From positions 62,383 to 126,382 of the forward strand of contig CAWDDT010000011.1 of the NCBI GenBank assembly GCA_963801165.1: DNA of 64,000 nucleotides. The letters are read 5' to 3'. Shown one piece after another: positions 1 through 64,000 of this stretch. Source of the DNA: an uncultured bacterium. GTDB lineage: Bacteria; Actinomycetota; Acidimicrobiia; Spongiisociales; UBA5794. The first letter of the stretch is position 1. The number at the start of each line of letters is the position of its first letter. The notes beneath the pieces were generated by a model. It searched no databases. It saw nothing but the letters and a program-made list of their open reading frames with translations, and had not been told where the DNA came from. A program made the position numbers and the translations under genes.

Positions 1-126
1 GCCACCATGGCAGAGGTCGACGTCGAGGCTTGAGCCGGCTCAGCCGGGCCCGGCGGAAACCCGGTATCAACCCGACCAGATACGCATCTCTTCTATAGGC
101 TTGTCCAAAGCCGGGAGGAGTGTCCG

Positions 127-1911
127 ATGTGGGATCAGTATCTGGCCGATCGTGGTGATCCGTGGGACTACGACCCGGGCCCGCCCCGTAATCGCAGCTG
201 GCCACGGTTGTTTGCCGACACACCCAACTACCGGGCCATCGGCGTCGACCTGACCGGGAGGGAATCGTTTCGGTGGCATTTCGGCCCGATGTTCTATCGA
301 GGCCGGCTCGGAGACAACGAGGTCAAGGTCCTCGTCGTCGGGCAGGAGGGGGCACAGGACGAGTCGCTCTCGCACCGCTCGTTCACCGGCGGCACCGGCG
401 CCCGCATGCAATATCTGCTCGAGCACATCGGCCTCACCCACTCGTATCTCTTTCTCAACACGTTCGTGTACCCGATCTTCGGCCAATACCACGACTCCTT
501 GCGACCGCTTGCCCAGGACCCGGCATCACCAATAGTCGCCCACCGTCACGAAATTCTCGACTACCTCGTGGCACGGAACGATCTGAGGCTGGTGATTGCG
601 GTTGGCCGCGCCGCCAAGGAGACGATCGCCACGTGGATCAAGTCGCACGGCGGGACGGCGCAACCCGAGAGCCTGCACACCGCACACGCCAATGTGATCG
701 ACCCTCACCTCAAGGCACTCGGCGTTCTCCATCCCGGAGGAGCTACCAAAGGTGGCTCGGTGAGCGCAATCATCGCCGACTTCAAGACGGCAATCCGGCG
801 CATCGAGCGTTGGAACCGCGACGACGCCTCCTGGCTGCCGCCCGATCCGGGAGCAGAGCGGCGCCCGGCGGACGACTATGCGTACAGGTCGGCGCCGATT
901 CCGTTCCGCGACCTGCCCTACGGTGTCGCCTGGCGCCTGGGCCGGGGTGCCACCTCGAGCAACAGGAGCAGCGACCAGCGCTCCATCCAGATCTTCTCGG
1001 CCGACGGCAAGTACAACAACCGGGGAGACAGTCTCTCCTATCTCTCGAATGCCGACGGTTCTGCAGACGGATACAGCCAGGACGCCGGCGACCTCCCGTA
1101 CGAGCCTCCCAAACACGACTACCGCGACTTCGATCGGGGCCCGAGCCGGTCGCTCGCTCAGCTTCTCGCCGGCGGATCGCCCGGTCTTCCCTGGCCCGAT
1201 TTCTCGTCGCTCGGGCTGCACTGCCACCCATCCTTCGGGCTGGGACCGATCTATCGCGGCAAGCTACACCGGCCCTCTGTCGTGGTCCTGGCCGACCAAC
1301 AGTCGTACGACGACCTGTTCACGTGCCGGGCACTTACCGGCGACGGAGGTCAGCATCTGCAGGCATTCCTGCGCGCAGCAGGGTTGACCGAGAACTACGC
1401 CATCTTGCGGGTGCTCCCGGTCGACACGCTCGCCGAGAGCTCCACAACGGTCCGGTCCGCGGTTGACCACCCCACGACGAGAGCTCTCCACGCGGCCATC
1501 GTGGCGCGGCTCGCTCCCACGGTCGTCGTCGTCGCCGGCCCCCAGGCACGGCGCCTCGCCGGTCACCTGTCGCTTGCGGCGCCGATCGTCGAGATGAAGG
1601 CGTCCGGCCAGAGTGGGTATACCGCCGACTGGAGACGGGCGCTGCACGAGCTGGAATCGCTCAGCTACCCCAGGGACCTCGCCCACCCGGCCTTCGACTA
1701 TCAGGGCGAGCGGGAGCAGATCCCACGCCGGGACCTCCCGTTCGGGACGCTCCGCTGGCAAGGCACATCGGGGGACCGGGCGTTGCAGGCACAGCACGGA
1801 GGCAAGCCGTCGTACGACTATTACAAGCTCGTTATGCCCAAATGGGCCTACCAGCTCGTTCCCGAGCCGCTCACGGCCCGGGAACGCCACGCTCTCGACC
1901 CGCTGCGGTGA
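127..1911 (+). CDS. Tandem UDG-fold protein (uracil-DNA glycosylase superfamily-like, two domains)
   Basis: 594-aa ORF with SD-like GGGAGGAG about 7 nt before the ATG. N-terminal half has a family-4-like motif A (VLVVGQEGAQDE...FTGGTGARM), LNTFVYPI and motif-B-like LGVLHPGG. C-terminal half repeats the layout in degenerate form (VVVLADQQSYDD...LTGDGGQHLQ). Both halves are preceded by FGPMFYRGRL / LGPIYRGKL. Confidence 0.6.
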   Translation: MWDQYLADRGDPWDYDPGPPRNRSWPRLFADTPNYRAIGVDLTGRESFRWHFGPMFYRGRLGDNEVKVLVVGQEGAQDESLSHRSFTGGTGARMQYLLEHIGLTHSYLFLNTFVYPIFGQYHDSLRPLAQDPASPIVAHRHEILDYLVARNDLRLVIAVGRAAKETIATWIKSHGGTAQPESLHTAHANVIDPHLKALGVLHPGGATKGGSVSAIIADFKTAIRRIERWNRDDASWLPPDPGAERRPADDYAYRSAPIPFRDLPYGVAWRLGRGATSSNRSSDQRSIQIFSADGKYNNRGDSLSYLSNADGSADGYSQDAGDLPYEPPKHDYRDFDRGPSRSLAQLLAGGSPGLPWPDFSSLGLHCHPSFGLGPIYRGKLHRPSVVVLADQQSYDDLFTCRALTGDGGQHLQAFLRAAGLTENYAILRVLPVDTLAESSTTVRSAVDHPTTRALHAAIVARLAPTVVVVAGPQARRLAGHLSLAAPIVEMKASGQSGYTADWRRALHELESLSYPRDLAHPAFDYQGEREQIPRRDLPFGTLRWQGTSGDRALQAQHGGKPSYDYYKLVMPKWAYQLVPEPLTARERHALDPLR

Positions 1912-1915
1912 CGAC

Positions 1916-4900
1916 ATGGCACCAACCCCGATCGACCAACCGCTGAGCCCCACCTACGTCCTGGACGGCAGGGTGGTGACGATGAACGCCACGTTCGACG
2001 TGATCGACCGGGGCCGGGTCTATGTCGCTGCGGGAGCGATCGTGGCGGTGACCCCGGACGACGCTCCCCCGCCCGACGGCTTCGCAGGCGCGCCGCTCAT
2101 CCGCACCGGAGCAACGATCTACCCGGGGATGATCGAGCTGCACAACCACCTCAGCTACGACGTGCTCCCGCTCTGGCAGGTGCCCCGCCGCTATGGAAAC
2201 CGCGGCAACTGGCGCGACAGTCCGGATAAGAAGAGGCTCATCAGCGGGCCGATGAAGGTGTTGGGCAGCACCGCCGGCGTCATCGAGGCGATCGTCCGCT
2301 ACGTCGAAGCGAAGGCGCTGTTGGCCGGGGCCACGACATCGCAGGGAATCACGCTGATCAACACGGCGATACCCCACCACTACCGGGGGATCGTCCGCAA
2401 CGTCGAACAGACCGAGGACCCCGAGCTGCCCAACGCCAGCACCCGGGTAGGCGACGTGACGGACGCGGTCGCCTTCAAGAAGCGACTGGAGAAGTCGTCC
2501 ACACTGCTTCTGCACCTGGCCGAGGGTGTTGACAACACCGCCCGGGAGCAATTCAAGGCGCTCAAGATCAAGGCCAGAGACTGGGCAATCACCGATGCTC
2601 TCGCCGGCATCCATTGCGCCGGGCTGGTGGGTCGTGACTACGCCACCCTGCGCAGCCGCGGCGGGACAATGGTGTGGTCGCCGCTGTCCAACCTGCTGCT
2701 ATACGGCGGCACTGCTGACATCCAGCGTGCCGTCGACGAAGGCGTTCTGATCGCCCTTGGCTCAGATTGGTCACCGAGCGGGAGCAAAAACCTTCTCGGC
2801 GAGCTGAAGGTCGCCAAACTCGTCAACCATCTGGCCGGCGACCCCCTATCCGCCCGCGACATCGTCGCCATGGCAACCATCAATCCTGCCCGTATTGTCA
2901 AGTGGGACAAGGCGCTCGGGTCGATCGAGCCGGGCAAGCGAGCGGACCTGATCGTGATCGATGACCGGGGCGGCGATCCCTACGACCACATCATCGAGGC
3001 CCGCGAGAGCACGGTAACTCTTGCGGTCATCAACGGGGTGCCCCGGTACGGCCAGCAGCGTTTGATGAAGAGGTTCCCGGGGACAACCGAGTCATTCGAC
3101 CTCGACGGCTCGAAGCGCGCCTTCAACTTCGCACAGGAGACCGCAGACCCCGTCGTCGCAGCCATGTCACTCGAGGAGGCGGCAGGACGACTCGAGGAGG
3201 CGATGAGCCGGGTCCCAGATCTCGCCCGCGCCCTCGCCGACCCGATAGCGGCGCGCACCGCGTTCGGCATCACGGCCGCCGGTCAACCCGGCCGGTGGGT
3301 TCTCGACCTCGACAACGAGGGATCCGACCACCTGGCGCTCGCCCCCGACTCTTTCGCCGAGCGGCTGATCGCCGGGGAGAGCGATGTTCTCGACCAAACC
3401 CTCGGGGGTATCCGGCTCGACCCGCTTTCGATCGTCCAGGACGGCGAGTTCTTCCAGCGCATCTCCAACCAGACGAACCTACCGCCTCTCCTGGTCGAGG
3501 AGCTGCCGAAGTACTACGGGCGGACGGCACCCGCCCCCGATCCAAGCGTGGTGGGGATGACGACGGCCGACACCATACCGGTCCCCGAGCGCGGGCCGGC
3601 AACGGTGGCCGAGCTGAACCGGGCCACCGGACTGTTGTCGCTCGAAGATCGCAAGCTGCTCGTCGACCAGGCGCGGGTGCTGCTGGAGGATGCTTACGTG
3701 CACCTGCAGTTGAAGCGGTCGATGCATGCGGTCGAGCCGATCCAGCGCCTCCGGCTCCTCCGCCACGAGCTGGAGCGGAACACAGAGAGCAGCGTCGAGC
3801 CGGAAGCCCAGTTTCACCGCAAGCTCACCGAGATCTTCACCGACCTACGCGACCTACACACCAACTACCTGCTTCCCTCACCATTCAAGGAACACACCGC
3901 CTTTCTCCCCTTCCTCGCCGAGGAATGCTTCGACCCCGATGGCACGGCGCACTACCTGGTGACGAAGCTGGCTCCCGACTTCAACCATCCGACGTTCACA
4001 CCCGGCGCCGAGCTGCTCTACTGGAACGGGACCCCGATCCGGGCCGCAATCCAGGCCAATGCCGACCGCCAGGCAGGTAGCAACCCGGCCGCTAGTTTCA
4101 GCCGTGGCCTCGATGCCCTCACCATCCGACCCCTCATTCGCTCCCTCCCACCCGACGAGGAATGGGTGGTAATCACCTACCGCGCCGCCGACGGCAGGGA
4201 GCTCGAGCTACGACTCGACTGGAAGGTCTGGGCGCCGGGGGATGCTCCGGGTGTCGATCCCGACGGCGGGGCTTCGATGGACACCGCGGCCACCCTCGGA
4301 TACGACATCCAGACGGACGCGGTCAACCAGGCGCGCAAGATGCTCTACGCCCCGGCGTCCATCAGGGCGGAAACCTCCATCGGTGCGCGTATGGTCGACA
4401 TGGGCGCCGATGTCCTGGCAACGACGATGCCGACCATCTTCCGCGCCAGGGAAGTCACCACACCTGCCGGTACCTTTGGCTATGTCCGGATATTCAGCTT
4501 CAACGTTCCCGACGCCGACGGGTTTGTCGCCGAGTTCGTCCGCCTCGCCGAGCAGCTGCCCGGCTCCGGGCTGATCATCGACGTCCGCAACAACGGGGGC
4601 GGGCTGATCACCGCCGCCGAGCGGCTGCTCCAGGTGCTCACCCCGCAAAGGATCGAGCCCTCGCCCGCGCAATTCGCGACGACGCCGCTCATGCGCAGGT
4701 TGGTCGAAGGACATTCTCCGTCGCCGCTCGACGCCACATTCGACCTGAGCGCCTGGGAACCGTCGATCGATCTCGCCGTGCAGACCGGGGCGGCCTATTC
4801 GACCGCCCACCCGATCACCGAGCCCTCCTCTGCGAACACCATCGGCCAGCGCTACCACGGCCCCGTCGTGCTGATCACAGATGCCCTGTGCTACTCGGCA

Positions 4901-5473
4901 ACCGACATGTTCGCAGCCGGATTCCAGGATCACGACATCGGCTCGGTCGTAGGCGTTGCCGACGCCACGGGAGCCGGTGGCGCCAACGTGTGGACCCACG
5001 AGCTGTTGCGGGCGCTTCTCGCCGCCACCGGTGACAACCCCCTCGCGCCGCTCCCGCACGGCGCCGGGATGCGGGTGGCGGTGCGGAGGACGCTCCGGGT
5101 GGGCGCACAGTCGGGAACACCGGTCGAGGACCTCGGTGTGGTGCCGAATGTGCGGCACAGGATGACCGCACGTGACGTCCTCGAAGACAACCAGGATCTG
5201 ATAGCCACCGCCGCCGGCCGGCTGGCAGGGCAACCGGCATATGTGCTGCAAGGGGACCTTGCAGTGGAAAGTGGTCGCACAACCCTGCGGGTGACGACGG
5301 GCAACGTCGACCGCGTCGACGTTGCATTCGACGACCGCGTGGTCGCCACCTACGACGTAGCAGATGGCACCAAGACCTGGCGACCCACCGGCCATTCACC
5401 GAAACGGATCATACGTCTGACGGGATACGCGGGGGACAGGCTCGTCGCCGCCCGGGTTCTCGAGGTCCCGTAA
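1916..5473 (+). CDS. Fusion protein: metal-dependent amidohydrolase (deaminase/chlorohydrolase-like) + PDZ-containing S41 peptidase domain
   Basis: In-frame ATG at 1916, 4 nt after the upstream stop (MAPTPIDQ...). N-terminal amidohydrolase ligand pattern: ELHNHLS (HxH), LHLAEG, IHCAG, LGSDWSP. C-terminal S41 signatures: LIIDVRNNGGGL, VVLITDALCYSATD, PDZ-like TFTPGAELLYWNGTPI. The 1613-1915 part of the tracked ORF is Arg/Ser/Thr-rich and overlaps the upstream gene, so it was rejected. Confidence 0.7.
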   Translation: MAPTPIDQPLSPTYVLDGRVVTMNATFDVIDRGRVYVAAGAIVAVTPDDAPPPDGFAGAPLIRTGATIYPGMIELHNHLSYDVLPLWQVPRRYGNRGNWRDSPDKKRLISGPMKVLGSTAGVIEAIVRYVEAKALLAGATTSQGITLINTAIPHHYRGIVRNVEQTEDPELPNASTRVGDVTDAVAFKKRLEKSSTLLLHLAEGVDNTAREQFKALKIKARDWAITDALAGIHCAGLVGRDYATLRSRGGTMVWSPLSNLLLYGGTADIQRAVDEGVLIALGSDWSPSGSKNLLGELKVAKLVNHLAGDPLSARDIVAMATINPARIVKWDKALGSIEPGKRADLIVIDDRGGDPYDHIIEARESTVTLAVINGVPRYGQQRLMKRFPGTTESFDLDGSKRAFNFAQETADPVVAAMSLEEAAGRLEEAMSRVPDLARALADPIAARTAFGITAAGQPGRWVLDLDNEGSDHLALAPDSFAERLIAGESDVLDQTLGGIRLDPLSIVQDGEFFQRISNQTNLPPLLVEELPKYYGRTAPAPDPSVVGMTTADTIPVPERGPATVAELNRATGLLSLEDRKLLVDQARVLLEDAYVHLQLKRSMHAVEPIQRLRLLRHELERNTESSVEPEAQFHRKLTEIFTDLRDLHTNYLLPSPFKEHTAFLPFLAEECFDPDGTAHYLVTKLAPDFNHPTFTPGAELLYWNGTPIRAAIQANADRQAGSNPAASFSRGLDALTIRPLIRSLPPDEEWVVITYRAADGRELELRLDWKVWAPGDAPGVDPDGGASMDTAATLGYDIQTDAVNQARKMLYAPASIRAETSIGARMVDMGADVLATTMPTIFRAREVTTPAGTFGYVRIFSFNVPDADGFVAEFVRLAEQLPGSGLIIDVRNNGGGLITAAERLLQVLTPQRIEPSPAQFATTPLMRRLVEGHSPSPLDATFDLSAWEPSIDLAVQTGAAYSTAHPITEPSSANTIGQRYHGPVVLITDALCYSATDMFAAGFQDHDIGSVVGVADATGAGGANVWTHELLRALLAATGDNPLAPLPHGAGMRVAVRRTLRVGAQSGTPVEDLGVVPNVRHRMTARDVLEDNQDLIATAAGRLAGQPAYVLQGDLAVESGRTTLRVTTGNVDRVDVAFDDRVVATYDVADGTKTWRPTGHSPKRIIRLTGYAGDRLVAARVLEVP

Positions 5474-5522
5474 AGACAGACCCGTAAAGACAGACCCGTA
5501 AAGACAGACCCGTAAAGACAGA
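5467..5522. repeat. Perfect 14-bp tandem repeat x4 (CCCGTAAAGACAGA)
   Basis: Four identical head-to-tail copies read directly. The first copy contains the TAA stop of the 1916..5473 CDS. The array lies between convergent genes. Confidence 0.95.
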
Positions 5523-5551
5523 TCGGCAAGCGACTGAGTAGTCGCGAGCGC

Positions 5552-5830
5552 CTATCCCGCCCCGACTGAATCCTTGAACGCGTTTCCCGGGCGAAAGACG
5601 GGCACGGTCCTGGGTGGTATCGGCACGGCGACACCGGTACGTGGATTGCGACCGGTGCGGGCTTGCCGGGCCTTCGGCTCAAACGTGCCAAACCCGCTGA
5701 GTGTCACCGAGCCATCGGCCGCCACCGCGTCGATGATGGCTTCCATCATGGCCTCGATCGTGGCCGAGACCGCAACCTTGGTCTGGCCGGTCCGGGCTGC
5801 TACCTCGTCGATGAGATCCGCCTTGTTCAC
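5552..5830 (-). CDS. hup: HU-family nucleoid-associated DNA-binding protein
   Basis: VNKADLIDEVAARTGQTKVAVSATIEAMMEAIIDAVAADGSVTLSGFGTFEPKARQARTGRNPRTGVAVPIPPRTVPVFRPGNAFK is a full HU/IHF signature. GTG at 5830 gives the canonical N-terminus; the longer tracked ORF adds 20 non-homologous residues. Confidence 0.9.
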   Translation of the reverse strand: MNKADLIDEVAARTGQTKVAVSATIEAMMEAIIDAVAADGSVTLSGFGTFEPKARQARTGRNPRTGVAVPIPPRTVPVFRPGNAFKDSVGAG

Positions 5831-5931
5831 GCACCCGCTCCTGTATGTCTGCCTCGGCAAGACCATACCCAGGCGAACGCCGCCACCCAAGGATGTCGCG
5901 ACCCACCAACCAGGGCTTGCCAGCTATGTGA

Positions 5932-6693
5932 TCAGCCGAGGCTGAAGTAGCGAGGCTCGTCTCCCGGGGCGTTCAGGTACAGCTCGAGGCCGGCGGCGAC
6001 GTCCGCGCTGGCCACCGGCATACAGATGTGCGCCGTGAAACTCTCTCCCGGCAGGGCCTCGAGAACGTCGTAGAGCGAATCGGGCACCACGCCGCAGCCG
6101 GGAATCGACGGGAGATACTGCTTGTCACCGGCGACCACCGCCCACTCGAACACCGGCTCGGCAACGTTGTTGCCGAGGTACGTTCCCTCGATTGTCACCA
6201 GCACGTCCTGGTAGCCGGGCTCCGGCTTGGGGTTGATATCGGCGAAGCCGAGGACGGTGTCGGTCGCATCGAGCTCCACGTTGGTCAGAGCTATGTCCCA
6301 CACGCCGGGATCGGCCTCGATCACCTCGCCGACCGGAACCGGATCGGTCTCCGTCGCCTCCGCTGTGGTACGGGGCAAACGCTCGTCTATTGGAGGGGGC
6401 GGAATCGTGGTGGTGGTAGTAGTAGTGGTGGTAGTGACTTCGATCGTCGTCCCGGTCTCAGGCTGGGCGGCGGTCGTAGTGGTCGTCGCCGCTCCCGCCA
6501 CGGCCGCGCTGGTGGTGGCAACAGTCGACGTGGTGGCACCAGTCGACGGGTTGTCGGCGGTCTCAGCTGCGCCGGCCGCTACCGTCGTGGCAGTCGGCTC
6601 CGAACTCGTCGTCGATCCCCCGCCCACGGCTATCCAGACACCAACAACCGCGACGAGAGCCGCAACAGCGGCCAGAATCCACCCTCGTCTCAC
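5932..6693 (-). CDS. Membrane-anchored/secreted Thr-rich protein with C-terminal beta-rich domain (DUF4352-like guess)
   Basis: N-terminal hydrophobic anchor (WILAAVAALVAVVGVWIAV), long Thr/Ala linker including a 10xThr run, then a globular domain. The GTG start overlaps the TGA of the upstream giant gene (GTGA). Confidence 0.6.
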   Translation of the reverse strand: MRRGWILAAVAALVAVVGVWIAVGGGSTTSSEPTATTVAAGAAETADNPSTGATTSTVATTSAAVAGAATTTTTAAQPETGTTIEVTTTTTTTTTTIPPPPIDERLPRTTAEATETDPVPVGEVIEADPGVWDIALTNVELDATDTVLGFADINPKPEPGYQDVLVTIEGTYLGNNVAEPVFEWAVVAGDKQYLPSIPGCGVVPDSLYDVLEALPGESFTAHICMPVASADVAAGLELYLNAPGDEPRYFSLG

Positions 6694-9600
6694 TGACAGC
6701 CGCCGGCGGCATATCCAACAGAGGCGTCGAAGATCGACCAGATATCAGCATTCCAGTTGAGGACAGACGTGTTGTAGGCAGAAACATGGAGCCGGCACCC
6801 TGCCGCCGTTGAACCATCGGCGAGTAGGGCTCCACTCTGATAGACGAAGCTGGTCGGCAGATCATTGGCAGTGACAACTACGGTCGACTCTCCGCCGGGG
6901 ACGCCAAAAGACCACGTCTTGTTGGAGGTCCCCGCAACCACGTTACCGGTGAAGCCGCCGGCGAGCGGATGGTTGTCGTCGACGATCGCCAACACGCTCG
7001 CCGTCGTCGAGCCATAGTCCGTCCCCGAGACCGGCCCGGTCATGCCCATGTCGTCGAGCAACCACGGCTTGGCCACCCAGACGGGCACCGAGACTCCGGC
7101 ATACATGTCCCGCACCAGATTCGCATTCACAGACGATGAAATCAGCACAAACGACGCACCGACCGCGTCGGCAGCCGTTGCGTTGTTGTCGTCGACAACA
7201 ACAACGGTGTATCCGTCACTCGTCATGCGATCCCGTACCGCGACGTCCCCGGTGGCGAGATTGGTGGCATCGCCGACGATCATCTTGATGATTCCGCTTG
7301 CTGTGTTGTCGACGGTAATCGCCACCGAGTCGGATGCGGTGCGGCTCATGGTGTCTGTAGCCGTCGCCGAGACCGTCACCGGCCCGTCGGCGGCCGTGGT
7401 CGTGTCCCAATCCCACGACCAGCCGTCGGTGCCGTCACTGTCAACGCCGAGAGATGCACCGTCTGCGAAGAACTCGACCTGGGTAACCGTCGGATCGGAA
7501 CCGGTATCGGCGACAACCGCCACCGTATCGTGGAGAGTTGCGCCGGCGGGTGGCGATGTGATCGTCACCTGCGGGCCCTGGTTGTCGACAGTCACAGTCA
7601 CAGATCCGCTTCGAGTATGAGACGCGGTATCGGTGGCGACCGCGGTGACGGTGATCTGCCCGTCTGCACCGCCGGTGGTATCCCAGTCGGCCGACCAGCC
7701 GTCACCGCCGTTAGTGTCGACACCAATCGACGCACCGTCTGCCAGGAACTCGACCTGAGTCACGGCGACGTCGTCTGTGGCGTCGGCGGTCACCGTGACA
7801 ACACCGGACACGGTTGCTCCGTCGGCCGGTGCCGTCACCGCTGCGGTGGGAGGATTGTCGACCGGTGGCGCCACGCAGCCGTTGGCCGCGTAGGCCACCG
7901 TGTTATCGAACAACGCCCAACCGTCCGTCGAGAACCTCACGGGAGCATCGGCGAATATCGAATAGTGGAGCCGGCATCCCGCCGCGGTGGACCCGTCGGC
8001 GAGCGTGGCTCCCGCGGAGTAGACGAACAACGTGGGCTTGCCGGCGGTGGTCCCCACCACATCGGCACCCGGGCCGGGTACGCCAAAGGACATGGTCCGG
8101 TTCCAGGTGGTCACCGTCACATCTCCCGTAAGGCCTGCCGCAAGGGGGTGACCGGGTTCGGTGATCGTCACAGTATCGTGGAGAAGCGTTCCGTAGTCGG
8201 TGCCGGCAGCTGTGCCGGTCATTCCCATGTCGTCGAGCAGGTACGGCTTGGCGACCCATACCGGTTCGGGCACGTCGGCCAGTTTGTCCTTGATGAGGTT
8301 GGCATTGACTGTGGACGACAGGATGACAAGCGCGGACCCCGTAACCGAGCCCGCCGTCACAACACCGTCATCGACCTCGCTCACGGTGTAGCCGAGACCT
8401 TCGAGCTCCGTCACCATGGCGTTTTCCCCGGCCTGGAGCGAAGTCGGGTCGGCGACGACAACGACGATCACGCCGGCAGAGTTGTTGCTAACGGTCACGG
8501 CCGCTTGATCCGACGACGTCCTACCGAACGAGTCGGTGCCAACGACACTCACCGTTGCAGGCCCGTCCGATGCCGATGTGGTATCCCACGTGATCGACCA
8601 GCCGTCGCCTCCATTGTTATCAACGCCGATAGAAGCGCCGTCGACGAAGAACTCGGCCTGCGCCACCCCGACATCGTCGGTGACGGTTGCGGAAACGGAC
8701 AAGGACCCCGAGATCGTCGCCCCGTCCACCGGGACGGTGAGAGTCGTCGTCGGCCCGAGGTTGTCGACAGTGATCGAAACGGAGTCCGTAGCTTGCTGAC
8801 CGCCCCCGTCGAATGCAGTGGCCGCGACCGTGGCATTGCCGTCGGCGGCCGTCGTGCTGTCCCAGTCAACGGACCAGCCGTCACTCCCGTCGTTGTCCAC
8901 ACCGACCTGGGCGCCATCGACGGTGAACTCGACACGGTCCACAGCGATGTCATCCGAAGCATCGGCGCTGAACGTCACGTTTCCTGCGACCGCGTCGCCG
9001 TCACCCGGTGTCGTCAGGGAAACGGTCGGCTGTGAGTCGATCGACAGGAGGAAGATGTCCGTGTTCGCCCAGTCCCGGCCGTCGCCCGCCGCAGGGCCGC
9101 TGATCAGGGTCTGCGTGCCCGACACCGGGATGTCACCGGAAAGATCGATCGAGTACATATTGCCGCTAGATGTCGTGTAGTAGAGCTTTCCGTCGGCTGC
9201 GGTCATACCACGCGTGCTGGACCAGTCGAGACCGTCGCCGTCGCCGCTCACCACGTACTCCCTGTTGCCGACGATGCCGGACTCCAGAGAGAAGTACCGG
9301 TAGCGCAGCCGGGAGCTCCCGCTCAAGGTGTAGTACAGCTTGCCCTGCGACCAGGCGGCCGACGTTGCGCCGCTCCAGTCGAACCAGGACGGCTCGGTGC
9401 GTGCCGTCCCCATCGTGACACCATCGAACGGCCTCGACTGAAGGGCACCGCTGGTGTCCGTCCAGTACAGCCTGCCCGCCTGATAGAACGCCCCGTTGAC
9501 CTGGGCCCAGTCGATTACGTTGCCGGGGACCGTGGCGGGAGTGCCCGCCGAAATGCCATCAAACGTCTCGACGGTGAGCGTGCTCCCGTCGCCGGCAAAC

Positions 9601-10931
9601 AGGTCTGTCGGCAATGTCGGCGCCGTAGGCACAGGTACAGAGGAGCCTCCGGTGAGGGGGAACTGAGCCAGCTTGGGGTGGTACTCGCCCGCGGTGAAGT
9701 CGGTGTCGGAGCCAACGTAGAGCCCGCGGTTGGAGAGGTGCAGATCCCAGACCGCAACCCCGCGGTCCTTGCCGGGGTTCCACGACAGCGGCACGCCGTT
9801 GATGGGATCGAGCGCGCCGATCCCGGGGCGGGACACCGCCCCGGCCGCGGCGCTGTCGAACCCCAGGTAGTTGTTCAGCCACCGCTGGTGGCCCCCGACG
9901 TAAACGCTGACGTCGGAAATGGCAACGGCTGTGAGAGTGTCGCCCCCGGTCCAATCGACCCAGGTCTCGGCGACGGCCGCACCTCGCTGACCGCTCTCCC
10001 ACCTGGACGCTGAATCACACAACGACGGGTAGTGGGGACCACCGGTCGTGACGATCACGAAATAGGCACTGTCGGGTGAGTACTCGACATCACGAACGTA
10101 GGTCCAGAAACTCGACGAGCAGGCGGCACCGAACGCGTCAGTCGACCAATTGGCGAGCTGGGCCGTCGGCCCGCTCAGATCGATCACCGCCACCTGGGAA
10201 CGAGGTTGGTTGTCCACCTCGGAGAAATTGCCGACGATGGTCATCTCGGAGCCGTCCGGGCTGACCGCCAGCTCCGCCACCCAGTCGACGCTCACCCTGG
10301 GGGCGGTCGTACCGATCGTGAACGAGGGGTCAACGACGCCTGTAGTCGCATCGACGGCGGCGAGCCGGGCCCGGGGCACGCCGTTTACAGACCAGATGTC
10401 ACCGCCCATGTACAGGGTGTTGCCACTGACCTCGATATCACGAACCCTGCCCGCGGTGGTGGCGTTGAACCCGGCCACCCGCTGGCCCGTGCCGACGCTC
10501 AGCTTGGTCAGACCGAAATTCGACACCCCGTTCACGTTTGCGAACACGCCACCGACAAACACCGAGGTCCCGTCCGGAGCTGGTGCGAGCGTCTCGACCT
10601 CGCCGTCGAGCTGGGGAACGAAGTTGGTATCGATCTGACCGGTCACCGGGTCGTAGGCGAAGATGTAGTTGCGGGTCAGGTCTGCCGGGACACCGACGTT
10701 GCGTACGGTGTGGAAGGTGCCACCGACGATGACCCGGTCGCCGACGGTCACGATGGCGGTGACGTGGCCATCCATCACGTAAGGAGTGTTGTCGACCGGG
10801 TCGGCGGATACGACGATCCCCTGGTTCAGATGACTGGCCTCGACCGGGGCGACACCGATAACGCCGAATACCGTCAACGCCGTCAGCAACGCCGTAGCGA
10901 GCGCGACTGCCCTACCGCCTCTGGATGTCAT
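6690..10931 (-). CDS. Giant secreted protein: beta-propeller-like N-terminal region + repeated Ig-like domains + duplicated Cys-pair domain
   Basis: ATG at 10931 with GGAG 8 nt upstream and a signal-like MTSRGGRAVALATALLTALTVFGVIGVAPVEA. Ig-like repeats (VTVTADATDDVAVTQVEFLADGASIGVDTNGGDGWS) occur four times. A roughly 385-aa module is duplicated (DNA about 7878-9029 and 6693-7856). Confidence 0.8.
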   Translation of the reverse strand: MTSRGGRAVALATALLTALTVFGVIGVAPVEASHLNQGIVVSADPVDNTPYVMDGHVTAIVTVGDRVIVGGTFHTVRNVGVPADLTRNYIFAYDPVTGQIDTNFVPQLDGEVETLAPAPDGTSVFVGGVFANVNGVSNFGLTKLSVGTGQRVAGFNATTAGRVRDIEVSGNTLYMGGDIWSVNGVPRARLAAVDATTGVVDPSFTIGTTAPRVSVDWVAELAVSPDGSEMTIVGNFSEVDNQPRSQVAVIDLSGPTAQLANWSTDAFGAACSSSFWTYVRDVEYSPDSAYFVIVTTGGPHYPSLCDSASRWESGQRGAAVAETWVDWTGGDTLTAVAISDVSVYVGGHQRWLNNYLGFDSAAAGAVSRPGIGALDPINGVPLSWNPGKDRGVAVWDLHLSNRGLYVGSDTDFTAGEYHPKLAQFPLTGGSSVPVPTAPTLPTDLFAGDGSTLTVETFDGISAGTPATVPGNVIDWAQVNGAFYQAGRLYWTDTSGALQSRPFDGVTMGTARTEPSWFDWSGATSAAWSQGKLYYTLSGSSRLRYRYFSLESGIVGNREYVVSGDGDGLDWSSTRGMTAADGKLYYTTSSGNMYSIDLSGDIPVSGTQTLISGPAAGDGRDWANTDIFLLSIDSQPTVSLTTPGDGDAVAGNVTFSADASDDIAVDRVEFTVDGAQVGVDNDGSDGWSVDWDSTTAADGNATVAATAFDGGGQQATDSVSITVDNLGPTTTLTVPVDGATISGSLSVSATVTDDVGVAQAEFFVDGASIGVDNNGGDGWSITWDTTSASDGPATVSVVGTDSFGRTSSDQAAVTVSNNSAGVIVVVVADPTSLQAGENAMVTELEGLGYTVSEVDDGVVTAGSVTGSALVILSSTVNANLIKDKLADVPEPVWVAKPYLLDDMGMTGTAAGTDYGTLLHDTVTITEPGHPLAAGLTGDVTVTTWNRTMSFGVPGPGADVVGTTAGKPTLFVYSAGATLADGSTAAGCRLHYSIFADAPVRFSTDGWALFDNTVAYAANGCVAPPVDNPPTAAVTAPADGATVSGVVTVTADATDDVAVTQVEFLADGASIGVDTNGGDGWSADWDTTGGADGQITVTAVATDTASHTRSGSVTVTVDNQGPQVTITSPPAGATLHDTVAVVADTGSDPTVTQVEFFADGASLGVDSDGTDGWSWDWDTTTAADGPVTVSATATDTMSRTASDSVAITVDNTASGIIKMIVGDATNLATGDVAVRDRMTSDGYTVVVVDDNNATAADAVGASFVLISSSVNANLVRDMYAGVSVPVWVAKPWLLDDMGMTGPVSGTDYGSTTASVLAIVDDNHPLAGGFTGNVVAGTSNKTWSFGVPGGESTVVVTANDLPTSFVYQSGALLADGSTAAGCRLHVSAYNTSVLNWNADIWSIFDASVGYAAGGCQ

Positions 10932-11228
10932 AGAAATCTCCGTACCCCTTCTACCCCAACAAGCCTGGACCGACCGTAGCACCGGGCGCAACGAGCGTCA
11001 CACGTCTACCCCAAAACGGGTGATACTGCTGGTCAAACCAAACACACCAGCTTATGGTGCCGACGCCAACGAGTGTTGAGCTGGCTCGGAGCGGGCTATG
11101 GAATGGCATTCCGAAACCTGCTCCGACGGCTTTTCAGGGGGTCGGGAACCCGTGGGCACGGGTTTCTGGTCGTGGTTGGGGGTAGCGCCTTGCGCTCAGG
11201 TAGGAACACGTAACCAGGAGAAGCTGAA

Positions 11229-11996
11229 ATGACGACAGCCCGACACGTCCGCGTCGACCGTCGGATCGAGGCACCGACCCGGTGGGCAGACATCATGCCG
11301 ACGGTCAGCCTGATCATCCCGACGATCAACGAGGAACGAAACGTCGCAAACGTGCTGGCCCGCATCCCCGATTGGGTTCATGAGGTGATCCTCGTCGACG
11401 GTCTCTCCACCGACCGCACGGTGCCACTTGCCCGGGCGTTGCGTCCGGACGTCAAGGTCGTCATGGAGTCCAACCCCGGCAAGGGCTCAGCGCTGATCGC
11501 AGGGTTCGCGGCAGCCACCGGTGACATCATTGCCGCAATCGACGCCGACGGCTCGATGGATCCGGCCGAACTGCATAGCTTCATAGGACAGTTGGTTTCC
11601 GGTGCCGATTACGTGAAAGGCTCCCGGTTCGTCCAGGGAGGCGGAACCGTCGACATGGAGTGGCACCGCAGGCTCGGCAACTGGGGTCTGATGATGGCGG
11701 CGAAGATGCTGTTCGGCGGCAACTACTCCGACCTCTGCTACGGCTATTTCGCCTTCTGGCGCGATGCCTTGCCGCTGCTCGACCCCGATGTGCCTGGTTT
11801 CGAGATCGAGACGCAGATCAACGTGCGAGCGCTTCGGGCAAACCTCAAGATCGCTGAGGTGCCCAGCTTCGAAGAGCGCCGCCTTCACGGCGTCAGCAAT
11901 CTTCACGCATGGCGCGATGGGCTCCGTATCCTGCGCACCATCATCAGGGAGCGATTCTCCCGTCGTAAGCTTCCGCCCGTCATCGACCTGCGGTAA
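11229..11996 (+). CDS. Family 2 glycosyltransferase (polyprenol-phosphate sugar transferase-like)
   Basis: AGGAGA SD 7 nt upstream. VSLIIPTINEERNV...VILVDGLSTDRT...NPGKGSALIAGF...IDADGSMDP is a typical GT2/DPM1-like pattern. Confidence 0.85.
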   Translation: MTTARHVRVDRRIEAPTRWADIMPTVSLIIPTINEERNVANVLARIPDWVHEVILVDGLSTDRTVPLARALRPDVKVVMESNPGKGSALIAGFAAATGDIIAAIDADGSMDPAELHSFIGQLVSGADYVKGSRFVQGGGTVDMEWHRRLGNWGLMMAAKMLFGGNYSDLCYGYFAFWRDALPLLDPDVPGFEIETQINVRALRANLKIAEVPSFEERRLHGVSNLHAWRDGLRILRTIIRERFSRRKLPPVIDLR

Positions 11997-12015
11997 CCGT
12001 CTCCCGAGGACAACC

Positions 12016-12969
12016 ATGGACAGGCCAACCGTGGCACACGGTCGCTCTATCGTGGTCTGCTGCTACACCAGCGACCGCTGGGATCGGCTTTCGGCCGCTA
12101 TCGGAGCGACTGCCGATCAGATTTCTCCACCGGACGAGCTGATTGTCGTAGTCGACTACAACGAGGAGTTGCTGGCGCGCGTTCGCGCCGAGTTCGACGA
12201 CCTCGCGATTGTGGCGGCCAACCGCCATGAATCGGGCTTGTCCGGAGCTCGGAACACCGGTGTCGAGCTTGCCTCCCAACCGATCGTGCTGTTTCTCGAC
12301 GACGACGCGACACCCGCACCCGACTGGGTCGACGCGCTCGCCGCTTCGTTCTCCGATCCCACGGTCGTCGGCGTCGGGGGTAGCGCCCGGCCCGACTGGG
12401 CGGGCGGTGAGCCGCCGTGGTGGTTTCCCGAGGAGTTCTTCTGGGTGGTTGGATGCAGCTACCGCGGTTTGCCCGAGCGCCGCGCCCCGATCCGGAACCC
12501 GATCGGGTGCAACATGGCATTTCGCAAGGAAGCCATCTCACATGTGGGCGGGTTCTCGGCCGAACTAGGCCGTGTCAAGAACAAGCCGGCCGGCGCCGAA
12601 GAAACCGACCTCGCGATAAGGGTACGATCAGCGACCGGAGGAACCATCCTCTACGAACCCGATGCGGTCGTGCGGCATGCCGTCGGAGAATCACGGATGA
12701 CACTGAGCTACTTCACCAAGAGATGCTACGGCGAGGGTCGCTCCAAGGCGGTTCTGGCCCGCCGGGTCGGTGCAGGCGACGCCACGTCTTCAGAGCGCTC
12801 CTACCTGAAGACTCTGGCCACGGGAGCGGCCTCGCGCCTCGGCCGGGTCGTCAGGACACGCCGGCTCCGGCCACTTGGCCAGGTGCTCGTGCTCGCGCTC
12901 GGTCTCGCGGCCACCGGGCTTGGGTTCACCGCCGGCACGATCGCCGACTTCGTAGGCAGCCGGCGATGA
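12016..12969 (+). CDS. Family 2 glycosyltransferase
   Basis: Start at MDRPTVAHGRSIVVCCYTSDRW. Motifs GLSGARNTG and LFLDDDATPAPDW. The upstream part of the tracked ORF overlaps the previous gene in another frame. Confidence 0.85.
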   Translation: MDRPTVAHGRSIVVCCYTSDRWDRLSAAIGATADQISPPDELIVVVDYNEELLARVRAEFDDLAIVAANRHESGLSGARNTGVELASQPIVLFLDDDATPAPDWVDALAASFSDPTVVGVGGSARPDWAGGEPPWWFPEEFFWVVGCSYRGLPERRAPIRNPIGCNMAFRKEAISHVGGFSAELGRVKNKPAGAEETDLAIRVRSATGGTILYEPDAVVRHAVGESRMTLSYFTKRCYGEGRSKAVLARRVGAGDATSSERSYLKTLATGAASRLGRVVRTRRLRPLGQVLVLALGLAATGLGFTAGTIADFVGSRR

Positions 12970-14753
12970 CCACGGCAACGACGCAACTACCCGCCGCAGG
13001 CGACACCGACGCCGTCGATCGCTACGTGGTCACTGTTATCAGGCACTCACTCGTCCTGCTGGCGATCGTGGTGCTCTGGATCTGGTCGGTCAACCGTGTC
13101 GACGAGAGTGCGCTTGGTGACTACGGGCTGATCGCCATCCTTCCCATCTCGGCCTTCGTGGCGCTGGTGGCTGCGCTCGTCGGGTTCGTCGTGGCCACTC
13201 AGAGGAAACGCCCCGGCCCCCTGCTCGCCGCCCACACGATTGCCCTGGCCGTGATGCTGCACGGCATCCCCACGTTCGCCTACGACCATCTCCGCGCCTC
13301 GTGGGCGTGGAAACACATCGGCATGGTCGATTTCATCCAACGGTTCGGTGATGTCAACCCGGGTGATGGTGCGCTTGCGGTATATCACAACTGGCCGGGC
13401 TTCTTCGGGATCAACGCCTGGATCACCAACACCAGCGGGCTGAGCTCGGCTCTGTCGTACGCCGCATGGGCACCAATCGTCTTCAACCTCCTCTACATCG
13501 GCGCCCTCTACATCATGTTCCGGGCCTTCACCGCAAACCAGAGCCTCATCTGGACGGCGATCCTCATCTTCATACTCGGTTCGTGGATCGGGCAGGACTA
13601 TTTCGCTCCCCAGGCCCTCGCCTTCTTCATGTACCTGCTGCTGATGGCGATCCTGCTCCGGTGGTACTCCCGTGCTACGAGCGACGACGCCCACCTCGAG
13701 AACGACGATTTTGCGCCGGGGTCGGTGACCTCGCGCCTCATCGCCGCGGTGATGATCATGGCAATGGTGATGATCGCCTCGTCGCATCAGCTCACACCGA
13801 TCGTCACGATCGCGGCCATCGCCGCTCTCGTCATCACCCGGCAGCTCCGGGTGAAGTGGCCGCTGTGGGCGATGATCGGGATAACAATCGCCTGGTTCCT
13901 GGGACCCGCCAGGGGTTTCGTGCTCGACAACGCCAGGAACGTACTGCATGAGTTCGGGGGCGTTTCCAACAACCTCGACAGCACCGTCGTCGACTACGGG
14001 CTCACCACCAGCGCACAGCGCAACATCTCCCTTGTCAGCCGGTTGCTCAGCGCATCCATTTTCGCTCTCGCCGGTCTCGGCTTGATTCGACGGCGGGCGA
14101 TGCGGCATCGCTCCGCACAGCTGGTCGTACTGGCAGCCGTGCCCGCCGTGATGGTCTTTGCCAGCTCGTACGGCGGCGAGATCATTCTGCGCGCCTACCT
14201 GTTCGCTCTTCCCTTTGCGGCATTCCTGGCCGCGTCTCTCTGGTTCCCGCGCCGCTCCCAACACGGTCGCCTGATCTCCCCGATCGTTCTCTGTGTCGTT
14301 CTGGTGACCATCCTGCCCGCCTTCCTTCTCGCCGACTTCGGTTCCGACCGCCGCGAGGTGTTTTCCGACACTGAGATCGCGGCCTCGGACTACGTGCTCT
14401 CGAACGCCGCACCCGGCGCCCTGATCATCGAAGGAACCCGCGACTACCCCAGGCTGTACCGCAACAACGAGCAGTACACCTACCTGACCCTTTCGATGCT
14501 CCCCCAACAGGCGCTAGAGCACGTCATGTCGGATCCGGCCAATGTGCTCCACCGTTGGCTCACGGACGCGACCTCGTACAACGGCGGCTACATCATCTTC
14601 ACCGATTCGCAACGTGCTTCGGTCACCGATCTGGGAACGTCTCTCGATCCCACGCTCGCCACGATCCAACAGGCGCTGCGAGCGTCGAGTGACTTCAAGA
14701 TTGGTTACGAGTCAACCGATGCCGTCGTCTTCCAACCGGCGGGGCAGCCATGA
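12966..14753 (+). CDS. Polytopic membrane protein with C-terminal soluble domain (possible GT-C/polymerase-like glycan-assembly protein)
   Basis: ATGA start/stop overlap with the upstream GT2. Many hydrophobic helices across about 420 aa, then a roughly 170-aa hydrophilic tail. Function is inferred from context only. Confidence 0.6.
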   Translation: MTTATTQLPAAGDTDAVDRYVVTVIRHSLVLLAIVVLWIWSVNRVDESALGDYGLIAILPISAFVALVAALVGFVVATQRKRPGPLLAAHTIALAVMLHGIPTFAYDHLRASWAWKHIGMVDFIQRFGDVNPGDGALAVYHNWPGFFGINAWITNTSGLSSALSYAAWAPIVFNLLYIGALYIMFRAFTANQSLIWTAILIFILGSWIGQDYFAPQALAFFMYLLLMAILLRWYSRATSDDAHLENDDFAPGSVTSRLIAAVMIMAMVMIASSHQLTPIVTIAAIAALVITRQLRVKWPLWAMIGITIAWFLGPARGFVLDNARNVLHEFGGVSNNLDSTVVDYGLTTSAQRNISLVSRLLSASIFALAGLGLIRRRAMRHRSAQLVVLAAVPAVMVFASSYGGEIILRAYLFALPFAAFLAASLWFPRRSQHGRLISPIVLCVVLVTILPAFLLADFGSDRREVFSDTEIAASDYVLSNAAPGALIIEGTRDYPRLYRNNEQYTYLTLSMLPQQALEHVMSDPANVLHRWLTDATSYNGGYIIFTDSQRASVTDLGTSLDPTLATIQQALRASSDFKIGYESTDAVVFQPAGQP

Positions 14754-15445
14754 TCGGCCGCTTCACCGGAGACAAGCCCGGCCTCACCTGGGTCATCGTG
14801 CTCAGCGCTGTTGAGTTGCTCACTATCCTCTTCCACGCGGGTCCCCCGCTGCAACCTGCACTCGGGGTGTTGTTCGTGCTCACCTGCCCCGGTTTCCTGC
14901 TCCTAGACCTCGAGCGCCCGGCCGATCCGGCCGCTCGGATCATGATCGGAATCGGCGGATCGATCGCTGCCAACATCATCATCGTGACCCTGGTGCTCAT
15001 CACCGACGCCGGGCCCGTCGCCCCGTTCATCGCTCTCGCTCTCGTGGCCGCGGCTCTGATGCCACGCAGACGTTTCGACACCACGATCCGCTGGGCCGGG
15101 TCATTGCGAAGAAGATCTACGCCGGCGCCACAACCCGTTGCGGCTCCCGAACCGATCCAGGAGAACCGGCCGCAGCCGGAACCGCAACCGGTGCCCGAGA
15201 CGGAGCCGGGCCCAATGCCGCACCAGGACGTGCGGCCCGATCCGGGCCCGCCGCCGGTGATCGTGCTCGGCGTAGACATCAACCGTGCCGGCGTTGGACC
15301 GTTCACCGGACTTCCCGGGATCGGGCCGGATTTGGCCACCCGGATCGTCGCCCATCGTGAGCAGCACGGTCCCTTCGCCGACGTGAACGCCCTGCTCGAC
15401 GTGCTCCGTGGCATGGCCATCGAGGAGGAGGCGAGAAAAATATGA
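14750..15445 (+). CDS. Membrane protein with Pro-rich linker and C-terminal ComEA-like helix-hairpin-helix domain
   Basis: ATGA overlap upstream. About four hydrophobic segments, a PQPVAAPEPIQENRPQPEPQPVPETEP linker, then VDINRAGVGPFTGLPGIGPDLATRIVAHREQHGPFADVNALLDV (HhH pattern). Confidence 0.7.
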   Translation: MIGRFTGDKPGLTWVIVLSAVELLTILFHAGPPLQPALGVLFVLTCPGFLLLDLERPADPAARIMIGIGGSIAANIIIVTLVLITDAGPVAPFIALALVAAALMPRRRFDTTIRWAGSLRRRSTPAPQPVAAPEPIQENRPQPEPQPVPETEPGPMPHQDVRPDPGPPPVIVLGVDINRAGVGPFTGLPGIGPDLATRIVAHREQHGPFADVNALLDVLRGMAIEEEARKI

Positions 15446-16356
15446 CCGAGACGATCTCCGTTTCGGCGGTCATCCCGACCCGCAACCGCCCCGAGCTGCT
15501 GCGAAGGGCAATCGAGGCGATCCTGCACCAGGAAGGGGACAACGTTCACGAGGTCGTCGTTGTCTTCGATCAGTCGGATCCCGACGAGTCGCTGCAGGAT
15601 CTGTCGCCGAACATCCCGATCCGGGCAGTACCGAACACCAACACCCCCGGTCTCGCCGGTGCCCGCAATACGGGAATCGACACCGCCACCGGAGAGTGGA
15701 TCGCGTTCTGCGACGACGATGACGTCTGGCTACCCGACAAGCTGGTTCGGCAATGTCGGGCCTTAGCGATCCATCAGGAAACCCTGTTTGCGGTCGGCAG
15801 CGTGATCATCACATATGGCGACAAGCGCGTCCATCGCCAGTCGGAGCTGCAGACCATCGAGGTCGGCGATCTGCTGCGCGACCGGATCATGGAGGCGCAT
15901 CCCTCGACGTATCTGACGCGTCGTGCCGCTATCGAGCAGTGGGGGCCCGTAGACGAGGCGCTCCCCGGCGGATATGCCGAAGACTACGACTGGCTCCTGC
16001 GCGCCGCCCGGGTGCGGCCCGTCCTGGTCGTTCCGGAAGCCGTTACCGAGGTGGAATGGCACCCTGACTCCTACTTCGGCAACCGTTGGGCAACGATCGA
16101 CTCTGCCCTCGAGTTCTTCGTGGACAAAACACCGGAGTTCGCCAACGAGCCGCGCGGGCTCGCCCGTATTGTGGGGCAACGGGCATTTGCCCAAGCTGCC
16201 ATGGGCCAGACCCGGCGTGCCCTCAGCAGCGCCTGGCAGACCTTCCGGCTCGACTGGCGCCAGCCCCGGGCGTACATCGTTCCCGTCGTCGCCAGCCGAA
16301 TCGTCAGCGCCGACCGGCTCGTCAAGTGGGCGAACGCAACCGGGCGCGGCTTCTAG
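15442..16356 (+). CDS. Family 2 glycosyltransferase
   Basis: ATGA overlap upstream. VSAVIPTRNRPELL...GLAGARNTGIDTATGEWIAFCDDDDVWLPDKL. Confidence 0.85.
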   Translation: MTETISVSAVIPTRNRPELLRRAIEAILHQEGDNVHEVVVVFDQSDPDESLQDLSPNIPIRAVPNTNTPGLAGARNTGIDTATGEWIAFCDDDDVWLPDKLVRQCRALAIHQETLFAVGSVIITYGDKRVHRQSELQTIEVGDLLRDRIMEAHPSTYLTRRAAIEQWGPVDEALPGGYAEDYDWLLRAARVRPVLVVPEAVTEVEWHPDSYFGNRWATIDSALEFFVDKTPEFANEPRGLARIVGQRAFAQAAMGQTRRALSSAWQTFRLDWRQPRAYIVPVVASRIVSADRLVKWANATGRGF

Positions 16357-16372
16357 TGCTGCTGCTGCACCC

Positions 16373-17926
16373 ATGATCGCCGAGGAGTCGCGCAAAGAGA
16401 ACAGCGCCGATGCGGCCCACCTGGCCAGAGGGAGCTCCCTCAGCCTCTTCGGAGGCGTAGCCGGGGCGGTGCTGGCGACTGCGATGATCCTCGTCGTGAC
16501 CTGGGGTTTGGGCGCCGATGAGGGGGGTGCCTTCTTCGAGGTGATCGCCCTGTTCAACATCGCCATCGTTGCCGTTGCCATCGGTTCCGACACAGGTCTG
16601 GTGCGTTTCACGGCTCGCTCGCTCGCTCTCGACGACGGGGCCAAACAAAACCGGCTTCTCCTGGTGGGGCTGGTGCCGGTCCTAACCATCGGGGTGATGG
16701 TGACCGTGGCCGGGCTGCTTCTCGCCCCCGCACTGGGACGATCGCTCGGCGGCGAGAGCCACGTAGCCGAGGTCACAAGCATGATCCGGGCCCTCGCCGT
16801 GTTCATCCCCATCGGCGCACTGAACCTGGCGGTGCTCGGTACTACCCGCGGCTACGGAACGATGTTGCCCACCGTCGCTGCGGAACGGGCCGGTCGTCCT
16901 GCGGTGCAGCTTGCTCTTGTCGGTGCGGCGGTTGTCCTGGGAGTGTCGGCGACCTGGCTGGCGACAGCCTGGGCCGTCGGATTCGTGCTGTCGTTGCTGA
17001 CCGCGGTGCTCTGGCTGGGACGGCTCAGGAGACGTCACGAGACAGGTCGACCCGCGACAAACCAACCGCTACGGGAAACCATTCGGGAGTTCTGGTCATT
17101 CACGCTGCCCCGTGCCCTCGCTTCGATCTTCCGGGTGGGTGTGCTCTGGCTGGACGTGGTGCTCGTGGGGGCTCTGATGTCGACCCGTGACGTCGCCATC
17201 TACACCGTCGCCACCAGGATCGTGCAGGCGGGCTATCTGGCATCAGATGCGATCGGCCAGGCCGTGGAACCGATGTTCTCTTCGCTGCTCGCCCGCGGAC
17301 ACGCCGACCGCACCCACAACGTGTATCAGGTCGCCACCGCATGGCTGATATCTCTGACCTGGCCCCTCTTCCTGGCTGCGCTAATCTTCGCTCCGACCAT
17401 TCTCGGGCTGTTTGGTTCCGATTTCGCGACCTCCACCTCCGTGGTCACGATCCTGTCGCTCTCCGCTCTGATTGGTTGCGGGTTCGGCTCGATCGACATC
17501 CTCCTCGTCATGGCGGGCAAGAGCGTGTGGAGCTTGTGGAATTCGGCGGCGTCGCTGGCAACGAATCTCGGCCTCAATCTGATCCTGATCCCGACGATGG
17601 GGCTGAACGGGGCGGCATTGGCGTGGGCGATAAGCCGCATCATCTCCAACTTCCTCCCCTTCATAGAGATGCATCGGCTGCTGGGGATCAACCCGCTTGG
17701 CCGTCGTTGGGCCGCGGCCGCGGGTGCTTCGGTACTGGCCTTTGCGGTGGTCGGCATCACCATGCGTCTCACCCTCGGCGACGGCCTCGGCGTCTTTCTC
17801 TCATACACAGTGATTGCCCTGGCCGTATATGGCGGCACGATCTGGAAGCTGCGCGACCACCTGGAGTTGGCTGCATTCACGGGGCTGGTGGGGACACGGT
17901 TCAAGAGGACCAGGAGCCCGGCGTGA
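16373..17926 (+). CDS. MOP/Wzx-type polysaccharide flippase
   Basis: ATG at 16373 (MIAEESRKEN...). Roughly 12-14 hydrophobic helices across 517 aa with the typical layout of a polysaccharide biosynthesis protein. Confidence 0.75.
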   Translation: MIAEESRKENSADAAHLARGSSLSLFGGVAGAVLATAMILVVTWGLGADEGGAFFEVIALFNIAIVAVAIGSDTGLVRFTARSLALDDGAKQNRLLLVGLVPVLTIGVMVTVAGLLLAPALGRSLGGESHVAEVTSMIRALAVFIPIGALNLAVLGTTRGYGTMLPTVAAERAGRPAVQLALVGAAVVLGVSATWLATAWAVGFVLSLLTAVLWLGRLRRRHETGRPATNQPLRETIREFWSFTLPRALASIFRVGVLWLDVVLVGALMSTRDVAIYTVATRIVQAGYLASDAIGQAVEPMFSSLLARGHADRTHNVYQVATAWLISLTWPLFLAALIFAPTILGLFGSDFATSTSVVTILSLSALIGCGFGSIDILLVMAGKSVWSLWNSAASLATNLGLNLILIPTMGLNGAALAWAISRIISNFLPFIEMHRLLGINPLGRRWAAAAGASVLAFAVVGITMRLTLGDGLGVFLSYTVIALAVYGGTIWKLRDHLELAAFTGLVGTRFKRTRSPA

Positions 17927-18792
17927 ACAAGAACTCCCGGATCCGCCGGACCCTTCGCCCGATCGCCTGGGATACCCTGTCTGCATTGCTGCGACCAACC
18001 ACGAGTTGGCGGGTCCTGCCCGATTACCTGATCGTCGGCACCCAGCGGGGCGGGACGACCTCACTCCAGAACGCGCTCGTGGCCCATCCGAACATTGCCT
18101 CGGCGCGCCTCAGGAAGGGCGTCCACTATTTCGACACGGCATACGACCGCGGGCCGGGCTGGTACCGGTTGCAGTTCCCCACCCGGGCATACACCCGGCT
18201 GGTGGAGAAACGAACCGGTGACCCTCTCCTGATCGGCGAGGCCAGCCCCTACTACATGTTCCACCCGCTCGCACCAGAGCGTATCGCCCGCGATGTGCCC
18301 GGCGTCAAGCTGATCGTCATGCTGCGCGATCCGGTGGAGCGCGCAATCTCGCACCACAAACACGAGGTGCGGCGGGGCAACGAGCCGCTCGATCTCGAAA
18401 TGGCTATCGAAGCGGAACCGGCTCGCCTGGCGGGGGAGAAGGAACGCATCAAGCGGGACCAGCCCGGCTACAACAGCTTCGCTCACCAGACCTTCTCCTA
18501 TGTCGAGCGCGGGCTCTATGCCGACCAGGTCGCCAATCTGTTCAACAGGTTCGGCCGCGACCGGGTCCTTGTTCTCTCGAGTGAGCATGTTTTTGCCGAA
18601 CCGGAGGATGCACTGCGCACTGTCCTCGCGTTCCTCGACGTCCCCGGCGCTGCTCCCGGCGAGTTTCCCCACATGAACCCAACACCCGACACGACGGTCC
18701 CGGAAACCACCCGCCTGCACCTCCGCGACGTTTTCGCCGACAGCAACGAGCGCCTGTTCTCACTGCTCGGGGAGAGATTCCCGTGGCAATGA
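17923..18792 (+). CDS. Sulfotransferase (PAPS-dependent family)
   Basis: GTGA overlap with the flippase stop. 5'-PSB-like LIVGTQRGGTTSLQNAL and 3'-PB-like MLRDPVERAISHH. Confidence 0.8.
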   Translation: MNKNSRIRRTLRPIAWDTLSALLRPTTSWRVLPDYLIVGTQRGGTTSLQNALVAHPNIASARLRKGVHYFDTAYDRGPGWYRLQFPTRAYTRLVEKRTGDPLLIGEASPYYMFHPLAPERIARDVPGVKLIVMLRDPVERAISHHKHEVRRGNEPLDLEMAIEAEPARLAGEKERIKRDQPGYNSFAHQTFSYVERGLYADQVANLFNRFGRDRVLVLSSEHVFAEPEDALRTVLAFLDVPGAAPGEFPHMNPTPDTTVPETTRLHLRDVFADSNERLFSLLGERFPWQ

Positions 18793-19931
18793 GAGCGGAC
18801 TTCGAGCTCCACCTCGCAGCCGGGCTGTGGGACACCGGGGACATCGTCTCATCACGAGAACTACCCGAGGGTTTCGCCGACCACGTGGCGCTGACCCGCG
18901 ACGACTCGCTCGTGCTCATCCCTATGCACCCGCGCCGGGCACGGGCGGCGTCACCACAACGATGGACCGATCACATGTCGACCCCCACGGTCCTGGCTCG
19001 TCTTGCACTTGGGTTCGCCCTGCGTACCGGTGTCGCCCGGGCCTTCTTCCACAACCGGGTCGGCATCCGGACCACGGACGGTGACGGTCCCACACTCCAC
19101 GAGCATCTCGCCGCGGTGTTCGATGTGCCCCGGGTCGCCGTGGCCGGCGCGTGGGGTCCGCCCCGGCCCAATCAGAAGCCGGTGCTCCAGGTATTCGACG
19201 AATCGGGCGAAACTCTCGGGTTCGCCAAGATCGGCTGGAACGCCCTGACCAGGGAACTCGTCGACACCGAAGCGGCCTTCCTCGGCACCGAACCCCGTCT
19301 TCGCTACATGCGGGTGCCCCGGCTTGTTCACCACGGCACCTGGCGGGACAACTCGATTTCGATATCCGCGCCCGAGCTGGGCCCCATCGGGTGGCATCGG
19401 GCATCCCGGCCGGGGCCCGAGATCCTCGCCGAGCTGGCGGGCCTGAGCCCTCGCTACCGGGCACGGCTCGACACGAGCCCCTACCGGGCTGTGTTAGAGA
19501 CCCGCACCGCTGGATGGCGATCAGACGAGGTCGCCACCGCCCTCACCGCTGTCGACCACCGCTGGGGCGAATCGGAGGTGGAGTTCGGCCATTGGCACGG
19601 CGACTGGGCACCATGGAATATGAACAGCAAGGGGCCGCGATGCATCGTGTGGGACTGGGAGCGAACCGGACCCGGCACGCCCGTTGGCTTCGACGCGATC
19701 CACTACGGCTTTCATACCGCGGTGGCCAAGGGGGTGTCGCCGGTGGTGGCGCTCAGCGATGCGGCCGCATACGCAGCCAGGGATTTGGCGGCGTTGGGGA
19801 TCCTCTCGCCCGATACCGGGGCGTTGGCAGTGTTGTACGCGATCGAGATGCGGACCCGCTTCCGAGCAGACGATGTCGCCTGGCTGAACGGATTGCTACC
19901 GGCCGCGGTCGACCTCTTCGCCCGCAAGTGA
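18789..19931 (+). CDS. APH/choline-kinase-fold phosphotransferase family protein
   Basis: ATGA overlap with the sulfotransferase stop (alternative GTG at 18783). Kinase-fold motifs FGHWHGDWAPWNM (HGDxxxxN) and IVWDWERTG. Confidence 0.65.
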   Translation: MRADFELHLAAGLWDTGDIVSSRELPEGFADHVALTRDDSLVLIPMHPRRARAASPQRWTDHMSTPTVLARLALGFALRTGVARAFFHNRVGIRTTDGDGPTLHEHLAAVFDVPRVAVAGAWGPPRPNQKPVLQVFDESGETLGFAKIGWNALTRELVDTEAAFLGTEPRLRYMRVPRLVHHGTWRDNSISISAPELGPIGWHRASRPGPEILAELAGLSPRYRARLDTSPYRAVLETRTAGWRSDEVATALTAVDHRWGESEVEFGHWHGDWAPWNMNSKGPRCIVWDWERTGPGTPVGFDAIHYGFHTAVAKGVSPVVALSDAAAYAARDLAALGILSPDTGALAVLYAIEMRTRFRADDVAWLNGLLPAAVDLFARK

Positions 19932-20744
19932 AACGCCGTCGGGCTCCCACCGTCCCCGGATCAGCCAGAAGTAGACAGAAATGACGAATGCCGCAATGAA
20001 AGCCTCAGTCGTCGTCTCCAACCACGCGAACACCGACCGTGGTGCCAGCCCCCAGTGGAGCCAGGCCTGTGTGACAAGCGGCGTAGCAGCCAGACACGCC
20101 AGCCACACCCACATCCTCTGCCTACCAGCCACCAGATCGAAGTAGGCGGGAATCAACAGCATCGCCATATATGCCTCGGTGTTGACTTGGAGCCAAGCCG
20201 CAAGATCGGGAGAAATGTGATCGGACACAAACGACTGCTGGGCCAGGACCGCGACCAGGACCACTGCCCCGTAGTAAACGGCACGCTGCCAGCCGGGAAC
20301 AATCGCGGCGCCGGTCACGAGACGGCGCCGCCGGTGCGCAATGCCGCGCGACCAACCGAGGTATACGGAAACAACCGCAATGCCGAGAAACCCCTCGCCA
20401 AGCGTGATGATCGACTGTGGCAGCATGTCTCTCATCGGGGCTGCAGCCCGTGCCTGGAGGATGAAGGTGGTGACGACCATCGCTCCCACCCAGACAACCT
20501 GGTACGACAGTTGCACTGCGCCGCCTACAGACGCGACCGCGCCCCTGCCGTCCGGATCGCATCGATATGCGAACATGTCCCAGTATGCCGGGAGCCACAT
20601 GAGCACGTACGCCTCGCTGTTGCGACGCAGGAAGGCGGCCATGCCCACCCCGAGGAATCTGGCAACCACGGTCTGGTGCACACAGACCCCGACGATCAAC
20701 ACGACGACGTAGTAGCCGACTCGGCGGAGAATCATGACTGACAT
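19896..20744 (-). CDS. Integral membrane protein with internally repeated helix motif
   Basis: Start at MSVMILRR (ATG 20744; alternative 20735). The motif recurs three times: NSEAYVLMWLPAYWDMFAYR / NTEAYMAMLLIPAYFDLVAGR / TTTEAFIAAFVISVYFWLIRGR. The longer tracked ORF runs antisense into the sulfotransferase. Confidence 0.55.
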   Translation of the reverse strand: MSVMILRRVGYYVVVLIVGVCVHQTVVARFLGVGMAAFLRRNSEAYVLMWLPAYWDMFAYRCDPDGRGAVASVGGAVQLSYQVVWVGAMVVTTFILQARAAAPMRDMLPQSIITLGEGFLGIAVVSVYLGWSRGIAHRRRRLVTGAAIVPGWQRAVYYGAVVLVAVLAQQSFVSDHISPDLAAWLQVNTEAYMAMLLIPAYFDLVAGRQRMWVWLACLAATPLVTQAWLHWGLAPRSVFAWLETTTEAFIAAFVISVYFWLIRGRWEPDGVSLAGEEVDRGR

Positions 20745-21711
20745 CGTTCGAACCGAGCGTAGCGACAGAGACTCGCAAACGCGCCCCGCCGACCCCTCCT
20801 CCCCCCGTGTTCTGGTGATCGCCGGTTGGGGCAGAAGCGGCTCGACGATCCTGGCCAACGTGCTCGGTAGCGCACCGGGGGTCGTCACTCTCGGCGAGAT
20901 CAACAACATCTGGCAGCGCGGATTTGGTGACGACCTTCTCTGCTCATGTGGGGAGCCGTTTAGTCGCTGTCCCATGTGGAGGCCGGTAGCCGGGCGCGCC
21001 TTCGGCAACGACGTGAAAAAGGTCGCCCTCAGGGCGGCACAGGCGTCCACAGGTCTCGGCAACACTTGGTTGATCAAGAGACGACTCCCCGGGCTGGCGC
21101 CGCGCGTCGCCCACCGCGCCGACGATTATGCCGAGCTGCTCGGCACGCTGTATACGGCAGCGGCAGCAGAGACCGGAGCCCGACTTCTCGTCGATTCGTC
21201 CAAGTCGCCATGGCACTGCGCCGTGGCCGCGTCACTTCCGGGCGTCGAGGTCTCGGTTCTTCTTCTGATCCGGGACCCGCGGGGCGTTGCCTACAGCCTG
21301 CGCAAGAAGGTCGGCTACCAGACCGGCGGATCCCAGATCTACATGGACCAGCACAGCGCAACCGCCTCATCGCTCGCCTGGGTATACCGAAACCGCCTCG
21401 TAGAGTGGGAATGGCGCGACGATCCGGCATATCTGCAAATGCGCTACGAGGACTTTACTGCAGACCCCCGCGGACAGCTGGCCAGGATCCAAGAGCTGGT
21501 CGGGATCGGCGACGCATCACCCGTGTTCGCCGGCCCGAACGAAGTGAACGTCACACCGTCGCACAATATCTCCGGAAACCCGGTTCGATTCCAGAACGGA
21601 ACCGTCACCCTACGTGCCGACGACACGTGGCGCGGCGCACTCCCCAAGTCCATCCAGACATACGTGCGTGCGATCACATGGCCCCACATGAGCCACTTCG
21701 GCTACCGATGA
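20734..21711 (+). CDS. Sulfotransferase (second copy, different subfamily)
   Basis: VLVIAGWGRSGSTILANVLG (5'-PSB-like) and LLIRDPRGVAYSLRKK (3'-PB-like). Confidence 0.75.
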   Translation: MTDIVRTERSDRDSQTRPADPSSPRVLVIAGWGRSGSTILANVLGSAPGVVTLGEINNIWQRGFGDDLLCSCGEPFSRCPMWRPVAGRAFGNDVKKVALRAAQASTGLGNTWLIKRRLPGLAPRVAHRADDYAELLGTLYTAAAAETGARLLVDSSKSPWHCAVAASLPGVEVSVLLLIRDPRGVAYSLRKKVGYQTGGSQIYMDQHSATASSLAWVYRNRLVEWEWRDDPAYLQMRYEDFTADPRGQLARIQELVGIGDASPVFAGPNEVNVTPSHNISGNPVRFQNGTVTLRADDTWRGALPKSIQTYVRAITWPHMSHFGYR

Positions 21712-21748
21712 GCCTGCACGCCGGAACCGTTGTTATCCTCCCGTGAGG

Positions 21749-21859
21749 ATGGAAGAGCAACAGAACGAACCCAGCGGATTCTGGTCCCCGGCCCGTTTTG
21801 CCCTAGCGCTGGCCCTCTGGCTGGCGGCGCTGGTCGTCGGGTTCCATCTGGTGGGATGA
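21749..21859 (+). CDS. Possible 36-aa single-helix membrane micro-protein
   Basis: MEEQQNEPSGFWSPARFALALALWLAALVVGFHLVG, below the ORF-track cutoff. It has one clear hydrophobic helix but no convincing SD. Confidence 0.25.
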   Translation: MEEQQNEPSGFWSPARFALALALWLAALVVGFHLVG

Positions 21860-21963
21860 GCACAACAGGGCCGGCTATGGCACTACCCGACCCCCGGCGG
21901 CCGTGACGAGACGGTCACATCCGGGGCCGGTAAACTAGCTGGACCCGGAGGAAAGGCACCCAG

Positions 21964-22881
21964 TTGAAACGTTACCGGCCGCAGATTCTGCTCCTCATCG
22001 GAGCGGCGATCACGATGATGTCGATCCTCTGGGAGCTCGTCCGGATGAACCCCCAGACCTCGTACCTCGTTGACCCCTGGTCCCGGCGCGGTTACCAGTC
22101 GGTGCACGGTTCTCTGATCTTCACGATCGGTGGCCTCATCCTCATCTTCGGTTTGCTCACGTTCTTCAACTCCTCCCTCAAACCACTGTGGAGCCGCCTC
22201 ATCGCCCTGGTCATGGCGCTCGGTGCCGTCGTAGTGGCGATGCTCTACGGTGGCAGCGAGAGCGCCATGGGCGGCGGGATGGTGGGCTCGGTTGTCGCCC
22301 TGCTCGGCGCCTTTGTCGTCATGAACCTCGTCGACACCTTGCTGCCCGAGCTGAGCTCGAGCATCCGGCTCCTGATTGGTTCCGTAACGTTCATCGTGGC
22401 TTTTTTCGTGCTGGAACTCGTGCTGGGAACCTCTCACAGTGCCAAACCCTGGGTATGGATCGCCGTTGCCTCTGTCATCGCCTTTGGTATCGCCGCTACG
22501 GGGAAACACCCCCAGCTCTCGGCGAACCGGATGCTGATGCTCATGACCATGTTTGGGTGGGTGGCCATCGCCGTTTCTGCCGCGGTTGCGCGTACGAGCC
22601 TCGTCACCGCCCAGGTAGAACGGTCGATTGCCGAGACCGGCGCTCCGCTCTTCGGGGACTACAAGGACGTGCAGGTCACATCGGGTTACTTCCTGGCCTT
22701 GTTCGGCATGATGGTCGCGTTCGTCGCCTCCGTGTCGCTATGGGCCAAACGGCGCGACATCATCATCAATCAGGAGCGGGCCGAGCGCCAGCGCGCAGCC
22801 GCCGAGGCCAGCGCCGCCGAGATCAAAACAGCCCTGGAAATCGCCCAGCGGCATCAGCGGGAAGCGCGGGCGGCTCAATAG
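21964..22881 (+). CDS. Integral membrane protein with charged C-terminal tail
   Basis: TTG start with GGAGGA about 10 nt upstream. About 8 hydrophobic helices, then ERAERQRAAAEASAAEIKTALEIAQRHQREARAAQ. Confidence 0.6.
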   Translation: MKRYRPQILLLIGAAITMMSILWELVRMNPQTSYLVDPWSRRGYQSVHGSLIFTIGGLILIFGLLTFFNSSLKPLWSRLIALVMALGAVVVAMLYGGSESAMGGGMVGSVVALLGAFVVMNLVDTLLPELSSSIRLLIGSVTFIVAFFVLELVLGTSHSAKPWVWIAVASVIAFGIAATGKHPQLSANRMLMLMTMFGWVAIAVSAAVARTSLVTAQVERSIAETGAPLFGDYKDVQVTSGYFLALFGMMVAFVASVSLWAKRRDIIINQERAERQRAAAEASAAEIKTALEIAQRHQREARAAQ

Positions 22882-22893
22882 CAGTCGGGATCC

Positions 22894-23829
22894 TCAGAGA
22901 CCCAGATCCTCCAGGTCGGTTACCTTGGCACGAACGGCATCAGCCGCGGCCACCAGAGCCTGTCTTTCCTCGTCGGTGATCGGCTCCTCGACGATGCGAC
23001 GGACGCCGACCGCCCCGATCTCGGCCATGACTCCGAGATAAACGTCCTCGATGCCGTATTCACCGGTCATCCACGCACTTACCGGAATGTGCTTACCCGA
23101 GTCCTCGATGACGGCCCGTGCCATACACGCCGCCGCGGCCGACGGGGCGAAGTAGGCGCTGCCGGTCTTGAGCAGACCCACGATCTCGGCACCACCGTTC
23201 CTGGTGCGCTCGACGAGCTCTTCGATTGTCTCAGGGGACAGCACCTCGGTGAGCGGCTTGCCTTCGATGCGACAAAGCGATGGGACCGGAACCATCGTCG
23301 CACCGTGGCTGCCAAAGGTGAAAGCCTCGATGCTCTGGATGTCGACACCGGTCTCCTCCGAGATGAAGTGGGCGAAACGCGAGCTGTCGAGGACCCCTGC
23401 CTGGCCAAACACGCGTTGGTGCGGGAAACCTGACACCTGGGCGGTGAGGGTCGTCATCTGGTCGAGCGGGTTAGTGACCACTATCAGCGACGCATCCGGT
23501 GAGTATTGGCTGACCTGCTGGGCAACGCCTTTGACGATCTTGGCGTTCACCTCGAGTAGATCCATCCGGGACATCCCCGGCTTGCGAGGTAGCCCTGCGG
23601 TGATGATCACGACATCGCTGTCGGCCGTATCCGCATAATCGTTGGTACCCACGACCCGGGTGTGATGCCCCATGACCGGCCGACTCTGGTTCATGTCGAG
23701 CGCAAGCCCCTGAGGAAGACCCTCGACGATATCGGTCATCACAACCGTCTCGACGATGTCCCATTCCGAGAGGCGGTTGACGGTGGCCGAGCCGTACTTG
23801 CCGGCTCCAATTACAGTGATTTTGCTCAT
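22894..23829 (-). CDS. mdh: Malate dehydrogenase (LDH-like family)
   Basis: KITVIGAGKYGS Rossmann start, ITAGLPRKPGMSRMDLL substrate loop, 311 aa. Confidence 0.85.
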   Translation of the reverse strand: MSKITVIGAGKYGSATVNRLSEWDIVETVVMTDIVEGLPQGLALDMNQSRPVMGHHTRVVGTNDYADTADSDVVIITAGLPRKPGMSRMDLLEVNAKIVKGVAQQVSQYSPDASLIVVTNPLDQMTTLTAQVSGFPHQRVFGQAGVLDSSRFAHFISEETGVDIQSIEAFTFGSHGATMVPVPSLCRIEGKPLTEVLSPETIEELVERTRNGGAEIVGLLKTGSAYFAPSAAAACMARAVIEDSGKHIPVSAWMTGEYGIEDVYLGVMAEIGAVGVRRIVEEPITDEERQALVAAADAVRAKVTDLEDLGL

Positions 23830-23845
23830 ACCTGTTTACCTCCAG

Positions 23846-25048
<1,203 letters not shown>

Positions 25049-25158
25049 CGGGCAAGTCCTCCAAGATGTCGACTCCTACCGAGGCTAGTGTCCTGACGTA
25101 CCGCCTGCTGACTGATCCTGCCGCGGTTGAGAGCCCACCGATCCGAGAACGCTGATCG

Positions 25159-26013
25159 CTAGGCGATCGAGAGCTCCGCTGCGGTGACCGCGTTCTCCAT
25201 CAGCGCGGCCACGGTCATCAGACCGACACCGCCGGGCACCGGGGTGATGGCACCGGCCACCTCGACCGCCGATTCGAAGTCGACGTCTCCCACAAGTCCG
25301 TCATCGGTCCGGTTGATGCCGACGTCGATGACCACCGCCCCCGGTTTCAGCTGCGAGCCATGAACGAAGTTGGGGCGACCGATGGCGGCCACGATGATGT
25401 CCGCTTGCCTGGTCAGCTCAGCGAGGTTGCGGGTACGGGAATGCGCCTGGACGACCGTTGCGTCCACTCCCTTGGCTCCCAGGAGCAGCGCCATCGGCTT
25501 CCCGACGAGGAAGGAACGCCCGATGATGACCGCGAGCTTGCCCTGGGTGGGTATCTCGTAATGCTCGAAAATGCGCATGATCCCGCTCGGCGTCGCCGGC
25601 TGCAGCCGAGCACGCTCCAGTACCACCAAACCAAGGTTGAACGGGTGGAGTCCATCGGCGTCCTTGGCGGGGTCGATGGTCTCGACCGCCTTGTTCCCGT
25701 CGAGGTCCCCCGGCAGGGGAAGCTGCACGATCATCCCGTCGACCTCGGGGTCGGCGTTCAGCGACCGAACCATGTCCTCGACCTCCTGCTGTGTCGAATC
25801 AGCAGGCAGGTGATGATCGAACGAGAGCATGCCGGCCTTCTCGGCGGCGCGGTGCTTGCTGCGCACGTACACCTCCGAAGCGGGATCCTCGCCAACGAGC
25901 ACTGTGGCGAGACCAACGGACTTGCCTCGCTCCTTGAGCGCCGCAACCCGGTCGGCGACCCGGCTGCGGACGACCGCGGCAACCTCTTTGCCCGAGAGTA
26001 TTTGCGCACTCAA
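25159..26013 (-). CDS. folD: Bifunctional methylenetetrahydrofolate dehydrogenase/cyclohydrolase
   Basis: LATVLVGEDPASEVYVRSKHRAAEKAG, DGMIVQLPLP, VIIGRSFLVGKPMALLL, TPVPGGVGLMTVAALMEN. Confidence 0.93.
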   Translation of the reverse strand: MSAQILSGKEVAAVVRSRVADRVAALKERGKSVGLATVLVGEDPASEVYVRSKHRAAEKAGMLSFDHHLPADSTQQEVEDMVRSLNADPEVDGMIVQLPLPGDLDGNKAVETIDPAKDADGLHPFNLGLVVLERARLQPATPSGIMRIFEHYEIPTQGKLAVIIGRSFLVGKPMALLLGAKGVDATVVQAHSRTRNLAELTRQADIIVAAIGRPNFVHGSQLKPGAVVIDVGINRTDDGLVGDVDFESAVEVAGAITPVPGGVGLMTVAALMENAVTAAELSIA

Positions 26014-27560
26014 TGTTTGAAATGCCTTCTGCTTGTGAAAACGATCGCCATGTTGTGCTCGTTGGCGGCCGTGACAACATCCTCGTCGCGAACGGAGCCT
26101 CCCGGCTCAACAACTGCGATGACGCCCGCAGCCGCGAGCCGGTCGATGGAATCGCGAAATGGGAAGAACGCGTCGGACGCAACGACGCCGCCGTAGGCCC
26201 GATCACCTGCCTGATCAAGCGCTCGAGTTGCCGCACCGACCCGTGATTGATCGCCCGCACCAACACCTACCGCAGCACGGTCTTTGGCGATCACGATGGC
26301 GTTCGACTTGGTATGGGCAACCACGGTCCAAGCAAACTGGAGGTCGAGCAGTATGTCGGTGTTGACGGGCCGCTCCCCTACCGACTCCCAGTTGTCGGGC
26401 ATCCTCCCCGGTGTGGGCATACCGACCTCGTCACGATGCTGGGCAACGAAGCCGTCCTCGATCCTCCTCAGATCGAGATCGTTGTTCCGCGGCACGGGAG
26501 CGGTCAACACGCGCAAATTCGTCCTTCTGGCGAGGATCTCCCGCGCACCCGCCGTGACGATTGGGGCGATGACGACCTCGACGAAGTTCTCGATGATCAA
26601 CCGGGCCGCCGGCTCGTCGAGAGGAGCGTTGACGGCGACAACGCTGCCGTATGCAGCGGCCGGGTCACACTCCCATGCCGTGATGAAGGCCTCCTGGACC
26701 GTTGACCGGCTCGCAACACCACAGGGGTTGGCGTGTTTGACTATGACCGCGGTCGGATCCCTGAATTCGTTGACCAGACGCCAACCGGCCTCGGTGTCGA
26801 GATAGTTGTTGAAGGACATTTCCTTGCCCTGCGTCTGCTCCATCGACAGCCACCACCCGGAACCACCGCCTTCGGTGTAAACGGCCGCCGCCTGGTGCGG
26901 GTTCTCGCCATAGCGCAGCCCGGCGACTCGATCGAACGCCACGACCATCCGCTCCGGCAGCTCTCCTCCCAACCGCTCCAACCAGGAGACGATCGCAGCG
27001 TCATAGCTGGCCGTCCGGTAGAAGGCAGCACGAGCCAACTTGCGGCGCAGTTCATCGTCGAGACCACCATCCGCGATGGCCGCCCCCACCTCGGCGTATT
27101 GGTCGGGCGACGTGACGATGCCCACCCACTTGTGGTTCTTCGCTGCTGCCCGGACCATGGTCGGCCCGCCGATGTCGATGAGCTCGATCATCTCGTCCTC
27201 GCTCAGGTCCCCCCTGGCGACGCCCGCCTCGAACGGGTAGAGGTTGACAACAACGAGTTGAATAGGGGCGAGACCCCGGTCGTATAGCTGTTGGCGGTGA
27301 TCCGGATTGCCAAGATCGGCGAGGATCGCCCCATGGATCGCGGGATGCAGAGTCTTGACCCTGCCGTCGAGCATCTCTCCGGACTTGGTTATCTCCTCGA
27401 CGGGGGTCACCGGGAGCCCGCCGGTGCGCAACTCGCGTGCCGTACCGCCCGATGCGACCAGCTCGACGCCCGACGTCACCAGCCGTGTCGCCAGGTCCAG
27501 CAGACCCGTCTTGTCGCTCACCGACAGCAGCGCGCGCCGGACCTTGGTTCGATTCATCAC
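26010..27560 (-). CDS. purH: Bifunctional AICAR transformylase/IMP cyclohydrolase
   Basis: RALLSVSDKTGL, GRVKTLHPAIHGAIL, VVVNLYPF, HANPCGVA, EPGGSVRD. 4-nt overlap with folD. Confidence 0.93.
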   Translation of the reverse strand: MMNRTKVRRALLSVSDKTGLLDLATRLVTSGVELVASGGTARELRTGGLPVTPVEEITKSGEMLDGRVKTLHPAIHGAILADLGNPDHRQQLYDRGLAPIQLVVVNLYPFEAGVARGDLSEDEMIELIDIGGPTMVRAAAKNHKWVGIVTSPDQYAEVGAAIADGGLDDELRRKLARAAFYRTASYDAAIVSWLERLGGELPERMVVAFDRVAGLRYGENPHQAAAVYTEGGGSGWWLSMEQTQGKEMSFNNYLDTEAGWRLVNEFRDPTAVIVKHANPCGVASRSTVQEAFITAWECDPAAAYGSVVAVNAPLDEPAARLIIENFVEVVIAPIVTAGAREILARRTNLRVLTAPVPRNNDLDLRRIEDGFVAQHRDEVGMPTPGRMPDNWESVGERPVNTDILLDLQFAWTVVAHTKSNAIVIAKDRAAVGVGAGDQSRVGAATRALDQAGDRAYGGVVASDAFFPFRDSIDRLAAAGVIAVVEPGGSVRDEDVVTAANEHNMAIVFTSRRHFKH

Positions 27561-27626
27561 GACCCCTTGACTCGATCCGCTTCTCGAGTACCTGTTGTCG
27601 GCAGATTAGGCGTGCCGTCTGAAGCA

Positions 27627-28565
27627 TCAGTCTTCGGTGGCTTCTCCCAAAGCCTCCAGCATCGCCGCGCCCATGTCCGTTGGCGTCGGCGCCACGACCA
27701 CCCCGGCGGCTTCGAGCGCGTCGATCTTGTCGGCAGCCGTTCCCTTACCGCCGGCGATGATGGCTCCTGCATGACCCATCCTCTTGCCACGCGGTGCGGT
27801 GGTCCCGGCGATGAAGCCGGCCACCGGCTTGGTCATGTTTGCGGTGATCCAGGCGGCTGCGTCCTCTTCGGCGGTACCGCCGATCTCGCCGATCATGATC
27901 ACACCCTCAGTCGCCGGGTCATCATTGAACATCTGCAGACAATCGATGAAATCGGTGCCGTTGACGGGGTCACCGCCGATCCCGATGGCTGTTGTTTGCC
28001 CCAACCCGACCTGCGTGAGCTGATGGACGGCCTCATAGGTGAGCGTGCCCGATCTGCTGATGACACCGATCCGTCCTGCCTCATGTATATAGCCCGGCAT
28101 GATGCCGATCTTGCATTGGCGAGGGGAGATCACGCCGGGGCAGTTCGGCCCGACGAGACGACTGCTTCTCGTCCTCAAATAGGACTTTGCCTCGACCATG
28201 TCGGTAACCGGGATGCCTTCGGTGATGCACACCACCAACTCAAGCCCTGCGCTCGCCGCCTCCATGATTGCGTCGGCAGCGAACGGCGGAGGAACGTAGA
28301 CAACGCTCACCGTGGCTCCGGTGGCCGCTACCGCCTCGGAGACAGTGCGGAAGATCGGGAGCTCGGCGTGGTAGGCGTCGGGGCGACCCGGCACCCCGGA
28401 GTGGTCGGTCTCACCGTCGAAGACCTCCGTCTGCCCGGCCCGGGACGGGTGCACCGCCCCCACCATCCGCGTGCCGTAGGCAATTGCCTTGTCGGTATGG
28501 AACCGTCCCGTTTTGCCCATGCCCTGGACGATCACCCTGGTGTCTGTGTCAACGAGAACGCTCAT
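27627..28565 (-). CDS. sucD: Succinyl-CoA ligase alpha subunit
   Basis: [41 protein letters not shown]. Confidence 0.93.
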
Positions 28566-29788
28566 GACCGCGTTGCCTCCAGGATCTTCTGCGCACCATC
28601 CTTCATGTCGACGGCGCTGAGGATGTTCAATCCCGACTCGTCGAGGATCCGCTTGCCCAGGTCGACGTTGGTGCCTTCGAGACGGACGACTAGCGGCATG
28701 CTGAGCCCTACCTCGGACACGGCATCAACCACCCCCTGGGCGATTGTGTCACAACGCATGATCCCCCCGAAGATGTTGACAAAGATGCCTTTGACCCGGG
28801 GATCCCTGGTGATGATCTTGAAGGCCGCGGCGACCTGCTCCTTGTCGGCGCCGCCGCCAACGTCGAGAAAATTGGCGGGCTCGCCACCGACGTACTTGAT
28901 TATGTCCATCGTCGCCATCGCCAGCCCGGCACCGTTGACCATGCAGCCGATGGTGCCGTCGAGCTTGATGAAACTGAGACCGTAACCCGACGCTTCGATC
29001 TCGGCGGCGTCCTCCTCGCTGAGATCGCGCAGATCCTGCACCTCCGGGTGACGGTAGAGGGCGTTCCCCTCGAAGCTCATCTTCGCATCGAGCGCCATCA
29101 CCTGCCCCTGTTTGGTGACTACCAGCGGGTTGATCTCGACCAGATCGGTATCCAGCTCGACGGCCGCAGCCGCCAGCGCCTCGATGAATCGGACCCCATT
29201 CTTGATCGCCGAGCCTTCGAGACCGAGCCCGTAGGCGATCTCTCTCGCCTGGAAGTCGAGCAGCCCCAGCCCCGGGTCGATCTCGGCTCTCAGGATCTTC
29301 TCCGGGGTCTCTGCAGCAACCTGCTCGATCTCCGTGCCCCCCTCGGTCGATGCCATCACGACGTTGCGGCTCACCGCCCGATCGAGCAACACGGAAACGT
29401 AGAGCTCGCGGTCGATATCAACGCCCTGCTCGATGTACAGACGGCGCACCTGTTTGCCTACCGGCCCGGTCTGCACGGTGACGAGAGTGGATCCGAGCAT
29501 CTTGCCGGCCAACTCCCCGACCCTGGTCCTAGCGGCCTCGACCCCGCCGGAGATGCCTGCGGTGACCACGTTCACCCCGGCGATGTCCGGGTACTCCTTG
29601 AACCGGCCCTTGCCACGACCGCCCGCATGTATCTGCGACTTGACCACTACAACGGGGTTGCCCGTCGACTCGATCAGGGGTGCCACTGCGCTGATAGCAT
29701 CGGCGACGGACGTCACCTCGTGGCCCTGCGGTACCGGAATCCCGCGCACCTTCATCAGTTCCTTGGCCTGGAACTCATGGATCTTCAA
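28562..29788 (-). CDS. sucC: Succinyl-CoA ligase beta subunit
   Basis: [53 protein letters not shown]. 4-nt overlap with sucD. Confidence 0.93.
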
Positions 29789-29824
29789 GTTGCTGCCTCC
29801 TTTGTGGCCGTCGCCGGCGTGGCA

Positions 29825-30214
29825 TCATTCCGAGAATCGATCCGCGACCCACGCGGTTATCTCGGATAGCGGGGTGCCGGGCGTGAAGAGCATTTCCAGC
29901 CCGGCGTCTCTTAGGCGCGATATGTCCTCGTCGGGGATGATGCCGCCGCCAAAGACGACAATGTCGTCAGCGTCACGCTGCCTGAGCAGCTCGACGACCT
30001 TCGGGAACAGCGTCATGTGCGCGCCCGACAGCACGGACAAACCAATGCCATCCACGTCTTCCTGGATCGCAGTCTCGACTATCTGCTCGGGCGTCTGATG
30101 CAATCCCGAATAGATGACCTCACAGCCGGCGTCTCGCAGCGCACGAGCTACCACCTTGGCGCCGCGATCGTGCCCGTCGAGACCCGGTTTGGCGATGAGA
30201 ATTCGAATCGGCAT
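29825..30214 (-). CDS. Stand-alone cobalamin (B12)-binding domain protein (methylmalonyl-CoA mutase C-terminal domain-like)
   Basis: 129 aa with [23 protein letters not shown] (DxHxxG B12 ligand motif), [10 protein letters not shown] and VFGGGIIP. Confidence 0.85.
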
Positions 30215-30255
30215 ACAGGCGGGGACGATAGTCGCCCCGAACCGCCGGCGTCGTG

Positions 30256-32436
30256 CTACACCTTCTCGAGCGGTGCCAGTTCCAGGTGGAGATGCTTGGT
30301 GCCGAGTTCGGCGAACTCCACGATCGCTTCAACGCCTGCGACGCGGCGAATCGTCCCTTCGCCCCATTTGGCGTGACGCACGCGATCACCCTCAACCAAC
30401 TCGCTCGCCTTGACGGTTGGTCGTGCCCGCAGATCGCCCCCCCGGTATGCGGTGCCCGTCGGCTTCGGGCGCTTTCTGGCGTCGACAACCAGGCTTTGCG
30501 GCACTTCCTTCAGAAAGCGGCTCGGCGGGTTGTAGTTGTTCGTTCCGAACATGTTCCTCGACCACGCCCGGCTCAGGAACAGACGCTCCATGGCCCGGGT
30601 GATGCCCACATAGCAAAGCCGCCGCTCCTCCTCGAGCTCGGCCGGGTCGCCAAGCGAGCGCATATGCGGGAACACCCCGTCCTCCATGCCGACAATAAAC
30701 ACAACGGGAAACTCGAGACCCTTGGCGTTGTGCAGCGTCATCAGAGTGACGACGTCCGACTCTTCGAAGGAGTCGACGTCTGTGACGAGGCTGATCGACT
30801 CCAGGAAGAGCTCGGTTTTGCGCAGCCCGTCGAGCCCGGACCACTCCGCACGGCCGAACGACACAGGACCGTTCTCCTCGAAGTCCTCCGCAGCAGAGAC
30901 CAGCTCCCGCAAGTTCTCCTCCCGGCCCATCGCTTCGACAGAGCGCTCACTCCTAATCATGTCGAGATACCCGGTCTCCGACAGGACGGCCTCGAGGGCC
31001 GCGGTGGGGCCCTGCTCGGCGAGGAAGGTGAGGTGATCGATCAGCGCTACAAAGTCGAGCATCGCCTTCTGTGCTCGCGTGGAGAGCCGGGCGTTGTCGC
31101 CTGCGGTGCGGAGCGCTTCGAAGAACGACACGCTCGTCGTCTCGGCGTGGCGATCCGCATGGGCGACGCTGGTAGATCCGATAGCGCGTTTTGGCACATT
31201 GACGATCCTCTTGGCGGCCACCGTGTCATCGGGATTGGCGACCACTCTGAGGTACGCAAGGACATCCTTGACTTCGCGTCTGTCGTAGTACTTGACCCCG
31301 CCCACCACCTGGTAGGGCTGGGCGTGGTTGACAAAGGTCTCCTCGAGGACACGGCTCTGGGCGTTGGTCCTGTAGAAGACGGCAACGTCCGAGGCCGGCC
31401 TCCCCTGTGCCCTGAGGTCGGCCACCGTCTCGGCGACGAACGCGGCCTCGTCGTGCTCATCCTCGGCCTCATAGGCAGTGATCTTCTCGCCGTGGCCAAA
31501 CTCGGTCCACAGCCGTTTCGGCTTGCGGTTGGGGTTGTTGGCGATGACGGCGTTGGCGGCCTGCAGGATGGTCTCGGTGGAGCGGTAGTTCTGCTCGAGC
31601 ATGACGATCTGGGCGTCGGGAAAGTCCTTCTCGAACTCGTTGATGTTGCGAATGTCGGCGCCCCGAAAGCGATAGATACTCTGGTCACCGTCGCCGACTA
31701 CACAGAGGTTCTGGTGTTTCTGGGTGAGCAGGCGCACCAGCACGTATTGGGCGTGGTTGGTGTCCTGGTACTCGTCGACCAGCACGTACCGGAATCGCTC
31801 CTGGTAGCGCTCTAGAACGTCCGGGAAGGCCCGGAAGAGATCCACGGTGAGCATCAGCAGATCGTCGAAATCCATCGCGGACGCCTCCACAAGACGTTGC
31901 TGATAGAGCCGGTAAACGTCGGCGGCCTTCTCGTGATAGAAGCCGGAGTCGGACGAGGCGAAGCTCTCGTAGTCGATCAGCTCGTTCTTGGCGTTCGAGA
32001 TGGCGGCACGCAGACTGCGGGGCGGGAACCGCTTCGGATCGAGGTCGAGGTCTTTCACACACATGGTGACGAGACGCAACGAGTCGGCGGAATCGTAGAT
32101 GGAGAACGAGCTGCGGTACCCGAGCCGGTGCGCCTCGCGACGCAGAATCCTGCTGCAGGCACTATGAAAAGTCGAGACCCACATGTCACGAGCGACGCTG
32201 CCTACAAGAGCCTCTACCCGGTCCTTCATCTCGGCCGCGGCTTTGTTGGTGAAGGTTATGGCCAGGATCGCAAACGGCGAGACGTTGTGGTCACGGACCA
32301 GGTGGGCGACCCGCCGCGTCAGCACGCGGGTCTTACCCGACCCGGCACCTGCAACGACCAGCAACGGCCCGTCGACCGCGGCGACGGCATGGCGTTGCGC
32401 AGGGTTGAGGCCCTCGAGCAATGGAAAATCGGGCAT
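30256..32436 (-). CDS. pcrA: ATP-dependent DNA helicase PcrA/UvrD family
   Basis: [12 protein letters not shown] (Walker A), [29 protein letters not shown], and a C-terminal Tudor-like tail. Confidence 0.9.
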
Positions 32437-32499
32437 GGACGCCGAGTATACGAGGATCCGCCTCTCGCGCTTACAGCCATGTAATTAAACCCACTGAGC

Positions 32500-33015
32500 C
32501 TATGTCAGGTCGCTCCCCGCTACCAGCACCTGAGTGCCTGCTACCAGGTCATGAACACCACGTCGGCCCAGGAGACTCGGGCCCGCAGCGGCGACGAGCA
32601 GGACCAGAGAGACAACCGGAAACAGCACCGCAGGCAGGGATGGCTCCTGGTCGGCCGCGATCAGGATGGCACCCATGTGGCCGAACTGCCAAGGGAGAAG
32701 CTTGATCGTATTTCGAAGCACAACGGCAGATGGCCGCGGCGATGCATGGTCGAGATCGAACACCGCCAATTGCTCGCGTCGCTTTCCCCATGTGGCGTGG
32801 CCATGGCCCGCCTCGGTGGCCACGAGGTAGGCGAGAAAGGGAATCACGGTAACCAGAGCGATGACGATGTCGGACAAAACAACGTTCTCTTGCATCCAAC
32901 CGAGATGAAGCCACCCCAACAACGAAGGCAAACCGATTAGGAGAAACGACGCCCCAAGCAAACCCAGGACCACCAGGTAATCCCACAGCCATGAGCGAAT
33001 CCGGCGCGCGATCAT
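32500..33015 (-). CDS. Small integral membrane protein, RDD-family-like
   Basis: 171 aa with three or four hydrophobic helices and an N-terminal RRIRSWLWDYLV. The family call is tentative. Confidence 0.5.
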   Translation of the reverse strand: MIARRIRSWLWDYLVVLGLLGASFLLIGLPSLLGWLHLGWMQENVVLSDIVIALVTVIPFLAYLVATEAGHGHATWGKRREQLAVFDLDHASPRPSAVVLRNTIKLLPWQFGHMGAILIAADQEPSLPAVLFPVVSLVLLVAAAGPSLLGRRGVHDLVAGTQVLVAGSDLT

Positions 33016-33048
33016 CGGTGCAGGCTAACCCGCAATCCACGGCGGCGT

Positions 33049-35433
33049 CTACGCCTCGAACTCAGAGCCGAGCAGCTCGCGCAGTTGGGCAGCAAGCGCC
33101 CCCTCGCGGAAGTCGGCTTTCTCGAAGAACGCGTTGACACCGGCTTCGAGAGCCCGCTGCTGATCCTCGACTTTGGCGACACCCGAGAGCATCACGATCG
33201 GGATCTGAATGCCCGCATGCCTCACCTTGCGAACGAGCTCGACCCCGTCCTGGGCCGGCATCGAGAAATCCACCACGAGGGCATCGATGTGCTGCTCGTT
33301 GAGGATCTCCATCGCTTCGAAGGCGCTCTCTGCGACACTGGTGCTGAAACCGCTCGACGCCAGCGACCCGGCGATGACTGCGCGCGCACCGTGGGAATCG
33401 TCGACGACGAGAATCCGGGCCCGGGGGGCCACCGGCTGCGGTACGGCCTGGCACAGCTGCACGACGGCACCGGCATCGAGGACGAGCACGACGTCGCCTC
33501 CACCCATGAGTGCCGCTCCGGTTACGTGTGAGGGACCGGAAACCAGCGGGCCGAGCTCCTTGGCGGCGACCTCGCGGATACCGAGCACGTCGTTGAGGGT
33601 CAATGCGGCCACGCCCGCCCGGTGCGACAGGATGACCACCTCGGTCGGCGACCGGCCGTCTGTGGCGCCAACCACGCCGGCGATCGGAGCCAGTGGTATC
33701 TCCGTTCCTTCGTGAACTACGATCTCTCTGCCATTACTCGAGCGAATCTGGGCATCTTCGATCGGGATCATCGCATCGATGACGGCCTCGGGAATACCCC
33801 ACTTCATCCCGCCGGAGTCGACAATGAGCACACGCTGCAAGTCGCGCACCGTCGGCACGACCAGCGTCACCGTTGTGCCTAACCCCTCTGTCGAGTCGAT
33901 GCGGATCCGCCCGTACAGCGACTCGACCGCATCGGCGACGTTCGACAGACCTGCACCGACGCTGTTGAGCTCGTCTCCCGCCTTGGTCGTAAAGCCCGGG
34001 AAGAACAGGATCGGACGCAGTGTCTCGACGTCGATCGAACTATCGGGGGCGATCAGACCCTGGCCTACCGCAAGCTCATGAACCATCCGGAAGTCGATAC
34101 CGGCTCCGTCGTCTTTCACCACGACTTCGAAGCTCGCACCGCGCCGTGCCAGCGACACGGAGATGACCCCGGTCGCCGCCTTTCCTGCCGCCTCCCTGTC
34201 GCCGGGTGATTCGATCCCGTGGTTGACCGCGTTGACGATCAGCTGGCGCACCGGATCGGAGATCTTGTCGAGCACCTGCCGGTCCACATCGAGATCCTCT
34301 GCCGCCGATATCTCAAAACGGATCTCCTTGCCGAGTTTCTTGGCCAGGTACCTGACGAGCTGGGGCAGGGTGTTGGTCATCTGCCGCACCGGCACCGCCC
34401 CGAGTTCCATGGCGTTCATCTCGAGTGCCGATGTCGCCTTCACGAGATCGGACATGTGCTCGATCATGTCGACGGTCACCTGCGTCGAGTACCTCATGTC
34501 CCCGAGCATCGAGTCGAGCTCGACACGCATGCTGGCCACGTAGTTGATCAGGCGGTACAGCCGGCCGGCACTCACCTGGATCGTCTGACCCGACGCCCAA
34601 TTCTCCAGGGCGCCAAGAAGCCCACCGAGATCAGGCCCGTAGACCTCCGGATCCACCATCGGTTGCACCGAGCCTATGAGCTCGGGTGATACCGATCCCG
34701 GGTCGCGGTAAGCGGGCACCGCCGGCGACTCGACCGTGCGGGCAGTCGGCGGGGCAGCTTGCGGCACCGGCATTGGAGGTCGGGCGGCTTGGGCAGGTTC
34801 GGGCACCTGGCGAGGAGCCACCACGGGAGGTGGTTCGGGAGCGCGGAACGTGGATTGGGGTGGAGCCGCGACCGGGGGCGGTTCGGGTGCAGCCATCCTG
34901 GGCAGCTGGACGACCTCGGCAATCGGCCCGTCTGGTTCCGGATCCGGCTCTGGCACCAAATCTCGCACCTCGGATGGGCTCGGCTCCGGGGTGGCGGGCT
35001 GCGGCGCAGGAGAAGGAGCGTCGCCCCCCGCCGGCGCGGCATCTCCAAGCACATAGCCGGTAGCGCGATTCAGCGTCTCCATCGCTGCGACCATCTCCGG
35101 GCTGCCCGATCCGGGGTCGGCACTGGTAGCGCCCTCGAGCGTCTCGGCGAGAGCGACCAGGCTCCGACCCAGGTTGGGATACGGCTCGATTTCCCCGGAT
35201 TTGACCGCACGCCAGAGGTCTTCGATCATCTTTCCGGCATCCGAGATCGCCTCGAAGCCCATGACCCGTGCGGTGCCTTTGATAGTGTGGCCTTCGCGCA
35301 GCATGGTGCCGGCCATCTCGCTGTCGACACCGCCTTTTTGCATGGCCTTGCCACCCTCGATGAGCCGCGCAGAACGCTCCGTTACCTCATCGAGGAACAT
35401 CTGAAGAAGTTCTGGATCTGCGCTCCAACTCAC
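33049..35433 (-). CDS. CheA-like hybrid histidine kinase (Hpt - Pro-rich linker - HATPase - CheW-like - receiver)
   Basis: Hpt site REGHTIKGTARVMGF. ATPase boxes NAVNHGIE, VKDDGAGID and GAGLSNV. A CheW-like region, then the receiver RILVVDDSHGARAV...DALVVDFSMPAQDG. Confidence 0.8.
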   Translation of the reverse strand: MSWSADPELLQMFLDEVTERSARLIEGGKAMQKGGVDSEMAGTMLREGHTIKGTARVMGFEAISDAGKMIEDLWRAVKSGEIEPYPNLGRSLVALAETLEGATSADPGSGSPEMVAAMETLNRATGYVLGDAAPAGGDAPSPAPQPATPEPSPSEVRDLVPEPDPEPDGPIAEVVQLPRMAAPEPPPVAAPPQSTFRAPEPPPVVAPRQVPEPAQAARPPMPVPQAAPPTARTVESPAVPAYRDPGSVSPELIGSVQPMVDPEVYGPDLGGLLGALENWASGQTIQVSAGRLYRLINYVASMRVELDSMLGDMRYSTQVTVDMIEHMSDLVKATSALEMNAMELGAVPVRQMTNTLPQLVRYLAKKLGKEIRFEISAAEDLDVDRQVLDKISDPVRQLIVNAVNHGIESPGDREAAGKAATGVISVSLARRGASFEVVVKDDGAGIDFRMVHELAVGQGLIAPDSSIDVETLRPILFFPGFTTKAGDELNSVGAGLSNVADAVESLYGRIRIDSTEGLGTTVTLVVPTVRDLQRVLIVDSGGMKWGIPEAVIDAMIPIEDAQIRSSNGREIVVHEGTEIPLAPIAGVVGATDGRSPTEVVILSHRAGVAALTLNDVLGIREVAAKELGPLVSGPSHVTGAALMGGGDVVLVLDAGAVVQLCQAVPQPVAPRARILVVDDSHGARAVIAGSLASSGFSTSVAESAFEAMEILNEQHIDALVVDFSMPAQDGVELVRKVRHAGIQIPIVMLSGVAKVEDQQRALEAGVNAFFEKADFREGALAAQLRELLGSEFEA

Positions 35434-35506
35434 GTTCGAAGCCCTTCCGGCGCCCGCATACGCTGGCTATCGTCCCGGGCGAATAATCCCTTGAGTTATT
35501 GCTCTG

Positions 35507-37075
35507 CTACTCCCACTCTATCGTCGCCGGCGGCTTCGAGGAGATGTCGTACGCCACTCGATTCACTCCCGGTACCTCATTGATGATCCGGGTGGACATC
35601 CGTTCGAGCACCTCGTAGGGGATTCGAGCCCAGTCCGCGGTCATGGCGTCTTCACTGGTGACTGCCCTGATGATGATGGGATACGCATAGGTGCGCCCGT
35701 CTCCCTGCACACCGACCGATTTAATGGCAGGCAACACGGCGAAGCTCTGCCACAGCTCGTTGTAGAGGCCGGCTCGCTGCACCTCCTCGAGCACGATCGC
35801 ATCAGCGGCTCTGAGGATGTCGAGACGCTCTCTCGTCACCTCACCGACGATACGGACAGCCAATCCGGGTCCCGGGAACGGCTGGCGCCACACGATCTCC
35901 TCGGGGATCCCCAGCTCCTCACCAACTGCGCGCACCTCGTCCTTGAACAGATCACGCAGCGGCTCGACCAGGCTCAGCTCCATGTCGTCGGGCAGCCCCC
36001 CGACGTTGTGATGGCTCTTGATCTTGGCGGCGTCGGCCGTCCCCGACTCGATTACGTCTGGATACAGGGTGCCCTGCACGAGGAAACGGGCGTCGCTTAT
36101 CTCGGCGGCCACCTCCTCGAACACCCTGATGAAGGTCTCGCCGATGATCTTGCGTTTCTGCTCAGGCTCGGTGACGCCGGCAAGCGCCTCGAGAAACCGA
36201 TCCTCCGCCTTCACGTGGACGAGGTTCATGTGAAAGTTGGAACGGAACGTCGCTTCAACCTGCTCGGCCTCGTCTTTGCGAAGCAGGCCGTGGTCGACGA
36301 ACACGCACACGAGTTGGTCACCGATCGCCTTGTGCACCAGCGCAGCCGCCACCGACGAGTCGACACCACCGGACAGACCGCAAACAGCCATCCCCGTTTG
36401 CACCGTTTGCCGGACGGCCTCGACCGATTGCTCGATGATGCCGGCGTGGGTCCACAGCGGCCGGGCGCTGCACGCCTCGTACAGGAAATGCTTCAGTATC
36501 TCCTGGCCACGATCGGTGTGGACGACCTCGGGGTGGAACTGCACGCCGAAAAGCCCTCGCCCGACGTCTTCCATGGCGGCAACGGGCGAATCGGCGGTCG
36601 CCGCGATGATCGCAAATCCGGGTGGTGCGGCGATAACGGCATCACGGTGACTCATCCATACAGCCTGCTCCTCCGGTAGACCACGGAGCAGCAGCGAGCT
36701 TTCTCCGATCGTCAGAGCGGCGCGGCCGTACTCGGCGACGTCGTTACGTGCGACCCGGCCACCGAGGTTGTGGGCGATCACCTGGTGCCCGTAGCAGATC
36801 CCGAGGGTGGGGATCCCGAGCTCGAGGATCGCCGGGTCGATCGAATAGGCATCCTCGGCGTATACCGACGCCGGTCCGCCCGACAGGATGATGCCGACCG
36901 GGGCCAAACGGCGGACCTCCGCTGCGGTGATGGTGCGAGGGACGATCTCGGATAGCACGTGCGCCTCGCGCACTCTTCTTGCGATCAGCTGAGCGTATTG
37001 GGCACCGAAGTCGACGACCAGCACCCGGTCGAAGTCACCGGCGGAGGCCTGTCCGGCCGGATCGGTCATCGTCAC
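35507..37075 (-). CDS. guaA: GMP synthase (glutamine-hydrolysing)
   Basis: GICYGHQ (GATase Cys), [10 protein letters not shown] (PP-loop), C-terminal [11 protein letters not shown]. Confidence 0.93.
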
Positions 37076-38229
37076 CCCATCCCCACGTGCTGGCTCTTCT
37101 GCAGCGCTTTTCCCTCGCTCTGGAGTGCAGGTGCCACCATGACCTCAGCTTTCTGGAACTCCTTGACGTTGGCGTACCCGGTAGTAGCCATCGAGACCCG
37201 GAGCGCTCCGAACAGGTTGCGTCGGCCGTCGTTCTCGTGTGCCGGGCCGACCAGGATCTCCTCGAGCGTCCCCAACTCGCCCGTCTTCACCCTGGTCCCC
37301 CGGGGCAGCGTTGGGTGGAAAGTCGCCATGCCCCAGTGATTACCCCGGGCGGGAGCCTCGGTCGCAGCAGTGAGCGGCGAGCCGAGCATCACGGAGTCGG
37401 CTCCGCAGGCGATCGCTTTGGCGATATCTCCACCGGTCCGCATCCCGCCGTCGGCAATGACGTGGACGTAGCGGCCACTCTCCTCGAGATATCTAGTCCT
37501 GGCACCCACGGCATCGGCGATGGCGGTCGCCTGCGGCACACCGATACCGAGCACACCGCGCGACGTACACGCAGCACCTGGCCCTACCCCCACCAGAACC
37601 CCGACCGCCCCGGTTCGCATCAGGTGCAACGCCCCTGAGTAGGAGGCAACGCCGCCAACGATCACCGGCACCGGTGACCCGGCAATGAACTTGAACAGAT
37701 CGAGCGGCTCCGACCGGCTCGAGACGTGCTCGGCGGACACCACGGTGCCCTGCACCACGAGAATGTCGAGACCTGCATCGAGGGCGTGCTTGTGCCAGCG
37801 CTCCACGTTCTGCGGCGTGAGGCTCGCCGCTACCAGCACACCACCCGCCTTGATCTCCTCGACGCGCCGACCGATGAGCTCGGGCTTGACCGGCTCCTGG
37901 TAGAGCTTCTGAATGACGGCAGTCGCTTCGTCGGCGGGAGCGGCGCCGATCTGCTCGTAGATCGGCATCGGATCGTCGTAGCGGGTCCACAGGCCTTCGA
38001 GGTTGAGCACCGCCAAACCACCGATCTTGCCGATCTTGATGGCCGTGGTCGGGCTGACGGCTGAATCCATCGCCGCCCCCATCATGGGCAGGTCGAACGT
38101 GAAAGCATCCATCTCCCACGACAGATCGACGTCTTCAGGGTCACGGGTGCGGCGCGACGGTACGATCGCGATGTCGTCGAAGCCCCAGGCGCGACGGCCC
38201 GATTTGGCTATACCGATCTCGATTTCCAC
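37072..38229 (-). CDS. IMP dehydrogenase-family protein without CBS pair (GuaB3-like)
   Basis: GTG at 38229 preceded by GGAGGA at about 5-6 nt ([28 protein letters not shown]...). TIM-barrel motifs [15 protein letters not shown] and GADSVMLG. 4-nt overlap with guaA. Confidence 0.8.
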
Positions 38230-38541
38230 GGGATTCCTCCACGTTTGATGCCAGCTCGCGGCAGCGTAACAGGCGCCCGTACGCTGCGCCTGGATCACAG
38301 TTGCAGATCACAATTGCAGATTGTCGGATCGCTCGATCATCCTGACAATGCAGCGATTGCGGCGTTGAAACTCCTCACGAATTCGGTGAAAGGCCGTCAG
38401 CGGTGGCTCCGGGGCACATTGCGGAATCGAGCGACTCCTCCTCCCCAATCCGTGGATCCAGGCGGCGCCTGAGCCTTGTACTTTTCGTCAATGACACCGG
38501 CTATGGAATCGGTACCAATCGGGTGGGGTAAGCTCGCGTCC

Positions 38542-40176
38542 ATGGCACTACGTACTCGCAGCCTGGACAAGCTGGATAACGGATCATTCGACGTTTTGGT
38601 AGTGGGCGGCGGCATCAACGGCGCCGTGTCGGCGGCCGTGCTCGCCGGCCGGGGAGCGTCGGTCGCCCTTATCGACCGGGGCGATTTTGGAGCCTTCACC
38701 AGCCAGGCGTCGTCCAACCTGGTCTGGGGCGGTTTCAAGTACCTCGAAAGCTACGAGCTGTTCCTCGTTCGCAAGCTGTGCCTCTCCCGCAACCGGCTGA
38801 TCAGGGCATATCCCGACAACGTGAAACCCATCCCCTTTCTGGCTGCGCTCGATCACGGCTCGCCCTATCCCCCGTGGCTGGCGATCCTAGGGAGCAGTGC
38901 GTACTGGGCCATTGGTAGCTTCAAGACGCACCGGCCCCGGCTGCTCAGCGTCGAGGCGATCGAGCGAGAAGAGCCGGTCATCAGCACGACAAATGTGCGC
39001 GGTGGCATCGAGTACTACGACGCGTACCTCCGCGATAACGACTCCCGGTTCGTGTTCAGCTTCGTCCGCTCGGCGCTCGACGTAGGAGCGACCGTCGCCA
39101 ACTACGTGGCACTCATCGAGGCAGAACGAACCGACACCGGGTGGCTGGTAACCCTGGAAGATGTCGACGGTGGGGGGCGTCGGTACACGTGCCACGCCAG
39201 GATCGTCGTCAACGCCACGGGCCCGTTCATCGACGGGATGAGCAAGATGCTGGGGCTCAAGACCAAACACCGTATCGTCTACTCGAAGGGGATTCATCTG
39301 ATCGTGCCTCGCCTGACGCCGAGCGAGCGAGTCCTGGCGTTCTTCGACGACACCCAACGTCTGTTTTACGTGATCCCGATGGGAAGACGCTCGGTCATCG
39401 GAACGACCGACACCCGCGTCGACGATCCGTACACCGACGCCACCAGCGACGACATCGATTTCCTGCTCGATCAGATCAATGCGCGGCTGGACCTCGATCA
39501 GCCGCTGACCACAACAGATGTCATCGCCACCCGCTCCGGCGTGCGCCCACTCGTCGTCAAGACCAACGGGAGCGACGAGCGCGACGTCGACTGGACAAAG
39601 CTCTCCCGCAAGCACGAGATCGAGCTGGACCACGGGCGCAGGGTGATATCCATCTTCGGGGGCAAGCTCACGGATTGTCTCAACGTCGGCGAGGAGGTAG
39701 CTGACGCCGTCGAGGAGTTGGGTGTACCGCTGGAGGAAGACACGGGAAACTGGTACGGAGAGCCGGCCCCGGCGACGAGGAACGAGTTCTTCCGCCAGGC
39801 GCGACTGATGAAACTGGACGACCTGCGCCACAAGCCGGATGTCGAACCGTTGTCCGACCGGCTCTGGCGCCGCTACGGCCGACGCGCCTTCGAGATGCTG
39901 GACGAGATCCGTGAGGACCCGTCGATGGGCGAGGACATCATGGAGAACGCCGACTATCTCCGCGTTGAGCTCCGGATAGCCGCCGGGACCGAGATGATCA
40001 CCAAGCTCGAGGACTTCCTCAGGCGTCGATCAAAGATCACTCAGGTGGTTCCCGAGGATGTCGTCAGGAACTCCGAGGGAATCCGCGAAGTGGCCGAGAT
40101 CCTGTTCGGAGCTACCGCCGACGAGCGTCTTGTTGAGTACTTCGGCGAGATCCCACCGGGCGCGACGAGTCGATAA
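38542..40176 (+). CDS. glpD: FAD-dependent glycerol-3-phosphate dehydrogenase
   Basis: FDVLVVGGGINGAVSAAVLAGRGASVALIDRGDFGAFTSQASSNLVWGGFKYLE. The start is uncertain: ATG 38542 is preferred and the tracked ORF begins at 38476. Confidence 0.8.
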   Translation: MALRTRSLDKLDNGSFDVLVVGGGINGAVSAAVLAGRGASVALIDRGDFGAFTSQASSNLVWGGFKYLESYELFLVRKLCLSRNRLIRAYPDNVKPIPFLAALDHGSPYPPWLAILGSSAYWAIGSFKTHRPRLLSVEAIEREEPVISTTNVRGGIEYYDAYLRDNDSRFVFSFVRSALDVGATVANYVALIEAERTDTGWLVTLEDVDGGGRRYTCHARIVVNATGPFIDGMSKMLGLKTKHRIVYSKGIHLIVPRLTPSERVLAFFDDTQRLFYVIPMGRRSVIGTTDTRVDDPYTDATSDDIDFLLDQINARLDLDQPLTTTDVIATRSGVRPLVVKTNGSDERDVDWTKLSRKHEIELDHGRRVISIFGGKLTDCLNVGEEVADAVEELGVPLEEDTGNWYGEPAPATRNEFFRQARLMKLDDLRHKPDVEPLSDRLWRRYGRRAFEMLDEIREDPSMGEDIMENADYLRVELRIAAGTEMITKLEDFLRRRSKITQVVPEDVVRNSEGIREVAEILFGATADERLVEYFGEIPPGATSR

Positions 40177-40240
40177 CCGGGTCCCAGGGTTTAGGAACCC
40201 ACGCAATCGGCCGACAGGTACCCAACCAGTGCAGGTTGTA

Positions 40241-41040
40241 ATGAAACGTGCCTTTCGAGATCCGATATTCGTCGCCCTGGCGCTGTTTGGATTGTTGGCA
40301 ACGACCGCATTGACGGACGGACGCACAACAACGAAGAAGCCGCGGCCACTCGATGGCTGGCCGAACGAGCCGAGCTGATCGAAATGGCAACCGAGGAGAC
40401 CGTCGACAACACACTGATCGATCTCACGGCCGCGGCCGCCTTTCTCGGTGCCAGCGACACGATGACCCAGGAGCGGTTCGACCGTTTTGTCGGTCGAATG
40501 GACATGAATCCGGGCGTCATCGGAATCGGCTACGTGGCCGTGGTCGATGGCCCTGACCTCAAAGCGTTCCTCGATGAATCCCGACGCGATGTCCCTTCGT
40601 TCGATTTGCTCACCTTCGACGGAAAGGGCGGCGTCACCGCGGACTACTTGCCGCGGCCCACGTACTACCCCCTTCGCTTTATTCACGGCGGGCCTCTGAT
40701 GGACGTCATCGTTTCCAAGACATCAATCGATTCTCAGATCGAGGCCCTCGGATTCGACGTGGCGACCGAATTGGACTGGTTTCAGCAATTCGAGCGAGCA
40801 ATCACCGCCCCCGGCCCGTCAGTATCCGACCTCGTCGCTATCGGTGGGCTGTTCGAAGAGCAGGCGTTTGCGGCGGCACATCCGATCCGCAACAGTGCCC
40901 CCGATTGGAGCGCACGCCGGTAGCACGTGGGGACGTGGCGAGGGTTCCTGAGGGACTCCGCGGAAGTAGCGGAGATCGTGGTCGGCGACACCGCCACCGA
41001 CCGGCTAGCTATGACAACCAGGGACGCCGTCGCTGGTCGC
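40241..41040 (+). pseudogene. Decayed CHASE-domain sensor gene (N-terminal TM + CHASE fragment; frameshift, in-frame stop, no output domain)
   Basis: MKRAFRDPIFVALALFGLLATTAL (TM) ends at TGA 40378. The CHASE-like region (GIGYVAVVDGPDLKAFL...RPTYYPLRFIHGG) continues in another frame from about 40372. TAG at 40921 interrupts the same frame, and the sequence then fades into AT-richer non-coding DNA. Confidence 0.55.
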
Positions 41041-41116
41041 GGGTGGTGTGAGGGGGAGAAATCCCAACTCTGCAACACGCTGATATCGCCTTTGCCACAA
41101 CATATATACACGAATC

Positions 41117-41136
41117 GAACGTTCTGGAACGTTCCA
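41117..41136. promoter_or_regulatory. Adjacent palindromes GAACGTTC and TGGAACGTTCCA upstream of hoxE (candidate operator)
   Basis: Read directly: GAACGTTC at 41117-41124 followed immediately by the 12-bp perfect palindrome TGGAACGTTCCA at 41125-41136. They lie about 145 nt upstream of the hoxE ATG in a locally AT-richer stretch. Confidence 0.35.
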
Positions 41137-41280
41137 ACGCTAGATGCTCACACGCAAATAGACATTGCGGCACATGCAATTTCCGCCTTCCCAACCGTCA
41201 CGAGGTGTTGGGCCTTTGTCCCCTATGGATCCTGCTCCGAGGGCACCATCGTGGGGCCTGACACCCAACTGTGAGGACCT

Positions 41281-41814
41281 ATGAGCGACACCATGATCAG
41301 CCGTGCCGCCGAGACCTCGAGCCCCCCGGGGAACCATCCCTCCGGAGACAACCGGTTCGAGCTCGTCGACAAGCACTTGAAGCGCGGTCATTACGCCCAG
41401 GACCAACTGATCGAGACGCTGCATGTTGCCCAGGACGTTTTTGGCTATCTCTCCGAGGACCTACTCATCTACGTGGCAAGGGCGCTGCGACTCCCTCCGA
41501 GCATGGTCTACGGCGTGGCGACTTTCTACGAGCTGTTCACCTTCGAGCCGCCCGGCGACCACACGTGCACCGTGTGCACCGGGACTGCCTGCTACGTCAA
41601 GGGTGCAGACGACATCGTCCGCGGTATCAGTGAGAGATACGACGTGCCGGCCGGTGCGACCTCTGCCGATCGCAGCCTCACCCTGAAGACGGCCCGCTGC
41701 CTCGGCTCATGCGGTCTGGCGCCGGTCGTCGTCCTCGACGGCGACGTGATGAGCCATCAGACGGTCGAGGCGACCCTGGCCCGCGTTACCGGAGCCGTGG
41801 GAGGTGGCAGCTGA
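41281..41814 (+). CDS. hoxE: Bidirectional [NiFe] hydrogenase diaphorase subunit HoxE (NuoE-like 2Fe-2S)
   Basis: [23 protein letters not shown], the [13 protein letters not shown]...[10 protein letters not shown] Cys pattern. Confidence 0.88.
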
Positions 41815-43442
41815 TGGCCGCACCCATCGACCTTCACGAAGTAGCCGAAAGGGAACGCGAGGCTCGCTTCCGGACCCGTTGGCGTGTCAAAGCCTGTACC
41901 AGCACCGCATGTCTCTCGGCGGGAGCAGGCGCCGCCGTCGCCGCCATGCAGAAAGAATGTGAGAACGAAGACATGGCGCTCGAGGCCCAGGTCGTCCCGA
42001 CGGGATGCATGGGTCTGTGCAGTGCCGGACCGCTCGTCAAGGTGCTCCGGCGCGGTGGCGACACCTACATGTACCAGAAGGTGACACCGGAAGCCGGGAT
42101 CGAGATCATCCGCAGCCACGTCGAGAACGAGGCGAGCGTGCCGCAATACGAGCTCGACGCCACCATCCCGTTCTTCACGAGCCAGCAGCGTGTCGTCCTC
42201 GCCAACGGTGGGGTGATCGACCCGGATCGCATCGAATCCTACGTTCTGCATGGCGGTTATCTGGCCCTCGAGAAGGCGCTGACCACGATGACACCGAAGC
42301 AGGTCATCGACGAGATGCGCGTATCCGGGATCCGCGGTCGCGGCGGAGCCGGCTACCCGGCGGCGAGCAAATGGGCGTTGCTTGCCGCAGCCGACAGCGA
42401 CACCAAGTATGTGGTCGCTAACGGCGACGAGGGCGACCCCGGTGCCTACATGGACCGCACCATCATGGAGGACGACCCGCACCGGGTCCTCGAGGGCATC
42501 ACCATCGCCGCCTATGCGACCGGCGCCGACAACGCGTACATCTACGTGAGGGCCGAGTATCCCCGGGCGATCGAACGGCTCGACAGAGCGATCAGGGTTG
42601 CCCGGCGCAACCGGCTCCTCGGACGCAACATCCTCGACACCGATTTCAGCCTCAATGTCGAGGTCCGCATCGGTGCCGGGGCATTCGTCTGCGGCGAGGA
42701 GACGGCGCTGATGGCGTCGATCGAGGGCAAGCGGGGCATGCCCCGGTTGCGACCCCCTTACCCGACCGAAGCCGGGCTGTGGGGTCATCCCACGATGATC
42801 AACAACGTCGAGACCCTGGCAAACGTCGCCCCGATCATCAACAACGGGGGCAAGTGGTTCGCCTCGATCGGAACCGAGAAGAGCACAGGCACCAAGGTGT
42901 TCGCCCTCGCAGGCGACATCGTCAACACGGGGCTCATCGAGGTACCGATGGGAACACCGCTGCGCACGATCATCGAGGACATCGGCGGCGGCATCGCCGA
43001 CGGGAAAGGCTTCAAAGCGGCACAGACCGGTGGACCTTCCGGCGGCTGCATCCCGGCCAAGTTCCTCGACACACCCGTCGACTATGAGAGCCTGCGTGAG
43101 CTCGGCTCGATCATGGGCTCCGGCGGTCTCGTCGTCATGGACGAAGAGGTCAGCATGCCCGACGTCGCCAAGTTCTTCATGCAGTTCTCCATGGATGAGA
43201 GCTGCGGCAAGTGCACCCCGTGCCGTGCGGGTACCGTGCAGATGCACAACCTGCTCCAGAAGATCACCGACGGCAGGGGCACCAAACAAGATCTGCGAGA
43301 TCTCGAGCACCTGTGCACAGTGGTCAGAGACAGCAGCCTGTGCGGTCTGGGACAGGCGGCGCCGAACCCGGTGCTCAGCACCCTGGCCTACTTCCGCGAC
43401 GAGTACACCGAACTGGTGGGAGCGGAGGTGACCCATGCCTAA
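41814..43442 (+). CDS. hoxF: Diaphorase subunit HoxF (NuoF-like, NAD(P)H/FMN-binding)
   Basis: ATG overlaps the hoxE TGA. N-terminal thioredoxin-like 2Fe-2S ([10 protein letters not shown]...[10 protein letters not shown]), [37 protein letters not shown]. Confidence 0.9.
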
Positions 43443-44181
43443 CGGCCGTCACGAGACAATCACCGTTGCCTTCGACGGGGTCGAATACGAAGGATACGCG
43501 GGCGAGTCGATCCTCGAGTGCGCCCGCCGGGTCGGTGTCAACATCCCGTCGTTGTGTTTCCTCGAGGGTCTGTCGGTGTGGGGCGGCTGCCGCATCTGTG
43601 TGGTCGAGATAGCCGAGGATCATCGGCTCCGACCGGCCTGCGCCACGAATCTCGTCGCCGACATGGAGATCAAGACCGACACGCCGCGGCTCAGGGCGTA
43701 TCGCAAGACGATTCTCGAGTTGCTGTTCGCCGAAGGCAATCATGTGTGTGCGGTATGCGTCTCCAACGGAGCCTGCGAACTGCAGGACATGGCCGTGATG
43801 ACGGGAATGGACCATGTCGGATACGAATACCAGGCACCGTACCGGGCCATCGATGCCAGCCACCCCAAATACGTCTTCGACGCGAACCGGTGCATCCTAT
43901 GTACGCGCTGCGTCCGGGTGTGCGACGAGATCGAGGGTGCCCACGTCTGGGATGTCAGCTACCGGGGCAACCAGGCCACGCTCATCACCGAGCTCAACAA
44001 GCCGTGGGGCGAATCGTTCTCATGCACCTGGTGCGGAAAGTGCGTCGCCGTGTGCCCGACCGGGGCTCTGTTCTACCAGGGTCGCTCCGTCGGTGAGATG
44101 GTGCACGACCCGGCCATGATCCAGCGGCTCGCCGTTGCTCGCAACCGCCACGAATGGCTCTACCCCGAGGAGACAAAGTGA
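43435..44181 (+). CDS. hoxU: Diaphorase Fe-S subunit HoxU (NuoG N-terminal-like)
   Basis: [77 protein letters not shown]. Confidence 0.9.
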
Positions 44182-44720
44182 CACGCGCAAGAATCGCCAC
44201 CGCATGGCTGGGCGGATGCTCGGGCTGCCACATGTCGTTCCTCGACATGGACGAGTGGCTGTTCGAGCTGGCCGAGGTCGCCGACATCGTCTACAGCCCG
44301 CTGGCCGACGTCAAGAAGTTTCCCGAAGACGTCGACGTAACCTTCGTCGAAGGCGCCCTGGCCAACGAGGACAACCTCGAGCTCGCTCTCGAGATCCGCC
44401 AGAAATCGCGGCTGGTCGTTTCGTTCGGGGACTGCGCCGTTACCGGTAACGTCACCGCCATGCGGAACCCGCTCGGGGATCCGATCGAGATCATCAAGGC
44501 CGTGTACGTCGAGGCTCCGGACCGCGATGGTCAGATCCCGCAAAAGCCGGGCATCGTCCCCAACTTGTTGCCCAGGGTCCTTCCCCTGCATCAGGGGATT
44601 CGGGTCGACGCCTATCTCCCCGGCTGTCCCCCGCCTGCCGCCAGAATCCAGGCGGCCCTGGAGGCCCTTCTCGAGGGCACCCTTCCCCCGAATCGGGGCG
44701 AAGCCATTCGATTCGGCTGA
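44178..44720 (+). CDS. hoxY: [NiFe] hydrogenase small subunit HoxY
   Basis: GTG overlaps the hoxU TGA, with GAGGAG upstream. [34 protein letters not shown]. Confidence 0.88.
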
Positions 44721-44729
44721 GGTGGAACT

Positions 44730-46169
44730 ATGAGCAATACCGTAATCATTGACCCGGTGACCCGAATCGAGGGTCACGCTAAGATCGCCATCGAGCTCGA
44801 CGAGGCCGGGGCGGTCGATAGCGTCCGCTTTTCGGTGACCGAGTTCCGCGGCTTCGAGGAGTTCTGCAAGGGCCGGCTGGTCTGGGAGATGCCCAGCCTG
44901 ACCGCTCGCACCTGCGGGATCTGCCCTGTCAGCCATCTCCTCGCCTCCGCCAAGGCAGGCGACGCGGTCATGGGGGTGCGGATCCCCGACACCGCGGTGA
45001 TGCTGCGCCGGGTGGCCAACCTCGGCCAGATCATCCAGAGCCATGCGCTGAGCTTCTTCCATCTCAGCTCACCGGACATGCTCCTCGGCTTCGACCACGA
45101 TCCGGCCACCCGGAACGTATTCGGGCTGATGAGCGCCGAGCCGGAGTTGGCGCGTCGGGGAATCCGGCTGCGCAGCTTCGGGCAGGGTGTCATCGAGGCC
45201 ATCGCCGGCCGCAAGGTGCACGCCCCCGGCATCGTTCCCGGCGGGATCGCCGCCCCGATGACCGCCGAGACCAGGGACCGGCTGCTAGAGGGGCTCGCCG
45301 AAGCCCACCAGACCGCCCAGGACGCGCTCGGCATCTTCATCGGAATGCTGGGCAAGTTCGAGCGGGAGATCAACAACTTCGGCACGTTCCCCAGCCTGCA
45401 CCTCGGTCTCGCCAACGCTGCCGGCACCTGGGAGAACTACGACGGCCACCTCAGGTTTGTCGACGCCGAGGGCAACACCGTCGCCGACAACATCGACCCC
45501 GCCGACTACAGGGAGTACATCGGCGAGGCGACCCGACGCGACTCCTATCTGAAGTCGCCGTACTTCAAGCCGCTGGTCCCCCCGGGCGAGGATATCAACA
45601 AAGGCATCTACCGGGTGGGGCCGCTGGCGCGGCTCAACGTGTGCCAGACGATGGGGGCGCCGCTCGCCGACGAGGCGCTCGTGGATTACCGGGAGCGGGC
45701 AGGCGGAACGGCGAACTCGTCGTTCTTCTATCACTACGCCCGACTCATCGAGATCCTGGCGTCGACCGAGCTGATGCGGGAGTTCCTCGAGAACGATGCA
45801 ATCCTCGACCCGATGGTGCGGGCGACGGCCGGCATCAACCATCACCGGGCGGTGGGAGCCTCCGAGGCTCCGCGAGGCACGTTGTTCCACGACTACACGG
45901 TGGACGCCAAGGGCGTGCTCGAGAACGTCAACATGATCATCGCCACCGGGCAGAACAACCTGCCGATGAACGCAACGGTGCTCCAGATCGCCAGGGAGTG
46001 GATCGACGGCCCGGAGATCCCCGAGCAGGTGCTGAACCGCATCGAGGCGGGAATCAGGGCGTTCGACCCCTGTCTCAGCTGCTCGACACATGCGGTCGGC
46101 AAGATGCCGCTCGATGTGACGATGCTCGATCATGAGGGCACTGTGGTGTCCTCGGTGAGGCGGGGCTGA
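44730..46169 (+). CDS. hoxH: [NiFe] hydrogenase large subunit HoxH (group 3d-like)
   Basis: RIEGHAKI, RTCGICPVSH and C-terminal DPCLSCSTH followed by a 25-aa extension, which is the substrate for the endopeptidase. Confidence 0.92.
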   Translation: MSNTVIIDPVTRIEGHAKIAIELDEAGAVDSVRFSVTEFRGFEEFCKGRLVWEMPSLTARTCGICPVSHLLASAKAGDAVMGVRIPDTAVMLRRVANLGQIIQSHALSFFHLSSPDMLLGFDHDPATRNVFGLMSAEPELARRGIRLRSFGQGVIEAIAGRKVHAPGIVPGGIAAPMTAETRDRLLEGLAEAHQTAQDALGIFIGMLGKFEREINNFGTFPSLHLGLANAAGTWENYDGHLRFVDAEGNTVADNIDPADYREYIGEATRRDSYLKSPYFKPLVPPGEDINKGIYRVGPLARLNVCQTMGAPLADEALVDYRERAGGTANSSFFYHYARLIEILASTELMREFLENDAILDPMVRATAGINHHRAVGASEAPRGTLFHDYTVDAKGVLENVNMIIATGQNNLPMNATVLQIAREWIDGPEIPEQVLNRIEAGIRAFDPCLSCSTHAVGKMPLDVTMLDHEGTVVSSVRRG

Positions 46170-46172
46170 CAG

Positions 46173-46616
46173 TTGGGCTTGCTGATCATCGGTTACGGCA
46201 ACGACCTGCGGTGCGACGACGGCGCAGGTCGGGCTGTGGCCGATCGGATCGAGGCGATGGCCCTTCCCGGTGTTGAGGTTCGCTCAGTGCAACAGCTCGC
46301 CCCCGAGCTGACGCTCGACATCGCGTGTGCCGACACGGTTGTCTTCGTCGACGCCAGCATCGACGTGGCGGAGACGACCATGGTACCGGCGGTGCCCGAG
46401 CCGGTCTCAGCCTCGGCGACGACCCACTACAACACTCCGGGCTCGCTACTGGCGCTGACCGAGACCGTCGGCCGGGCGCCCGAGCACGCCGTCACCATCT
46501 CGATACCGGTCACCGAGCTCTGTCTCGGTATGGAGCTCACCCCGATGACAGAGCTGGCCGTCGCAGACGCCATCACCATGGTCCTCGACATCGTCACCCA
46601 CGGCGCCCGCTTCTAG
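46173..46616 (+). CDS. hoxW: Hydrogenase maturation endopeptidase
   Basis: TTG start. LLIIGYGNDLRCDDGAGRAVADRI is a HycI/HoxW-type motif. Confidence 0.8.
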   Translation: MGLLIIGYGNDLRCDDGAGRAVADRIEAMALPGVEVRSVQQLAPELTLDIACADTVVFVDASIDVAETTMVPAVPEPVSASATTHYNTPGSLLALTETVGRAPEHAVTISIPVTELCLGMELTPMTELAVADAITMVLDIVTHGARF

Positions 46617-46677
46617 CGTCCACCACGCCTACATGTCGGCACCGGATTAACACGAACGCGAAGCCGCAGACTCGGTT

Positions 46678-47676
46678 CTAGATGGCGGCGAGACCAGTCG
46701 CTTTGCGGACGATCTGCTGGTAGCCCTCGGCCTTGGTGCGGGCATCGAGAGCACCGCGACGCATTATCCGGGCAACTTCGGCATCGTCGAGGTTCTGGTA
46801 TGCGCTGCGGACGGGTGCCAGCTCGGTGATCACCGCTTCGGCGACCACCTCCTTGAACTTCCCGTAGCCACCGTCGGCGTATTCGTCGACGAGCTCGTCG
46901 ATCGAGCGACCGGTGCAGCCCGCCATGATCTCGAGCAGATTCGAGATACCGGGCTTGCTCTCCGGGTCGTAGCGAACCACGGGATCGGAGTCGGTCACGG
47001 CCGACTTGATCTTCTTCCGCACGATGTCCGGGGAGTCGAGAATGAGAACGAAGCTCTTCTCGTTCGGATCGGTTTTCGACATTTTCGCCGTCGGATCGGT
47101 GAGCGACATCACCCGCGCCGATGTCTCGGGGATCAAGGCATCGGGGATCGGGAACACCTCGCCGAACCGATTGTTGAACCGCTCGGCGAGATCCCGCGTC
47201 ATCTCGAGATGCTGCCGCTGGTCGTCACCGATCGGCACCAGGTTGGCGTGATACAGCAGGATGTCCGCCGCCATCAGCACCGGGTATGCATACAAGCCCA
47301 GATTGGCCGCATGCCCCTTGGCGAGCTTGTCCTTGTACTGGGTCATCCGGTTGAGGATGCCGGTCGGCGTCATGGACCCGAGGATCCACGCCAGCTCGCT
47401 GTGCTGGGGGACCTGGCTCTGGAAGTAGAACAGCGATCGATCGGGGTCGATGCCACACGCCATCAACACCTTGGCGGCCTCTAGTCGATCCTCGGCAAAC
47501 TGCTTCGGGTCGTACTCGACTGTTATCGCATGCAGATCGACGACGCAATAGACACAGTCGTACGAATCCTGCAGCTTCACCCAGTTGCGCAACGCCCCCA
47601 GGTAGTTGCCTAGATGGACGTTCCCGGTGGGTTGCAGCCCGGAAAAGACTCGCTGCCTGTCCAGTTGCCTATCCAA
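46678..47676 (-). CDS. trpS: Tryptophan--tRNA ligase
   Basis: VFSGLQPTGNVHLGNYLGAL (HIGH-type) and KMSKTD (KMSKS). TTG start with GAGAGGA 7 nt upstream. Confidence 0.92.
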   Translation of the reverse strand: MDRQLDRQRVFSGLQPTGNVHLGNYLGALRNWVKLQDSYDCVYCVVDLHAITVEYDPKQFAEDRLEAAKVLMACGIDPDRSLFYFQSQVPQHSELAWILGSMTPTGILNRMTQYKDKLAKGHAANLGLYAYPVLMAADILLYHANLVPIGDDQRQHLEMTRDLAERFNNRFGEVFPIPDALIPETSARVMSLTDPTAKMSKTDPNEKSFVLILDSPDIVRKKIKSAVTDSDPVVRYDPESKPGISNLLEIMAGCTGRSIDELVDEYADGGYGKFKEVVAEAVITELAPVRSAYQNLDDAEVARIMRRGALDARTKAEGYQQIVRKATGLAAI

Positions 47677-47693
47677 TTGTCGATCCTCTCGTG

Positions 47694-47721
47694 AAAAAAC
47701 GCCGGGGCGGGGCCTCCGGCG
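47694..47721 (-). terminator. Intrinsic-terminator-like hairpin + U6 in the trpS leader (attenuator)
   Basis: The minus strand reads CGCCGGAGGCCCCGCCCCGGCG TTTTTT, a GC-rich stem of about 9 bp, ending 18 nt before the trpS start. No upstream minus-strand gene exists for it to terminate. Confidence 0.65.
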
Positions 47722-47746
47722 TATCGGTCCTGGCGCGCGAAGGCAG

Positions 47747-47785
47747 CTATCTCTGCGAGCACCACCAGTAGAGCGTCGATGTCAT
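47747..47785 (-). CDS. trpS leader peptide MTSTLYWWCSQR (tandem Trp codons)
   Basis: ATG ACA TCG ACG CTC TAC TGG TGG TGC TCG CAG AGA TAG read on the minus strand. It lies 26 nt upstream of the terminator hairpin, with purine-rich GGAAGGTAGG upstream. Confidence 0.6.
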   Translation of the reverse strand: MTSTLYWWCSQR

Positions 47786-47893
47786 CGGCGCAAGCCTACC
47801 TTCCCCGCCGGTTGCAGCCAATCCCGCGTCCCAATCCGACAACCCGCACGGCAGAGTAAGCAGTGGACACCCCCATGTGCGTTGAGGCGATGT

Positions 47894-48433
47894 ATGACGG
47901 TGAAACGGAATCCGGGGAAGGCTTCGGCGGCATCACGTGACATTCCGGTGATAGCCGCGGTCGAGGAGTTCGACCGTTTCTATGCACGCGAGCTGCCCGG
48001 CGTCCTGGCCTTGTGTTATGCGGTCATCCGGCGTAGGCAACACGCCGAGGAAGTGGCTCAGGAGGCGTTCTATCGCGCCTATCGCGATTGGCAGCACATC
48101 GGCCGGCTCGACCACCGCGCCGCCTGGATCCGACGGGTCGCCCTCAATCTGAGCTATTCACGTCTCCGGCGCTGGCGGGCCGAGGCCCGCGCCCTGGTCC
48201 GTCTCGGACCGGCGGTGGCAGCTCCGGAGATAACACCCGAGACGGAGTCCTGCTGGGAGCACGTGCGCGCCCTGCCACCCCGGCAGGCGCAGGTGATTGC
48301 CCTCGCCATTCTGGAAGACCGCTCCACCGCCGACATTGCCGAGATACTCGGGATCGAGGAGAGCACCGTACGGGTCCATCTCGCCCGCGGCAGGAAGAAG
48401 CTCGCCTCCGCCCTCGATGAGGAGCCGACATGA
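47894..48433 (+). CDS. ECF-type RNA polymerase sigma factor
   Basis: Region 2 (FDRFYARELPGVLALCYAVIRRRQHAEEVAQEAFYRAYRDW) and region 4 (LPPRQAQVIALAILEDRSTADIAEILGIEESTVRVHLARGRKKL). Confidence 0.85.
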   Translation: MTVKRNPGKASAASRDIPVIAAVEEFDRFYARELPGVLALCYAVIRRRQHAEEVAQEAFYRAYRDWQHIGRLDHRAAWIRRVALNLSYSRLRRWRAEARALVRLGPAVAAPEITPETESCWEHVRALPPRQAQVIALAILEDRSTADIAEILGIEESTVRVHLARGRKKLASALDEEPT

Positions 48434-50337
48434 ACCAGGAACCGATGAACCGCGCCGCCGATGAGCTACGGAACGTGGCACACACCGCGGCCCGTCGTCT
48501 CGACTTCGGTCGCTATTCCCGGGCGAGGCGTCGCCGCTCCACTGCAATGCTCACCCTCGCCGTAGCCGGGTTCGTGCTCCTTCTGATGTCGACTGCCCTG
48601 CTGACCCGGGTGGAGCCCGACGAGACCTCACCGATCACCCCATCGACGACCACTCCCACATCCACCACTGCACCGACCACGCTCGCCACCGAGCTTCCTG
48701 CGCTGCCGATCTTCGCCCCTGAGACACACCACTGGGGAACCAACACGGTCGTGCCGATCGGGTTCGTCGACGGCACCACGGCCGAGCTGTCCTACCCCGA
48801 TCAGTACGACTTCCTCAGCGACGGGATCGAGCTGCAAGGTGCTTTCGAGGACTCCGGCACGGGCCGAACCTTCACCATCCGCTACGGAACGATCGTCGAG
48901 AACGTGGCGAGACAACGAGCCGTTGCGGGGAGAGCCGAACGGCTGGCGACGTACCCCGACCCGCGGGGCGGAACCGCCGAGCTGTGGAGCTTCGCCCCCG
49001 ACGACACCGCCGACTACCTGTTCGTCTCGTTGGGGAACTGGACCCTACAGACGTGGGACTACCACGCCAATCGCAGTGACGCTCGGGACGAGACGCTGGC
49101 CGATTGGGTGCAGTCGCTCGGCGGCTACGTTGCCGACAACGGCTACCCGGTGCTCGCCGGTGACGGTCCGCTCGAGATCGTGCCGGTGCTCGGCGACAAG
49201 GGCGGCCCGGACGGGCCTGACCTCCGTTTGGACGGCGCCGACGGCACCATCATGTTGTATCCCGACCAGTGTCAGTACGTCACCGGCGATGGCTACAACA
49301 CCGCCAACGGTAGCCTCGAGTGGTGCGACGCCGCCACCAACACACGAGTCACTGTCTTTGGGAGCTCGAGCGTGGTCCACGATGTGATGGACAACATGGC
49401 AATCACCGGCGTGACCAACCGTACCTACGAAGCCACGCTGTCGCATACGCCCTACGTCGACGGCGGCGGTGAGTTCTGCAGTGGTGGCGACATGCCGGAG
49501 GGGTGGCGTGACCAAGCAACTCAGATCGGACCACTGTGGCTGTGGCCTCTCGGCTCAATCAACGGCGGCAATACGGTCAAGACGATCGGCAATCTCTACG
49601 GCGACGAGGCCGTGACGATTTCCGTTCCGCTCGGCTGGAGCAGCCAGGTATCGCACCTCTTCGATGCTTCGATCTGGAACTCGGGCGGCAACTACACCGT
49701 CGATCCCGACTACGGAGCGGTCACCTTCCTCCCGTGCGACGAGCCGCCCGGCCAGTTCGTCGGTGGCTTCGTGTTCGAGCCCGAGGCACGCTGCGCTCCG
49801 TTCGACGTCACGGGCGCGGTCGAGGGCATGTATACGGCCTCACTCGACGGCCAGCCCTGTGATTTCGCCTGGGCTCGCTACTCCGACTCGGACAAGGAGT
49901 TCACCATCACATACCCGTCCGACTGGTATGTCGCTCCAGAAACGCTCACCCCGGCGCTCGGCTTCCAGATGGTGATAGCCGTGTCCACCTTCGAAGCACC
50001 TGTCAGCGGGGACCGGTGCGCCCAGTTCTCCACCGCCGCCTTCGACGCCATCGACCCAACCGACGTACTGCTCACAATCCACGAGTTGGGCGCCGGCTAC
50101 GCCGACGGACCCCGCCCCGACGATTTCAGAAGCGGCGCCGAGTTTCTCCAGGGAGACTTCCAAGAGTGCATCAGCGACCCGGGACGGCTCCACGGCGGCG
50201 AGTTCCGCTACATCGACAACGGGAGGACGTTCGACGCCATCCTGGCGATGGGACAAGACGTGTCGGCTGAGGACGAAGACGCGGCCTGGGCCATGCTGAC
50301 CAGCTTCATCCCTGTGGCTCTGGCGCCTACTCCGTAG
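48430..50337 (+). CDS. Single-pass membrane protein coupled to ECF sigma (putative anti-sigma) with large extracytoplasmic domain
   Basis: ATGA overlap with the sigma gene. A short cytoplasmic N-terminus, TM MLTLAVAGFVLLLMSTALL, a Thr/Pro linker, then about 540 aa with no motif I recognise. Confidence 0.6.
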   Translation: MNQEPMNRAADELRNVAHTAARRLDFGRYSRARRRRSTAMLTLAVAGFVLLLMSTALLTRVEPDETSPITPSTTTPTSTTAPTTLATELPALPIFAPETHHWGTNTVVPIGFVDGTTAELSYPDQYDFLSDGIELQGAFEDSGTGRTFTIRYGTIVENVARQRAVAGRAERLATYPDPRGGTAELWSFAPDDTADYLFVSLGNWTLQTWDYHANRSDARDETLADWVQSLGGYVADNGYPVLAGDGPLEIVPVLGDKGGPDGPDLRLDGADGTIMLYPDQCQYVTGDGYNTANGSLEWCDAATNTRVTVFGSSSVVHDVMDNMAITGVTNRTYEATLSHTPYVDGGGEFCSGGDMPEGWRDQATQIGPLWLWPLGSINGGNTVKTIGNLYGDEAVTISVPLGWSSQVSHLFDASIWNSGGNYTVDPDYGAVTFLPCDEPPGQFVGGFVFEPEARCAPFDVTGAVEGMYTASLDGQPCDFAWARYSDSDKEFTITYPSDWYVAPETLTPALGFQMVIAVSTFEAPVSGDRCAQFSTAAFDAIDPTDVLLTIHELGAGYADGPRPDDFRSGAEFLQGDFQECISDPGRLHGGEFRYIDNGRTFDAILAMGQDVSAEDEDAAWAMLTSFIPVALAPTP

Positions 50338-50392
50338 CAGATACTGGGGCCAGGCTTGACCTGACAGCGGTTCTGTTCCATACTCAGCGACC

Positions 50393-50422
50393 ATGAACCA
50401 CCTGTTCATCATCATTAGTTAG
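50393..50422 (+). CDS. cimA leader peptide MNHLFIIIS (three consecutive Ile codons)
   Basis: ATG AAC CAC CTG TTC ATC ATC ATT AGT TAG read directly in an AT-rich patch of a GC-rich intergenic region. The terminator hairpin starts 40 nt downstream. There is no clear SD. Confidence 0.55.
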   Translation: MNHLFIIIS

Positions 50423-50461
50423 GCGCCGCGCCCCACCAGACGGGCGTGTGCGCCCCTGCAA

Positions 50462-50487
50462 CCCTCCGCAAGCTGCGGGGGGTTTTT
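50462..50487 (+). terminator. Intrinsic-terminator-like hairpin + U5 immediately upstream of cimA (attenuator)
   Basis: CCCTCCGCA-AGC-TGCGGGGGG (9 bp including one G-U pair) followed by TTTTT, ending 18 nt before the cimA ATG and its GGGAGA SD. Confidence 0.65.
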
Positions 50488-50505
50488 CGTACCCGGGAGA
50501 ACCCA

Positions 50506-52095
50506 ATGAGTGCCCAATCAGTCGAGATTTACGACACGACCCTGCGCGACGGGACCCAGCAGGAGGGGATCTCGCTGACGGCGCGCGACAAGCTAAAGGT
50601 GGCATCGCTGCTTGATGGGCTAGGGGTCGCATATATCGAGGGTGGATGGCCCGGCTCCAATCCCAAGGATGAGGAGTTCTTTGCCAGGGCCAAGACCGAG
50701 CTCGATCTCCGGACGTCGACGCTGGTGGCGTTCGGTTCGACGCGTAGGGCAAAGGTTCGACCCGAGGACGACGAGCAGCTGGCGGCTCTGCTGTCGGCCG
50801 AAACCGACGTCATCTGCCTGGTTGGCAAGGCCTGGGACTACCACGTCAAACATGCGCTGCGCACCAGCAACAAGGAGGCTCTCGAGATGATCGGCGACTC
50901 CGTTGCATACCTGCGCTCGCAGGGACGCCGGGTGTTCTTCGACGCCGAGCACTTCTTCGACGGCTACCGGGACAACCCGGATTTCGCCGTTGCTGCGCTC
51001 CGTGCGGCCCACGACGCCGGAGCCGAGCGCCTGGTGCTGTGCGATACCAACGGGGGCTTCCTGTCCCACCAGGTGCAGCGCATCGTCGGAGAGGTGGGCG
51101 AGGCGCTCGGTGACGCCACCCTCGGTTGTCACTTCCACAACGACTCCGGCATGGCAGTCGGCAACTCGATCACTGCGGTGCTCGAAGGTGTCACCCAGGT
51201 GCAGGGCTGTATCAACGGATATGGGGAGCGAACCGGCAACGCCGACCTTTGCTCGTTGATCCCGAACCTGTCGCTGAAGATGGGCATCGAGACCATCCCT
51301 GCCGATCGACTCCCCCGGCTCACCACCGTCTCACACCACCTGGCCGACATCGTGAACCTGACGCTCGACCCCCACAAGCCCTACGTCGGCGTGTCGGCAT
51401 TCACCCACAAAGCCGGCCTGCACACCTCGGCGCTCGCAAGAAGAAGCGACGCCTACGAGCACATGAGCCCCGACGGGATTGGCAACGCCACCCGCGTTGT
51501 GGTGTCAGAGCTCGCCGGCCGCTCCACCGTTGTCGCCAAGGCTCGCGCCCAGGGTCTCGACCTCACGCCGGAGGACGCCCAGACCGTCGTCGACCGGATA
51601 AAGGAACTCGAGCATCTCGGCTACCAATTCGAGGCCGCCGACGGCTCGTTCGAGCTGCTGTTGCGCGAAGCACAGGGCTGGAAACAGGATTTCTTCCGCC
51701 CCGAGTCCTACCGGGTCTTCGTCGAGTTCCGCGACGGCGAGGTCGTCGCCGAGGCGACCGTGAAGGTCTTCGTAGGCGACGAGCGCATCGTGACGACCCG
51801 GGAAGGCGACGGGCCGGTGAGCGCCCTCGACCGAGCCCTGCGGGCGGCCCTCGTCGGCTTCTACCCCGAGGTCGCCGACATCACCCTCACCGACTACCGG
51901 GTGCGTGACCTCGACTCCAGCGACGGTACGAGCGCCAGGGTGCGAGTGCTGTGCGACCACGCCGACGCCGACACGAGCTGGGGAACGGTCGGCGTGCACG
52001 AGAACATCATCGACGCCTCCTGGAACGCGGTCGTCGAGGGTCTCGTCATAGGTCTGCTCCGCCACCAGGAGCGCAACGGCGACGAAGCCGAATGA
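50506..52095 (+). CDS. cimA: (R)-citramalate synthase (LeuA/CimA family, long form with regulatory domain)
   Basis: VEIYDTTLRDGTQQEGISLTARDKLKVASLLDGLGVAYIEGGWPGSNPKD, HFHNDSGMAVGNS, and a C-terminal LeuA-dimer-like domain. Confidence 0.8.
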   Translation: MSAQSVEIYDTTLRDGTQQEGISLTARDKLKVASLLDGLGVAYIEGGWPGSNPKDEEFFARAKTELDLRTSTLVAFGSTRRAKVRPEDDEQLAALLSAETDVICLVGKAWDYHVKHALRTSNKEALEMIGDSVAYLRSQGRRVFFDAEHFFDGYRDNPDFAVAALRAAHDAGAERLVLCDTNGGFLSHQVQRIVGEVGEALGDATLGCHFHNDSGMAVGNSITAVLEGVTQVQGCINGYGERTGNADLCSLIPNLSLKMGIETIPADRLPRLTTVSHHLADIVNLTLDPHKPYVGVSAFTHKAGLHTSALARRSDAYEHMSPDGIGNATRVVVSELAGRSTVVAKARAQGLDLTPEDAQTVVDRIKELEHLGYQFEAADGSFELLLREAQGWKQDFFRPESYRVFVEFRDGEVVAEATVKVFVGDERIVTTREGDGPVSALDRALRAALVGFYPEVADITLTDYRVRDLDSSDGTSARVRVLCDHADADTSWGTVGVHENIIDASWNAVVEGLVIGLLRHQERNGDEAE

Positions 52096-52126
52096 ACCAC
52101 GGGGGCGGGGGCACTAACTTGGGCAA

Positions 52127-54094
52127 ATGAGCTACCTAACCGCCACCGACCTGTGGAATCTCGCTCGGGTGGGTCAGCCGGAACCCCACCCCGACGGGCA
52201 CTTCGCTGTCGTCCCCGTCACCACATTCGATATAGATGCCAATGAGGGGACGACGAGGCTATGGCGGGTCGGCTCCGACGGGACCCGGCTGGCGCTGACC
52301 ACCTCCTCGGTTTCGAGCACCCAACCGGCCGTCTCCGTCGACGGGGAGCGTCTGGCTTTTCTCCGCAAAGCGGGGGATACCGGCAAACGGCAGCTGCACC
52401 TAATGGGCTTCGCCGGCGGTGAGGCCGAATGCGTCACCGACCTCCCGCTCGGAGTGGAGGCGGCCAAGTGGCTGCCGGATGGCTCAGGGCTCGTTCTCGC
52501 CGTCCCGCTGCTGGCGGGCTTCGCCAATGTTGCCGACACCGAGGGCGAAATCGAGCGTCGTGACGATGCCCCCACGCAGCCCATCGTCACCGAGCACGTT
52601 GTCTATCGCTACTGGAAACGGTGGCTCGTCGACGGTCAGATCCACCATCTGTTCCATCTCCGACTCTCTACCGGCGAGCTGACCGATCTCACACCCGACC
52701 TCGGCCGGCCGATCGCCCTCGACGAAGTCTCCGGCGTCTTTGACATATCACCGGATGGGCAAGAGGTGGCTTACGCCGCCGACATCGAACCAGACCCGCG
52801 CTATCGCTTCCGTTTCGCCATTCACGCCACTGGCATCACCGACCCGAAGCCGGTCCTACTCGACGACGTCGAGCGTATCCCCGCCCAGCAGCTCCGACCT
52901 CGCTACAGCCCCGACGGCCGCTACGTCACCTTTGGCGAGCAACACGAGCCGGACTACTACGCCGATCATGTAAAGCTGGTTCGGTTCGATCGGGCGACCA
53001 GGGACAAGACGGATCTGGCGCCCCGGTGGGACCGCTCTGCAGGCGGGTGGGAGTACACGACCGACTCGGATCTGGTCCTCCACGCCGCAGACGACGGCGG
53101 CATGACTGTGTTCCTGTTGCCGCACGGCAGCGACACGCCGACGCCGGTTGCCGATACGGACTATGCCCATGGGCCTCGCCCGACGGCCGGTCCCCTGTGG
53201 CTCAGGACCGAGTCTGCCGCCCGGCCCGCAGATGTGGCCGTCGCCGGCGCCGGCGGTGTCAATCGAATTGGCCGCTTCAACGACGAGGCTCTTGGCAGGC
53301 TTCAACTCGGAAAGATCGGCGAGTTCGAGTTCCCCGGTGCCGGCGGCACGATGATCCAGGCGCACATCGTCTACCCCCCGGACTTCGATCCGGCGAGAAA
53401 ATGGCCGCTGGTGCACAACATCCACGGTGGCCCACACAATGCCTCGGGTGGCTCCTGGCACTACCGGTGGAACACGCAAGCATTCGCCGCCACCGGCTAT
53501 GTGGTGGTGTCGGTGAACTTCCACGGCTCCGACTCGTTCGGCGACGACTTCGCCCGCTCGATCCGGGGAACATGGGGCGACAAGCCGTACCAGGACATAA
53601 TGGCGGCAACCGACTATCTGCTTGACCTCGGCTTCATCGACGAGGACCGGATGGCGGTGGTCGGGGGCTCCTACGGTGGCTACCTCGTTTCCTGGATCAC
53701 GAGCCAGACCGACCGATTCGCCGCCGCCATCTGCCACGCCGGGGTCACCGACCTACTCGGTCAGTGGGCCAGCGACATTACGTCGGGCCGGGCCGCAGCC
53801 GTCGGCGGCACCCCGTGGGAGGACATCGACGCGGTGCTGCGGTGGAGCCCGGTGGCGCACTCGTCCGGGATGAACACCCCCACGCTGGTCATCCACGGGG
53901 AACAGGACTACCGCGTCGTTGTCACCCAGGGCCTGGTTCTCTACGGCATCCTCAAGCAGAAGGGTGTCGACGCCAGGCTCGTCTACTACCCGGATGAGGG
54001 GCATTGGATCGAGAAACCGAAGAACTCAATCCACTGGTACGGCGAGTTTCTCTCCTGGCTCGACCGCTACCTCGGGAAGGGACCAACACCGTGA
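52127..54094 (+). CDS. S9 family serine peptidase (prolyl oligopeptidase/acylaminoacyl-peptidase-like)
   Basis: N-terminal propeller region, catalytic VVGGSYGGYLVSW (GxSxGG), and HGEQDYRV...DEGHW completing the triad. Confidence 0.85.
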   Translation: MSYLTATDLWNLARVGQPEPHPDGHFAVVPVTTFDIDANEGTTRLWRVGSDGTRLALTTSSVSSTQPAVSVDGERLAFLRKAGDTGKRQLHLMGFAGGEAECVTDLPLGVEAAKWLPDGSGLVLAVPLLAGFANVADTEGEIERRDDAPTQPIVTEHVVYRYWKRWLVDGQIHHLFHLRLSTGELTDLTPDLGRPIALDEVSGVFDISPDGQEVAYAADIEPDPRYRFRFAIHATGITDPKPVLLDDVERIPAQQLRPRYSPDGRYVTFGEQHEPDYYADHVKLVRFDRATRDKTDLAPRWDRSAGGWEYTTDSDLVLHAADDGGMTVFLLPHGSDTPTPVADTDYAHGPRPTAGPLWLRTESAARPADVAVAGAGGVNRIGRFNDEALGRLQLGKIGEFEFPGAGGTMIQAHIVYPPDFDPARKWPLVHNIHGGPHNASGGSWHYRWNTQAFAATGYVVVSVNFHGSDSFGDDFARSIRGTWGDKPYQDIMAATDYLLDLGFIDEDRMAVVGGSYGGYLVSWITSQTDRFAAAICHAGVTDLLGQWASDITSGRAAAVGGTPWEDIDAVLRWSPVAHSSGMNTPTLVIHGEQDYRVVVTQGLVLYGILKQKGVDARLVYYPDEGHWIEKPKNSIHWYGEFLSWLDRYLGKGPTP

Positions 54095-54105
54095 CCGATT
54101 TTCAC

Positions 54106-55485
54106 ATGACTCCTGAAGACTTTCGCAAGCGGGGTCACGACATGGTCGACTGGATCGCCGACTATCTGGCGAACGTCACCCGATACCCGGTCAATTCCCA
54201 GGTCGAACCCGGCGCCATCCGCAGCGCCCTCCCCGACGCCGCCCCCGAGCAGCCGGAACCGTTCGAGGATGTCATCCGCGACCTGAACGAGATCATCATG
54301 CCGGGGATCACCCACTGGCAGTCGCCCAACTGGTTCTCGTACTTCCCTGCCAACAGCTCGGGACCGTCTGTGCTTGGCGAGATGGCGGCCGCCGGTCTCG
54401 GCGTCCAGGGGATGCTGTGGTCGACGTCACCCGCCGCCACCGAGTTGGAGACGGTCGTGGTCGACTGGATGGTCGACCTGCTCGGTCTCCCGCACGTCTG
54501 GAAAACCACGGGACCGGGCGGCGGGGTCATCCAGATGAGCGCCTCGGATTCCGCTCACGTAGCAATGGTGACAGCCCGCGAACTGGCGCGGCAGCGCACG
54601 TCGTTGGACCGCATGGTGGTGTATGCCTCCGATCAGACGCACTCGTCGGTGGAGAAGGGCGCTCGCATCGCCGGTTTCACCAACTTCCGAGCGATCCCGA
54701 CCGACGCCGACTTTGCCATGGACCCGGCTTCATTCGAAGAGCAGGTGGCCGCCGATCGGGCCGACGGGCTCGTCCCCGTCTTCGTTGCGTTGACCGTCGG
54801 AACCACCGCCACCACGGGAGTCGATCCGATTCGCACGTTGGCCGGGATAGCCAAGAAATCAGGAATGTGGGTGCACGTTGATGCGGCGTACGCCGGCTCG
54901 GCGATGATCTGTCCCGAGCTACGACATCATCAGGACGGTCTCGAGCTCGTCGACAGCTACACGTTCAACCCGCACAAATGGATGTTCACCAACTTCGACT
55001 GCAACCTCTACTACGTCGCCGACCGCAAGCCGCTCATCGATGCGATGAGCATCCTGCCCCCATACCTACGCAATGAGGCGACGCTGTCGGGCAAGGTCAT
55101 CGACTACCGCGACTGGCACGTCCCGCTGGGGCGGAGGTTTCGCTCGCTCAAGCTGTGGTTCGTGCTGAGACATTATGGGGCGGAGGGAATCCGGCACCAT
55201 ATCCGCGAGCACATCGCACTGGCGCAGGATCTCGCCGGAAAGCTCGAGGCGGACGCCCGGTTCGAGGTAGTCGCTCCGCATCCCTTCTCCCTCGTCGTCT
55301 TCCGGCATTCGGATGGCGATACGGCAACCACAAAGCTCGCCACCGACTTGAATGGGACCGGTCAGGTCTCGCTGACCCCGACCACGCTCAGAGACATGAG
55401 CGCGATCCGGGTATCTATCGGCCAGACCAACACGAGCAAGGAGAACGTCGACGCCCTATGGGCGTTGATCGATCAGCTGGCATGA
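54106..55485 (+). CDS. PLP-dependent group II (aromatic-L-amino-acid-type) decarboxylase
   Basis: GITHWQSPNWFSYFPANSS, HVDAAYAGSA, NPHKW (PLP Lys). An alternative GTG at 54091 overlaps the peptidase stop. Confidence 0.88.
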   Translation: MTPEDFRKRGHDMVDWIADYLANVTRYPVNSQVEPGAIRSALPDAAPEQPEPFEDVIRDLNEIIMPGITHWQSPNWFSYFPANSSGPSVLGEMAAAGLGVQGMLWSTSPAATELETVVVDWMVDLLGLPHVWKTTGPGGGVIQMSASDSAHVAMVTARELARQRTSLDRMVVYASDQTHSSVEKGARIAGFTNFRAIPTDADFAMDPASFEEQVAADRADGLVPVFVALTVGTTATTGVDPIRTLAGIAKKSGMWVHVDAAYAGSAMICPELRHHQDGLELVDSYTFNPHKWMFTNFDCNLYYVADRKPLIDAMSILPPYLRNEATLSGKVIDYRDWHVPLGRRFRSLKLWFVLRHYGAEGIRHHIREHIALAQDLAGKLEADARFEVVAPHPFSLVVFRHSDGDTATTKLATDLNGTGQVSLTPTTLRDMSAIRVSIGQTNTSKENVDALWALIDQLA

Positions 55486-55856
55486 TGGAAGAGACAACCG
55501 AGATCGCCGCGTTCAACACCAAGCTGGAGGCCGACATCGCTGTGGCCCGCCTGGCCGACGCCGGGTTCGATGCGTTCGTCCTGGTCGACAACGCCGGTGG
55601 CACCATTCCGTTGATGCAGATGACTACGGGTGGCTACAAGGTCCACGTGGTCGTCGACGATGCATCGTGGGCGAAGGAGGTGCTCGAAGAGCACTTCGAT
55701 CCGATCGAGTGGACGCCGCCTACCTCAGCGTCATTTCTGCAAACTGGCAGCCTCGAATGGACCCGGAACACGAGGTTCTGGGTAGCCGTCATCGTGCTGT
55801 TGGCGACACTCGCGGCCCTGGCGGTAGCAGTGCCGCTGACGATCGCCCGCATGTGA
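55482..55856 (+). CDS. DUF2007-like small protein with C-terminal TM helix
   Basis: ATGA overlap with the decarboxylase. AAFNTKLEADIAVARLADAGFDAFVLVDNAGG, and a C-terminal FWVAVIVLLATLAALAVAVPL. Confidence 0.5.
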   Translation: MMEETTEIAAFNTKLEADIAVARLADAGFDAFVLVDNAGGTIPLMQMTTGGYKVHVVVDDASWAKEVLEEHFDPIEWTPPTSASFLQTGSLEWTRNTRFWVAVIVLLATLAALAVAVPLTIARM

Positions 55857-55863
55857 CCCGCCG

Positions 55864-56406
55864 TTACGGCGTCGCACGCAGGACACCGAGGAACTCACGC
55901 ATCATGAAAGCCGTGGCTCCCCAGAGGGTTCCCTCTTCGAACTCGTAGAACCACAACTTGTGACCGAACCAGCTCGACTGGCGCCACCGGCTCTCGTCCA
56001 GGAGCTCCACGACGGGCGCCTCGATGACGGCCGCCACCTCCTGCTTCTCGACAACCCACTCCCGCGGCCGTACCACCTTGGCCACTACCGGGACGATGAG
56101 GTGGCGACGGTTGCGCGTCGAAGTGGGCGTGAGCCCTCCAATCACCTCGACCCCGTCCGGGGGCAAACCGATCTCCTCATGGGCCTCTCGAATGGCCGTT
56201 TCCTCGGGGGTCTCGCCGTCCTCGAGCCGCCCGCCCGGAAAGACAACATCGCCCGGATGCGTGCGCATATGGTCGGGCCGCCTGGTCAGAACGACCCGCA
56301 CCGTGTGGGTCTCGTCGCGGTAGAGCGGCACCAACACGGCCGACCTAGCCTCGGCTGGGTATTGGACTGGATGCAATGCCCCAAGACGGGTCCAAACGTC
56401 TAGCAC
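55864..56406 (-). CDS. NUDIX hydrolase (CoA pyrophosphatase-like)
   Basis: Nudix box GGRLEDGETPEETAIREAHEEIGL, preceded by VVLTRRPDHMRTHPGDVVFPGG. Confidence 0.85.
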   Translation of the reverse strand: MLDVWTRLGALHPVQYPAEARSAVLVPLYRDETHTVRVVLTRRPDHMRTHPGDVVFPGGRLEDGETPEETAIREAHEEIGLPPDGVEVIGGLTPTSTRNRRHLIVPVVAKVVRPREWVVEKQEVAAVIEAPVVELLDESRWRQSSWFGHKLWFYEFEEGTLWGATAFMMREFLGVLRATP

Positions 56407-56444
56407 AGACGCACCTTACGTGACATGGGGATAAGCTTCTGCCG

Positions 56445-57041
56445 ATGGCACAGATGCCCGGCCACGAGCCGCGGTTCACCCCGCACCTGGTCCTTCGCCC
56501 TTTCCGGCGCAAGGACACTTCTGCGATGCACGATTCGGTCCGCGCGTCGCTGCCGGAGCTGTCTCAATACCTGCCCTGGGCTGTCAACTATCAGCGCAGC
56601 GTTACAGCCCAGTTCGTCAAGGATTCCATCGGTGCCTGGGCAACCGGTCGAGCGTTCGACTTTGCCATCAGAACCCACGAGGACGATGACACGCATGCCG
56701 GAAACGTTTCGGTGTGGTTCGTCTCACGGGCCAATGCCGTTGGTGAAGTTGGTTACTGGGTCCGCAGCGATCTAGCCGGTAAAGGCGTCGGCACCGAGGC
56801 GACGGCGCGCATACTCCAAGTCGCTTTCGAGGAGTTGGAAATGCACCGGGTGACCGCTCGAATCGCCATCGGCAACGTGGCCTCCGAGCGGGTGGTGCAG
56901 AAGCTCGGCTTCCTCAAGGAAGGCACCCTCCGGGACGAGGTGAAGGTGGGGAACAGATGGCTCGACCACTCCGTCTGGGGTCTCCTGGACCGCGAGTGGC
57001 GCTACGAGCGCCGCCGCTATCAGGATGAAGCCTGGGTGTAA
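56445..57041 (+). CDS. GNAT family N-acetyltransferase (RimJ/RimL-like)
   Basis: EVGYWVRSDLAGKGVGTEATARILQVAFEELEMHRVTARIAIGNVASERVVQKLGF. Confidence 0.75.
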   Translation: MAQMPGHEPRFTPHLVLRPFRRKDTSAMHDSVRASLPELSQYLPWAVNYQRSVTAQFVKDSIGAWATGRAFDFAIRTHEDDDTHAGNVSVWFVSRANAVGEVGYWVRSDLAGKGVGTEATARILQVAFEELEMHRVTARIAIGNVASERVVQKLGFLKEGTLRDEVKVGNRWLDHSVWGLLDREWRYERRRYQDEAWV

Positions 57042-57114
57042 GAGCCGCATTTCCGGCAAGGTGTCTTAAGCTGGAAGATCGCAGCTGTACCAAGACTCGT
57101 TAGGGTTCCGGCAC

Positions 57115-57834
57115 ATGGATCAACGCACACTTCAGATGATTCAACGCGGGTTGATCGCCGCCGTGAGCATCGTGCTCGCGCTCATCCTGGTCACCGCTTT
57201 TCGCGGTCTGCTCGAGCCCCCGGGCGACACACTCGCGCCCCGGACGACCACTACGACCACCGAGGCTGCCGGTGAGGAGACGACCACCACAGCGGTGGCC
57301 GACACGGCCGCCGCGTCTTCCACCACCACCACGGATACAGCCGGCGGCGCCGTGTGCACGGAGGAGGAACCACCATCCGATGCGGCCACAGTGCTCCGTG
57401 TCTACTTCCCGTGCGGAAGCCAGGACATCGCTGTCGGCGGCACGTTCGTGTACCGAACCGTCCCCACCACCGATCTGGTGTTGACGGCAACTCTGAAGGA
57501 GATGGTCAAGGGGCTCGAACCGGAGGAGCAAGCTCTCGGCTTCAGGTCGCCATTCCCGACCGGCGCAGACGGGTCGGCGCTCGGGGTCACGATCGATACG
57601 ACCGACCAGACCGCATATGTGGAGTTCGCAGACCGCGTCTTCCCGGACGGTGTCGACACCACCGAGGGCTCGCAGATCTTCATTTCGACGCTCAACGCCA
57701 ACGTGTTTCAGTTCGACACGATCAACGCAGTCGAGTACCGGGTCGGCGGATCCTGCGACGCTTTCTGGCAACAACTCGGCGGCCAGTGCCAGAAGATCAC
57801 CCGTGCGGAGTGGGAAGCACAGCTGTCGCCCTGA
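57115..57834 (+). CDS. Membrane-anchored GerMN-domain protein
   Basis: TM LIAAVSIVLALILVTAF, a Thr-rich linker, then VLRVYFPC...TATLKEMVKGLEPEEQALGFRSPFP...ISTLNANVFQFDTINAVEYRVGG (GerMN pattern). Confidence 0.7.
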   Translation: MDQRTLQMIQRGLIAAVSIVLALILVTAFRGLLEPPGDTLAPRTTTTTTEAAGEETTTTAVADTAAASSTTTTDTAGGAVCTEEEPPSDAATVLRVYFPCGSQDIAVGGTFVYRTVPTTDLVLTATLKEMVKGLEPEEQALGFRSPFPTGADGSALGVTIDTTDQTAYVEFADRVFPDGVDTTEGSQIFISTLNANVFQFDTINAVEYRVGGSCDAFWQQLGGQCQKITRAEWEAQLSP

Positions 57835-57880
57835 GAAGCCTGTGGTGCAACCCGCATCCCCGACGGTTTCATAGCGTGAG

Positions 57881-58357
57881 ATGCCGACGATGACAGACCC
57901 GCAGACCAGTGAGCTGACATTCGCAGAGTTCCACGCACGCGCCGAGCCGAAGCTGCGCCGAGCCTTGATCGCCCGTTGCGGCGGCGAGGTTGGGCGCGAG
58001 GCGGCCGCCGAAGCTCTGGCCTACGGGTGGGAGAACTGGCACCGTGTCCGGGCGATGGACAACCCGATCGGCTACCTGTACCGGGTAGGACAGAGTCGCT
58101 CCCGCCGGCTGTGGCCCCGGCGTGCCGTTTTCGAGACCGGACCCGACCCGGTGCTCCCCAGGGTCGAGCCGGGGCTACCCGCCGCCCTCAACAAGCTATC
58201 ACCCCGGCAGCGTCAAGCGGTGGTGATGGTCCACGGTTTCGAGTACACCCATCGGGAGGTCGCCGACCTCCTCGGCATCTCCCGATCCTCCGTACAGAAC
58301 CACGTCGAGCGAGGCCTGGCGAGGCTTCGCTCCGAGCTCGAGGTGACCGATGTCTGA
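57881..58357 (+). CDS. ECF-type RNA polymerase sigma factor
   Basis: Region 2 (EAAAEALAYGWENWHRVRAMDNPIGYLYRVGQS) and region 4 (LSPRQRQAVVMVHGFEYTHREVADLLGISRSSVQNHVERGLARL). Confidence 0.85.
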   Translation: MPTMTDPQTSELTFAEFHARAEPKLRRALIARCGGEVGREAAAEALAYGWENWHRVRAMDNPIGYLYRVGQSRSRRLWPRRAVFETGPDPVLPRVEPGLPAALNKLSPRQRQAVVMVHGFEYTHREVADLLGISRSSVQNHVERGLARLRSELEVTDV

Positions 58358-60453
58358 CCTCAACAATCGACTACTCCGCTACATCGACCGTCTCGAAGAG
58401 CCCGTTTCGCTCGAGGAGACAATGACACGGCCCGAGCACCGCCGGTTCCGGGTAACGGCAGCCGTGCTCGCCGGTGCCGCCATCGTGCTCGTCCCGGCGC
58501 TGGTGCTCATCGGGCTGCGCTTTCTCCCAGCGGGCGACGACGTCTCCGGGTCCACACTGCTCCCGGAGACAACCACGACCGTGATCCCCGAGGGAAACGT
58601 CACAACCACAACGAGCTTCCAGGTGACGACTGATGCGCCCGGTTCCGTCGTTGTGCCCGATCTAGCCGGGTTGACGGCGGACGAGGCGAGGGCTCAACTC
58701 GCCGACCTGCACCTCGCGTGCGAGATCACCGAGCAATACCCGAGCCGGAACGGCTTCGGATCCATCACAGCACAATCCCCGGTGGCGGGGGAAAGCGTTG
58801 CGGCGGGGGGCACCATCGAGGTTGGAGTGCAGGTGAAAGCCGGCTGCCTCGATTACACAACCGGAGATTACGCCAGACGGGGATCTACAACCGTCCAAGT
58901 CCTGCTCGAGTGCGGCCGCGACGGCTCTACCCCGACGTCTCCAGCCCGGTCACACGGGTCGAACCAATCGCAGACCCGATCGAGGCAACGATGCGGGCAG
59001 TGCTGGCGGGACCCACGGATGAAGAGCGCTCCATGGGTTTCTCCTCGTCGTTCACCGAACTGGACGCCGATGCCCTCAATTCGATATCGCTCGACAATCG
59101 ACGACTAACGGTCGATTTCAATGATCACGTCCGCGTGAACAACGTCAGTACCAGCACGGGTAGCAGATACTTCCTCGCCGATCTGCAAGCGAACCTGTTC
59201 CAGTTTCCAGAGGTGGATTCGGTCGAGTTCCAGCTCAATGGGACCTGCGAGGCTTCTGGGGCATGCTGGAACGAGACTGCCAAGTCGTGACCCGAAGCCA
59301 ATGGGAGCAGCAGATTGCCGCCTGGGATGCTGAGCGACTCCTTCAGGATCAGGCGGCGGTGACCGTGCCCGGGGGGGACGCCCCGGGGGTACTCGTGTCC
59401 ACGTGGCAGGGTCTCTTCTACGGCGGCGATGGGTCGCTGACGAAGATCATGGAGCCCGTCCCGGGATCTGAGCACCTCGATGGCGCGGCGGTTCTGTCCG
59501 ACCGGGACGGGGGTTTCTTCCTGGCCATCGACGGCGTGACCACCGGGTACAAGGCCGGTAGTGGCACAACCGTGTTGCCGGTCGAGGACGGTCTCGATCC
59601 GCAGAATACGAGCCGGCTCGTGTGGGTCGACTCCGGCGGTGTGACACTGCTCCTCCACCTCGGATACACCGAAGACGACTTCTACGGGTTCCGATGGCCG
59701 ACCCTGGAGCCATGGCGTGAAGGGGTATCGGCTTCGCTGGCGAACGGGTATACGCTCGGTTCCGCCAATCGCACGGTTGCTCTCGTGGATGACACCGGCA
59801 CAGTGATCACCATCGACCACTTCAGCGACCTGGACGCCACCACATATCTGGCCGCCTGGGAAGGGCCGGACGATGGCAGCTCGCAACCACAACTGATGAA
59901 GGTATCCGGACCACACAGCGGCGAGGTCAGCTTGCACGACTTCGATGGTCGTAGGGTGATCGTCTCAACCCATCCCGGCGAGCCGGTTGGCAACAACGCA
60001 ACGTTTTTCGTAATCGACCTCGAATGCCCCGAGTGTCTCGAGGCATATGTGACGCAGCCGGGCGTGGCGACGCTCACCGGATCGAAGCCCATTGAAGGGA
60101 CCATCGAGCTGGGACCCGCCGACATCGGCGGTTGTTCGCTCGCGACCTCCGGTGCGCCTCCAATCGAGGCGACGACAGCCGGTGCGGCCGAGAGCACACG
60201 CATCCTGCTTCTGTCCGACGCAGAGCGATGTGGCACCCGTGAGCTACACGCCCGCACCGTAAGCGACGGGACGGAGCTCGTCCTATCCACCAGCGCTATG
60301 ACGGATCGTCGGCGCCGAGGCGATGGGCATCCCCGAGTCGAGGAGCTCTACTATGTGCTGCAGACGGCGCCCGGCTCATACGAAGAGAAACGGGGCCAGT
60401 GGTGTTCGTGTGGCCTGCACTCGCCGGCCCCGACGTCGACTGGAGAGACATGA
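58350..60453 (+). pseudogene. Anti-sigma-like TM protein with PASTA + GerMN + about 390-aa C-terminal domain, split by two 1-nt frameshifts
   Basis: Three consecutive ORFs in frames 0/2/1 read as one protein. The joins are ...VQVLLECGRDG|LYPDVSSPVTRVEP (about 58925, GGC(C)TC) and ...FQLNGTCEA|FWGMLERDCQVVTRSQWEQQ (about 59254, GCT(T)TC). The second join reproduces the C-terminus of the 57115 paralog (GGSCDAFWQQLGGQCQKITRAEWEAQ). Confidence 0.7.
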
Positions 60454-60675
60454 CGACGCAAGAAGCTGCTTCTCTACAGGACTCGCCGAGACGACGAAGT
60501 GGCTAAACACACGGTTCCGATTGCCCAGAACACCAATCCGCTGGCAGCTGGCAATTAACGTGGAGACGGGTGTAAGTTCGAGGAGATACGGCGATCGACG
60601 GACGGTCGCTAACTGTCTGTTCCAGCTGGCATAGCGCCACACGGCGAATTGACGCAGAAGGGGTTGCTGGGAACT

Positions 60676-61285
60676 ATGGAACGCCCGTTCTCGCACGAGC
60701 AGCTCGTCGATGAGGTGTACACCGGCCTCGACCTGAGCGAGAGAACTATCGACGAATGCGAGTTTGATGGCTGCGAATTCCGCAACGTCGTGATGAACGC
60801 CGCGACCGTTCGCGACGTCGCGGTTTGTCGATTGCACATTCGCCGGTTGCGATCTCTCGCTCATGGAGCCGATCGACAGCCTCTTCTCCGGATGCGCATT
60901 CGAAGAGTGCCGGATAACCGGGGTCAACTGGAGCATGGTGATCAGGCGAGATGCCGCCATCACCGAACCCAACAGCTTCACCAGTTGCGACCTAAGCCTG
61001 AGCAACTTCGCCGAGCTCGACCTTACCGGCTGGCGGTTCGTTGATTGCCGGGTCAACGAGACCGGGTTCCGGGAGACGGTCTTGGTCGACGCTCATTTCG
61101 AGAGAGCCGATCTCGCCGGGGCAGACTTCGCCCACGCCGACCTCAGCGGCGCCACGCTGATCGATTGCCCCGGCCTCTACCTCGACTCCAGCCTCACCAA
61201 GCTCACCGGAGCCACGGTGAGCGCCGCCACGGCGCTCCAGATCGTCGAGGCCCTCGGGCTACGCATCCACGACCCCGAGAGGTAG
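60676..61285 (+). pseudogene. Pentapeptide-repeat protein (Qnr/MfpA-like size) interrupted by a 1-nt frameshift
   Basis: MERPFSHEQLVDEVYTGLDLSERTIDECEFDGCEFRNVVMNAATVRDV (frame 1) continues as RFVDCTFAGCDLSLMEPIDSLFSGCAFEECRITGVNWS... (frame 2) around 60820. The combined length is about 203 aa. Confidence 0.6.
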
Positions 61286-61307
61286 CGAGAACGTAGGCCC
61301 CTCCGTT

Positions 61308-61349
61308 CTGGCGTCGCAGACCGGAACATATTCCGGTCTGCGACGCCAG
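61308..61349. terminator. 19-bp perfect inverted repeat (4-nt loop) between convergent genes; likely bidirectional terminator
   Basis: CTGGCGTCGCAGACCGGAA-CATA-TTCCGGTCTGCGACGCCAG read directly. It lies between the + gene ending at 61285 and the - gene ending at 61358. Confidence 0.6.
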
Positions 61350-61357
61350 AGGCGCTA

Positions 61358-61654
61358 TCAACGGTGCGAGGGAGCCGGCGGCGCACCATCGATCATGAAA
61401 AACGCGTCGTCGGGATAGCACCACCACCAGTCCTCACCCGGCTCGTAGGACCGGATCAGCGGATGGCCGGTCTCGGCAAAATGTGCGGTCGCGTGGCGAC
61501 CGGGCGAGTTGTTGCAGCAGCCGACGTGCCCGCAACTCTGGCACAGGCGCAGATGGACCCAGTTGCGTCTCCCCGCCGCCAGACAGTCTTCGCAGCCGTC
61601 GGCACCGGGTACCGGCGGCGAGACGTCGGCGGGTATGTGCGTGCAATCATCCAT
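61358..61654 (-). CDS. UBP-type zinc-finger protein
   Basis: Start at MDDCTHIP. CEDCLAAGRRNWVHLRLCQSCGHVGCCNNSPGRHATAHFAETGHPLIRS is a Znf-UBP Cys/His pattern. 8-nt overlap with the upstream gene. Confidence 0.8.
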   Translation of the reverse strand: MDDCTHIPADVSPPVPGADGCEDCLAAGRRNWVHLRLCQSCGHVGCCNNSPGRHATAHFAETGHPLIRSYEPGEDWWWCYPDDAFFMIDGAPPAPSHR

Positions 61655-62690
61655 TGGTCTTCTCCATCCTGTTGCGCACCACCGGTGCGACCTTATTGCC
61701 GAACAGCTCGATCGAGCGCAGCGTGACGTCGTGCGGCAGATTGCCGGCGGTCGTGTGCAGCAGGAAGCGGTCGATGCCGAGCATCTCGCACCAGCGCTGG
61801 ACCTTCGTCGCAACCGTCTCCGGGTCCCCGACGATCAGCGACCCGTCCGGGCTCGCCATCCAATCGAACTGCTCACGTGACAGCGGCGGCCATCCCCTTT
61901 CCCGGCCGATTTTGTTCATCGTCGCGGTGAAGCCGGGGTAGATCGTCTCGATCGCCTCGTCCCTGTCATCGGCAACATGGCCGAGGGCATGGACGCCCAG
62001 GGGAACGCTCTTCGGATCGTGTCCCGCCTCTACCAGCGATCGCCGGTACAACTTGACGAGGGTGGCGAACCTCGCCGGATCGCCGCCGATGATCGCCAGC
62101 GCAACCGGAAGCCCCAGCTGACCGGCACGAACCATCGAGGCCGGCGTACCGCCGACACCGATCCAGACCGGGAGCGGTTGTTGTTGCGCTCGTGGATAGA
62201 CCGCCTGATCCTCGAGTGGTGGCCGGAACTTGCCCGACCAGGTGACCCGCTCGTTGTCTCTGATCGCCAGCAGCAGTTCGAGCTTCTCGGCGAACAGCTC
62301 GTCGTAGTCCGAGAGCGAGTAGCCGAACAGTGGGAACGACTCGATGAACGATCCCCGCCCCACCAGAAGCTCGGCACGGCCCTGCGACAGCAGATCGAGC
62401 GTCGCGAAGTCCTGATAGGTGCGAACCGGGTCGGCCGAGCTGAGAATGATCACAGCTGAGCTGAGCCTGATTCGCTCGGTACGGGCCGCCGCAGCACCGA
62501 GAACAACCGCAACCGACGATGCCGCCATGTCGACGCGGTGGTGCTCGCCCAGGCCGTACACATCCAGGCCTACTTCCTCGGCGAGTTCGATCTCGGCAAG
62601 CACGTTGCGCAGCCGCTCACCGTGGCTGATCGCCACGCCCGTTGCGGGGTCGCGGTGAGTCTCCGCAAAGCTAGTAAGCCCGAATTCCAT
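61647..62690 (-). CDS. LLM-class (luciferase-like) flavin-dependent oxidoreductase
   Basis: MEFGLTSFAETHRD..., VYGLGEHH, and the overall TIM-barrel LLM pattern. ATG 62690 is preferred over the 17-aa longer ORF. Confidence 0.8.
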   Translation of the reverse strand: MEFGLTSFAETHRDPATGVAISHGERLRNVLAEIELAEEVGLDVYGLGEHHRVDMAASSVAVVLGAAAARTERIRLSSAVIILSSADPVRTYQDFATLDLLSQGRAELLVGRGSFIESFPLFGYSLSDYDELFAEKLELLLAIRDNERVTWSGKFRPPLEDQAVYPRAQQQPLPVWIGVGGTPASMVRAGQLGLPVALAIIGGDPARFATLVKLYRRSLVEAGHDPKSVPLGVHALGHVADDRDEAIETIYPGFTATMNKIGRERGWPPLSREQFDWMASPDGSLIVGDPETVATKVQRWCEMLGIDRFLLHTTAGNLPHDVTLRSIELFGNKVAPVVRNRMEKTNG

Positions 62691-62780
62691 CGCGCTGAAC
62701 CTAGCCCGCACTCTCCATTCGTGCGTAGACGATGCCGACATCCCGGCACCATCTACGCCAGAAGCCGGTAAGGGGGAAAC

Positions 62781-62810
62781 GAGTTCGGGGCCCTTTCGGG
62801 CCCCGAACTC
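62781..62810 (-). terminator. 13-bp perfect hairpin downstream of groEL
   Basis: GAGTTCGGGGCCC-TTTC-GGGCCCCGAACTC lies 39 nt after the groEL stop. The U tract on the minus strand is weak (GTTTCCCC). Confidence 0.6.
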
Positions 62811-62848
62811 ATCGGTACGGTATCGGCGACGAAGCCGCCGAAGCTGTG

Positions 62849-64000
62849 TTACATCATGCCTTCCATGCCACCACCGTGGCTGTGGGCGGCGGCAGACTCG
62901 TCTTCCTTCTCCTCGGCGACGAGCGCCTCGGTGGTGATGAGAAGAGCTGCGATGGACGCTGCATTCTGCAGAGTGGCACGGGTGACCTTGGCCGGATCGA
63001 TGATCCCGGCAGCCATCAGGTCCTGGTACTCACCGGTCGCGGCGTTGAAGCCGAAGTTGCCCTCGCTGGCACGGACGTGCTCGACGACAACACCACCCTC
63101 GTGGCCGGCATTGACCGCGATCTGACGCAGCGGAGCCTCCAGCGCCCGAACGACCAGCGCCCGACCCGCCTTGACATCGTCGGTGCCGCCGCGATTCTTG
63201 ATCGACGAACCGGCACGGAGCAACGTGACGCCGCCACCGGCGACAATGCCCTCCTCGACCGCGGCGCGGGTTGCCTGAATGGCATCCTCGATGCGGTGCT
63301 TCTTCTCCTTGAGCTCGACCTCAGTAGCCGCACCAACCTTGATCACGGCAACGCCGCCGGCCAGCTTGGCGAGACGCTCCTGGAGCTTCTCCCGATCCCA
63401 GTCGGAGTCCGAATTCTCGATCTCCTGCCGAATCTGCTTCACCCTGGCCTCGACCTCGGCGTGGCTGCCTGAGCCTTCGACGACGGTCGTGTTGTCCTTG
63501 GTGACGACGATCTTGCGGGCGCGGCCCATCATGTCGATGACGGCGTTCTCGAGCTTGAGACCGACTTCTTCGCTGATGACGGTGGCGCCGGTCAGGATCG
63601 CGATGTCCTGGAGCATGGCCTTGCGTCGCTCACCAAACCCGGGAGCCTTGACGGCGACCGAGCTGAACGTGCCACGGAGACGGTTGACGATGAGCGTGGC
63701 CAGAGCCTCACCCTCGACATCCTCAGCGAGCACGAGAATCGGCTTGCCGGTCTGCATGACCTTTTCCAGCACCGGGAGCAGGTCCTGCACCGAGGTGATC
63801 TTCTGGTTGGCGATCAGGATGTACGGATCCTCGAGGATCGCCTCCTGGCGGTCAGGATCTGTTATGAAGTAGGGCGAGATGTAGCCCTTGTCGAACTGCA
63901 TACCCTCGGTGAAATCGAGATCTACGCCGAATGTCTGGCTGTCCTCGACGGTGATGACACCCTCGTTGCCGACCTTCTTCATCGCCTCGGCAATTCGCTC
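62849..64000 (-). CDS. groEL: Chaperonin GroEL (C-terminal about 380 aa; N-terminus lies beyond the window)
   Basis: [42 protein letters not shown]-terminal GGMEGMM. The ORF is open to the window edge. Confidence 0.95.

Follow-up and report, generated by a model that had tools for sequence, protein, structure and literature searches.

What might a protein built of two uracil-DNA-glycosylase (UDG) folds do together with an amidohydrolase that is fused to a protease? This question is raised by two long open reading frames at the beginning of the window (the whole stretch of 64,000 nucleotides that was analysed). The initial annotation had described them as genes lying 4 nt apart, and both are indeed real: the TGA stop codon of ORF1 occupies positions 1909-1911, and the ATG of ORF2 is found at 1916. 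All of the motifs quoted earlier from the two proteins were also located. The features of the pair are as follows.

113..120, + strand: gggaggag, a Shine-Dalgarno-like motif ahead of the ORF1 start codon ATG (direct reading of the sequence)
127..1911, + strand: ORF1 (UDG2), 594 aa, tandem-duplicated BdiUng-type protein of the UDG superfamily (sequence, profile, predicted structure)
244..831, + strand: ORF1 module 1, residues ~40-235, UDG module that appears catalytically equipped (hhalign alignment; invariant residues in 52 homologues)
832..1146, + strand: ORF1 inter-module segment, residues ~236-340 (conserved motifs, predicted structure, hhalign)
1147..1908, + strand: ORF1 module 2, residues ~341-594, predicted UDG fold without catalytic residues (self-alignment, predicted structure)
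1916..5473, + strand: ORF2, 1185 aa, amidohydrolase-S41 fusion (Pfam, PDB sequence matches, predicted structure)
1916..3115, + strand: ORF2 amidohydrolase domain, residues 1-400 (Pfam, conservation, Foldseek)
3116..3655, + strand: ORF2 helical middle region, residues 401-580, acidic, without a Pfam family (predicted structure)
3656..5215, + strand: PDZ-containing, CPAF-like S41 protease part of ORF2, residues 581-1100 (Pfam, CPAF model, Foldseek)
5216..5470, + strand: ORF2 C-terminal beta-rich domain, residues 1101-1185, basic (pI 9.4), without a family (predicted structure)

Neither protein has a signal peptide or a TM-like N-terminus, and the segments of highest hydropathy are internal strands of the fold, in agreement with a cytoplasmic location. 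A promoter and terminator scan of positions 1-6000 gave nothing exceeding shuffle expectation, and tRNA and Rfam scans across the window gave no matches.

ORF1 is a member of the UDG superfamily and, within it, of the BdiUng-like family. Pfam UDG matches its residues 62-173 (E 1e-9), its PDB sequence match is BdiUng (5gn2, E 9e-20), and hhalign aligns it with the BdiUng family at a probability of 99.7% (E 3e-26). When the predicted structure (pLDDT 88.5, pTM 0.90) was submitted to Foldseek, 5gn2 was again at the top (E 4e-13, TMt 0.72), followed by family 4, UdgX and SMUG1. The claim that ORF1 contains two UDG-fold domains proved correct, because one half of the protein aligns with the other at 24% identity across ~260 aa (BLASTP E 4e-10). 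The pTM of 0.90 suggests that the two modules are held in a fixed arrangement. Ten more distant relatives checked for domain fusions gave no domain but UDG.

Module 1 carries the motifs GQEGAQDE (residue 72), FTGGTG (residue 86) and LHPGG (residue 201), and hhalign places its E74 on D57 of BdiUng, N111 on N94 and H202-P203 on H168-P169; all of these ORF1 residues are invariant across 52 homologues. ORF1 shares with BdiUng the fold, the family, the position of the motif A loop, the Asn, the motif-B His-Pro and the C-terminal hairpin segment, as well as the same downstream amidohydrolase partner. The two proteins differ in that BdiUng is a homodimer of 272-aa subunits, whereas ORF1 is a tandem duplication with catalytic residues in one module only. 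Moreover, the motif A loop reads GQEGA in ORF1 versus GQDPA, with the catalytic D57, in BdiUng (a Pro to Gly change beside a conservative Asp to Glu one), and the pocket residues M92 and L69 are replaced by Phe. The inter-module segment bears the motifs IPFRDLPYG..WRLGRG.TSSNR, SIQ.FS and DLPYEPP and takes in the stretch equivalent to the C-terminal hairpin through which BdiUng dimerises, a hairpin-like segment being kept in both modules.

In module 2, motif A is altered to ADQQSYDD (residue 389), E74 and N111 are replaced by Q391 and R428, respectively, and the motif-B His is absent. This module is basic (pI 9.1), its predicted strand-helix order is the same as in module 1, and it has invariant residues of its own (D390, R401, A402, G405, G408, Q409, Q412, Y424 and P431); Pfam UDG matches in relatives also map onto the region homologous to it. 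The proposal of one intact and one degenerate domain therefore stands with regard to the loss of catalytic residues, but not if degenerate is taken to mean drifting: judged by its own invariant set, module 2 appears to be non-catalytic yet is under strong constraint.

BdiUng (Blr0248 of Bradyrhizobium diazoefficiens), for which a crystal structure (PDB 5gn2) is available, gives the BdiUng-like UDG family its name; it forms a homodimer through a C-terminal beta hairpin and in vitro excises U, 5hmU and xanthine, preferably from ssDNA, its pocket being wide at C5 and excluding normal bases (PMC5449639). As a UDG, it is very weak (16 pmol vs 4 fmol of EcoUng), and an E. coli ung mutator is not rescued by it. 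The three bases mentioned may not include its true substrate. It had been stated earlier that no characterised pathway is known to combine a glycosylase, a deaminase and a protease, and our literature search indeed found no paper connecting a UDG with an amidohydrolase or S41, while PMC5449639 has no mention of an operon around BdiUng. The glycosylase itself is no orphan, though, as its family has both a structure and an activity. In all five single-domain BdiUng-family loci examined, an amidohydrolase gene lies immediately downstream; that of Bradyrhizobium shares 44% identity with the ORF2 domain, and Nitrosospira has additionally an S41 gene whose product is 41% identical to the S41 part of ORF2.

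The N-terminal part of ORF2 matches Pfam Amidohydro_1 (E 8e-22) and contains the motifs LHNHL (residue 75), LHLAEG (199), IHCAG (232) and GSDWSP (282). Its site residues, namely H76 and H78 (HxH), H200 and E203 (HxxE), H233 and D284, show no variation among 47 homologues, and we take them to correspond to the HxH of TIM-barrel strand 1, the His of strand 5 with the catalytic Glu, the His of strand 6 and the Asp of strand 8. The metal site is intact and of the type found in nucleobase deaminases, and the domain conforms to the mononuclear deaminase type (guanine/cytosine deaminase, AtzA/TrzN group) of the amidohydrolase superfamily. The nearest folds are AtzA, MTA/SAH and adenosine deaminases, isocytosine deaminase, TrzN and guanine deaminase. 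ORF2 resembles the nucleobase and triazine aminohydrolases (guanine, 8-oxoguanine/isocytosine and MTA/SAH deaminases, AtzA, TrzN) in its TIM barrel and in having the same invariant site, with Foldseek E-values of 1e-13 to 3e-17. It differs from them in that sequence matches span only the C-terminal half of the domain, that long family-specific inserts follow the HxH, and that the domain is fused to a protease and always partnered with a glycosylase. Assignment to a named NCBIfam equivalog was rejected, since the scores were 60-74 bits against cut-offs of 350-540 (for guanine deaminase, 8-oxoguanine deaminase, 5'-deoxyadenosine deaminase and TRZ/ATZ hydrolase, the best scores were 62-74 bits and the cut-offs 375-540). 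Amidohydrolase partners that stand alone likewise end in the first part of the helical middle region, and the alignment of the Bradyrhizobium amidohydrolase reaches ORF2 residue 477.

The remaining part of ORF2 matches Pfam Peptidase_S41 (E 3.5e-18) and the CPAF model (E 1e-16), with the PDZ assigned to PF17816 in precomputed domain annotation, and it finds CPAF (CT858 of Chlamydia) by Foldseek (3dor, E 1e-21, TMt 0.64). The structural match is full-length, covering ~580 aligned columns together with the PDZ insert. H648 and S994 align with H105 and S499 of CPAF and are both invariant, and an oxyanion motif, RNNGGG, is found at residue 891. E1071 and D1072 are invariant as well, but they lie outside the stretch aligned to CPAF, in which the third triad residue is E558. 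In S41 proteases of the CtpA/Prc type, the Lys of the Ser-Lys dyad is located in a TxGKG motif; the corresponding stretch of ORF2, TGAGGAN (residues 1018-1024), has no Lys. Still, identity to CPAF is only ~17%, and ORF2 scores 61 against the NCBIfam CPAF cut-off of 250 bits. Furthermore, the ORF2 protease appears to be cytoplasmic, whereas CPAF is secreted into the host, and it is fused to an amidohydrolase and has an extra C-terminal beta domain. The earlier description of a fusion between a deaminase-type amidohydrolase and a complete PDZ/S41 module is borne out.

Conservation of the gene order was assessed in 80 species-level loci. An amidohydrolase was found near UDG2 in 77 of them, belonging to more than 10 phyla and thus reaching well outside Actinomycetota, directly downstream in most cases (in one locus the match, a lipoprotein 2 kb away, is perhaps not orthologous). 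S41 occurs in 62 loci, either fused to the amidohydrolase (24) or as a separate gene (38, although in Chloroflexia MAGs from long reads frameshift artefacts may lie behind some of the splits), and it is absent from at least 11 loci with room for it, as well as from four of the five single-domain BdiUng loci. The linkage between the glycosylase and the amidohydrolase is far beyond chance, and these two form the conserved core, S41 being an optional third part. An assembly chimera, considered at the outset, is ruled out: the fusion is common to more than 760 protein clusters and to 24 species loci, and in split genomes the two halves are separate, overlapping genes. All-vs-all clustering of flank ORFs gave only lineage-level synteny as regards other neighbours, and no biosynthetic or transporter gene is conserved near UDG2. 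The pair in the window represents this widespread operon in its cytoplasmic version with a tandem duplication.

A further form of this operon is found in a secreted clade, in which a lipoprotein UDG2 is paired with secreted amidohydrolase orthologues or EEP nucleases and S41 is absent. Secreted UDG2 relatives are fused to four HHH_3 domains or to LTD and are adjoined by secreted EEP nucleases, and some of these loci have UDG2 without an amidohydrolase. HHH_3 (ComEA-like) and LTD domains occur in extracellular nucleases. Extracellular nucleases of the ExeM/NucH type are similarly equipped with LTD/HhH domains and EEP; this likeness concerns only the distant relatives, as the window proteins have neither a signal peptide nor such domains. 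The DNA-binding HhH or LTD domains of some members of the secreted clade make DNA the probable substrate. A MutY gene beside one locus was judged to be an ordinary cytoplasmic housekeeping gene.

Defence systems, mobile elements and regulatory sites were also searched for. PADLOC-DB v2 contained no family matching ORF1 or ORF2 at E <= 1, and PHROGs gave no match to the pair; a known defence system was rejected on these searches, as had been expected. Homologues of ORF1 or BdiUng were found neither in 72,556 PLSDB plasmids nor in 50,697 GenBank phages, IMG/VR held no relative of the ORF1 family, and a mobile-element origin was thus rejected. No defence genes were present in ten annotated neighbourhoods, and a crude pattern search detected no SOS/PafBC-type boxes upstream in six loci.

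What, then, could the operon do? The reading we tentatively prefer, though we rate it at somewhat under an even chance, is that a base is excised from single-stranded DNA and, in a coupled step, has its exocyclic C-N bond hydrolysed. Module 1 would flip out a damaged or modified base of the oxo type and excise it from DNA that is single-stranded or unpaired, as extrapolated from its homologue BdiUng, and module 2 might be a non-catalytic stand-in for the second subunit of the BdiUng homodimer, helping to grip DNA. The ORF2 amidohydrolase would then cleave an exocyclic C-N (or C-X) bond on the same base moiety, most probably once the free base or base adduct has been released, leading to its disposal or salvage. 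S41 would be an optional accessory that may strip the substrate of bound or attached protein or peptide. Excision is placed before the amidohydrolase step because some secreted loci have UDG2 alone and because the characterised relatives of the amidohydrolase, to our knowledge, all act on small molecules. Several observations do not fit this mechanism easily. Motif A of ORF1 has Glu in place of the catalytic Asp, and the known BdiUng products (U, 5hmU and xanthine) lack an amino group for a deaminase, so that a downstream amidohydrolase would need a different excised base. The weakness of BdiUng, the lack of ung rescue and the lack of SOS-type boxes at six loci also stand against it. Finally, the mechanism leaves the protease-amidohydrolase fusion without explanation and does not account for the joint export of glycosylase and amidohydrolase in one clade.

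The fusion would find its reason in a repair of adducts or cross-links in which the amidohydrolase works on DNA ahead of the glycosylase: S41 would trim a protein cross-linked to a base, deamination or AtzB/AtzC-like alkylaminohydrolase chemistry would hydrolyse the exocyclic C-N bond and free NH3 or the peptide, and the U, xanthine or hypoxanthine left in DNA would be excised by the glycosylase and pass to base-excision repair. Such an order would also explain the obligate coupling, the verified BdiUng substrates are deamination products, and N111 and H202, readers of lactam bases, are invariant. Consistent with it are also the amidohydrolase matches to N-ethylammeline chlorohydrolase and to a PDB chain named 'hydroxydechloroatrazine ethylaminohydrolase', the AlkA and Ogt/Ada genes adjoining the Nitrosospira triad, and an SprT-like gene (a weak match) near one secreted member. 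We nevertheless consider it unlikely, as S41 is missing from at least 11 loci with room for it and from four of the five single-domain ones, an exported clade cannot repair the genome, SOS boxes were not found, and we know of no amidohydrolase-superfamily deaminase acting on a polynucleotide. A bolder version, somewhat less likely still, holds that BdiUng-type 'uracil' glycosylases do not serve uracil repair at all, being one arm of a three-enzyme pathway that resolves bulky N-linked base adducts or DNA-protein cross-links on ssDNA: S41 trims the protein, the aminohydrolase cuts the exocyclic C-N bond on the polynucleotide, the glycosylase removes the oxo-base, and the exported pair acts on extracellular DNA. 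If this were true, the aminohydrolase would set a precedent, as no enzyme of the amidohydrolase fold is so far known to work on DNA.

Alternatively, the operon might scavenge DNA, the glycosylase stripping bases from extracellular or imported ssDNA, the aminohydrolase turning them into ammonia and importable or usable oxo-bases, and the protease degrading the proteins that come along. The secreted pairs, their HHH_3 and LTD domains and the EEP nucleases next door point in this direction, as do the amidase, MFS, aldo-keto reductase and LysR genes surrounding the Bradyrhizobium locus. However, BdiUng excludes normal bases, the invariant pocket residues are of a lesion type, the window version is predicted to be cytoplasmic, and we know of no precedent for nutrient acquisition through a glycosylase; we thus regard scavenging as just as improbable as adduct repair. 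Restriction of phage DNA with modified bases, e.g. 5-substituted uracils, with the amidohydrolase and protease as downstream effector or clean-up, would suit the patchy distribution (55-65% identity across phyla, variable genomic context), the wide pocket and 5hmU excision of BdiUng, and the different protease families near the pair in different lineages. A defence role had been among the initial suggestions, but the database searches and neighbourhoods described above gave it no support, the gene is stable and chromosomal in Bradyrhizobium (a cluster of 237 sequences), and all three proteins are strongly conserved, which makes this role very unlikely. The other initial suggestion, in which the operon would detoxify or break down not DNA but a small compound of nucleobase-peptide or peptidyl-nucleoside type, would employ three hydrolases, two of them fused, on N-glycosidic, amino-heteroaromatic and peptide bonds, and it agrees with the weak activity of BdiUng on DNA. 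Yet S41 is optional, relatives have DNA-binding fusions and nuclease neighbours, and conserved biosynthetic or transporter genes are lacking nearby; we find it the least probable of all.

The glycosylase family is known, but its operon with a deaminase-like hydrolase and a frequent protease is undescribed, though widespread. Genes of this accepted UDG family are nearly always accompanied by one for a deaminase-type hydrolase, and in many cases also by one for a CPAF-like protease. Near-constant pairing in more than 10 phyla, in both cytoplasmic and exported forms, suggests that a dedicated pathway for processing damaged or modified DNA bases has been overlooked, and this pathway is open to direct test in cultured Bradyrhizobium and Nitrosospira. 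Lipoproteins that resemble DNA glycosylases, are exported and carry HhH or LTD domains would, in addition, be new to extracellular DNA biology.

The gene pair, its two members separated by 4 nt from the stop codon of ORF1 to the ATG of ORF2, is followed in the window by three genes on the opposite strand:

127..1911, + strand: ORF1, double UDG-fold protein of 594 aa, TGA stop at 1909-1911
1916..5473, + strand: ORF2, amidohydrolase-PDZ-S41 fusion of 1185 aa, ATG at 1916
5552-5830, - strand: HU-like gene, convergent with ORF2
5932-6693, - strand: Thr-rich 253-aa protein with a hydrophobic stretch at its N-terminus, next after the HU-like gene
6690-10991, - strand: secreted 1433-aa protein with Big_7-type repeats and internally duplicated halves, overlapping the Thr-rich gene

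The motif gggaggag is placed 7 nt 5' of the ORF1 start, and the GC content of both genes is that of their surroundings. All motifs quoted for the two proteins in the initial annotation are found in the sequence, and its statement that neither carries a signal peptide or TM segment agrees with the absence of an N-terminal hydrophobic segment from ORF1 and ORF2. Neither tRNA genes nor Rfam families at the gathering threshold were found in the 64-kb window (1-64000). A 5.8-kb metagenome contig (L152, JGI Ga0307417_10004773) encodes ORF1 and the start of ORF2 with 100% protein identity to the window, and a 2.84-Mb ENA contig (L001) keeps the window gene order at 96-98% protein identity.

Residues 62-173 of ORF1 are recognized as UDG by Pfam, while the family-4/UdgX models of NCBIfam match the protein weakly. 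Its nearest solved relative is BdiUng, i.e. Blr0248 of Bradyrhizobium diazoefficiens (PDB 5gn2; E 9e-20), and comparing its profile against that of 23 BdiUng-family sequences gave a probability of 99.7% (E 3e-26), placing E74, N111 and H202-P203 of ORF1 at the positions of BdiUng D57, N94 and H168-P169. The N-terminal half of ORF1 aligns with its C-terminal half (E 4e-10), and the AlphaFold model (pLDDT 88.5, pTM 0.90) contains one strand-helix order occurring twice; ORF1 is thus a tandem duplication. Foldseek with this model returned BdiUng as the top match (TMt 0.72), with family 4, UdgX and SMUG1 next. As BdiUng is a homodimer joined via a C-terminal hairpin (PMC5449639), and this segment is retained in both modules of ORF1, we interpret ORF1 as a pseudo-dimer whose two halves are joined covalently. 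Module 2 lacks the catalytic equivalents (Q391 and R428 stand in their places and the His is missing), is basic and has its own set of invariant residues; judged from sequence, it appears to be a non-catalytic domain under constraint rather than a decaying one.

In ORF2, Pfam recognizes Amidohydro_1/3 and Peptidase_S41, and NCBIfam gave many sub-threshold deaminase or chlorohydrolase models as well as CPAF (the S41-family Chlamydia protease-like activity factor); no named NCBIfam equivalog was attained for the amidohydrolase. Its site (H76, H78, H200, E203, H233, D284) is invariant in 47 homologues, and by structure it is closest to AtzA, MTA/SAH and adenosine deaminases, isocytosine deaminase, TrzN and guanine deaminase. 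Over its C-terminal ~600 residues, ORF2 matches full-length CPAF (PDB 3dor; E 1e-21), with H648 and S994 aligned to the catalytic His and Ser, and a CtpA-type Lys is not present in the S41 part. No family was assigned to the helical segment in the middle of ORF2 or to the beta domain at its end.

Full-length homologues of ORF1 and of ORF2 number in the hundreds for each. In the GTDB collection, with one genome per species, relatives of ORF1 occur on 309 stretches, and partner genes were scored by tblastn in the best 80 of these 309 loci. All 80 are MAGs, from Actinomycetota (Acidimicrobiia and other classes), Chloroflexota, Acidobacteriota, Gemmatimonadota, Gammaproteobacteria, Syntrophales, Bacteroidota and Ignavibacteriales. 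An amidohydrolase homologue is present in 77 of the 80, mostly directly downstream and on the same strand: it is fused to S41 in 24 loci, accompanied by a separate, frequently overlapping S41 gene in 38, and without an S41 match in 15 (4 of them truncated by the contig end); the remaining 3 have neither. The linked pair proposed in the initial annotation is real and conserved, the linkage is very strong and ancient, and the pattern is wider than that single sequence could reveal. When the window is compared with loci L011-L035 and L168, conservation is far stronger in the glycosylase than in its partners; against Ilumatobacteraceae, the glycosylase of the window shows 61-64% identity, the amidohydrolase 32-37% and S41 36-41%. 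Glycosylase lineages seem to have swapped two subtypes of the amidohydrolase. Annotated neighbourhoods of the pair hold varied, ordinary genes, and no further gene families conserved around it were found; nor was the ORF1-ORF2 system found in plasmid, phage or defence-model collections. In one Acidimicrobiales locus (L002, 6480-9988), the genes immediately 5' of the glycosylase gene are a 49-aa ORF and one for a 1119-aa protein that matches no Pfam family.

A search with the BdiUng sequence returned more than 3100 clusters of single-domain proteins of ~272 aa, and in all five neighbourhoods examined an amidohydrolase gene (518-551 aa) lies directly downstream: in Bradyrhizobium japonicum, where the two genes overlap, in Nitrosospira sp. 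NpAV, where an S41 gene and then AlkA and Ogt/Ada follow, in a Burkholderiales MAG, in a Terriglobia MAG and in a fifth genome. The ORF2 amidohydrolase domain is 44% identical to that of Bradyrhizobium over 483 aa, and the S41 part 41% identical to that of Nitrosospira over 600 aa. The neighbouring amidohydrolase gene goes unmentioned in the BdiUng paper (PMC5449639), and we found no paper in the searchable literature linking the UDG, amidohydrolase and S41 families. The AlkA-like and Ogt/Ada-like alkylation repair genes of Nitrosospira (L168, 9440-10822) are on the strand opposite to the preceding triad. Proteases near the single-domain pairs are of C14 caspase-like, M48, C11 and S41 types, one locus each (L169 3061-4908; L170 3271-4653; L171 9457-10806; L168 7412-9349), which could be coincidence or could mean that the protease partner can be swapped. 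In L167, a 14-nt sequence (CAAGATTGTGCCAT) is present as two tandem copies ~70-100 nt upstream of position 5001, 5' of the BdiUng orthologue from Bradyrhizobium, and is a possible regulator site.

More distant relatives of ORF1 (27-47% identity) bear signal peptides or lipoboxes; exported lipoprotein double-UDG versions occur in L172 (P0287), as protein P0291, in L097, L098, L130, L131 and L147, and in L087-L104. To our knowledge, secreted DNA-glycosylase-like proteins are without precedent. An amidohydrolase orthologue is near the exported glycosylase in 15 of 23 metagenomic loci of this clade, and the two such amidohydrolases that we read have the motifs of the ORF2 domain plus a signal peptide; the clade lacks S41. 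In five exported-clade loci a secreted EEP nuclease takes the place of the amidohydrolase. Four ComEA-like HHH_3 repeats are fused to one exported relative, which also has a lipoprotein EEP nuclease nearby, and a lamin-tail domain is fused to a second. These fusions and nuclease neighbours speak for DNA as the family's ligand, and the fusions and neighbours of the clade show that the glycosylase-amidohydrolase partnership is independent of compartment.

As to the substrate and which reaction comes first, we infer that the glycosylase would excise an oxo-type lesion out of unpaired DNA and that the amidohydrolase would then hydrolyse the released base. We favour this order because the characterised relatives of the amidohydrolase are, as far as we know, all small-molecule enzymes, and because the glycosylase is found without the amidohydrolase in some loci. 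Its weak points are that the known products of BdiUng carry no removable amino group and that it gives no reason for the protease fusion. The fusion is accounted for by the reverse order, in which the amidohydrolase would act on DNA first, stripping off NH3 or an N-linked substituent, and the U or xanthine left behind would be excised by the glycosylase. This order is chemically attractive; no precedent for it is known to us. Scavenging of DNA, restriction of phages and detoxification of small molecules are possible roles too, at a lower probability.

The glycosylase is a member of an already known family. Its obligate coupling to an aminohydrolase (and a protease) is undescribed and open to experiment.
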